A DNA stretch of 39,969 nt from Promethearchaeota archaeon (GTDB lineage: Archaea > Asgardarchaeota > Lokiarchaeia > Sigyniarchaeales > SOKP01): the NCBI GenBank assembly GCA_011364975.1, contig RDOE01000025.1:1-39969 (forward strand). Reading direction: 5' to 3'. A program made the position numbers and the translations under genes. Shown here piece after piece: positions 1-39,969 of the stretch (positions are counted from its first letter, which is position 1; every line of letters begins with the position of its first letter). Below the pieces are notes generated by a model. That model made no database searches. It was not told where the DNA came from and saw only the letters and a list, made by a program, of their open reading frames with translations.

Positions 1-14
1 TCTCCTTTTGGCAT
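1..14 (-). CDS. possible 5' end of a gene running off the left edge (M-P-K-G...)
   Basis: Minus-strand ATG at 14-12, preceded by a GAGG purine tract and an AT-rich region divergent from 369. Only 4 codons are visible. Confidence 0.3.
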
Positions 15-368
15 ATTATTTTCCTCTTTTGTTTAATTTTTTTTGAATAATTATTCTCTTTATATAATTATTATAAAATTAGCTATTTAAATATTATGAA
101 TAATTATTCGATATTCCATAATCTCACATTTACAATCTATTTAATAATTATAAGAAAGAGTAAACAAAATTCAAAGGTTGAGGGCTGAATTTAAGAGATA
201 TTGCTAAAGTAAGATACAATATTCGAATTTATTATGAATATTGGTCTTATAAATTCTTTAAACTATAATACATAAATAAATTGTAATTATTTTATAAATG
301 AGATAATCAATAATTAAAAATTAAATTAAAAAGAAGTAAATGCAAATTAAATTAGGAAGTTTTATGTC

Positions 369-1151
369 ATGATACGATTTGTTCATTTCTTTAATTATTC
401 AACAAAAGTTTCAATTGAGGACGGAGAAAAGTGGTATTTAGATGAGCATGTTCCTCGAACTAAGAGATTACCCGGTTTGATCGGTTATTTTTCTTGGAGA
501 TCTATCGATCCCGGTATACCTTTTCCTCACCCTGCTGCGCCTACACCTTTTGATCAATTTATACGTAGGAGTGAATTGGTTTTCAAGGATATTAAAGCAT
601 GGCGGAATGCAATGGAGTTTGATCAAGATATCTGGATTGCCTCTGAGGAAGAAATGCCAGGTTTCCGGGAATTTGAATGTATGTTACTCGAAGAGGAACC
701 CCAGTATGATCTCCTTAGAGATGCTCCTCCGCAACAATATAAATATATGACATTACCACTTTGGTGGCCAAATGGCAGACCTACTGTTGATTTAAACGCA
801 AATATATTTATAGATTCATATTGTATTCAATACAACCCTAAATATCCGGAAGATATTGGTGAAGATTGGTATCTTGGTCATCATACTCGAGAAGGAAAAC
901 AGCTGCCAGGAATGAAACACTACAAAACATGGAAGACCGCTCATGTTTCTGACGATTTAAAGAACCCGTTTTTAAAAGTTAACAAATGGTATCGTCTTAC
1001 CGAGCTGGGTATGAGCATTGAAGCATTCCATGCTACTATGGTAAACAAAGAAACACGGATAAGGTTTACACCATCTCCATTTGGTAATGTTATAGGCGGT
1101 TGGTTAAATATTGGGATTAAGTTAGAAGATGTGCAGGAATTTATAAAATAG
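369..1151 (+). CDS. tandem EthD-like (dimeric alpha+beta barrel) domain protein
   Basis: Two internal copies of the EthD signature: WYLDEHVPRTKRLPGLIGYFSW and WYLGHHTREGKQLPGMKHYKTW, followed by RRSEL and RLTEL respectively. Confidence 0.7.
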   Translation: MIRFVHFFNYSTKVSIEDGEKWYLDEHVPRTKRLPGLIGYFSWRSIDPGIPFPHPAAPTPFDQFIRRSELVFKDIKAWRNAMEFDQDIWIASEEEMPGFREFECMLLEEEPQYDLLRDAPPQQYKYMTLPLWWPNGRPTVDLNANIFIDSYCIQYNPKYPEDIGEDWYLGHHTREGKQLPGMKHYKTWKTAHVSDDLKNPFLKVNKWYRLTELGMSIEAFHATMVNKETRIRFTPSPFGNVIGGWLNIGIKLEDVQEFIK

Positions 1152-1292
1152 CTGAAAAGTGAAGTAGAAATAAAAACTGATTTGATTATATCATTTTTCA
1201 TGATCTTTAATCATTTACTCTTATAATTTAGCACTTAATCCTAATAGTATAACTATATTTCCTTTCATTCCTATAAAAGTTTTTAACAAAAA

Positions 1293-2093
1293 TTATGAAA
1301 AAAGTTCGATACAGATATCAGCTGATAGCCAAAAGAATTTTTCATAAAAGTCGACCGATCTCATTTTAAGACGACGATCCCATGTTAATCCACTAACATC
1401 ATCTCCACCAGCTAAAATATATCCTAATCTTACATTTCTAAATTGAGCTACAGCAAATAACGCAGCAGCTTCCATTTCTACTATTATGGCTCCTTCAGCT
1501 ATTCTTCTTTGTATTTTTCCATAAGTTTCACGGAAAAATCCATCAGTTGTCCATGTTTTGCCAACCTGATACTTTATTTTTTTTTTAAAAAGAAAAGATT
1601 GCATTTTTTCTACTATTTCAGAATCAGCTTTAATTTCTCTGAAGGGAGGGATATAGTGATAAGAAGTACCTTCATCTCTTATTGCTGATGTTGGTATGAT
1701 AAATTGGTTTGTTAATATTTCACTATCTAAAACACCACATGATCCAATTACGATAAATTTTCTACATCCTAATGCGATAGCTAATTCCAAGTTTCCCGCG
1801 GCGAAAGGAGCACCTAATCCAGGAGTTATGACTGCTAATCTTTTTCCGTTATGTAATAAACCATAAAGTGTAATAGGGGGAGTTATTGTTGATTCAATTC
1901 GAGCAATTTCTTCCAAAAATCCTTCCTTACTTAGTTGTTGTATCACATGATAATAAAATGGAAATATACAAATTTCTGGTACTTCTTTTTTTTCTATAAT
2001 TAAAGATGGATCTATAATCGCCTTTTTATTTGAATCAAATTCTAAAATAGGGTAATTTATTGATGACATAATTATCTTAAGACGTAATTTCAA
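1293..2093 (-). CDS. nucleoside phosphorylase (PNP/UDP phosphorylase family 1)
   Basis: Motifs GLGAP, IGSCG, AIRDEGTSYHY, WTTDGFFRET, VEMEAAAL. The true start may be the ATG at 2069 (MSSINYP). Confidence 0.9.
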   Translation of the reverse strand: MKLRLKIIMSSINYPILEFDSNKKAIIDPSLIIEKKEVPEICIFPFYYHVIQQLSKEGFLEEIARIESTITPPITLYGLLHNGKRLAVITPGLGAPFAAGNLELAIALGCRKFIVIGSCGVLDSEILTNQFIIPTSAIRDEGTSYHYIPPFREIKADSEIVEKMQSFLFKKKIKYQVGKTWTTDGFFRETYGKIQRRIAEGAIIVEMEAAALFAVAQFRNVRLGYILAGGDDVSGLTWDRRLKMRSVDFYEKFFWLSADICIELFS

Positions 2094-2230
2094 AGTTTAC
2101 TAAATATATTTAATCTGAAAGTTATTAAAAATTAATGAATATGGAAGATTTTAAATGAGGTCTTTAAACTCATTTTTTAGCATATAGGAGAATTCTCCAT
2201 AGTTTAGATCGTAAATTAGATGAGTTAAAT

Positions 2231-2977
2231 TTATCTGTAAATGACAGAAGGAACCTCAATTTCAATAACTGTATAGTTTTCACTGCTCCATGATTCAATT
2301 ATTCCAGCCCAAACGGGACAGCTTTGGCTCCGAGGTCTTATATACACTTGAACCCAATCATGTGGGGCAATCATAACATGCCGTGATAATTCCATTTCCC
2401 AGAATTCTGATCGAAAAAGATAATGTTCTACGACCAAAATCTGAGGGGCATTATCAAAACTATCCCATATAATACTTTCGTTGATTCCGAATGATGGTTT
2501 ATTAATAGATAGATACGAAATGAATTCATCTCTCATACCAACAACTTCAGAAATATTTTTTGCGAACCAATCTATCACTTCTACAATCGCAGAACCTTTT
2601 ATCATCGCATTAGCATTACTAACTATAGCTTCAACTTCAATTATATTATTCAAGTGGGTTGAATTGGGATTAATGAACACTTCCAGAATTTTTTTATTTG
2701 GGTCATTATTCCATACTTTATATTCCAAATCAATTGTTTCATTTGTTTGCACTGTAATTGAAAGATTCTCTAATAGTCTAGAATTATAAATATTTATCTC
2801 TGCTAATAACCAAGCAGTGTGGTTTGGAAATGATTTAACGTAATTCGGGATGAAAGTGATGTTGGATTTATCCTTATTAACCGAAAGGAAGATAAATATT
2901 AAAGGAGCTAAAATTGAAGCTAACACAAATACAACTATGAAAAAAATGATGAAAAATTTCTTAGTTTGGAGTTTCAT
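2231..2977 (-). CDS. hypothetical membrane-anchored/secreted protein
   Basis: 248 aa ORF with a basic N-terminus, a long hydrophobic helix, then a soluble domain with several N-x-S/T sequons. Confidence 0.7.
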   Translation of the reverse strand: MKLQTKKFFIIFFIVVFVLASILAPLIFIFLSVNKDKSNITFIPNYVKSFPNHTAWLLAEINIYNSRLLENLSITVQTNETIDLEYKVWNNDPNKKILEVFINPNSTHLNNIIEVEAIVSNANAMIKGSAIVEVIDWFAKNISEVVGMRDEFISYLSINKPSFGINESIIWDSFDNAPQILVVEHYLFRSEFWEMELSRHVMIAPHDWVQVYIRPRSQSCPVWAGIIESWSSENYTVIEIEVPSVIYR

Positions 2978-3042
2978 TGGTTAAAAATTTCCTCGTTTTG
3001 TACAAATAAACCAGAATCTCAAAATATAAAGTTTGTTGTTAT

Positions 3043-5442
3043 TTAGAAATTATGCTCTAATCTATCGATAATATCATTTTGAATGGGGGTTCCAAGATCA
3101 ACGAAGGTTGCATTATATCCCCCTACTTTAACTATCAAATCAGAATAGTTTTCAGGATGCAGCTGAGCATCCTTTAAAGTTTCTGTAGATACTACGTTAG
3201 GTTGTATTTGCATACCTCCTTTTTCAAAATAGCCTTTAAGAAGGAAAAATAATTTTTCGATTCCTTCTTCGGTATCAAGATTTTGAGGATGAATTCTTAC
3301 ATTTACCGCAACGCCATTGGTTGCATAATCATAATTCAATTTCGCTACAGAATTTAATATAGAAGTCAAACCATTTTTTTCCACTTTATTTACAGGGGAT
3401 AAACTATTTGAAATAGGTTCCATTGCTTTTCTACCATCAGCACTCGCTCTTGTAAAGAACCCTTCCATTACGTGGATTCCCATCGAATATGCTCCAGCAC
3501 TATATCTCCCTCCTCTTAAAGGTTTATATTTAGCTACTTCTTGAGTAAATAGATTCCATAACTCTACTGCAAATTTGTCTATTTCCTCCTTATCATTTCC
3601 CCATTTATCGTATTTATTCATTAATTTTTGTCTTAACTGATCATTACTTTCAAAATTTGAATTTAGAATCCCAATAAATTCACTAAGACTCATTTGCTTT
3701 TTTTCGAAGATTACCTTTTTAAGAATAAATAAAGAATCGACTAATGTCGCAAAACCATAACCAGTAATTGAAGAAAAGTTATATTTTGCTCCCCCACATA
3801 CATAATCTCTTCCGTTCTCTAGACATTTTTCTATGAACGCTGAGGTGAATGGGTGCTGAAAGAACTTCATTGCCTCCTGGTCCCCTATTTCTGCCAGTTT
3901 TACACATAGTTGAATATTATAGCTTAATTGCTCCTTAAAAGCATCAAAGAACTCATTAAATGTTCTGAACGAATTTGGTTCTCCTGTTTTTAATCCATCA
4001 AATCCTTTTGTTAAGTTACTGTATCCATTATTTAAGGTTAATTCTAAAACACCCGGTAAATTCATGAACATTCTACCAGTAGCAGAGAATGCATTCCCCT
4101 GTCCTGTAGGCTCAACGCATCCTATTATTACATAATCTCGAGCATCTTCTAATAAATATCCTGATTTGATTAATGCAGGTATTATAACATCATCATTATA
4201 AAAAGCAATTCCAGATGTTTGTCTAAAAACCCGTAATGCTTCCGTGAAGAACTCTTTTGGTGTATTTTTGTTAATCCTGACTGATAAATCTGTGGTAAAA
4301 ACTTTCAAATTTTTATACGCTTCTAAAAAGAGGTATGATAATTCATTAGTAATATCCTTTCCTTCTTTATTCACTCCCGATATGGTGATAGTTTGCGTAT
4401 TTTGCCCAAAAGCGTTAGCAACCATGGTAAAATCTGTAGGTAGAAGGGTCACATTCCAAGTTAATTTCAAATTTAACTCTTCTATGAGTTCTAAAGCAAA
4501 TTTTCGAGTTAGTCTTCCCCTTTTCAAATCATTTTGGTAATAGGGCCATAAAATCTGATCTAATCGTCCTAAAGCTAATACACTTCTTTGATAGATGATA
4601 TTTGCGATGTTTTGAGTGAACCAAATATATTGTATCGCTTCATAAAATGATTCGGGACATTCAAAACAAAATTTTTTCATCATCTCTCCAATAATTCTTA
4701 ATTCTTCTTTTCTGCTCGGATTTTGTTCCACGACTGCCATTTCAAAGGCAAGTTTCGAAAATCTATTAGCAAAATCAATAGCCCCTTGATAATATATTTT
4801 AACCGCTTCATAAAAATTAAATTTTTCGAGATAATCTGGATCTTCTTTATTAATTTTTAATTGAAGGATATTTGCTTTATCTATTATTCCCTTATATCCT
4901 AATTTCAAAAGCTTTTCATAACCAGCACTTAAATGACCTTCTGTAGTTCCAATATGGACAGCAATATTTGGTGCTAACGCTTCTAATTTGTTTGTTCCCT
5001 TTATTAGTTTTTTTTGCAATAATTTTTCTGTAATAATATCTCCGTCTAAGGATCTTCCTTTCCAAAATGAAATCATATCTAATATTTCATCTATTTCCTC
5101 GTCATTCACATAAAAGGGTTGTATCGCTCGCTTTGCTAATTTCTTATAGGTTATTTTTTTATCAAAACTATTATCATAACGTTGCAAATCAAGATTTATT
5201 TTTTCCCCTAGATTTTTGCTAGTTTCATTTCCTACTAGAAGTTCATGCTCTCTAATGAAAATGGTCATGTTTTTCAAAGTATGGGAAACAGCTTTGGCTC
5301 TCTTAATAATTTCAGGGTCATTAGGATACTTTTTATAAATTTCTGTAAAATATTTCATACGTTCTACACAGAGTTCATACTTACTTGATAAAAGATTCTG
5401 TTTTAGTTTTGTAGTTCTAGTTATTTCATTTTCACACATCAA
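3043..5442 (-). CDS. glycyl radical enzyme (PFL2/glycerol dehydratase/CutC-like family)
   Basis: ~800 aa with ELLVG, GRLDQILWPYY, Cys loop IIGCVEP, SADGR and C-terminal Gly loop HPENYSDLIVKVGGY. Confidence 0.92.
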   Translation of the reverse strand: MMCENEITRTTKLKQNLLSSKYELCVERMKYFTEIYKKYPNDPEIIKRAKAVSHTLKNMTIFIREHELLVGNETSKNLGEKINLDLQRYDNSFDKKITYKKLAKRAIQPFYVNDEEIDEILDMISFWKGRSLDGDIITEKLLQKKLIKGTNKLEALAPNIAVHIGTTEGHLSAGYEKLLKLGYKGIIDKANILQLKINKEDPDYLEKFNFYEAVKIYYQGAIDFANRFSKLAFEMAVVEQNPSRKEELRIIGEMMKKFCFECPESFYEAIQYIWFTQNIANIIYQRSVLALGRLDQILWPYYQNDLKRGRLTRKFALELIEELNLKLTWNVTLLPTDFTMVANAFGQNTQTITISGVNKEGKDITNELSYLFLEAYKNLKVFTTDLSVRINKNTPKEFFTEALRVFRQTSGIAFYNDDVIIPALIKSGYLLEDARDYVIIGCVEPTGQGNAFSATGRMFMNLPGVLELTLNNGYSNLTKGFDGLKTGEPNSFRTFNEFFDAFKEQLSYNIQLCVKLAEIGDQEAMKFFQHPFTSAFIEKCLENGRDYVCGGAKYNFSSITGYGFATLVDSLFILKKVIFEKKQMSLSEFIGILNSNFESNDQLRQKLMNKYDKWGNDKEEIDKFAVELWNLFTQEVAKYKPLRGGRYSAGAYSMGIHVMEGFFTRASADGRKAMEPISNSLSPVNKVEKNGLTSILNSVAKLNYDYATNGVAVNVRIHPQNLDTEEGIEKLFFLLKGYFEKGGMQIQPNVVSTETLKDAQLHPENYSDLIVKVGGYNATFVDLGTPIQNDIIDRLEHNF

Positions 5443-5606
5443 GTTAGATATGGCACCGTAATGTCTATTCTATTATTCTTTTAATTGATATACAATTGTA
5501 AATAATATTGAATCGTATTTATTAAAATTTGATTAAGAAAATTATAAGTATTTATTTTATTACTACCAGTTAAAATTAATGAAATGATATTAACGAGAAC
5601 AAAATT

Positions 5607-6461
5607 ATGGAATTTGAAACAATAAATTTTGAATTAAGAGCGGATGGTATTGGAATAATAACACTAAATCGACCCGATAATTTAAATGCTTTATCCTTCC
5701 AAATGATCCAAGATTTACATGAGATTTTTGACCATCTTATGGTTAATTTGGACTGCAGAGTTGTAATCTTAAAAGCAAATGGTCGGGTATTTTGTGCTGG
5801 ATTAGATTTAAAAGAATCAACTATTCTTCAATCAAAAAAAAAGCCACCAGAACTTAAGGAAAAATTTTTCTTTATAGATGCTCCAGACAAAGACATTATT
5901 AAAGCGAAATTATATACTCAAATGCATACGAGTCAAATATTTATAAAAATGCGTAGAATTACCCAGCCAATAATAGCAATTATTAATGGTGCTGCTTCAG
6001 GAGTAGGTTTTGCACTTACATTATCTTCTGATATACGTATAGTAAGTAATAAAGCAAGATTTAATAATGCGTTTATAAATGTAGGATTTTCAGGATCCGA
6101 TTTAGGAAGTAGTTATCACCTCCCAAGACTTATCGGCATGTCAAGAGCTGCCGAAATAATGTACACAGGTCGTTTCATTAATGCCGAAGAAGCAGAAAAA
6201 ATAGGATTAGTCTCTCGAATCGTTGAAGAAGAAAAATTATTTGATTCTGCACTTGAGCTGGCAGAAGAGTTGCTAAAGAAAAGCCCTTTAGGGCTAAGAA
6301 TGACTAAGCAAGCCATTAATCTTAGCCTTGATTCTCCCAGCTTAGAAACACTTATTCAACTAGAGAACAGAGCGCAAATGCTTTGTTCAACATCTGAAGA
6401 TATGATGGAAGGGATTCAAGCATTTTTGGAAAAAAGAGAACCTCAATACCCCTTAAAATGA
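5607..6461 (+). CDS. enoyl-CoA hydratase/isomerase (crotonase fold)
   Basis: ITLNRPDNLNAL, FCAGLDL, PIIAIINGAASGVG, LPRLIGMSRA, AEEAEKIGLV. Confidence 0.92.
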   Translation: MEFETINFELRADGIGIITLNRPDNLNALSFQMIQDLHEIFDHLMVNLDCRVVILKANGRVFCAGLDLKESTILQSKKKPPELKEKFFFIDAPDKDIIKAKLYTQMHTSQIFIKMRRITQPIIAIINGAASGVGFALTLSSDIRIVSNKARFNNAFINVGFSGSDLGSSYHLPRLIGMSRAAEIMYTGRFINAEEAEKIGLVSRIVEEEKLFDSALELAEELLKKSPLGLRMTKQAINLSLDSPSLETLIQLENRAQMLCSTSEDMMEGIQAFLEKREPQYPLK

Positions 6462-6561
6462 GAATAGTAAATCAGAGAAGCGTAATTTAAAGCAACTCCA
6501 AAATTTTTTAACTAAATCTAAATTATTTTACAATAATTTTTATAACTATTAGTGGAATGCA

Positions 6562-7407
6562 ATGGACTTTAAAACAATTAAGTTTGAACTTAGAGATAAT
6601 GGAATTGGAATTATTTCGTTAAATCGACCAGAAAAATTGAATGCAATCAATTTTAAGATGGAAGAGGAGCTCCATTCTGTGCTAGATAGTTTAATCGCTA
6701 ATCTTGATTGCCGAGTGGTAATATTCAGAGGAGAAGGTCGGGCTTTTTGTGCTGGAACCGATCTTCAAGAGGGTTCTATATTAAATGTTAAAAAAGTGCC
6801 AGAAGGATATGAAAATATTTATTTTTTAGATGTTTCCGAAACATTAAAGAAAAAAATTTATCACCAATGGCATATTAGTCAAATTTTTGTTAAAATGCGT
6901 AAAATCTCGCAACCCATTATAGCCATAGTGCAAGGTGCTGCCGCAGGAGGAGGATTTGGATTTGCAATGGCCTCAGATTTTAGGATTGTTGCTGATGATG
7001 TTAAATTTATAAATGCTTCGATAAATATCGGTCTTACAGGGGCAGATGTCGGTGGAAGTTATTTCCTACCAAGATTAATTGGTTTATCAAGAGCAGCTGA
7101 AATTTTATATACAGGAAGAGAAGTTAACGCTGATGAGGCTATCGAAATTGGTTTAGCAATTAAAAAAGTATCAAAGGAGCAATTATTAAACACTGCATTA
7201 AACCTAGCTGAAAATTTATTAAAAAAAAGTCCTTTAGGGTTAAGATTAACGAAGCAAGCTATTAATCTTTCTATGGATGCTCCTAGTTTAGAAACTATTT
7301 TACAACTTGAAAACAATGGAATTGTACTATCTTTTTCTTCTAAAGATGTAAATGAAGCCTCTACAGCTTTTTTTCAAAAAAAAGAACCTAAATATCCCCT
7401 TAAATAA
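6562..7407 (+). CDS. enoyl-CoA hydratase/isomerase (crotonase fold), tandem paralog
   Basis: SLNRPEKLNAI, FCAGTDL, GAAAGGG, LPRLIGLSRA. Colinear with the upstream gene, and both end EP(Q/K)YPLK. Confidence 0.92.
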   Translation: MDFKTIKFELRDNGIGIISLNRPEKLNAINFKMEEELHSVLDSLIANLDCRVVIFRGEGRAFCAGTDLQEGSILNVKKVPEGYENIYFLDVSETLKKKIYHQWHISQIFVKMRKISQPIIAIVQGAAAGGGFGFAMASDFRIVADDVKFINASINIGLTGADVGGSYFLPRLIGLSRAAEILYTGREVNADEAIEIGLAIKKVSKEQLLNTALNLAENLLKKSPLGLRLTKQAINLSMDAPSLETILQLENNGIVLSFSSKDVNEASTAFFQKKEPKYPLK

Positions 7408-7591
7408 ATAATTTGTATGAAAATATATTTGATGAAAATTAGAGTTTTTTAAGGTCTTGGTTATTTTAAAGGCTAATTTAAGCAATCTCATTTTGATCCG
7501 TATACATTGTTAGGTTTATAAGCAATGTGAATTAATATAATATTCAATATCTAGCAATAAAATCAAAAATAAAAAATACGGTTAACTAGAT

Positions 7592-8764
7592 ATGAAAAAA
7601 ACAAAAATTTTAACCATAATAACCCTTTCTTTGTTAGTTTTTCTTCCTTTCATTAGATTCAGTACATCACAAGGAGCTTATGTTGGAACCCAAGAGGGTG
7701 ATGAATACTTATGGCAACTTAGCGTATATTCGCTTAATTTTGGTACTTATTTTGCAGATAATTTAGAAGATAGTTTAGGTATTCTCTTTCCACTCGGAGA
7801 TGAGTATAACATGACGAGAGTGTATGGTGACTGGAGTTGGGGTAGTCCTCCGCAATCTAATTGGCCTATAACTGTAAATGCTATCGGTACCGAAGAAACT
7901 GGGCAACTTCTACCTCTTGATCCTACAATTATAACCTCAACACCTGTTAATGGAACAGCAGGGTATGAAATTCCCTCCTTACCTATATACAATACATACT
8001 GGGATAGTACTTGGTATATCGTGAACGATACTTCAAGTTATATACATCAAACACTTTACTTAGCGCTTTTTTTTAGCGGGTATGGAATAATGGGGGTTCC
8101 TTTTATACCTACAACCATTAACTGGGCAACTTTTGTATCGGAATCACTTGCAGCGATGAGCATTTTCGGAGGGCTTTATAATAATGTTTCTCTAACAGCG
8201 TTATCTAATGGTTTCACATTAAACGTACCTCCCTTAGGGTTTGATAATAATAGTGTAGCCATTGATATCGAGGTTAACTATGATGCAAATGGGGTTCTTA
8301 CATATTATGAATTTTCATATGGGGCGCAAATGCTTGTTAAATATACTTTAGTAGAACCATTTGCTCCGGTGATAACTAGCACTCCAGTTGACTTTTCTGT
8401 TGAGACCGGTTACACTGGTGTTTCAATCCAATGGACAGCAACAGATTTAAGTCCAAATACTTACACAATAGCGCTTCAGGGTAGTGGTAATGTAGCAGGT
8501 CCCTTGGCATGGTCAAGCGGTTCAGCAATTACATACAATGTTCCCACTGGTTTAATTGCAGGTAATTATACCTATACTATTACCATTACAGATGATTATG
8601 GTTTATCTGTTACTGATTCCGTTATAATGACTGTTGAAGAGTCAGAACCAGAACCCCAACCCGAACCAGAAGGAATTCCTGGATATGATCCATTAATCGT
8701 AATAGGTGTTTTTACAATTGCTTCATTTGGTCTATTTGTTTTAATTAAGAAAAATAAGAAATAA
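7592..8764 (+). CDS. secreted surface glycoprotein with Ig-like domain and Loki-CTERM/PGF-CTERM-like sorting tail
   Basis: N-terminal signal peptide (MKKTKIL...), Thr-rich beta domain (GNYTYTITITDDYG), EP-rich linker, then IPGY + TM helix + KKNKK. Confidence 0.8.
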   Translation: MKKTKILTIITLSLLVFLPFIRFSTSQGAYVGTQEGDEYLWQLSVYSLNFGTYFADNLEDSLGILFPLGDEYNMTRVYGDWSWGSPPQSNWPITVNAIGTEETGQLLPLDPTIITSTPVNGTAGYEIPSLPIYNTYWDSTWYIVNDTSSYIHQTLYLALFFSGYGIMGVPFIPTTINWATFVSESLAAMSIFGGLYNNVSLTALSNGFTLNVPPLGFDNNSVAIDIEVNYDANGVLTYYEFSYGAQMLVKYTLVEPFAPVITSTPVDFSVETGYTGVSIQWTATDLSPNTYTIALQGSGNVAGPLAWSSGSAITYNVPTGLIAGNYTYTITITDDYGLSVTDSVIMTVEESEPEPQPEPEGIPGYDPLIVIGVFTIASFGLFVLIKKNKK

Positions 8765-8778
8765 AATAATATACAAAC

Positions 8779-8797
8779 ATTTTTTTTAACTTTTTTA
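8779..8797 (+). terminator. oligo-T archaeal terminator candidate
   Basis: T-runs (TTTTTTTT, TTTTTT) just downstream of the 8764 stop, in a convergent intergenic gap. Confidence 0.4.
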
Positions 8798-8948
8798 TAA
8801 TAAATTTTCAAATCTCTTGTATATTTAATCATTATTCAGATTCTAATCTCATTTTACCAAGCCATTCATATTTGAAAATTTAAAGATATTTTAGGTTTAA
8901 AGATTAAAAGTCATTGAATAATTTTTTATAATAAAAAAAACAAGAAAT

Positions 8949-9458
8949 TTATTTTCTTATTTGTACTTTTGGAGTTATCTTAGATGCTCCACCAAAATTG
9001 GTTATAACAGGACAATGGTTAGTTACTTTATCCATTAATTCATTAATTTTCTCTTCCGAAGCGTTTGCTTTGATTCTTATTACTGGTTCTAATTGATCAT
9101 AACCCGCAAGTTTAGAATCATCAATTCCAAATATTGCACCAAGATTGATATGACCCCGAGAAAAAACTTTCATTTCTTCGATTTCAATATCCATAATTTT
9201 AGCCCAAAAACGCGTCACTGCTATTATACATGCTCCAATAGAAGATAAGATGACTAATAATGGAGAAGGTCCTTTATTTGTTCCATCTAATCCTCCAGGG
9301 GCATCAATTAACAACTCAAATGGGTCTCCCCCAGGATTTCCCATAATGCATTTTACTTGCATTCCATCTGGAAGCATGTCACACTCAATATTAAAGTTTT
9401 TTTCTCCTGCTCCCCAATCCTTCTCAATTGCTTCATATGTTTCTTTAAAACTAGGCAT
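8949..9458 (-). CDS. OsmC/Ohr family protein
   Basis: IDAPGGLDGTNKGPSPL, SIGAC and NHCPV carry the two conserved Cys of the OsmC fold. Confidence 0.85.
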   Translation of the reverse strand: MPSFKETYEAIEKDWGAGEKNFNIECDMLPDGMQVKCIMGNPGGDPFELLIDAPGGLDGTNKGPSPLLVILSSIGACIIAVTRFWAKIMDIEIEEMKVFSRGHINLGAIFGIDDSKLAGYDQLEPVIRIKANASEEKINELMDKVTNHCPVITNFGGASKITPKVQIRK

Positions 9459-9811
9459 TTTTCATCAATTTTTTTTTAAACCAAATATTTATTCAAATAA
9501 TTATTCAAAAAACTTTTATATTAGTAACATTTGCTTTAGATTTAAATATAATGAATATGAATAAAAATTCATTAAAAAGAAAGAAAGGTTATTTTCATCA
9601 TATTCTCAAATAATTTTAAAAAAAAATCTCTTTACGGAATCTAGTTTTTGCTGAAAACTTATTTTTATTTCTACTCTTTTTAACATTTCGAATTCATTTT
9701 ATTTTTAAAAAAGGTGGATTTCAATGATATTCTTTAATATTTTTCTTATTTCGGGAAAATAAATATATATATTTTTAAATATATCTTAAATCAATCTTAA
9801 TATATACAAAT

Positions 9812-10276
9812 TTGTTAAGTGAAAAAAATATGAGTAAAAGTAAGGTAAAAACGTCGAGCAAGTTATTAAACCTTCTACTAATTATAATTGGTCTGCTTTT
9901 TATTATTAGAGTGGTATTAGACTTTTTATCATTATTCGGAATAATTCCTGAATTCCTAGGTGATATTAGTGCAATAATTGGGTCATCTGAAGCAATTACA
10001 ATCTTTGGGAGTCAAAGTTTGATCTCTCTTGCAATGGGTTTTTGGGCTATTGTTGCGGGAATTGGTCTATTTAAAGATGAAGAATGGGCAATGGGTCAAG
10101 CATTAGTTATTCTAAGTATAATGGTTATTTCGGGGATTTCTCCTATATTTGGTTGGATTACAAACCCTACATCATTTGACTTATACTCAATCTCAATGTA
10201 TATCACGTTATCAACCTTTATCATAGGTTTAGTTGGATTTATCTGGCTATTGGTGACGAGGAAGCGATATGATTAA
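9812..10276 (+). CDS. hypothetical integral membrane protein (~4 TM)
   Basis: Four hydrophobic segments and GIGLFKDEEWA. The start may be the ATG at 9830. Confidence 0.7.
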   Translation: MLSEKNMSKSKVKTSSKLLNLLLIIIGLLFIIRVVLDFLSLFGIIPEFLGDISAIIGSSEAITIFGSQSLISLAMGFWAIVAGIGLFKDEEWAMGQALVILSIMVISGISPIFGWITNPTSFDLYSISMYITLSTFIIGLVGFIWLLVTRKRYD

Positions 10277-10542
10277 TTTATATAATGAGATAATAATAAC
10301 TAAAATAATTTTTATTTATTTGAGATGAAACAAATTTCTTTTTTTTTTACATATAGGTATAAATATTTATATTGAATACAGATCTATTATAGGCTATAGA
10401 ATTTTTTAGATTCTATATTATTATTTAAATGAAAAGGTGATTAACCTTTCAATTAGAGACGGCGGAAAAAAAGCCTAAAGAAAGTTTTGAATATCCTCAA
10501 CATCTATATCCAAAAAGAAAAGGTTTAGCGAAAGCTTTTCAC

Positions 10543-13158
10543 ATGACCCAAACTTTTGGGCACAGTAGCGATGTAACTACAGTTGCTGTTTCTCATAAGG
10601 GGGATTTTATCATTAGTGGTTCAAAAGATAATACAATAAAGATTTGGCATTTCTCTACGGGAAATCTTTTAAGAACTATAGAGGCTCATAGCGAGCCAAT
10701 ACTCTCCGTTGCAATTTCGATCGATGATAATTATATTTTTAGTAGTTCTTCAGATCACTTAATAAAAGCATGGGGATTACGAGTGGGTCATCTCATCAAT
10801 GAATATAAAGAACATTCTGATTCTGTTACTTCATTAATAGTGACCCCTGATGGAAAACACCTCATTAGTGGTTCTGAAGATAAATATGTTATCGTTTGGG
10901 ATATCTTCAATGTAACACCCATTCATAAATTTCAGCATAAAAGTGGTGTATCTTCAATTGCAGTTACAAATGATGGAAATTTTTTGATATGCGGAACCAA
11001 TGATGGAATCATTACAATTTGGAATTTGAAGAAAGATAAATTTTATCGTACTATTAAAGGACATTCTGGTAAAATAACAGCAATATCCACATCTCGCGAT
11101 GGAAAAACGTTTATCAGTGGATCAGAAGATAACACGGTAAGAATGTGGGATCTTTCAAAGGGAAAGGCTCTTTATACATTCAATGATCATACTGGAATCG
11201 TAAGATCGGTTGCGATTTCCCCTAATAGTAGTTTAGCAGTAAGTGGTTCCGATGATAACACTATTAAATTATGGGACTTAAAAGAAGGAAAACTCCGTAG
11301 AACTTTAAGAGGATATACCGAAAAGGTATTATCTGTAACCTTCTCTCCCAATGGCAATTATTTAATATCGGGATCAACAGATAATAATATTATGGTTTGG
11401 GAATTAATGGAAGGAAAACTAGAAGGTACGATAAATGCCCATACTGACGCAATAAACTATATCTCTATTTCGCCAAGTGGAAATTATATTGGTACTGGAT
11501 CAAGCGATAATTCAGTAAAACTATGGGATTTCAAAAATCAGAAATTGTTAAGATCTTTAATGGGGCATAGAAAACCAATTGATACAATTGCGTTTTCACC
11601 GGATGAAAAATTTATAATAAGTAGTTCATTGGATAAAACGGTAATTATATGGGATATTAGAGCCTCAGCCCCGTATCAAACATTAAAAAAAGTGGGTACT
11701 AAAGTAGATTCATTAACATTCACTCCGACAAATAAATTGTTGCTAGGTTTGGATAATGGTTATATAAAAATGTGGGACCTTCAAACAAAAGAGTGTATTT
11801 GGGAAAAAAAAGACCATAAAGGACCTGTATCATCAATAGTGTTTACTCCAAACGAAAAATATTTTGTTACTGGATCTGAAGATAAACATTTAAAAATATG
11901 GGATTTTAATTCTAGAACCGTAATTAAAGATCTCAGTGGACATAAAGGAAAGGTGTTCTCAACTGCTATATCACCAAATGGAGCTAATATTTGTAGTTGT
12001 TCAGATGATAAAACAATAAAAATTTGGAATTTTTATACTGGAGATTTAATTGATAGTATCGAGGGTCACACTGATATTGTATCATGTGTATCATATTCTC
12101 CAAATGGTAATTGCTTTTTAAGTTCCTCGGAAGATCAAACAATCAAGGTATGGGATAATTACAAACATGAGCTAATTCAGACATTTGAGGGTCATCAAAA
12201 AGGAGTCTCTTCTATTAAGGTAACTCCTGATGGAAAATATGCTATAAGTGGTTCACGGGATGGTTCATTAAAGATTTGGGCTCTTACATTTGGTGGTATT
12301 TTTAAAAGTATAAAAGGGCACTCTGAAAATGTAAATTCAGTAGCAGTATCATCAGACGGAAAATATGCAGTTAGTGGTTTATCTAATAAATCTATAATTG
12401 TTTGGGATCTTTCTAATGGAAAATTAATTAAAACATTCAAAGGACACACTGATATTATTAGTTGTGTGGCATTTTCTTCTGATGGAAAATATGTAGTTAG
12501 TGGTTCACATGATAATACGTTAAAGATATGGGAGATCGAAAGTGGAGAGGTGTATTGGAATCTAAATGGTCATGATGCAGCCGTAACTTCCGTAGCAACT
12601 TCTATCGATAAAAATTATATTGTGAGTGGTTCAAAGGATAATACTGCTATAATTTGGGAATCCAAAACGGGTAAATTAATAAAAAAATTAAAAGATCATT
12701 CAGGAGCAGTGACTTCAGTTGATGTCTCTCCAAATGGAGAATATATTGCCAGTGGTTCGGAAGATAATATTATTAACTTATGGGATATGAAAAAGGGAAA
12801 AATTATTCGTCCTCTTAAAGGTCATAGCGGTTTTATAACTTCAGTTGCATTTTCACCTGATGGAAAATATATCGCAAGTGGTTCAAAAGATCAAACTGTA
12901 AAAATATGGAAATCTGATACTGGTGAACTTGATTATACTTTCGATAAGATAAATAGTCCAGTAACGACAATTACATTCTCATCTGATGGTTCATATTTAG
13001 CTTGTGGTACTGAAGATAATTTTGTAAGAGTATGGGATTTTAATGAAAAATATCAAAACTCCTATTATTATTTAGCTAAAGTAAATTCAGCAAAATTTAT
13101 TCCGAATACTAACCAAATTATGGCTGGATATAATTCAGGAGATGTTTTAATCTGGGAT
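10543..13158 (+). repeat. coding tandem repeat: 21 WD40 units of about 42 aa (126 nt)
   Basis: Counted by hand from the translation. DNA-level recurrence of gatggaaaatat...agtggttca is visible, especially at 12230-12900. Confidence 0.85.
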
Positions 13159-14121
13159 TTATTGATGGAAGAACAAGAAGAACTTTTAAAGGAACTTCGG
13201 AATAAATTATTACATATAGAAGATTTGATAGGGAACAATAAGTACTCAGAAGCAATAGATCAGTTGAATTATATTTTAGAAAAAGCAAATACGTATAACT
13301 TTGAAGAAATTAGAAAAATTGCATTTGAGAAACTCAAAAATTTAAGAGATCCAGAAGATACACTTAGAACTATTAAAAAGATTTTAGAATTTGAATATAA
13401 AAATCAAAGTTTGATTTCAAAAGCAGAGATGGTGAACCAACTAAATATTGAAATTTCACAAACAGATTACTATAAAAATTTATTATCAAATCCGATTGAG
13501 TATGATTCTTCTGAAGTTCCACAGTTGGAATCTTTAGGAACAAATATATTAAAGAAATTCATTAATCCCACATTATATGATTTGATTGTACAGATGGAAT
13601 ATGATTATAAGATAGCGAGTAAAATTGGTAAATTTCTAATAGAAAGAGGTTTCATCAAAGAATTTCGTAATTTTCCCCTAATTGAAGAAAGTTTTAAATC
13701 TAGAGATAAGTTAAAGGAGTTAATTGTCTTTATAAGTTATGCGACGGTTGATGCACCATTGTTCAAAATAGAAGATATAGCTACTAGATTGGAATCTTAT
13801 CCAGAAATTAAAAAGGCTTTATATTGGCAAGAACACATGACAGATAATATTTATAAATACATGAATGAAAACGTAGGTAGATGTGATGTAATCTTATTAT
13901 TTTGTTCAGAAAATGCATTGAAATCTATACCCGTCGAGAAAGAATGGACTGCTGCGGATATGATTGGTAAGCCTATAATTCCAGTGTTTATAGATCAAGA
14001 TCATATTCCTCCTCTTCTTAAATCAAGATTAGGGATTGAATTTGATTTAGTAGATTTTGAAAAAAATGTAGTACAACTTCATAATTTGATAATGAAAAAA
14101 TGTTTGCTTGATAACAATTAA
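10543..14121 (+). CDS. WD40-repeat (21 repeats) protein with helical linker and C-terminal TIR domain
   Basis: Repeated GH...SGS.D.T...WD units to about aa 872. C-terminal TIR motifs VFISYA, CDVILLFCSENALKSIPVEKEW, KPIIPVF. Confidence 0.92.
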   Translation: MTQTFGHSSDVTTVAVSHKGDFIISGSKDNTIKIWHFSTGNLLRTIEAHSEPILSVAISIDDNYIFSSSSDHLIKAWGLRVGHLINEYKEHSDSVTSLIVTPDGKHLISGSEDKYVIVWDIFNVTPIHKFQHKSGVSSIAVTNDGNFLICGTNDGIITIWNLKKDKFYRTIKGHSGKITAISTSRDGKTFISGSEDNTVRMWDLSKGKALYTFNDHTGIVRSVAISPNSSLAVSGSDDNTIKLWDLKEGKLRRTLRGYTEKVLSVTFSPNGNYLISGSTDNNIMVWELMEGKLEGTINAHTDAINYISISPSGNYIGTGSSDNSVKLWDFKNQKLLRSLMGHRKPIDTIAFSPDEKFIISSSLDKTVIIWDIRASAPYQTLKKVGTKVDSLTFTPTNKLLLGLDNGYIKMWDLQTKECIWEKKDHKGPVSSIVFTPNEKYFVTGSEDKHLKIWDFNSRTVIKDLSGHKGKVFSTAISPNGANICSCSDDKTIKIWNFYTGDLIDSIEGHTDIVSCVSYSPNGNCFLSSSEDQTIKVWDNYKHELIQTFEGHQKGVSSIKVTPDGKYAISGSRDGSLKIWALTFGGIFKSIKGHSENVNSVAVSSDGKYAVSGLSNKSIIVWDLSNGKLIKTFKGHTDIISCVAFSSDGKYVVSGSHDNTLKIWEIESGEVYWNLNGHDAAVTSVATSIDKNYIVSGSKDNTAIIWESKTGKLIKKLKDHSGAVTSVDVSPNGEYIASGSEDNIINLWDMKKGKIIRPLKGHSGFITSVAFSPDGKYIASGSKDQTVKIWKSDTGELDYTFDKINSPVTTITFSSDGSYLACGTEDNFVRVWDFNEKYQNSYYYLAKVNSAKFIPNTNQIMAGYNSGDVLIWDLLMEEQEELLKELRNKLLHIEDLIGNNKYSEAIDQLNYILEKANTYNFEEIRKIAFEKLKNLRDPEDTLRTIKKILEFEYKNQSLISKAEMVNQLNIEISQTDYYKNLLSNPIEYDSSEVPQLESLGTNILKKFINPTLYDLIVQMEYDYKIASKIGKFLIERGFIKEFRNFPLIEESFKSRDKLKELIVFISYATVDAPLFKIEDIATRLESYPEIKKALYWQEHMTDNIYKYMNENVGRCDVILLFCSENALKSIPVEKEWTAADMIGKPIIPVFIDQDHIPPLLKSRLGIEFDLVDFEKNVVQLHNLIMKKCLLDNN

Positions 14122-14192
14122 CCCATATTCATAAAATCAATCAAAATTTATTTTTTTTTAATTTAAATAACTCTCATCCTCGGAATTAATAT

Positions 14193-14240
14193 AAGGCGGG
14201 ACGATTTAGGAAAATTAAATAACGACCCGGAATATACCTT
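14193..14240. other. GC-rich stem-loop between convergent TIR and Nudix genes
   Basis: AAGG/CCTT, CGGG/CCCG, CG/CG and ATTTA/TAAAT pairings around loop GGAAAAT, in an otherwise extremely AT-rich gap. Confidence 0.5.
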
Positions 14241-14400
14241 GGTTTATAATCATTTAAATCTTTAACATTTAAATAAAAATATCACTGATTATGACATAGA
14301 ATTCAAGTATGCTCTAGAAAAGCAATTAAAAAGAAAAAATCAAAAAATAAAGAAAATAATAGATTTTTTTTATTAGAATCCTCTTTAAATTTGTCGGATA

Positions 14401-16131
14401 TTATAGTACTCCCGCATCTTTTAAAATTCGTTTGTGGTCAAACGCTAAATCCATATTTTTAACTTTTTCAATTGGTATTGCATCCGCAACCGTTGCATCA
14501 TCTCCTCCCGCCATTTTCGAAAGATCTTTGACTAGATGACATTTGAAAGCTGTTGAAACAATTCTACCTCGTGGATCGCGACCTTTTTGATCATAAGTCC
14601 CAATTTTATCATCAATTTCAACAACCAAATTCGTTTCTTCCCTCACTTCTCTTATTACAGCTTGTTTTGCATCTTCATTATATTTTATGAATCCACCGGG
14701 GAGTGCATATTTCCCTATATAGGGATAGTATTTTCTTTTTATTAAAATTACATTCCGGTTGTCATCTACAATAACAGCATCAGCTGTATACCCTTTTTCC
14801 TCTACTTTTGATTTAAATCTGGTTAACAAAATATAAGTTAGAGTTCCTACAAACATTAAACCGATTACTGATGTTGCTATTAAATAGACTATATTTTCAA
14901 ATAATGAGATAGAAGAATCCGTTCCACGTATTAATACATCGAAAAAATCTTTCACAATTCCAGCACTTAATATGATATTTACTAAATATAAAATAGTTCT
15001 TGTTACTCTTTGATTCTTTTCACTTCTTTGAAGATAAAATTCCTGCATTGAATCATAAAGAATCTTAAACTTTTCATTGACCCTTTTTATAACTATTTCA
15101 ATGCGAAATATCTCTAAAAGATGAGTTAAAATCCTTGTATAATGTTCACGCGGGTTCCAATCTAATTCACTATAGATCATGCTCATTTTAGTTTGAATCA
15201 TTCCTCTTAAAAATCTCAAATTATTAGTTTTCTTCTCAATCGTTTCTAAACTCATGAATACGTCGGAATACCGTTTCATAAATAAAATGTCCAAGGAATT
15301 ATTTATCGTCATCAAAGCAAATAGAACTGCTCTAACTTTTGGCGTGGGCTCGATTACATGTTCCATTATATATGGAAACTCACTTCGATAATTCTCTTCC
15401 GCAATATAAATAAATCCCGAATTTCTTTGAATGTAATGCAATTCAGAACGACGATTAGAAAAGTTTTTCTTTATTCTTCTTTCAAAAAGCTCTTCAGAAT
15501 AGTCACCCCATTGCCCTGAATAGATTCGAGTCCAATATCCGAGCTCTTTTTTATACTTTTCTATATTCTCTTTATCCCATTGAACAGTAAATGGACCAAT
15601 TCTATTAGAAATAACAAATACATATATTGGACTTTCGGTGTCAAGAAGTAAGAAATCATTCTGTTTCTTATTGCTATACTCTTTAAGAATATCGTTGGCT
15701 ATAAAGGGTATTTGTTGGATTAAATCAGGAGATATTCTTTCTTTTTTATACTCCTCATTTTTATAATATTCAACCTCTAATTTAAAATAACCTAAGGTAT
15801 TATATACGATTTCCCTATTATCTTCGGTGTATTGCTTATTTTCATCGTTATATGGAAAATTCTGGAAAAAAGGTTCCCAATCACACTCAATTGATATTGA
15901 TTTTGCCATATCCCTCAGTACCTCTTTCTTTTCTTCAGCATAGGGATATTTTTCTAAAAATCTGTATGCTTTACTGAGATCTTGTTGGCTAAGATTATGT
16001 AATCTTTGCAATAATAACGCTTCAATTTCTTCTGCTTTAACTTCCCCAACAAATTCAACTGTATTAATAAAAGCACTAATATACCAGTATTCTTTTCCAT
16101 AAATAAAGCGAAATTTTTCTTCCATTTTCAA
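14401..16131 (-). CDS. membrane protein: large N-terminal CorA/RMD1-like domain, 2 TM helices, C-terminal Nudix (ADP-ribose pyrophosphatase-like) hydrolase
   Basis: Nudix box GGFIKYNEDAKQAVIREVREETNL plus RDPRGRIVS, GDDA and LAFDH. Two hydrophobic helices are preceded by a long amphipathic stalk (FRIEIVIKRVNEKFKILYDSMQE). Confidence 0.8.
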   Translation of the reverse strand: MKMEEKFRFIYGKEYWYISAFINTVEFVGEVKAEEIEALLLQRLHNLSQQDLSKAYRFLEKYPYAEEKKEVLRDMAKSISIECDWEPFFQNFPYNDENKQYTEDNREIVYNTLGYFKLEVEYYKNEEYKKERISPDLIQQIPFIANDILKEYSNKKQNDFLLLDTESPIYVFVISNRIGPFTVQWDKENIEKYKKELGYWTRIYSGQWGDYSEELFERRIKKNFSNRRSELHYIQRNSGFIYIAEENYRSEFPYIMEHVIEPTPKVRAVLFALMTINNSLDILFMKRYSDVFMSLETIEKKTNNLRFLRGMIQTKMSMIYSELDWNPREHYTRILTHLLEIFRIEIVIKRVNEKFKILYDSMQEFYLQRSEKNQRVTRTILYLVNIILSAGIVKDFFDVLIRGTDSSISLFENIVYLIATSVIGLMFVGTLTYILLTRFKSKVEEKGYTADAVIVDDNRNVILIKRKYYPYIGKYALPGGFIKYNEDAKQAVIREVREETNLVVEIDDKIGTYDQKGRDPRGRIVSTAFKCHLVKDLSKMAGGDDATVADAIPIEKVKNMDLAFDHKRILKDAGVL

Positions 16132-16287
16132 TTGCCCTCTTTTAACTTTTTAATTGACAAAAATGGTTAAATTATTAATAACACATTATTCTATTTATTA
16201 CTTTTTTTATTTCTTTTATTTCAAGAAAAAAATTAAAAATACTGAAAATAATACCCATCATACAGATATTATCTCTTTTATGGGAAA

Positions 16288-17622
16288 GTGAATTTTTTGC
16301 AGGAAATTAAGAAAAAGCCTAAATTGAAACGGAGGATATCTCTTTTTGGAGTGACGGCATACGGTGTCGGAAATGTATTGGGAGCAGGCATTTATGCTCT
16401 AATTGGTGAAATAGTAGGTATTACAGGTAATATTTCGTGGTTAGCATTTGTGTTAGCCTCCATTGCAGCTGCTTTCACAGGACTCTCTTATGCTGAACTC
16501 GGATCAATATTTCCTAAAAGTGCGGCAGAGTTTGTCTATACTGAGGAAGCATTTAAAATAAGAATTTTATCCTTTATTTTAGGATGGATTATTATATTTT
16601 CAGGGATACTTTCAGCCTCAACAGTGGCTTTAGGGTTTGCCGATTATTTATCAAATTTGATTGGATTGCCTTCTATTGTTATTAAAGTTACATTTGCCAT
16701 TTCATTAATCATTTTTTTAAGTTTAATTAATTTTATAGGAATTCGAACATCTACATGGACCAACATCTTATTTACGCTTATTGAAGCAGGCGGTTTGATT
16801 TTCATCATAATTATAGGCATCCCTTTTTTTGGAGAAGTAAGTTATTTGGAAATTCCTGCAGGATCTTCTTTTAATTCAATCTTTATGGCAGTTGCCTTGA
16901 TTTTTTTCGCCTATATTGGATTCGAGGATATTGCAAATATCGCGGAAGAGACAAAGGAACCCCAGAAGAATGTCCCAAGGGCAATAATTTATTCGATTAT
17001 AATAACTACCATTCTCTATTGCTTTACAGCACTTTCAGTGGTAAGCATTGCTCCGTATAGTGACATCGCGAATTCTGATGCGCCTTTAACTTATATTGTT
17101 ACCTATGTTTTTGGACCCATAGGAGGAATAATAATGGCTGCTATCGCTTTATTCGCAACGGCAAATACAGTTTTAATAATGTTGATTGTAACCTCGAGAA
17201 TGATTTATGGAATGGCCAGGGACAAGGCATTGCCCAAATCTTTAGCAAATATATCTCCAAAACACCGAATCCCTACGATCTCAGTTCTCTTAACAATGAT
17301 ACTGACTATTATACCTGTCTTTTTCATAGATATTTCAATCGTAGCAAACGCAACTGTCTTTGGTGTTCTGATTAACTTTTTCTTAGTGAATATTAGTTTG
17401 ATTGCTTTAAGAAGACGACGCCCCGAACTTGAAAGACCTTTTAAACTTAGACCAACTATAGGATGGATGCCTTTAATTGCGTTATTAGGAGCAATAGTTT
17501 GTATAGGGTTGCTATTTACGTTTGATTTATTGATAATACTGATTCAAACAATCATCATAGTATGTGGAATAATTGTATTTTATGCTATGAAATCAAAGAT
17601 TGAAACAAAAGCACAAAAATGA
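16288..17622 (+). CDS. APC-family amino acid permease
   Basis: GVGNVLGAGIY, SYAEL, FFAYIGFE, AEETKEPQKNVPRAI, SRMIYGMARD and ~12 TM segments. Confidence 0.93.
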   Translation: MNFLQEIKKKPKLKRRISLFGVTAYGVGNVLGAGIYALIGEIVGITGNISWLAFVLASIAAAFTGLSYAELGSIFPKSAAEFVYTEEAFKIRILSFILGWIIIFSGILSASTVALGFADYLSNLIGLPSIVIKVTFAISLIIFLSLINFIGIRTSTWTNILFTLIEAGGLIFIIIIGIPFFGEVSYLEIPAGSSFNSIFMAVALIFFAYIGFEDIANIAEETKEPQKNVPRAIIYSIIITTILYCFTALSVVSIAPYSDIANSDAPLTYIVTYVFGPIGGIIMAAIALFATANTVLIMLIVTSRMIYGMARDKALPKSLANISPKHRIPTISVLLTMILTIIPVFFIDISIVANATVFGVLINFFLVNISLIALRRRRPELERPFKLRPTIGWMPLIALLGAIVCIGLLFTFDLLIILIQTIIIVCGIIVFYAMKSKIETKAQK

Positions 17623-17728
17623 CAGTTAAATATATAATATTGTCTTATTGAATCTTATTTTATTTTAATTTGCAAAATTTAGATTATCAAATTAAGGGTG
17701 GAATTCAATGAATAATATTATTAAGTAT

Positions 17729-17911
17729 CTATTTTTTTTCATACTTTTCATTCCATATTTTTAATTTCTTTGAGGGATCGTCTTTAATTTTGCACTTTTT
17801 ATGGATTTGGTCTTGCATTTCCCATTGCTTTTCCAATACATCATCTAAATCATCTGCATCACGACAATCTTCTTTTTCTTTTGACAAGTTTATTCCCCTT
17901 ATCTTTAACAT
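17729..17911 (-). CDS. small charged hypothetical protein
   Basis: 60 aa ORF 7 nt downstream of the CCG gene on the same strand, so probably in the same operon. Confidence 0.45.
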   Translation of the reverse strand: MLKIRGINLSKEKEDCRDADDLDDVLEKQWEMQDQIHKKCKIKDDPSKKLKIWNEKYEKK

Positions 17912-17918
17912 TAAAGAT

Positions 17919-19052
17919 TTAATATTCTAAAGCTTCAAGTAGATAATCAGTAATATATTTAATTCTTTTATTTATTTGTGTTTTATATCCCGCATATCGA
18001 TAATTAAATACACATAACGGACAAGAAGTAATCAGATCCTCTGTAAGAATATCATTTAAGATACTTGATCCTATCTTAATTGAAATATTACTATCAACAC
18101 CCCTTATCCCCGATCCTGCACCGCAACAAGGTGTAAATTCTTTATTTTTAGATAATTCTGATACACTCTCACTGGTGTTTCTCAATAGTTCTCTTGGCTC
18201 ATTATAAATATCCATACCATCCAGTTTCCTACCTGTTCGGCATGGATCATGATAAGTTATTCTTTTTTTTAATTTTTTAAACTTAAGTTCACCACTTTTG
18301 TAGAGGTCATAAATAATTAGAGTAATATGCGTTATTTCTATATTCCAATTAGGGACGTATTTAGGATAGATATTATTGAATGCATATAAACACCCTCCAC
18401 ATGTAGTAATTATTTTCCTAACCCCCGCTTTAGTTAAGAGCTTAAAATTATCCATGAATATCTTTTTAGCCAATTCTAAATCTCCTGAAGAGTAGATATA
18501 TTCACCACAACAAGGTTCTTCTTTTAAAATCTTGAAATCATAATCAGCATTTTTTAATAATTCATAAGATGCGCTGGCACTTTCCTTCACACGAAATGAA
18601 GACATGCAACCTAAGAACAATAACGTATCTGAGTTCTTATTCTCAAACATTTCAGTTCTTAGATGGTTTTGAGGTACCCAATTTAATCGCTCTTCTGGAT
18701 TACCATTAACAGAATTTTTTTTTTGAATAATCCCATCCATTATTTTTTTATGAATCTCTAAAGGCCCTAAACCGTTTTGTACCAAACGCATTTTAGAGTT
18801 AAGAATTATTTCTGAGATTGGAATTTCCTTTTGACATAATTGATCACACATACTGCATAATGTACAAGTATAAATAGCATTTATCTCCTCCTCCGAAACA
18901 TACTCATCGGTGAAGATTTTCTTAGTTAATTTTAAACGACCATTTGGTGATTGTAGCAAATTACCTGTAACAAGATAAGTATCACAAATATCTAAACAAC
19001 CTTCACAATTAATACAAGAATTGATTGCATTAAGAATCTTTTCAATATCCAT
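17919..19052 (-). CDS. (Fe-S)-binding oxidoreductase, HdrD/GlpC/GlcF-like (4Fe-4S dicluster + two CCG domains)
   Basis: CINCEGCLDIC, CTLCSMCDQLC, FLGC, EPCCG, TTCGGC, YHDPC, PCCGAG, TSCPLC. Confidence 0.9.
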   Translation of the reverse strand: MDIEKILNAINSCINCEGCLDICDTYLVTGNLLQSPNGRLKLTKKIFTDEYVSEEEINAIYTCTLCSMCDQLCQKEIPISEIILNSKMRLVQNGLGPLEIHKKIMDGIIQKKNSVNGNPEERLNWVPQNHLRTEMFENKNSDTLLFLGCMSSFRVKESASASYELLKNADYDFKILKEEPCCGEYIYSSGDLELAKKIFMDNFKLLTKAGVRKIITTCGGCLYAFNNIYPKYVPNWNIEITHITLIIYDLYKSGELKFKKLKKRITYHDPCRTGRKLDGMDIYNEPRELLRNTSESVSELSKNKEFTPCCGAGSGIRGVDSNISIKIGSSILNDILTEDLITSCPLCVFNYRYAGYKTQINKRIKYITDYLLEALEY

Positions 19053-19054
19053 AA

Positions 19055-19810
19055 TTAATTGAACCTATCTGGCATATTATCAAGTAAAGAATACCCTACA
19101 ATATTATCTCTTAAAAAAATTTTAAACGGCAATTCTAATTTTGTATATGGTTTAAGGATATTAATTAGAGAAATATGGTCTGGTTTTTGAAATTTATCCT
19201 TTAAATTCTCTCCAACACCCTCAGTATATTGATATTGTTGAAGAACAAAGTTACCTCTGAAGTCCATGTTCTGAAGAAACGATATGATTTGATGGATATC
19301 ATCTGGAATCATTAATTTTTCTACATAGGTGGTTCTAATTTCAAAAATTATATCCTTTTGATTATTTAGGATTTCAATAGTTTTAATTAATAAATTAGGA
19401 TCAATAAAACTCCTTGTAATTTGGTTTAATCGTTCTATATTGAAGGGAGCTTTTATGTCTAAAGCAATTCTATCAACATAAGGTAATAATTTCTCAATAA
19501 CCTCTGGTTTGGTTCCGTTTGTATCAAGACTTACAAATTTTCCTGTGTTTTTGATATGTTTACACAATTCAATAATATCATGTTGGAGGGTTGGTTCTCC
19601 TCCGGAGATACTTATACAGTTTACAAGATCATTATCCTTAACTTTTTTCACAATTTCATAGAGTTCCATCTCCTTTCCTCCACTAGAGTCTAATAGTGAC
19701 TTATTATGGCAGAATTCACAATTTAAGTTGCATCCTATTGTAAATAATACCATCGCGGAGTGATTAGGAATATCTTTCGTTGAAATATCAATTACTCCAC
19801 CTATTCTCAT
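19055..19810 (-). CDS. nrdG: radical SAM glycyl-radical activase, anaerobic ribonucleotide reductase activating protein (NrdG2-type)
   Basis: MRIGG...STKDIP...LFTIGCNLNCEFCHN, SGGEPTL, LDTNGT, ALDIKAP, EIRTT, LQQY. Confidence 0.75.
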   Translation of the reverse strand: MRIGGVIDISTKDIPNHSAMVLFTIGCNLNCEFCHNKSLLDSSGGKEMELYEIVKKVKDNDLVNCISISGGEPTLQHDIIELCKHIKNTGKFVSLDTNGTKPEVIEKLLPYVDRIALDIKAPFNIERLNQITRSFIDPNLLIKTIEILNNQKDIIFEIRTTYVEKLMIPDDIHQIISFLQNMDFRGNFVLQQYQYTEGVGENLKDKFQKPDHISLINILKPYTKLELPFKIFLRDNIVGYSLLDNMPDRFN

Positions 19811-19917
19811 AATACTCTATTGAATTGATTTATCTTAATTAATTCTTTTAATGATAATTTAATATCTTATAAATAATCCCTTTAATTATTATTAAATACT
19901 AACTATTAAAATTTAGA

Positions 19918-21147
19918 ATGATTTATATGGAAGGACATATTCATTTTGAAGATTTAAATGTCGAATTTGGGTATTCTTGCATGCCGGATCGATTGCATTA
20001 TTTTACGAAAGAAGAAAATGATTTTCGTATGGAAGTACGCGAATGGTGCCGAGATAATATATGGCCTGTAGCTGAAAAGATTGATCGGGAACGAAATAAA
20101 GATTTGGCTGTAGAAACTTTACGAAAAATGAAACCATTTTTAAATATAATTATTCCTAAAGAAGCTGGTGGACAAGGCAAGGGTGTTCTTTATAGAACTA
20201 TTTTTGGAGAGGAACTTACTGCTTTCAATTATGCGTTGGCAGGTATTTTTGGAGCTTCTTCTTGTTTATTTGCAGGTCCACTTATTGAATTTGGAACACC
20301 GGAACAAAAAAGGAAGTACTTATCAGGGATTTCTGATGGTTCAAAAATCGGAGCAATAGGAATCACTGAACCTACCGGAGGGTCTGATGCTGTTGGAGGA
20401 ATGAAATTAAGAGCCAAGAAAGAAGGTGATCATTACATTCTAAATGGAGAAAAATGTTTTATCACTAATGGTAGTGTTGCGGATTACATTTGTCTATATG
20501 CGATTACAAATGATCAGGTAAAACCTCATCAAGGAATGACCGCTTTCATATTTGAGACAGATACACCTGGTTTTGAAGTTGTCAAAGATTATAATCATAT
20601 GGGACGAAGAGGTATGCCAAATTCTCATCTAAGATTCAACAATTGTAAGATCCCTGCAGAAAATATTCTATTTAAAGAGAATTCCGGAGTGGATGTTTTA
20701 ATGTTCGGACTTGATGGTGAAAGAACCTTTACTGCATCCCAATATGTTGGCTTAGCAAGAAGTGCATTTGAGATAGCTTATAGATATGCTCATAAGAGAG
20801 TACAATTTAAAGAACCGCTTTATTCTTTTCAAGGAATTTCCTTTAAATTGACAGAAATGTTTATGGATATTGAATTACATAGAATGGCTGTCACACAAAT
20901 AGCAAGAATGCTTGATGATGGACACAATGTTAGGGCTTCTGTAGCCGCAGTAAAAACCAGAATTGCGGATGCTACTGTACGAATTACTCAAGACGCAATC
21001 CAGATTGTGGGAGGACTAGGTTATTCAGAAGAATATCCTTTAGAAAGGTTTTACAGAGATTCTAAAATTGGCCAAATTTCAGCCGGTACTTCTGAAATTA
21101 TGCGATATATAATAACTAGAGAAATGATTCGCATGTTCGGTAAATAA
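19918..21147 (+). CDS. acyl-CoA dehydrogenase (isovaleryl-CoA dehydrogenase-like)
   Basis: GITEPTGGSD, LNGEKCFITNG, RVQF, AIQIVGGLGY, ERFYRD, AGTSEIMR. Confidence 0.93.
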   Translation: MIYMEGHIHFEDLNVEFGYSCMPDRLHYFTKEENDFRMEVREWCRDNIWPVAEKIDRERNKDLAVETLRKMKPFLNIIIPKEAGGQGKGVLYRTIFGEELTAFNYALAGIFGASSCLFAGPLIEFGTPEQKRKYLSGISDGSKIGAIGITEPTGGSDAVGGMKLRAKKEGDHYILNGEKCFITNGSVADYICLYAITNDQVKPHQGMTAFIFETDTPGFEVVKDYNHMGRRGMPNSHLRFNNCKIPAENILFKENSGVDVLMFGLDGERTFTASQYVGLARSAFEIAYRYAHKRVQFKEPLYSFQGISFKLTEMFMDIELHRMAVTQIARMLDDGHNVRASVAAVKTRIADATVRITQDAIQIVGGLGYSEEYPLERFYRDSKIGQISAGTSEIMRYIITREMIRMFGK

Positions 21148-21156
21148 AGTTTTTAC

Positions 21157-22068
21157 TTATTTTTTTATTAATCTATACTCTTTTTTTATCAATTCATTTA
21201 CTTGCCATAAAGGTAAAGAGAATGGTCCTATCGACTCCATTTTAAGTGATGTTAAAGCTGCAGAAAAAAGTAAAGAATCAATTGGTGGTTTTGTTAAACG
21301 AGAACCAAGATAACTTATAAATGCAGTATCCCCTCTTCCTGTTCGACCGATTGTGCTCGTATTTTTCCAGGGAAAAAAGGAAGTTATTTGATCTGTGATG
21401 AGATTGATTCCTCCCTTATGGGTAATTAAGACCTCTTTAGGTCCTATTGCTTTTAAATATTTTCCTGCTGAGAATAAATCCTTATTTTTAGTTAGTAGTT
21501 TGACTTCTGTTTCATCCGTTTTTAAGAAATCGACTTTAGAGATGATTTCTAACTTCTCTTTCTCTGTAAGGTCAAAATACATCATTTTATCCTCTTTTAC
21601 ACCACGCATAAACCCTTGAACATCTAAGGCAAGTTTACCCTTAAATCTTAATGCTAAATTCTCTAAAAGGTCAAGTTCTATCTCACCTGCGATTATTGGG
21701 CCAACAACAAACAACTTAGTATTGATATCAGGGATATCTTCTATAGAAAAAGCACCCGCAAATCCTAATGGTTCATAATCTCTAATCTCCATATTTTTCG
21801 AAGAATAAATATTCTTAATTCCAGATGTCTCTTCGGAGGGATAAGCAAAACAATTGATTCCATTTTTTTTAAAGACATCTAAATACTGAAAATCTTCCTT
21901 TCTTAATCGTGTAATTATCGTAATTTTGAGTCCCATATGGCTTCCAGCGATTCCACCATAATACACCGCACCACCTAACACATTGTGGCTCTTACCATCA
22001 ATTTCGATAACATCCTTGGCAAAATGCCCTAAAATTGTTAGGTCATATTTTGGTTTTTGTCTAACCAT
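21157..22068 (-). CDS. PfkB/ribokinase family carbohydrate kinase
   Basis: GHFAKD, GGAVYY, ALDVQG, ITHKGG and C-terminal GRTGRGDT anion-hole motif. Confidence 0.85.
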   Translation of the reverse strand: MVRQKPKYDLTILGHFAKDVIEIDGKSHNVLGGAVYYGGIAGSHMGLKITIITRLRKEDFQYLDVFKKNGINCFAYPSEETSGIKNIYSSKNMEIRDYEPLGFAGAFSIEDIPDINTKLFVVGPIIAGEIELDLLENLALRFKGKLALDVQGFMRGVKEDKMMYFDLTEKEKLEIISKVDFLKTDETEVKLLTKNKDLFSAGKYLKAIGPKEVLITHKGGINLITDQITSFFPWKNTSTIGRTGRGDTAFISYLGSRLTKPPIDSLLFSAALTSLKMESIGPFSLPLWQVNELIKKEYRLIKK

Positions 22069-22163
22069 AATTATGTTAAAAATAATATAGGATGAATAAA
22101 AGAAGTTATTGTTTTCCCAAATTACACCTAAAAAATAAAAAGAGATAATGAAAAATAGTTTTA

Positions 22164-22382
22164 TTATTCATACACTAATATATTACTTACTTTAGAATTA
22201 CTAATATAACTTTCTAAAACCTTTTCTTGAATTTTATAAATGCTTGAAGCATTTTCGATAGTACAATTCCAATCGTAACATTTCCTATCATTATTAAACA
22301 TTATTCCGCAGTGAATGAAATGATAAGAACCTTCAGGGTGGTTTTCACCGCATTTCATACATTTGACCATTAGTTTTTTCAC
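22164..22382 (-). pseudogene. degenerate zinc-ribbon protein fragment or small hypothetical protein
   Basis: KCMKCGENHPEGSYHFIHCG resembles a zinc ribbon (CxxCG...FCxxCG) that has lost a Cys. Short and isolated. Confidence 0.35.
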
Positions 22383-22652
22383 ATCACCATGTTTTATGAT
22401 GGGGATATTTTTCCCATACTTATTAAAAAAAAACCATTGGTACTTAATAAATATTTTTGTTATTTTGTTTAAAATCCAAGGTAAAAAACTTCAGATGATA
22501 TCATTAAAAGATTTGTTTACCTGAAAAAAGGTTAGAATAAATTCCTTTTTATTTCATTTTGTTCAAAACAATCTCTCTTGGTATTTAAATGATCTTTTTC
22601 AAACTGAACAATTTTTATTTCCTACAATAAAAAGAAAAAAGTTGAAAAAGAA

Positions 22653-23474
22653 CTAATTTTTCAAAAAATTTATTATCAATTCATTTACTTTGGGAGCTTC
22701 TTCTAAGAAGACATGATGAGCAGTATTATCAACTAACTCTAAAGTACTTTTTGGTAGTTTTTCATTCATCTCGTCCATGACCAATTTTGGTGAGAGTTTA
22801 TCATTGCTGGCACAAATTAATAAAACGGGAATTCTAATCTCAGTTAACCTATTTAATACATTATGAGTTGATACTGCCTGGGAAAGGTTTTCATAATCTG
22901 ATGGGGTTAATTTATTATCATGAAATTCTTTCATCAAATCCTCTGCAGACCAGAGACCGTAGAACTTTTTTTTGACATCAGCTTGCATTTCCTTGATAAA
23001 TTTTCTATGATGTACAAGTTTTGCGTATTTCCAATATGCTTGTTCTTTATCCGTTTTGGATAACTCATATAAATCTAATAAGGTGTTTTTAAAAATGTCA
23101 ATTCCATCGCCTTTATGATTAGTACCTAATAAAACTATTTTATTAACGCGGTTCGGGTATTTTAAAACAAAATTTTGTGTCACCCAACCACCCATTGACT
23201 GCCCAATAACGTTAGCCTTGTCTATCTTTAGAAAATCCATTATTCCTTTAAAATCTTCGACTAGATCATCGAGTGTAAATGGTTCTTTAGGATGATCTGA
23301 CTTTCCGGAGCTACGAGAATCATATCTTATAACTTTAAAATGTTTTGATAAAGGTTCAGCTTGAGCTATCCATATTTCACTAGTAGCACCATATCCATGG
23401 AGAAGGAAAAGTGGGTATCCCTCTCCTTGAATATCATAATATAATTTTAATCCATTAACTTCTGCAAATGGCAT
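22653..23474 (-). CDS. alpha/beta hydrolase
   Basis: LLHGYG, YDSRSSGKS, nucleophile elbow GQSMGG, catalytic Asp (SNDKL) and His (TAHH). Confidence 0.92.
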   Translation of the reverse strand: MPFAEVNGLKLYYDIQGEGYPLFLLHGYGATSEIWIAQAEPLSKHFKVIRYDSRSSGKSDHPKEPFTLDDLVEDFKGIMDFLKIDKANVIGQSMGGWVTQNFVLKYPNRVNKIVLLGTNHKGDGIDIFKNTLLDLYELSKTDKEQAYWKYAKLVHHRKFIKEMQADVKKKFYGLWSAEDLMKEFHDNKLTPSDYENLSQAVSTHNVLNRLTEIRIPVLLICASNDKLSPKLVMDEMNEKLPKSTLELVDNTAHHVFLEEAPKVNELIINFLKN

Positions 23475-23572
23475 AATATGAAGTTTAAATCTAGTTTTAT
23501 TTATAGCTTTTTAGAAAAACATTTGAAATCTAAAAATAGATTTTAAATTTATGCTTTCTTCTAGAATCAATA

Positions 23573-23779
23573 ATGAAGGATAATAAGAGAGAAGTTATTA
23601 AAAATAGTATTTTCACTGCAATTTCATTAGTTTTGTCAATATTATCCATTAACTATTTAGTAAATGGACATTTTTTAAACTGGATTGAGTATCAAAATAT
23701 TATTACTCTTAGTGTGGTATTAATTTTCTTTACGATTTTTTTCTTTTTTACCAGTTTACATCATGTAATAAAAAATTAG
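23573..23779 (+). CDS. small 2-TM membrane protein
   Basis: 68 aa with two hydrophobic helices and an ATG start after an AT-rich promoter-like gap. Confidence 0.5.
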   Translation: MKDNKREVIKNSIFTAISLVLSILSINYLVNGHFLNWIEYQNIITLSVVLIFFTIFFFFTSLHHVIKN

Positions 23780-23861
23780 CAATATGCCTAAGATTCAATG
23801 ATTTCAGTAAATTCCGAGCCTCTATCTTCTTATTAGGATTTAAATCTAATTAATTTGATCT

Positions 23862-24089
23862 ATGAAAAGTAATAATACTCATTTGAAGTGTTGCGTTGAT
23901 TGTGGAAAACCAATTAATTTTAATGAATTTTGTCAAAATAATCCCGCTTTAAAAAGTGAAAATGCGAAAGCATTATATTATAATCCTATAATAAGTATTT
24001 ATTGTTTGAATTGTTATTTTGAAAGACCGGAAAAACCATTTAAACAAAAAAGACGGGGTTTCTCTTATTATAAGAAGAATTATTTATGA
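23862..24089 (+). CDS. small zinc-finger-like protein
   Basis: CVDCG...YCLNC (two CxxC) and a basic C-terminus. Confidence 0.65.
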   Translation: MKSNNTHLKCCVDCGKPINFNEFCQNNPALKSENAKALYYNPIISIYCLNCYFERPEKPFKQKRRGFSYYKKNYL

Positions 24090-24104
24090 GCATAATAAAC
24101 ATAA

Positions 24105-24641
24105 GTGTTATTAATATACAATATAATATTATCACTAATGGAATTCCACAAAAAGCTTCTAGCGTATTTGTTAAGTATAGCAATTATATGTAACATCTTA
24201 CCAGTAGCATTAGCTAACGGTATTGCGCCCCCTCTTTTAAGTGAGCCAGGATTATATATTTCAGTTCTGATTTTAATGATAATAGTTACGATTATGGTTG
24301 AATATGGAATTTTTTATTTATTTCTTAAAGAACGGTATGATATAGATAGAACTATCGCATTACCAGTAATCTATGTGAACCTTGGAACAATTTTGATTAC
24401 TAATTTAGCAGCAAAACTACTTTTTATTAACTATTCCTACATTATTACTTTGTTTCTTTTAGCAGAATTAATTCCATTCATTTTTGAACCTATAATTTTT
24501 TATTTTATATTCAAAAACCTTAAAAAAGTAAATAATCTTGATTTATCTTTCGCTAGGTTTATTCTAATGATCTTCACAGCAAATCTTGCCTCATTTTTAA
24601 TGGGGTGGTTGGTATATCCATTTCCGTTTATCATTCTATAA
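24105..24641 (+). CDS. hypothetical membrane protein (~5 TM)
   Basis: Hydrophobic ORF with TIMVE, VNL.T, FIFE and ANLASF. The likely start is the ATG at 24138. Confidence 0.7.
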   Translation: MLLIYNIILSLMEFHKKLLAYLLSIAIICNILPVALANGIAPPLLSEPGLYISVLILMIIVTIMVEYGIFYLFLKERYDIDRTIALPVIYVNLGTILITNLAAKLLFINYSYIITLFLLAELIPFIFEPIIFYFIFKNLKKVNNLDLSFARFILMIFTANLASFLMGWLVYPFPFIIL

Positions 24642-24685
24642 TCAAATTTTAAAACTAAAAATTATATTTAAATAAAAATTTAAGT

Positions 24686-25306
24686 ATGACTAAAACAAAT
24701 TATTGTTCTAATTGTGGCAGAAAGATAGACCCTCAAGTAGCCTATTGTCAATATTGCGAAGAAAGTATGGTATCTAATTATCCAAAAACAATAAATCAAG
24801 CTAAAAATAATACAACACTTGATAATAATAATAATTCTTTAAATACTTTAAAAGTAATAAGTAAGTTAGGGGCTCCGTTGGAAAAAGGTGAGTGGTCATT
24901 ATTTATTGTAGGTTTATTATTAGTTATTTTTGGTTATGTTTTCTTTTTTCTTGAGATTTCTAATTTATTTTTCAAGTCCACCATATTTATTACCTTGGGG
25001 TTTCTTTTCCTCTATACAAGCATTAATTTGAAATGGCGTGGGGTATTCTTATTAATTTTAGCTTGTGTGACAATTATGATCTTTAGTGAATATATAGTTC
25101 AATTATTTAAAATATCATTTAGCCAATTGAGGAGATTGACTCCTCAATTCTTATTATTAATCTTGTTATTCATTATAATAGCTTGTGGAATAAGGTTAAT
25201 TCTGCAACCTACTCAACAACTAAGTATTATAGGGGGTTTATTTGCCTTTATTTTATTTCTAATTGACTTTTATTTTATGAGTTTCATCTTATACTTTCTT
25301 TTATAG
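24686..25306 (+). CDS. zinc-ribbon domain membrane protein
   Basis: CSNCGRKIDPQVAYCQYC, an Asn-rich linker, then ~5 TM helices. Confidence 0.7.
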   Translation: MTKTNYCSNCGRKIDPQVAYCQYCEESMVSNYPKTINQAKNNTTLDNNNNSLNTLKVISKLGAPLEKGEWSLFIVGLLLVIFGYVFFFLEISNLFFKSTIFITLGFLFLYTSINLKWRGVFLLILACVTIMIFSEYIVQLFKISFSQLRRLTPQFLLLILLFIIIACGIRLILQPTQQLSIIGGLFAFILFLIDFYFMSFILYFLL

Positions 25307-26003
25307 CGTTTACTATGCAGTTGATAAGTGAAATAGTTAAGGAATAATCTAAACGTATGTATTTAGCAACTTCAATTTGTATAGCATTTACTTTAGCAGA
25401 GTTATAATATTTATGAGTGATATATCCTCCCGAATATGCAATATTGAAATCTGATGTTGCTAAACCGTCATCGACCGTAAAAATCTTCGAGAGAGAATTA
25501 TATAGTTGAGAACAACCCCAATACCGCTCACAATTTTGGCTATCGGACTCAAGCATGATATCAAGTGTTTTCCCAAATACGTGACCTAAAATGATGTCTG
25601 GATATTCATTACAAGGGCGAGTAAAACCATGAAAATCTATTATGAGTGCCTTATCAAATCTCTCAATACATTCATGGGAAAATTTGGCTAGCTGTTCATG
25701 AAATGCATGATGAATGTTTTCTGCTTCTAGAGAAGATTGATTAAATGCGGAATCTGAATGAGCTGGCCTATTTAAATCTATTTTTGTCCTGTGTATTTTA
25801 TTTAAGATATAATAAAGGTGTATATCGTGATTACTAAGCATGTTTATAATCTGCTTTACAATAAAATACGTGTTAATATCTGGAATTTTATATCCTTCCT
25901 TTTTATCGGGGATTCTACTTGGTTTTTTAAATCCTCCGTGAGGACAGGATAGAATTATAGGTATGTTACCTTTGGCGATTTCAAAGTATTTTGATAAAAG
26001 CAT
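25284..26003 (-). CDS. N-formylglutamate amidohydrolase-like Zn-dependent hydrolase
   Basis: ILSCPHGG, IHRTKIDLNR, IIDFHG, PDIILG, YSGGYIT, AIQIEV. Confidence 0.8.
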   Translation of the reverse strand: MLLSKYFEIAKGNIPIILSCPHGGFKKPSRIPDKKEGYKIPDINTYFIVKQIINMLSNHDIHLYYILNKIHRTKIDLNRPAHSDSAFNQSSLEAENIHHAFHEQLAKFSHECIERFDKALIIDFHGFTRPCNEYPDIILGHVFGKTLDIMLESDSQNCERYWGCSQLYNSLSKIFTVDDGLATSDFNIAYSGGYITHKYYNSAKVNAIQIEVAKYIRLDYSLTISLINCIVNAIKESIR

Positions 26004-26277
26004 TCAAAAAATAAAATTAATTCCAATATAAAAAATTTAATACAATAATAAAGATAAAAGTAGAAAGAGCTATATCTTACTATTTATGGAAAAAAATCAA
26101 ATCATCTTATTTATGTCGTAAATTAAATGTTGCATTTTCTCTAAAAGATGATTTGAAACAATAACACACTAATAAAATATTTTCATAATGTTTTTTAAAT
26201 GTGAATTTTTTTCATAATTACAATAAAGTAAAATTTTACAATTTACAAGTTACTAATTTATTGAGGTTGGGGATAGT

Positions 26278-26565
26278 ATGACTATAAATGATTTGATATC
26301 TTTCTTGAAAAAGAAAGGTTTTAGGGATACTTTGGAGGTTCTTATGCAATTTAAGAATTATAAGACGGACAAGCACACTTTTTATAATGAACTAAATAAG
26401 TTCAGTTATTATAATTCGTTTTTCCGTGTAAAGGAAGACCTGATTAATAAAGGACTTATTGAAATTGAAAAGAATGATAAGAAAAAATACGTAAGACTCA
26501 CCGATAAGGGATTAGAAGTCTATCATAGACTCGTGGAAATTAATGAATTGCTCAATAAAAAATAA
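26278..26565 (+). CDS. small winged-helix DNA-binding protein
   Basis: LINKGLIE...YVRLTDKG wing motif, with a strong GAGGT/GGGG RBS-like tract upstream. Confidence 0.75.
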   Translation: MTINDLISFLKKKGFRDTLEVLMQFKNYKTDKHTFYNELNKFSYYNSFFRVKEDLINKGLIEIEKNDKKKYVRLTDKGLEVYHRLVEINELLNKK

Positions 26566-26673
26566 GAACCAACCAAAAGAGTAATCTAACTAGTTTACTC
26601 ATTATTTTTTAATTCAATCTTTTCTTTTCTATTTAAATTACTTAAAAAAACAAAATCAATAATTTGTATAATA

Positions 26674-27306
26674 ATGATTATTAAAAGATTGGTTGTAGGA
26701 CCGTTAGGGACTAATTGTTACATTTTTGGTTCAGAAAAAACGAAAGAAGTAGTAATAATTGATCCTGGTGGAGATGCGGATATTATTATAAAATCTGTAG
26801 AAGATTTAGGAGCAAAACCGGTAGCTGTATTACTTACTCATGGACATTTTGACCATACCACGAAAGTCGGTAGAGTAATGCGTTATTTCGATATCCCTTT
26901 AATGTATCACAAAAATGAAAATATCTATGGCGTATTTTCTCAAAAACAAGCAGATCGGTGGTTAAATGAGGGGGATACTATAACAGTAGGAGAAATAACC
27001 CTACATACCTTAGAGACCCCAGGACACTCACCTGGCTCTCTGTGCTTTTATTCGAATGATGTTAAAGAATTTAATGGTCAATCAATTGATGGAATTCTTT
27101 TTTCAGGAGATTTAATTTTTAAAGGAAGTATAGGAAGATCAGATTTTGGTGGCGGAGATCAAGAATTATTATTTTCCAGTATTAAAAATAAGATAATGTA
27201 TAATATTGTTATTACAGATACTTTTGTAATATTTCCAGGACATATGGGAATTACCACTGTTGGATTGGAAAGGAAAACTAATATGTTCCGATCATATTTC
27301 CTTTAA
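26674..27306 (+). CDS. MBL-fold metallo-hydrolase (glyoxalase II-like)
   Basis: TNCY, IDPG, THGHFDH, TPGHSPG, FSGD, PGH. Confidence 0.92.
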   Translation: MIIKRLVVGPLGTNCYIFGSEKTKEVVIIDPGGDADIIIKSVEDLGAKPVAVLLTHGHFDHTTKVGRVMRYFDIPLMYHKNENIYGVFSQKQADRWLNEGDTITVGEITLHTLETPGHSPGSLCFYSNDVKEFNGQSIDGILFSGDLIFKGSIGRSDFGGGDQELLFSSIKNKIMYNIVITDTFVIFPGHMGITTVGLERKTNMFRSYFL

Positions 27307-27411
27307 TATTTTGGATTGAATGATTTATATCTTATTAAAATAATTTTTTAAGTACAGAATATATTAATATTATAAATAAAAATAATAATTTGCATTATTG
27401 AGTAGATTAAC

Positions 27412-27696
27412 GTGATAAATCGTCAAGAAGTTAAAGCAATAATTAGACGCTTTGAGGAGCGTGAGGGAATTAGAGGTGTTATTATTTGCGATTCAAGTGG
27501 ATTACCTATTGATTCTAATATGGATATTGAGTTAAGCGAAGAAGTTGCTGCCTATGTAACATCACTTATTGGCAAGGGTAAACAGGTAGTAGATGCATTA
27601 AATGAAGGGGCTCTTAAATTCATAAGACTTGAAACCTCTAAAGGTGAAACTATGGTCGCTTTAGAAGAGAACCTAATTCTTATAATCCTAAAATAG
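27412..27696 (+). CDS. Roadblock/LC7 domain protein (dynein light chain roadblock-like)
   Basis: EGIRGVIICDSSGLPIDSNMD...LKFIRLETSKGETMVA, 94 aa. Confidence 0.88.
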   Translation: MINRQEVKAIIRRFEEREGIRGVIICDSSGLPIDSNMDIELSEEVAAYVTSLIGKGKQVVDALNEGALKFIRLETSKGETMVALEENLILIILK

Positions 27697-27985
27697 ATTT
27701 ATCTCTAATTATCTTAGCTTTTATATTCCTACTTTAATTTTTCTTAACAAATTTTGAGTTATTTGAGTTTTAATTTTAGAATTAGTATTTCTAATTAAAA
27801 TATTAAAAGTCGAGTTATCTTTCTAAAACATTAGAATGGTATTTTTTTTTTAACTTAAGCTTTCTTATTTGATAAATTTAAATTTTTTTGAACTATATAT
27901 TTATTTAGAATAATTTCTATACCAGAGATAATAAACTAATTCTGAATTTAAAATTTATAAAAATAACATAAAGTGGAGTATTTTA

Positions 27986-28339
27986 ATGGCGGATAAAAAA
28001 GTTCTTGAACAGAAAATGGCGGAATTAATGGATATTGTGCCTGAATGTGAAGGATTAATCGCAGCAGATATGGATGGTAAAGTACTTGTTGGACAGACAC
28101 TGTTAGAAATGGATCATGGCACAATTGCGAAATTTTGCGCAGGAATACTTAAAGAAACAAATAATTTTGGTAAAGGTGTAGGCAAGGGATCATTAAAAGC
28201 GACAACTATCGAATTAGAGAAAGGATATGCTATTTTGGTTGGTTCTGATACAATAATATTAATAGCCTTAGCGGGATTAGATGGGAAATCCTCCTTAAGT
28301 TTATTAAAGAGACATCTCATATCAATATCTAAAACATAA
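27986..28339 (+). CDS. Roadblock/LAMTOR2 (MglB-like) domain protein
   Basis: PECEGLIAADMDGKVL...GKGSLKATTIELEKGYAILVG. GGAG RBS-like tract upstream. Confidence 0.78.
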   Translation: MADKKVLEQKMAELMDIVPECEGLIAADMDGKVLVGQTLLEMDHGTIAKFCAGILKETNNFGKGVGKGSLKATTIELEKGYAILVGSDTIILIALAGLDGKSSLSLLKRHLISISKT

Positions 28340-28388
28340 ATTTATTCTATCTTTTTTTAAAGTAAAGAAATAGAAAAGAAATTTTGTA

Positions 28389-31300
28389 TTATAAGCCTTC
28401 TTCTTCTAATAAGGAGTCTAAATCCGTTTTTTGTTCTTCCTCAGATTCTTCTTCCTCTTTTTGTTCTAGTTCCTCCTTTGGAGGACCTTTTTTGGGTAAT
28501 TCACTAACAGAAACATATTTCCCCCTTCTTGGTCTACGTTTTAACGGTATTTCAATAGGTGTTTCAATTTTCCTGATAATTCTTTTCCTATAGATCAGCA
28601 TTATTGCCCATGCGAGTAAAAAGATGCCTACCATAATCAAGATGAAAAATTGTAAAAGATATGTCTCTAAAGGTAAATCATATACTTCAAAGGTTGCAGA
28701 TTGTTCAAAAATATTAATTTCATTAGTTATCGGGTTTAATGATTCTATTGAAATGGTAAGTGTTATTTGTTCTATAGCTGGAACATCAATTTCTATTACT
28801 AACTCAGTAATATCTTCGGGAGCGAAGCGTTGTAGATCTAAATAATTTATTTCTGCGATAATGTATTCCGAATTTGGATTTGTTAAAACAGATATGTTAT
28901 TTACAATTAATTCAGAATCCCCTGAGTTAATTAAAATAACTTTTATTGGAGATTTTTTAACTTTGAAAATTTGTTCTACGTTAGATTGGATAGAAATTGT
29001 TATCTCATTTAATGCTTTAAATTGAGTTACAGTAATATTTTGAGCTTTTGAATTAATAAATTCATTTCCATTCCATATTAATCTGAATAGATATTCATCT
29101 TCGCTAAGAAGAGATAACGTATCTATCTCAAAATTAATAGTTCCATTTTCATTTGATATTTGATTTGATATATTATTCCATTTATTCTCATTATAGAGTT
29201 GAAGGGTAACATTCTCACTCGGTATTGAAATTCCGAATTCTGTTGTTAAATCTGAGCTCAGATTAAAAGATTGACCATATATCGGAGTTGTTGGGGAAGA
29301 TATGATGTTTGAGAAATTACTATTAAGTTTTAGTGAAAAACTACTGATAAATTCACCATAACTGCTTATATAATTCTTATCATAGATGTTTACAACAAAA
29401 GTAGTTTGTTCCGGTAAATATTGGCATTCATTTCTACTAAATGGTTTCAATAAAGAGGCTCCTGTTATCGTCGTATCATATTTAAGTGCTAAAATATACC
29501 CATCAAAATCATTTTGAGAACTATTAACTAAGAGGGAATAACCATCATTAACAAATGTTCCTACCTCAAAACTTTGTCCGCTATGTTCAAAATATATGAT
29601 TGCTCGGGTTTTTACTCCTCCTTTTCTTACTGGTGCATTCAATCCTTTCCATATACCGTCAGACTGAAGGGTAGGAATCTGTAATATTGTTGAGAACTCT
29701 TGAATGTGATTTCCATTAGGATCTACACTAGGTTTAATAACCTTAAGATCAGAAGTTTGTTCATCAATTATCCATTGATCATTTAGGAGTGACACTAGTT
29801 GTACTTTTACTTTCACATTAATATCTACAAAAGGATGAAGATTTTGAATTTCAAGGTTTATTTTGACATCCTCATCTGGATTGAGAACTGTTTCATTTTG
29901 TAGGAATGAATTTATTTGAATAGGAATTTTCTCCCCATTGATTTCATATATATATTCTTGATTAATTCCTGAATTATTAACCGCATAAAAGTCAGGATCA
30001 TACGCTCCACTGGTGACATTCACAGTGCCAATGAGAATGGAATAATTATTATATACTTTATCTACTATACCATCAAGCACATTTTTATCCAATAATGGTT
30101 CATAAAAACAACTGTTTAATTTGACATCATAATCATCAATATAGAGTTTTAATTTTTTACATCCAACTGCTGAACCATTTTCCCAGAAAAACGCAAGATA
30201 GTAATTTCCTAATAATTCCACATCTTCAGTTACATCTAATATAGATTGATTATTAAATTCAAAAACCAATGATGATTCCTTTATTTCGCTCAAACTAGTA
30301 CTTAATTCAGCTCCTGGATACTTTGTTTCATTATTGGGATAAAATAATACTACATTGGCATTTCCACCAATAGCAGGATCGCCATTAGGATTCTGAATAT
30401 CCACGCGTACGGAGATATTATCACCATACATAAAACCATTAGTTTCCCATAACTTATTATTATAATTAATGTAGCTATGCATTTGATGGATTAGATTGGT
30501 ACTCGTTAAACTTAAGGAATAAAATCCGCTAAGGCCATTTATTATCTCTTTAGATACATTAGTATATTCATAAACAGGGTTTCCAGGTAATTTATTTTCA
30601 CTTCCAGTCGCATTATAAACATAATCGTAAATATCTACATAATTAGGATTTGTAAGATTTGTTGCGGAATAATCATTTGGATATATTACCCATAATTCCT
30701 GAAATTCCCAATTATCTAAATTAGGATCGTTCAAATCGAGAGTAAAATTTAACTGCCATCTTGGAGTGTTATCGTATGAGACATTATAATAACTATTAGC
30801 ATTTTCAATCCAATATGCTTTTGCGATATAAGATATATTAAAATAAAATCCTTTAATATATGTATTATTCCAGTTAAGGGCTATTTCGAAATTATTAGGA
30901 GGAATACTTGTAATTGGTGTTGTAAAATTATAAATCCATTGCCCTAAACCCCAAGTGAGGGAAGAACTCTGAGCATAAGGTGCTATACTAATAATGCGAT
31001 TTTTTATCGGTAGATTTTGAATTCTTAAAGTATCACTATTATTATAGGGATTTATAAAATCAGAAGGCATATAACCGCGAGTTACATTTAGTTTAAAAGA
31101 AGCAGCATCAAGTTGACCGGAAGTATAGGCTCCAGTAACTGTTTTCCTAGCGACATTCCAAGAAGTTCCATTATTTAGAGTAGTTCTTAATTGATGATCA
31201 ATTCGAATGTCAGGATCTCCATAAGATGCTCGAGGAATTGATACCAAACTATGATAACTTTTAGATTGATTTGAATTAATCACAATAAAATAATTATAAA

Positions 31301-32528
31301 GTGGTGACTTTTGAGTATTTGATATGTTAAATGAGAAGTAAGTTAAAGAATCATTATGATAATCATTATATTTTATTATAAAGGAATCAATCTTTTTTGA
31401 AATATCTGGTCGTAGGTTAACTAACGCTAAATTAGTTTCGGTTCTTTGAATTGTAGAGTTTGCTTGGTAAAGAGTCACATATAATTCAGTATTTTGAGCT
31501 CCGGTCAAATTTAGGGTTCTAATCCAAGCATAAAAACCATTGATGGTTGAGCTTTCTCCTTTAAGATCAAACTCTAACGCAACATAGCTAGTATTTGTAA
31601 TTGGTAGGTCAAAAGCATAAGTAGCGGTTAAATGATATTCCCTTAATGTCAAAGTGAACTGCGAACTCTGAAGCCCAGTAAAGAAAAATTGAATATTGCA
31701 TATATTTGATGAATTTATATATTTCAAATTTTGATTAATTAATTTTTTCTCAAGGTTGTGAGTGCTTATAGAACTATTGAAAAACATTGGATTAGTAATA
31801 TTTATCCAAGCGGAATTAGAACTATCAAAAACACGAAGAGTAAGATAAGCACTTTTAGTAATGCTAAATTGATATGTTGAGATTAGTCCTAAAATAAAGT
31901 TTCTGTTGAAATTGAGACTTAGCGGTGAAAAGGATGTACTGGCAAAGCTAGATGAAATATTGAAGCTCAGGAGCCCATTTATATTCGAAAGAAACCGAAT
32001 ATATGTAGCAGGATTATTATCTACTAATTTAGATAAGTCTGGTGGAGGTGGAGTGTCTAAAATAGTTCCAATCTTAGCATTTATTGTTGAGGCGCCAGTG
32101 TTATAGTTGAATTTTATAAAATCACTTGTATCTAAAGCATTTGTATTCTCTATTATGTAATCTGTGGTATAATTATTTTGAAAAGTGAAATTAAAATTAC
32201 CATATGAGAGATAACTTGTATCTGCAGCTGACATGGAAGGAATTTCGAAACTTCCCTGATTATTCAAGGAGGATGAAGTATTTTCCCCATAAATTCTTAC
32301 ATCTTGCTGGTTACCTGATCCAGTAATATAATAATCTGATAAATAAGAATCAGAACTTAATGGTGTTTTATTATCAGATAGTAAATTAGTTTGAAAATTA
32401 TTTGAACCACTATAATTAAAAACTTCAAAAATTAGACTATTTGCTAAAAGAATAGAAATTAGAAAAATACTTGTCAATAAAATTCTTTTAACATTCCTTT
32501 CTCCTCGAATCAAATAAAACAACCGCAA
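28389..32528 (-). CDS. very large type-I membrane surface glycoprotein (1379 aa)
   Basis: N-terminal hydrophobic signal segment, Asn/Ser/Thr-rich beta-type ectodomain with many N-x-S/T sequons, one C-terminal TM helix, then a basic and acidic tail. Confidence 0.8.
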   Translation of the reverse strand: MRLFYLIRGERNVKRILLTSIFLISILLANSLIFEVFNYSGSNNFQTNLLSDNKTPLSSDSYLSDYYITGSGNQQDVRIYGENTSSSLNNQGSFEIPSMSAADTSYLSYGNFNFTFQNNYTTDYIIENTNALDTSDFIKFNYNTGASTINAKIGTILDTPPPPDLSKLVDNNPATYIRFLSNINGLLSFNISSSFASTSFSPLSLNFNRNFILGLISTYQFSITKSAYLTLRVFDSSNSAWINITNPMFFNSSISTHNLEKKLINQNLKYINSSNICNIQFFFTGLQSSQFTLTLREYHLTATYAFDLPITNTSYVALEFDLKGESSTINGFYAWIRTLNLTGAQNTELYVTLYQANSTIQRTETNLALVNLRPDISKKIDSFIIKYNDYHNDSLTYFSFNISNTQKSPLYNYFIVINSNQSKSYHSLVSIPRASYGDPDIRIDHQLRTTLNNGTSWNVARKTVTGAYTSGQLDAASFKLNVTRGYMPSDFINPYNNSDTLRIQNLPIKNRIISIAPYAQSSSLTWGLGQWIYNFTTPITSIPPNNFEIALNWNNTYIKGFYFNISYIAKAYWIENANSYYNVSYDNTPRWQLNFTLDLNDPNLDNWEFQELWVIYPNDYSATNLTNPNYVDIYDYVYNATGSENKLPGNPVYEYTNVSKEIINGLSGFYSLSLTSTNLIHQMHSYINYNNKLWETNGFMYGDNISVRVDIQNPNGDPAIGGNANVVLFYPNNETKYPGAELSTSLSEIKESSLVFEFNNQSILDVTEDVELLGNYYLAFFWENGSAVGCKKLKLYIDDYDVKLNSCFYEPLLDKNVLDGIVDKVYNNYSILIGTVNVTSGAYDPDFYAVNNSGINQEYIYEINGEKIPIQINSFLQNETVLNPDEDVKINLEIQNLHPFVDINVKVKVQLVSLLNDQWIIDEQTSDLKVIKPSVDPNGNHIQEFSTILQIPTLQSDGIWKGLNAPVRKGGVKTRAIIYFEHSGQSFEVGTFVNDGYSLLVNSSQNDFDGYILALKYDTTITGASLLKPFSRNECQYLPEQTTFVVNIYDKNYISSYGEFISSFSLKLNSNFSNIISSPTTPIYGQSFNLSSDLTTEFGISIPSENVTLQLYNENKWNNISNQISNENGTINFEIDTLSLLSEDEYLFRLIWNGNEFINSKAQNITVTQFKALNEITISIQSNVEQIFKVKKSPIKVILINSGDSELIVNNISVLTNPNSEYIIAEINYLDLQRFAPEDITELVIEIDVPAIEQITLTISIESLNPITNEINIFEQSATFEVYDLPLETYLLQFFILIMVGIFLLAWAIMLIYRKRIIRKIETPIEIPLKRRPRRGKYVSVSELPKKGPPKEELEQKEEEESEEEQKTDLDSLLEEEGL

Positions 32529-32611
32529 TTATGACATTTTTTTAGTTATAAAATAATTTAAGAATATTAAAATTTCCTAATTTATAATAAATTTACCTAA
32601 GAGAATACCAA

Positions 32612-34039
32612 ATGACAAAATATTATAAATCTTCAATTCATTCTTTCTACCCAGATATACAAAAAACATCCATCACAAAAATAATGAGCGAAGACTTAAT
32701 TCGTAAAGAAATTGAAACAAATAAGAATGAGTATATAGAATTCTTAAGGCGTCTAATCCAAACTGAATCTTATAATCCTCCCGGAAATGAAAAAAATGTA
32801 GCAATAGTTATTGAGGATTATTTAAAAAACCAAAATATTAATTTTGAGGTATTTCCATTTGAAGAAAATCGAGCAAATGTTCTTATTTATCTGAAAAGTA
32901 AGTTTAATGATAAAAATCTTTTATATAATGCTCATATGGATGTAGTTCCTCCGGGAAATGAGGAAGACTGGAAATACCCTCCTCTATCTGCCTATCTTAA
33001 AAGAAAAAAGCTAATTTTTGGAAGAGGTTCTTCAGACATGAAGGCTGCTTTAGCTGCAATGGTAATAAGTCTAAAAATTTTAAAAAAGTTGAATTTAAAA
33101 TTATCAGGTAATTTAATAGTAAATGCTGTTGCTGATGAAGAAACAGGAGGAAAATTAGGGACGAAGTGGTGTTTAGAAAACGTCTTAAAAACTAAAAATA
33201 TAAAATCTAACTTTATTATTGTAGGCGAGCCAAGTGGCTTAGCACCATTACCAAAAGCGATAATCATTGGAGAGAAAGGACATCTCTTATTAAAAATAAT
33301 TACCCATGGCAAATCTGCTCATTCCATGGTTCCAGATATGGGGATTAATGCAATATACATGATGAGTAAGATTATAGAAAATTTAAGTTCTCTTGATAAT
33401 TTTATTCCTAATATCGAACCACCTTTCTCTTTAATTGAATTAAAAAATTTGGTAAGTTCAGCATTTCCTAGTAATGAGATTTTCGAGAAGATATTCGATG
33501 AACAACCTTTACTACAAAACTTTTTAGCTTCACTTACGAAATTCACAAAAAGTTTAAATGTTATAAATGGCGGTATTAAAGGAAATATAATTCCTGACCA
33601 TTGTGAAGCAATTATGGACTTTAGACTTTTACCAGGACAAAGTTCTAAAATCATTTTAGAGGGGCTAAAAAAATTGATTACACATATTGGATTTAAGGTA
33701 AAGGAACTTTCAGAAGATATTGATATTGATAGTTTTGTAAGTATTGAAGTTTATGAGGAAGGTGCTGCCTCGGTTTGGAAAGATTATGAAAATTCAGATG
33801 AAATTAAAGAATTTAAAAAAATAGTTGAAGATATCTATGGTAAAAAATCATTTTTTGCTCTTGCACCAGGGTCCACTGATTCTCATTATTATCGTAATAG
33901 TGGTTATTGTCTCAAAACGATTCATTTTGGACCAGGAAAAGCAGCTGATATGCATGCCATAAATGAAAGTATAGAGATTGAAGACTTTCTCAATTCAATT
34001 TTAGTATATACCTTATTTGCTTATCAATTTTTAAAATAA
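32612..34039 (+). CDS. M20 family metallopeptidase/deacylase (ArgE/DapE-like)
   Basis: AHMDVV, GRGSSDMK, ADEE, GEPS, GKSAHS, GSTD, HAINE. The start may be the ATG at 32684. Confidence 0.92.
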   Translation: MTKYYKSSIHSFYPDIQKTSITKIMSEDLIRKEIETNKNEYIEFLRRLIQTESYNPPGNEKNVAIVIEDYLKNQNINFEVFPFEENRANVLIYLKSKFNDKNLLYNAHMDVVPPGNEEDWKYPPLSAYLKRKKLIFGRGSSDMKAALAAMVISLKILKKLNLKLSGNLIVNAVADEETGGKLGTKWCLENVLKTKNIKSNFIIVGEPSGLAPLPKAIIIGEKGHLLLKIITHGKSAHSMVPDMGINAIYMMSKIIENLSSLDNFIPNIEPPFSLIELKNLVSSAFPSNEIFEKIFDEQPLLQNFLASLTKFTKSLNVINGGIKGNIIPDHCEAIMDFRLLPGQSSKIILEGLKKLITHIGFKVKELSEDIDIDSFVSIEVYEEGAASVWKDYENSDEIKEFKKIVEDIYGKKSFFALAPGSTDSHYYRNSGYCLKTIHFGPGKAADMHAINESIEIEDFLNSILVYTLFAYQFLK

Positions 34040-34136
34040 GCAAATACAATTTTATTTTGATTAGAAAAAAGAAATTTATATAAAAGTTAATGCTTATTAT
34101 AGGCTTAAAGTTGTTCAAGAATAAATTGAAGAAAAA

Positions 34137-35315
34137 GTGCCCGATACCAAAACCGAAGATACCGTTATTTTAATTGATAGCTCCCGATCAATGTTAAGGA
34201 AAGATTTTAAGCCCAATCGATTATACACTGCACTTCAACTTATAAAAAGTTTTATTCATGAAAAATTTATTATAGATCCAACAGATCGCATCTCATTAGT
34301 TTCATTTGGAGATAATGCGAACAAGCTGATGAACTTTTCATATGAAGTAGAGAAACTTATTAATTCTCTTGAAAAAATCCAAATTTCTGGAAGAGGCAAT
34401 ATCCATGATGGAATTGCCTTTTCTCTTCAAATATTAGTTGAGGAGATGAGAAAACTTGGTGGAAAAGTTCATCGAATATTTATTATTTCAGATAATAAAA
34501 TTTTGAAAGATCCTAGGATTGAGAAATTAATCAATATATCAAAAGGTTTAGGAATTTATGTCGATGTATGTCAATTAGGCACAGAAGGAAATTATTCAAC
34601 TCCTTCACTAAAATTGATTGCAACATCTACCAAAGGACAATTTGAGTATCTCAATAATTCTAAAGATTCATCAAATATAGGAAAATGGTTTGCTTCGAAG
34701 AAGGAATTTAAAGATTCTATTGATTACTTTTCATCTAAAAAAACAAATGATATTGCTCCATTAATAAGTGAAATTGCTTTACCCTTAAGAAGACCTAGTG
34801 TATTAGATATTAGATTAATGATGAGTAGACAAGAAAAAGGTCAAGATAAATGCCAGATATGTCATTCAATTAAAGCTCCCTTGACCCAAAACGATTTTTA
34901 TTCTGAAGGACGTTATTGTCCTTCCTGTGATCGCCCTATGCATCTTTCTTGTGCATCAATGTGGGCGAAAAAGTCAGAATATAGGGAAAATATATTCCGA
35001 TGCCCATTTTGTTATTTTTTACTGGAGCTACCCCAATCTGCTGGAATGCTACTAGATGAAAAAACGGAATCTGAACCAAAAGTACGAATTATTGGAGAGG
35101 GGAATAATAATATAACACGAATGCTCTTGGTTAAAAATGAAAAAGTTAAAGAAATTGACGCTTCTTGTACCTATTGCCACGGAATCTTTTTAGGAGATTA
35201 TAAGGTTTATCAATGTGAGAATTGTAAAGTCTTTTATCACGAACCATGTTTAAATAAAATGCATGATGAAATAAGAGCTTGCAGAAATTGTGGCGCAAAA
35301 CTAGTTTTTGAGTGA
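34137..35315 (+). CDS. vWA domain + two C4HC3 RING/PHD-type zinc fingers (Ssl1/TFIIH p44-like architecture)
   Basis: ILIDSSRSMLRKDFKPNRL (DxSxS MIDAS), IFIISD; CQIC..CPSC..HLSC..CPFC and CTYC..CENC..HEPC..CRNC. Confidence 0.8.
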   Translation: MPDTKTEDTVILIDSSRSMLRKDFKPNRLYTALQLIKSFIHEKFIIDPTDRISLVSFGDNANKLMNFSYEVEKLINSLEKIQISGRGNIHDGIAFSLQILVEEMRKLGGKVHRIFIISDNKILKDPRIEKLINISKGLGIYVDVCQLGTEGNYSTPSLKLIATSTKGQFEYLNNSKDSSNIGKWFASKKEFKDSIDYFSSKKTNDIAPLISEIALPLRRPSVLDIRLMMSRQEKGQDKCQICHSIKAPLTQNDFYSEGRYCPSCDRPMHLSCASMWAKKSEYRENIFRCPFCYFLLELPQSAGMLLDEKTESEPKVRIIGEGNNNITRMLLVKNEKVKEIDASCTYCHGIFLGDYKVYQCENCKVFYHEPCLNKMHDEIRACRNCGAKLVFE

Positions 35316-35401
35316 AATTCTATTGCTTTTTCTTCAATGAAATAAAAATATTTAAACAAACCTTCGTTTTATATCAAAAAGAGTAAAACGAGGTAATTCA
35401 T

Positions 35402-37450
35402 TTGTCAAAAGCCAATAAAGAAAAATGGGTGGTCACAAGTGCGTGGCCTTATGTGAATGCCGTACCTCATCTCGGCAACTTAATTGGAAGCACTTTATCT
35501 GCAGATGTATTTGCTCGATATTTAAGAATGAAAGGTGATGAAGTTGTTTTTGTATCGGGATCTGACTCTCATGGAACCCCGGTTGCAGTAGAAGCAAAGA
35601 AGATTGGCATTTCTACTGAGGAATTAGCTCTTAAAAATCATCAGATTATTAAAGATCTACATCAAAAATGGAAGATTTCTTTTGATAATTATACTATTAC
35701 CCATAACCCTACTCACATCAAATTTGTGCAAAATTTTTATTTAGATATTCAAAAAAATGGCTATATTACCGAACAAGAGATTGAATCATTATATTGTGAA
35801 AACGATAAATTGTTTTTACCAGATAGGTTCGTTGAAGGTACATGTCCCTTTTGTAAAGAGGAAGCTGCAAGAGGAGACCAATGTGATAAGTGTCAAAAAC
35901 TATTAACCCCATTAGAATTGATAAATCCCCATTGTGCTATATGTGGAAAATCACCCACAATTAAGAAAACTAAACATTGGTATTTGGATTTTCCTAAATT
36001 GGAGAAAGAATTAAAAGAATTAATAGAAAAAAATGATATAATTCCCCAAAATGCTAAACAAATGTGTTTAAATAGTATCGAAGAAGGCTTACCTGAGAGA
36101 TCAATAACAAGGGATTTGGATTGGGGTATTCCCGCAAAATTTAAAGGGGCTGAGAATAAAACCATTTATGTGTGGTTTGAAGCAGTTTTAGGTTATATAT
36201 CAGCCGTAAAAGAATGGGCAGAAAAAATTGCTAAGGATGCAACATTGTTTGATTACTTTTGGAAAGATCCAAAAACAAAAACGGTATATTTCATTGGTAA
36301 GGATAATATAATATTTCACCTTATAGTTTTTCCAGGATTAATCTTAGCTTATAATAAAGACAAAAAGGATGGAGAGAAGTTAGTTCTTCCTTATAATGTC
36401 TCATCAACAGAATTTTTAATGTATGAAAATGATAAATTTTCAAAATCACACGGTATTGGTATTTGGATTGATGATGCCTTAAAGTTAGCTTCTGTTGACT
36501 ATTGGCGATTTAGCCTTATCTTCAATCGCCCTGAAACTAGTGATACATCTTTCTTATGGTCTGAATTTGAAAATAACGTAAAAACACTTAATGATAATAT
36601 TGGAAATTTTATCCATAGAACACTTACGTTTTTAAATAGGCAATATAACGGGATAATCCCCAAAAAACTCAAATATGATGCTATAGATCAGAGGTTTATA
36701 GATAAGATAAATAATATTAGTAATATTATCGGAGAAAGTATTGAAACATTCAAATTGAGAAAAGCCTTACGAGATATTGTGGATTTTGCTAAAGAAGGAA
36801 ATGTCTATTTAAATGAAAAAGCCCCATGGCATTTAATTAAAAAAGATAAGGCTGCTGCAGGACATGTATTTAATATTTGTTCTCAAGCTGTTTATGCATT
36901 AGCAGTATTATTGGCACCATTTATTCCAGATACTTCAGAAAAAATACTATTTTATTTAAATCAACCAAAATTAAGTACAATTGAATGGAATAGTATAAAG
37001 GAAAATTCAATAAAAGAAGGTACAAAAATCAAAAAACCAGAACCTCTATTTGAAAAACTAGACATTGAAGAAATAAAAGAAAACTTAAATGAATTAATTA
37101 AGAATAAAATTAAGGAAGGAGGAAAAGAATTGGTTTCTTATGAAGATTTTAAAAAATTAGATATTAGGATCGCATTAATTGAGAATGTGGAAAAAGTACC
37201 CAAAGCAGACAAGCTTTATAAAATGGCAATTGATTTAGGTTCTGAGAAACGAACATTAGTTGCAGGGTTGGCAGAACATTATAAAATAGACGATTTAAAA
37301 GGGAAAAAGATTGTAATCTTAGCCAATTTAGAACCAAGAAAGCTGAAAGGTATAACAAGCCAGGGTATGTTACTTGCTGCTGTTGAAGGTGATAAAGTGT
37401 CAATCTTATCACCAGATAAGGATATTCCTCTCGGAGCGAAAATTGAATAA
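35402..37450 (+). CDS. metG: methionine--tRNA ligase with C-terminal tRNA-binding OB domain
   Basis: VTSAWPYVN, HLGN (HIGH), DSHG, Zn knuckles, RDLDWG, YVWFEA, GKDN, KFSKS, LANLEPRKLKGITSQGMLLA. Confidence 0.97.
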   Translation: MSKANKEKWVVTSAWPYVNAVPHLGNLIGSTLSADVFARYLRMKGDEVVFVSGSDSHGTPVAVEAKKIGISTEELALKNHQIIKDLHQKWKISFDNYTITHNPTHIKFVQNFYLDIQKNGYITEQEIESLYCENDKLFLPDRFVEGTCPFCKEEAARGDQCDKCQKLLTPLELINPHCAICGKSPTIKKTKHWYLDFPKLEKELKELIEKNDIIPQNAKQMCLNSIEEGLPERSITRDLDWGIPAKFKGAENKTIYVWFEAVLGYISAVKEWAEKIAKDATLFDYFWKDPKTKTVYFIGKDNIIFHLIVFPGLILAYNKDKKDGEKLVLPYNVSSTEFLMYENDKFSKSHGIGIWIDDALKLASVDYWRFSLIFNRPETSDTSFLWSEFENNVKTLNDNIGNFIHRTLTFLNRQYNGIIPKKLKYDAIDQRFIDKINNISNIIGESIETFKLRKALRDIVDFAKEGNVYLNEKAPWHLIKKDKAAAGHVFNICSQAVYALAVLLAPFIPDTSEKILFYLNQPKLSTIEWNSIKENSIKEGTKIKKPEPLFEKLDIEEIKENLNELIKNKIKEGGKELVSYEDFKKLDIRIALIENVEKVPKADKLYKMAIDLGSEKRTLVAGLAEHYKIDDLKGKKIVILANLEPRKLKGITSQGMLLAAVEGDKVSILSPDKDIPLGAKIE

Positions 37451-37495
37451 TTTATAATCTTTTACAAAATATATTATATATAGAATGTTATTCTA

Positions 37496-38182
37496 TTGTT
37501 CAAAACTATAAAATATATTAATCAAAGTAGAGATAACTTTTCAATGAGTAGCGAGAATGATGGAGTATTATATGATTCCGCCAAAAGTATAAAAAAGGAA
37601 GGCAATTTTGAAGGTTCTATAATTACACGTTGTGTAGATGAATTTAATTCAGTTATTTTTTCGGATAATATAAAAATTTCTGATTCTGAAGGAATTTCTA
37701 TAAATAATGCCCTACAAGTAGGTTTTAAGTTAATATATAATAAAAAGAATGCTTTTTCTGAAAAAATAGGCACCTTAATTATTGAGGACTTTTCTACTGT
37801 GGAATACGTGATAAAAATTCCATATGAAATAATGACTCTCTTCGATGAAGGTCAATTTTCTGAGGCTTTTCCGTTTACTATAAGGTTACTTCATACCGCA
37901 GGATTATATTTTGATGATTATGAACATGGGATTAATCATTTGGATTTTTTCAAAGGAGAAATTCTAAAAAACCCAATCTCCATAATAATGAATGGTATAA
38001 TTTTGGCAGATAGAGTAGTTATTAATGAAACGGGTGATCCCGTATTTTATGATTGTTTAATCATAGGAAGAAATGAAAAAGAAAATCTATCCGTATCCTA
38101 TGAGCCTTTAATGAATGTAAAGAAATTATTTGCGAGTGTACAATATATCATTATCTTAGGAATTGAAGAATTAAAGATATAA
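37496..38182 (+). CDS. hypothetical protein
   Basis: 228 aa open frame co-oriented between metG and the ATPase. The likely start is the ATG at 37544. Confidence 0.65.
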   Translation: MFKTIKYINQSRDNFSMSSENDGVLYDSAKSIKKEGNFEGSIITRCVDEFNSVIFSDNIKISDSEGISINNALQVGFKLIYNKKNAFSEKIGTLIIEDFSTVEYVIKIPYEIMTLFDEGQFSEAFPFTIRLLHTAGLYFDDYEHGINHLDFFKGEILKNPISIIMNGIILADRVVINETGDPVFYDCLIIGRNEKENLSVSYEPLMNVKKLFASVQYIIILGIEELKI

Positions 38183-38186
38183 TTAA

Positions 38187-39428
38187 TTGGATTATTTTAT
38201 GTTACTTTATGAAAATAAAAGAATCAAATTACTAAACTTCCTCAAATTAGGCATTAATCCTTTTAGGAAGTTCGTAAGCACAGGGGAAATCAAAGAGGAA
38301 TTAGGTCTAGTAAAATCACGTGATGAATTATTTCAATCTATCAAGGAAAGGCTAGAAAAAGAAAATAACATCATTATTCCAATTATAGGTGATGTGGGTG
38401 TTGGTAAAACTCACTTATACTGGATGTTACGATATAATCTTTATTTTCATAATTCAATCTATTTATCCCTAGAATCTCTTAAAAATCGATTCTATTATAC
38501 AATCTATTCAGAGTTTATAGAAATTTTAGGAGTAGATTTATTGAGGTTCATTCTAAACCAATTGTGTACACAATGGGGTGCACTTGAAAGAAAATATGGT
38601 TTTTTTCATGTCGCAAATTTAGAAAGAGCAAAATCAAAGGCTTTGGAGCATTTTTTAAGTTTATATGATGAGAAAGATATTGATATCATAGAAGATATTA
38701 TCAATGGAATTATTATTCATCAATTTGATCCATATAACAAGATAGAAGCTGAGGAATGGTTATTAGGCAGACTCATGGATGCTAAAGAATTATCTAGGTT
38801 AAATATGAATAGTGATCTTAGAAAAAGCAAAAGCGCTTATATGATGTTAAGAATTTTAATTGAAAATTCTAAATTGAATACTGTTCTTTTTATTGATGAT
38901 TTTGAAAAAATTATAACCATTATGAAACCAAAAGATGAATCCACTGAAGAAGTATTTGATCCTAGCTGGCTTTATGGAAATGAAAAATCTCCTGATGATA
39001 TTAAATCCGAAAAAATTTTGAGTAGATTAACCAAATTAATTACTATTAACAAATTACGGATCATAATAACATTAAAATCTCTGGACTTGTTGAATGAAAT
39101 TAAACAGAAGTTTGAGGAATTTTACCCTGATTTCATTTTAAATATAGGGGAACCACTCTTTATTGAAAGTTTTAAAGAAAATGACATTTTTGAATTTTAC
39201 ACTCAAAATATAAATAGCTTTTATGAAGAAATGGATTTTAAGGAATTTATTGGAGCTTTTCAAAATGAATATTTCCCTCTAAATAAAAAAACCTTAAAAA
39301 AAATTTATAATCAAACCCAAGGTAATCCACGCGAAGTTATAAAGTCTCTTATAGAAATCTTTAATCAAATTATATACTCTGATGAAAGATTAGATGAAAT
39401 CCTTGAAAATTATGAAAAATCAAATTAG
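38187..39428 (+). CDS. P-loop AAA+-like ATPase (BrxD/DUF2791-like)
   Basis: Walker A IIGDVGVGKTHL, helical insert with EWLLG, Walker B VLFIDDFE, C-terminal GNPREVI. Confidence 0.75.
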   Translation: MDYFMLLYENKRIKLLNFLKLGINPFRKFVSTGEIKEELGLVKSRDELFQSIKERLEKENNIIIPIIGDVGVGKTHLYWMLRYNLYFHNSIYLSLESLKNRFYYTIYSEFIEILGVDLLRFILNQLCTQWGALERKYGFFHVANLERAKSKALEHFLSLYDEKDIDIIEDIINGIIIHQFDPYNKIEAEEWLLGRLMDAKELSRLNMNSDLRKSKSAYMMLRILIENSKLNTVLFIDDFEKIITIMKPKDESTEEVFDPSWLYGNEKSPDDIKSEKILSRLTKLITINKLRIIITLKSLDLLNEIKQKFEEFYPDFILNIGEPLFIESFKENDIFEFYTQNINSFYEEMDFKEFIGAFQNEYFPLNKKTLKKIYNQTQGNPREVIKSLIEIFNQIIYSDERLDEILENYEKSN

Positions 39429-39434
39429 CTTTAA

Positions 39435-39969
39435 TTAAATTCTTCTTTGTAGAAGAATTTTCTCTAAAATTTTTATTTCTGAATTAAGTGTAACTTTTAC
39501 TTTCTCTTCCCAATCTGAATTAAGGATTTTTTCTTGAAAGGTTTCTAACTGTGATATTGTCGTGAGAAATTCAATTATTAGCACTCTTACCATGTTTTTG
39601 TTTAAAAGTTTATAGTTTTGGTGATTATTGAGAAAATTAAATAATTTCTCCTCATTACTTATCTCTTTTTTTAAAATTTTAAGGGCTTGATTAACTCTAT
39701 CAGTATTTTTCGTTCCTAAAATCGAAATAATTGATTTTAAAGAAGATTCTTCAAGATTTTTATAGAGATTAAATACTTTTAGAGTACTATCTTGAATTGG
39801 CTCATAATCTTCTTTTAATGCAGTTTCTAATACTTCATTTATCGATTTAAGATCTGAGCCTGATTTAACAATATTATAAAGAGCCTGAATTATTTCGTTA
39901 CGAACCCATCTATCAGAATTATAATAACTATTCACCAGAAAATCAATATATTTTGTATCCAACTTAACA
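39435..39969 (-). CDS. C-terminal part of a HEAT/ARM-repeat protein (truncated by window edge)
   Basis: DRWVRNEIIQAL and ALKEDYEPIQDSTL are HEAT-like units. The frame continues to the window end. Confidence 0.6.
   Translation of the reverse strand, partial: VKLDTKYIDFLVNSYYNSDRWVRNEIIQALYNIVKSGSDLKSINEVLETALKEDYEPIQDSTLKVFNLYKNLEESSLKSIISILGTKNTDRVNQALKILKKEISNEEKLFNFLNNHQNYKLLNKNMVRVLIIEFLTTISQLETFQEKILNSDWEEKVKVTLNSEIKILEKILLQRRI

Follow-up and report, generated by a model that had tools for sequence, protein, structure and literature searches.

A Lokiarchaeal vWA protein with two C4HC3 zinc fingers resembles TFIIH p44 and may be a RING-type E3 ligase or ligase adaptor

The analysed window is a stretch of 39,969 nucleotides of contig RDOE01000025.1 (NCBI GenBank assembly GCA_011364975.1) from a Promethearchaeota archaeon of the Lokiarchaeia, order Sigyniarchaeales. 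Near its end, on the + strand, lies a gene (34137..35315) that starts with a GTG codon and, according to the ORF listing and its translation, encodes 392 amino acids plus stop, comprising a vWA domain, a conserved linker and two C4HC3 zinc fingers. Among 3139 candidate proteins, 400 homologues were found at E ≤ 0.001, and the best 120 of these are 59–98% identical to the protein and 351–423 aa long. Homologues of such number, identity and similar length indicate that the gene is real and not a chance ORF. The Met starts of the orthologues align with the N-terminus of the protein, and the mean column identity of a 48-member orthologue alignment is 69%. Across its order the protein is about 60% identical, compared with about 75% for the adjacent methionyl-tRNA synthetase (MetRS), and it is among the most conserved lineage-specific proteins of the order. 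A literature search yielded no description of the family, nor is one given in the accessible portions of PMC6222260 and PMC4802759, while supplementary tables of Asgard comparative-genomics papers may list it.

The vWA domain (about residues 6–190; 34152..34706, + strand) is delimited by Pfam matches, by its predicted fold and by structural alignments. The protein matches the Pfam models VWA_2 (63.4 bits), VWA (41.7 bits) and Ssl1 (PF04056), the last at 46.5 bits against a cut-off of 27 over model positions 2–156 of 193, and at 48.4 bits in a six-frame search of the gene; the generic VWA_2 model therefore outscores Ssl1. Strands and helices alternate in the predicted domain, which is modelled at pLDDT mostly 80–95, and the vWA structures of p44, Rpn10 and BatB superpose on it at an rmsd of 2.5–5.4 Å. 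A MIDAS-type DxSxS motif (D14, S16, S18; 34176..34190, + strand) is invariant in the 48 orthologue-level sequences, but it is not retained in the divergent subfamilies P0134, P0136, P0141, P0146 and P0148. To the 3′ side of the MIDAS loop is the motif D-F-K-P-N-R-L (residues 23–29; 34203..34223, + strand), which aligns to stretches of p44 and Rpn10 and had been taken, from the sequence alone, as p44-like. The pattern D[FYLI]xPxR[LFIM] is present in 49 of the 150 best representative matches, however, 14 of them finger-less vWA proteins, so the motif is not specific to p44. BatA/BatB-type and generic prokaryotic vWA proteins, which unlike the Lokiarchaeal family have no zinc fingers, also carry DxSxS followed by D[FY]xPxR[LF]. 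Assignments to Ku or to Sec23/24 were rejected, as Ku_N (E 0.013) and zf-Sec23_Sec24 (E 0.5) gave insignificant matches.

Between the vWA domain and the first finger lies a conserved linker (residues 207–229; 34755..34823, + strand), in which P208, L209, I213, A214, L215, L217, R219, P220 and L223 are invariant (n = 48) and a short helix is predicted. Finger 1 (C239, C242, C261, C264, H269, C272, C289 and C292; 34851..35012, + strand) is RING/PHD-like by ligand invariance, a PHD profile match and structural matches, and finger 2 (C344, C347, C360, C363, H368, C371, C382 and C385; 35166..35291, + strand) is RING/C1-like by invariance, sub-cut-off profile matches and structural matches. Each follows the arrangement C-x2-C ... 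C-x2-C-x4-H-x2-C ... C-x2-C, a cross-brace, eight-ligand binuclear unit, and the module formed by the two is modelled at pLDDT 80–93. A sequence-only reading of the locus had reported the ORF, an intact DxSxS motif and two C4HC3 fingers, and had quoted two protein strings, which correspond to residues 11–56 and 344–385; all of this is borne out by the translation and by the 48-member alignment, in which D14, S16, S18 and the 16 Cys/His ligands are invariant. In a broader set of 50 sequences, some of them with identities of only 25–44%, W276 and 15 of the 16 ligands remain invariant, and C371 is present in at least 90%. Since the ligands persist where some divergent members have lost the MIDAS motif, constraint within the protein is strongest on the fingers. 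In finger 1, I241, W276, P290 and F291 are also invariant among the 48 orthologues, and finger 2, as read from its sequence, is without the Ile, Trp and Pro positions.

Profile searches place the fingers between several classes. PHD is the sole finger model above its cut-off on the 392-aa protein (25.7 bits versus 24, on the isolated finger 1 module), finger 2 reaches 18.5–22.1 bits with C1_1 and 11–18 bits with Prok-RING_1, each below the cut-off, and on the protein as a whole the Pfam RING models also remain below theirs (zf-RING_2 13 bits, Prok-RING_1 11–20 bits). When 50 family members were scanned at E ≤ 0.01, matches were obtained to C1_1 (40/50), zf-RING_2 (37/50), PHD (37/50), Prok-RING_1 (35/50), PHD_NSD (26/50), FANCL_C (4/50), zf-ANAPC11 (3/50), Tfb4 (3/50) and SLX1_C (2/50). 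The genome encodes a paralogue of the same architecture, 31% identical to the protein, which exceeds the Prok-RING_1 cut-off in a six-frame search (30.9 bits). In sequence searches, finger 2 of this paralogue and of the divergent member P0129 matched the RINGs of Arkadia, RNF13 and RNF38 at E 1e-3 to 1e-2, and finger 1 of P0129 matched APC11. Compared by BLASTP with the RING protein of the organism's ubiquitin operon, the finger module gave fragments only (E 0.016–0.031).

In structural comparisons with VIA, where a Z below 8 may reflect merely a common arrangement, every finger match falls below that value. Within this range, finger 1 is closest to the RINGs of FANCL (Z 6.8, rmsd 1.8 Å, 62 aligned residues) and Listerin (Z 6.0) and to Nse1 (Z 5.5), while finger 2 nominally has the p44 RING first (Z 7.8 and 7.6), tied with ZNRF1 (6.9), RNF12 (6.6) and HRD1 (6.6). 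Nearly all of the 38 chains found with the finger module at Z ≥ 5 are E3 RINGs. Foldseek with the same module gave no match at E ≤ 1e-3, the best being RNF165 at 8.4e-3. An RBR-type E3 was rejected, as no more than two zinc modules are present in the protein and Foldseek lists HOIL-1 at just E 0.085 (probability 0.23). Cross-brace, eight-ligand fingers are a feature shared with variant C4HC3 RING E3s (FANCL, Listerin, Nse1, Slx1) and with RING-H2 E3s (RNF165/Arkadia, RNF38, HRD1). The Lokiarchaeal protein, a putative ligase, differs from both groups in having tandem fingers behind a vWA domain, and its likeness to them stays at Z below 8 throughout and below the cut-off of every Pfam RING model.

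The PHD match, the PHD-like ligand spacing, the counts for PHD, C1_1 and PHD_NSD across the family, and the presence of VIN3 (an atypical PHD) and PHF7 among the structural matches of the module could together suggest PHD- or C1-type reader fingers that recognise a peptide tail, a lipid or nucleic acid, making the protein a vWA-linked sensor or reader and not a ligase. This is considered improbable: the structural and sequence neighbours are mostly E3 RINGs, no ligand can be inferred, and the best match of finger 1, FANCL, has a PHD-like RING and is a functional E3.

The sequence-only reading had proposed an archaeal homologue of the TFIIH subunit p44/Ssl1, and much of the resemblance on which it drew is real. 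Its comparison of the N-terminus with the start of the p44 vWA domain stands, with residues 10–155 aligning to human p44 62–209 (HMMER, 37.5 bits), and the p44 strings it cited agree with the human p44 chains printed by HMMER. The kinship of the vWA domain to p44 and Rpn10 is corroborated by the Pfam Ssl1 match, the PDB sequence search, profile scores and Foldseek. In the PDB, the protein finds its best sequence match in human p44 (HMMER, whole-sequence E 1.7e-9), and p44/Ssl1 chains lead the Foldseek matches of the full-length model (6.9e-17, about 400 aligned columns). In the ESM Atlas, eukaryotic p44 clusters (0.88–0.91) follow directly after the family's own clusters, a result that the tool rates as a lead only. 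Within the genome, 2 of the 11 VWA_2-positive loci pass the Ssl1 cut-off, namely the two paralogues, whereas none of 14 control genomes does (E. coli gave one match below the cut-off), nor does any of 157 other Asgard genomes. On Ssl1, generic vWA representatives reach no more than 26 bits, which is below the cut-off. The protein also follows p44 in the succession of its modules, with a vWA domain, then a zinc finger, then a RING-like finger at the C-terminus, and is of nearly equal length. The likeness proposed between the last finger and the p44 RING stands for ligand spacing, which is nearly the same, and for the nominal top structural match (22% identity at Z 7.8). It does not extend to sequence, where residues 343–388 align to p44 344–388 with one gap at only 2.6 bits (i-Evalue 470), which is insignificant.

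A true TFIIH p44/Ssl1 homologue by descent, binding and regulating the organism's XPD helicase, is nevertheless very unlikely. A profile of the orthologues scores p44 at 43.4 bits and Rpn10 at 41.9 bits, a tie (BatB 18.9 bits), and a profile of the family scores finger-less generic prokaryotic vWA proteins above p44, in the range of 60–83 bits, with the weakest of the best 150 representatives at about 60. The affinity to p44 is moreover not common to the paralogue or the divergent members: the best PDB match is 4rck for the paralogue, BatB for P0143 and Rpn10 for P0129, p44 is absent from the PDB matches of P0129 at E ≤ 0.01, and among the 22 full-length divergent members of alignment A2 only 12 match Ssl1 at E ≤ 0.01. 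The zinc-ligand pattern of p44 is one C4 finger and a C4C4 RING, in contrast to the two binuclear C4HC3 fingers of the Lokiarchaeal protein, which also differs in its intact DxSxS motif. The C1_4 finger of p44-type proteins (PF07975) had been named as a profile to look for together with Ssl1 and VWA_2; the latter two were found, but C1_4 is not among the 17 Pfam families matched at E ≤ 1 on the 392-aa protein, nor among the 25 families listed of 38 in the scan of 50 members. Nor did the genome yield a C1_4 match at E ≤ 0.01, a result that is weak alone since the control matched nowhere. Rpn10, whose vWA superposes on the model at about 2.5 Å over some 185 residues, differs in turn, as the Lokiarchaeal protein matches no UIM family (Pfam, E ≤ 1) and carries two zinc fingers instead. 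The family thus resembles p44, and specific kinship to p44 goes beyond the present evidence.

The distribution of the family argues further against a role tied to XPD. It is confined to one Asgard order, being present in 43 of 43 sampled genomes of the order and in 0 of 157 others. By comparison, 181 of the 201 sampled genomes and 25 of 27 families have XPD-type helicases, while the vWA–two-finger family is present in 44 of the 201, which shows that XPD is not dependent on it. The genome has a single XPD gene, which speaks for a p44-type role, but this gene is without a C-terminal extension, and no XPD or TFIIH gene was found near the vWA–two-finger gene in the loci examined. The gene is instead flanked by an M20 peptidase gene (79 of 80 loci) and by the MetRS gene (74 of 80, with four of the six absences at loci that end just past the vWA–two-finger gene). 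More distant genes are conserved too, so the order M20–vWA–MetRS is seemingly lineage-wide colinearity rather than a functional operon, and a function based on it was rejected. The search for a partner core subunit of TFIIH covered p34 (Tfb4), and its one signal in the genome is a borderline match on the paralogue (27.4 bits against a cut-off of 27 in the six-frame search, 26.1 by hmmscan). Of the sequence-only reading as a whole, then, the p44-like layout and vWA domain hold, orthology to p44 and a role as XPD regulator are not supported, and its alternative, an E3 ligase, is the best reading of the data presented here.

The genome does encode ubiquitin-like machinery. Profile searches detected two loci with UQ_con, six with ThiF and four matches to ubiquitin-like models, of which three exceed the cut-off. 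The genome has a Ubl–E1–E2–JAB–RING operon and a second E1/E2 pair. Orthologues of the second E2 (70–94% identical) occur only in 37 of 40 genomes of family f1 and 3 of 3 of family f2, every other match having at most 45% identity. The second E1, at E ≤ 1e-100, is found in 38 of 40 f1 genomes, 3 of 3 f2 genomes and 0 of 157 others. This distribution matches that of the vWA–two-finger family, although such co-distribution is weak evidence because it represents a single phylogenetic event. In the loci examined the gene never adjoins E1, E2 or Ubl genes, and the genome holds at least four other RING-like candidates. The complex predicted for the second E2 with the two-finger module (alignment A2 residues 25–188) received scores of 0.02 and 0.19, where the mark is 0.32, and speaks neither way.

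The protein is therefore best viewed as a putative RING-type E3 ligase for ubiquitin or a ubiquitin-like protein, or as an adaptor of such a ligase, with a probability of roughly 0.45. It would be a cytosolic protein specific to its Lokiarchaeal order, in which the vWA domain, of a broad type that includes those of BatA, Rpn10 and p44, would act as the protein-binding module that selects a target, and the two cross-brace fingers would be RING-type modules. Finger 1 would recruit the charged E2, since its CxIC keeps a hydrophobic residue, a Trp stands four positions past ligand 6 and ligands 7 and 8 lie in CPFC; we take these three conserved positions to be those that contact E2 in RING E3s. 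Finger 2, being without these features, may be an accessory or partner-binding finger. The invariance of the ligands and of I241, W276, P290 and F291, the RING matches across the family and of the paralogue, the sequence matches of members to known RINGs, the almost exclusive recovery of E3 RINGs by structure searches, and the ubiquitin-like genes with the second E1/E2 pair all favour an E3. On the other side stand the Pfam RING scores below cut-off, the PHD-like or C1-like CxxC-x4-HxxC spacing, which is not that of a classical RING, the low Z and Foldseek values, and the genomic setting described above. The plant protein families RGLG and WAV3/SOR1 are described as combining vWA and RING in an E3 ligase and offer an analogy only, one of architecture. 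Their domain order or vWA type is different from that of the Lokiarchaeal protein.

RING-like fingers can also be non-catalytic interaction modules, as in p44 and GATOR2-type proteins. A doubtful but more serious competitor than the reader fingers is a scaffold, in which fingers and vWA domain would be interaction modules that bring a complex together, perhaps with the two paralogues as a heterodimer like p44/p34, without ubiquitin transfer. Both paralogues are retained in nearly all genomes of family f1, finger 2 lacks the Ile, Trp and Pro positions of finger 1 and is nominally nearest the RING of p44 as seen in its minimal complex with p34 (5nus_B, Z 7.6), the paralogue lies right at the cut-off for Tfb4/p34, and the full-length model has a pTM of 0.79, which suggests a defined inter-domain arrangement. 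Against a scaffold, finger 1 keeps residues typical of E2-binding RINGs, and the Tfb4 signal is borderline, falling under the cut-off by hmmscan.

As a candidate E3 or adaptor that is highly conserved and, like the second E1/E2 pair, restricted to its order, the family is a good entry point to archaeal ubiquitin-like conjugation. It may also bear on the history of TFIIH, for whose core subunits other than XPB and XPD we know of no established origin. Asgard archaea are where intermediates should be sought, and this family is a natural candidate, as it is the sole sampled prokaryotic group to pass Ssl1 and has a p44-like layout. It seems improbable that the protein and its paralogue are what survives in archaea of a sister group to the p44/p34 pair of eukaryotes, descended from an Asgard vWA-plus-RING protein of E3 type that was duplicated and later, in the lineage of eukaryotes, recruited into TFIIH. 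If so, the Lokiarchaeal proteins would show p44 as it was before TFIIH, and contacts with XPD or a heterodimer resembling p44/p34 might exist in them already.

The ORF at 34137..35315 (+) starts with GTG, encodes 392 amino acids and is a genuine gene. Database searching yielded 400 homologues at E ≤ 0.001 from 3139 candidates, and the best 120 of these are 351–423 aa long and 59–98% identical, the named ones among them being titled 'VWA domain-containing protein' from Promethearchaeota, Lokiarchaeota, and Thor- or Hodarchaeota MAGs. The vWA domain (residues about 6–190; VWA_2 63.4 bits, Ssl1 46.5 bits against a cut-off of 27, VWA 41.7 bits) is followed by a highly conserved linker (residues 207–229) and two C4HC3 zinc fingers, finger 1 (residues 239–292) and finger 2 (residues 344–385), which share the ligand spacing CxxC-(n)-CxxC-x4-HxxC-(n)-CxxC. 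The ORF is as the sequence-only reading described it: both peptide strings quoted there occur in the translation, the p44 strings given there agree with human p44 chains as aligned by HMMER, and the intact DxSxS motif (D14, S16, S18) and the 16 Cys/His ligands are invariant in a 48-member family alignment with a mean column identity of 69%. AlphaFold2 models are fairly confident for the whole protein (pLDDT 78, pTM 0.79), with a pLDDT of 80.8 for the finger module. Inspected by eye, the sequence shows neither a signal peptide nor a membrane segment.

An exhaustive profile search against 1.84 billion representatives returned 2220 proteins (E ≤ 1e-3), of which 173 reached E ≤ 1e-10 and 61 reached E ≤ 1e-30. 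The strong matches are mostly 388–418 aa proteins of identical architecture, accompanied by shorter fragments, and those bearing names belong to Promethearchaeota or Lokiarchaeia. Across 201 genomes of the phylum (E ≤ 1e-20), the profile matched all 40 genomes of one family (f1), 3/3 of a second family in that order (f2), and 0/157 in the other 25 families. A full-length paralogue of 397 aa (31% identity, identical architecture) is encoded on contig C192 of the same genome, and both paralogues are present in most f1 genomes. Literature searches at title and abstract level found no paper describing this family. It is an uncharacterised, order-specific Asgard family in which known kinds of domain are combined in a p44-like layout.

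Among 118 relatives from species-representative genomes, 80 loci were kept, at 55–65% identity. Their titles are Asgard-type or 'uncultured archaeon' except for one MAG labelled as a bacterium (DATKTW010000029.1, 'Candidatus Nanopelagicaceae bacterium'); its orthologue is 64% identical with the M20-vWA-MetRS gene order kept, and the contig is probably a mis-binned Asgard one. In genome G177 of the same family, the orthologue lies in two pieces about 5.6 kb apart (C1:171094-171810, query 2–239, and 177469-177771, query 290–390), each match containing a TGA, perhaps the result of an insertion or of gene disruption. An M20 peptidase gene lies upstream in 79/80 loci and a MetRS gene downstream in 74/80, four of the six misses being loci that end directly past the gene. 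Since farther neighbours are also conserved, this order reflects lineage colinearity rather than an informative operon. The window also encodes a Roadblock/LC7-like ORF (27986-28339, +; 22 bits, slightly below cut-off), an Asn/Ser-rich protein of 1379 aa that has a membrane anchor at its C-terminus and lacks a Pfam match (28389-32528, −; conserved in 67/80 loci), and a 413-aa STAND/AAA-like NTPase (38187-39428, +; conserved in 57/80). The paralogue gene (817-2010, −, on C192) is divergent from a gene for a 402-aa GTPase (2218-3426, +; Gtr1/RagA 77 bits, Arf 73 bits) about 210 bp away. This pairing is kept in 5/5 paralogue loci retrieved from other genomes, where the GTPase is 54–73% identical.

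The sequence-only reading had proposed a possible archaeal homologue of the TFIIH subunit p44/Ssl1 that could be a regulator of the helicase XPD or an E3 ligase. In its layout the protein does resemble p44, and members of this orthologue group also do so in their vWA sequence. Besides matching VWA_2, its vWA passes the Ssl1 cut-off, as do only the two paralogues among the genome's 11 VWA_2-positive loci, 0/14 control genomes (an E. coli match was sub-threshold in one of two scans) and 0/157 genomes of other Asgard families. Among PDB sequences, human p44 matched best (E 1.7e-9), with Rpn10 (3e-7), yeast Ssl1 (6.5e-4) and BatB (0.02) behind it. Foldseek placed full-length p44/Ssl1 chains on top (6.9e-17, about 400 columns), with an rmsd of about 23 Å because the domain arrangement differs, followed by p44 vWA-only chains (about 5e-13 to 2e-12), Rpn10 (3.5e-12) and BatB (1.2e-10). 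In the ESM Atlas, graded by the tool as a lead only, eukaryotic p44 clusters (0.88–0.91) and Tfb4 (0.81) came directly behind the family's own clusters.

This preference for p44 is not family-wide, however. The family profile scores p44 (43.4 bits) and Rpn10 (41.9 bits) as a tie, and the lowest of its best 150 representatives still reaches about 60 bits, above the level of p44. These 150 include finger-less proteins of about 230 aa (e.g., P0212 and P0213, both near 83 bits), which are generic VWA by Pfam, with Ssl1 at ≤ 26 bits; the two with organism names are from Thermoplasmatota and Patescibacteria. The p44-like look of the N-terminus derives from the pattern D[FYLI]xPxR[LFIM] behind the MIDAS loop, which occurs in 49 of the 150, including 14 finger-less vWA proteins (198–361 aa), and so is not specific to p44. 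In PDB searches, the paralogue matched 4rck (2.1e-5), Rpn10 (4.7e-5), p44 (7e-5) and BatB (1.2e-4) about equally; family representative P0143 found BatB first (3.2e-6; p44 1.2e-4), and P0129 found Rpn10 first (3.1e-8), with p44 absent at E ≤ 0.01. The generic vWA controls led to PTMP1, 4rck and BatB (P0213) and to Rpn10 (P0212).

Finger 2 spaces its ligands almost as the p44 RING does. In an exhaustive structural search with finger 2, the p44 RING ranked nominally first (human, Z 7.8, rmsd 2.4 Å, 60 residues, 22% identity), followed, also nominally, by the Chaetomium p44 RING (Z 7.6), but ZNRF1, RNF12, HRD1 and RNF165 lie within 1 Z unit and are tied by the tool's definition. Sequence alignment of finger 2 with the p44 RING gave only 2.6 bits, C1_4, p44's own finger model, had no Pfam match on the window protein at E ≤ 1, and both fingers are C4HC3, unlike the patterns of p44. 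XPD-type helicases occur in 181/201 sampled genomes and 25/27 families, whereas the vWA-two-finger family is confined to one order. The extra length of the genome's 721-aa XPD (contig C180, locus L098, 4568-6733) is an N-terminal, zinc-ribbon-like CxxC...CxxC extension of about 70 residues, not a C-terminal one. The sole signal for Tfb4, the p34 counterpart, is borderline and falls on the paralogue. Two tested defining features of p44 were absent, the results do not establish membership in the p44 family, and the protein is very unlikely to be a true homologue of p44 that acts on XPD. A scaffold role without catalysis, perhaps as a heterodimer of the two paralogues resembling p44/p34, is rather unlikely.

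Across 50 finger sequences, including members only 25–44% identical to the window's finger module, W276 and 15 of 16 ligands are invariant and ≥ 90% of the sequences retain C371, in contrast to DxSxS, which is lost in several subfamilies. At E ≤ 0.01, Pfam matched C1_1 in 40 of the 50 members, zf-RING_2 in 37, PHD in 37 and Prok-RING_1 in 35, with minor matches to FANCL_C (4), zf-ANAPC11 (3) and SLX1_C (2). A PHD/C1-type reader would agree with the C1_1 and PHD matches and with the isolated finger 1, which passes the PHD cut-off (25.7 against 24), but is improbable. The structures nearest to finger 1 are the FANCL RING (Z 6.8, rmsd 1.8 Å), Listerin (Z 6.0), Nse1 (Z 5.5) and Slx1 (Z 5.1). Finger 1 is also invariant at I241 of CxIC, at P290-F291 of CPFC and at W276, which lies four positions beyond ligand 6. 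At these sites RING E3s canonically contact the E2, whereas the corresponding residues of finger 2 are Tyr, Met and Arg.

Conjugation enzymes are present in the genome. Contig C128 carries a canonical archaeal ubiquitin operon (L096, 4079-10673) with two Ubl genes, E1, E2, a JAB peptidase and a RING, the last a RING-like finger at the end of a multi-pass membrane protein of 398 aa. The operon further encodes a membrane protein of 273 aa that carries a Ubl domain at its C-terminus. Outside this operon, contig C132 encodes a second E1 (524 aa; L097, 3582-5156, +) and E2 (172 aa, with HPN motif and catalytic Cys; 7449-7967, −). Orthologues of this E2, 70–94% identical, occur in 37/40 f1 and 3/3 f2 genomes, all matches beyond these being ≤ 45% identical, the level of operon-type E2s. 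The second E1 (E ≤ 1e-100) occurs in 38/40 f1, 3/3 f2 and 0/157 other genomes. In all four sampled genomes of genus g3 (G019, G030, G117 and G159), its matches contain two in-frame stop codons and are otherwise 72–76% identical, which could mean that the gene is split or carries a small insertion. Both members of the pair are highly conserved and, at orthologue-level thresholds, are found only in the two families with vWA-two-finger genes. A common order-restricted distribution nevertheless represents a single evolutionary event and so argues only weakly that the two are functionally linked. Besides these, the genome encodes at least four RING-like candidates.

The features first observed in the sequence are confirmed, and the proposed interpretation is supported in part: the p44-like layout stands, and the E3 alternative is preferred to that of an XPD regulator. 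What is shown is the protein's anatomy, its conservation and the presence of conjugation enzymes; E2 binding, catalysis and a target are inferred. We tentatively read the protein as a RING-type E3 or E3-like adaptor (probability roughly 0.45). Finger 1 would recruit E2~Ubl, finger 2 would play an accessory part or bind partners, and the vWA domain would either bind the target or hold the protein within a complex.
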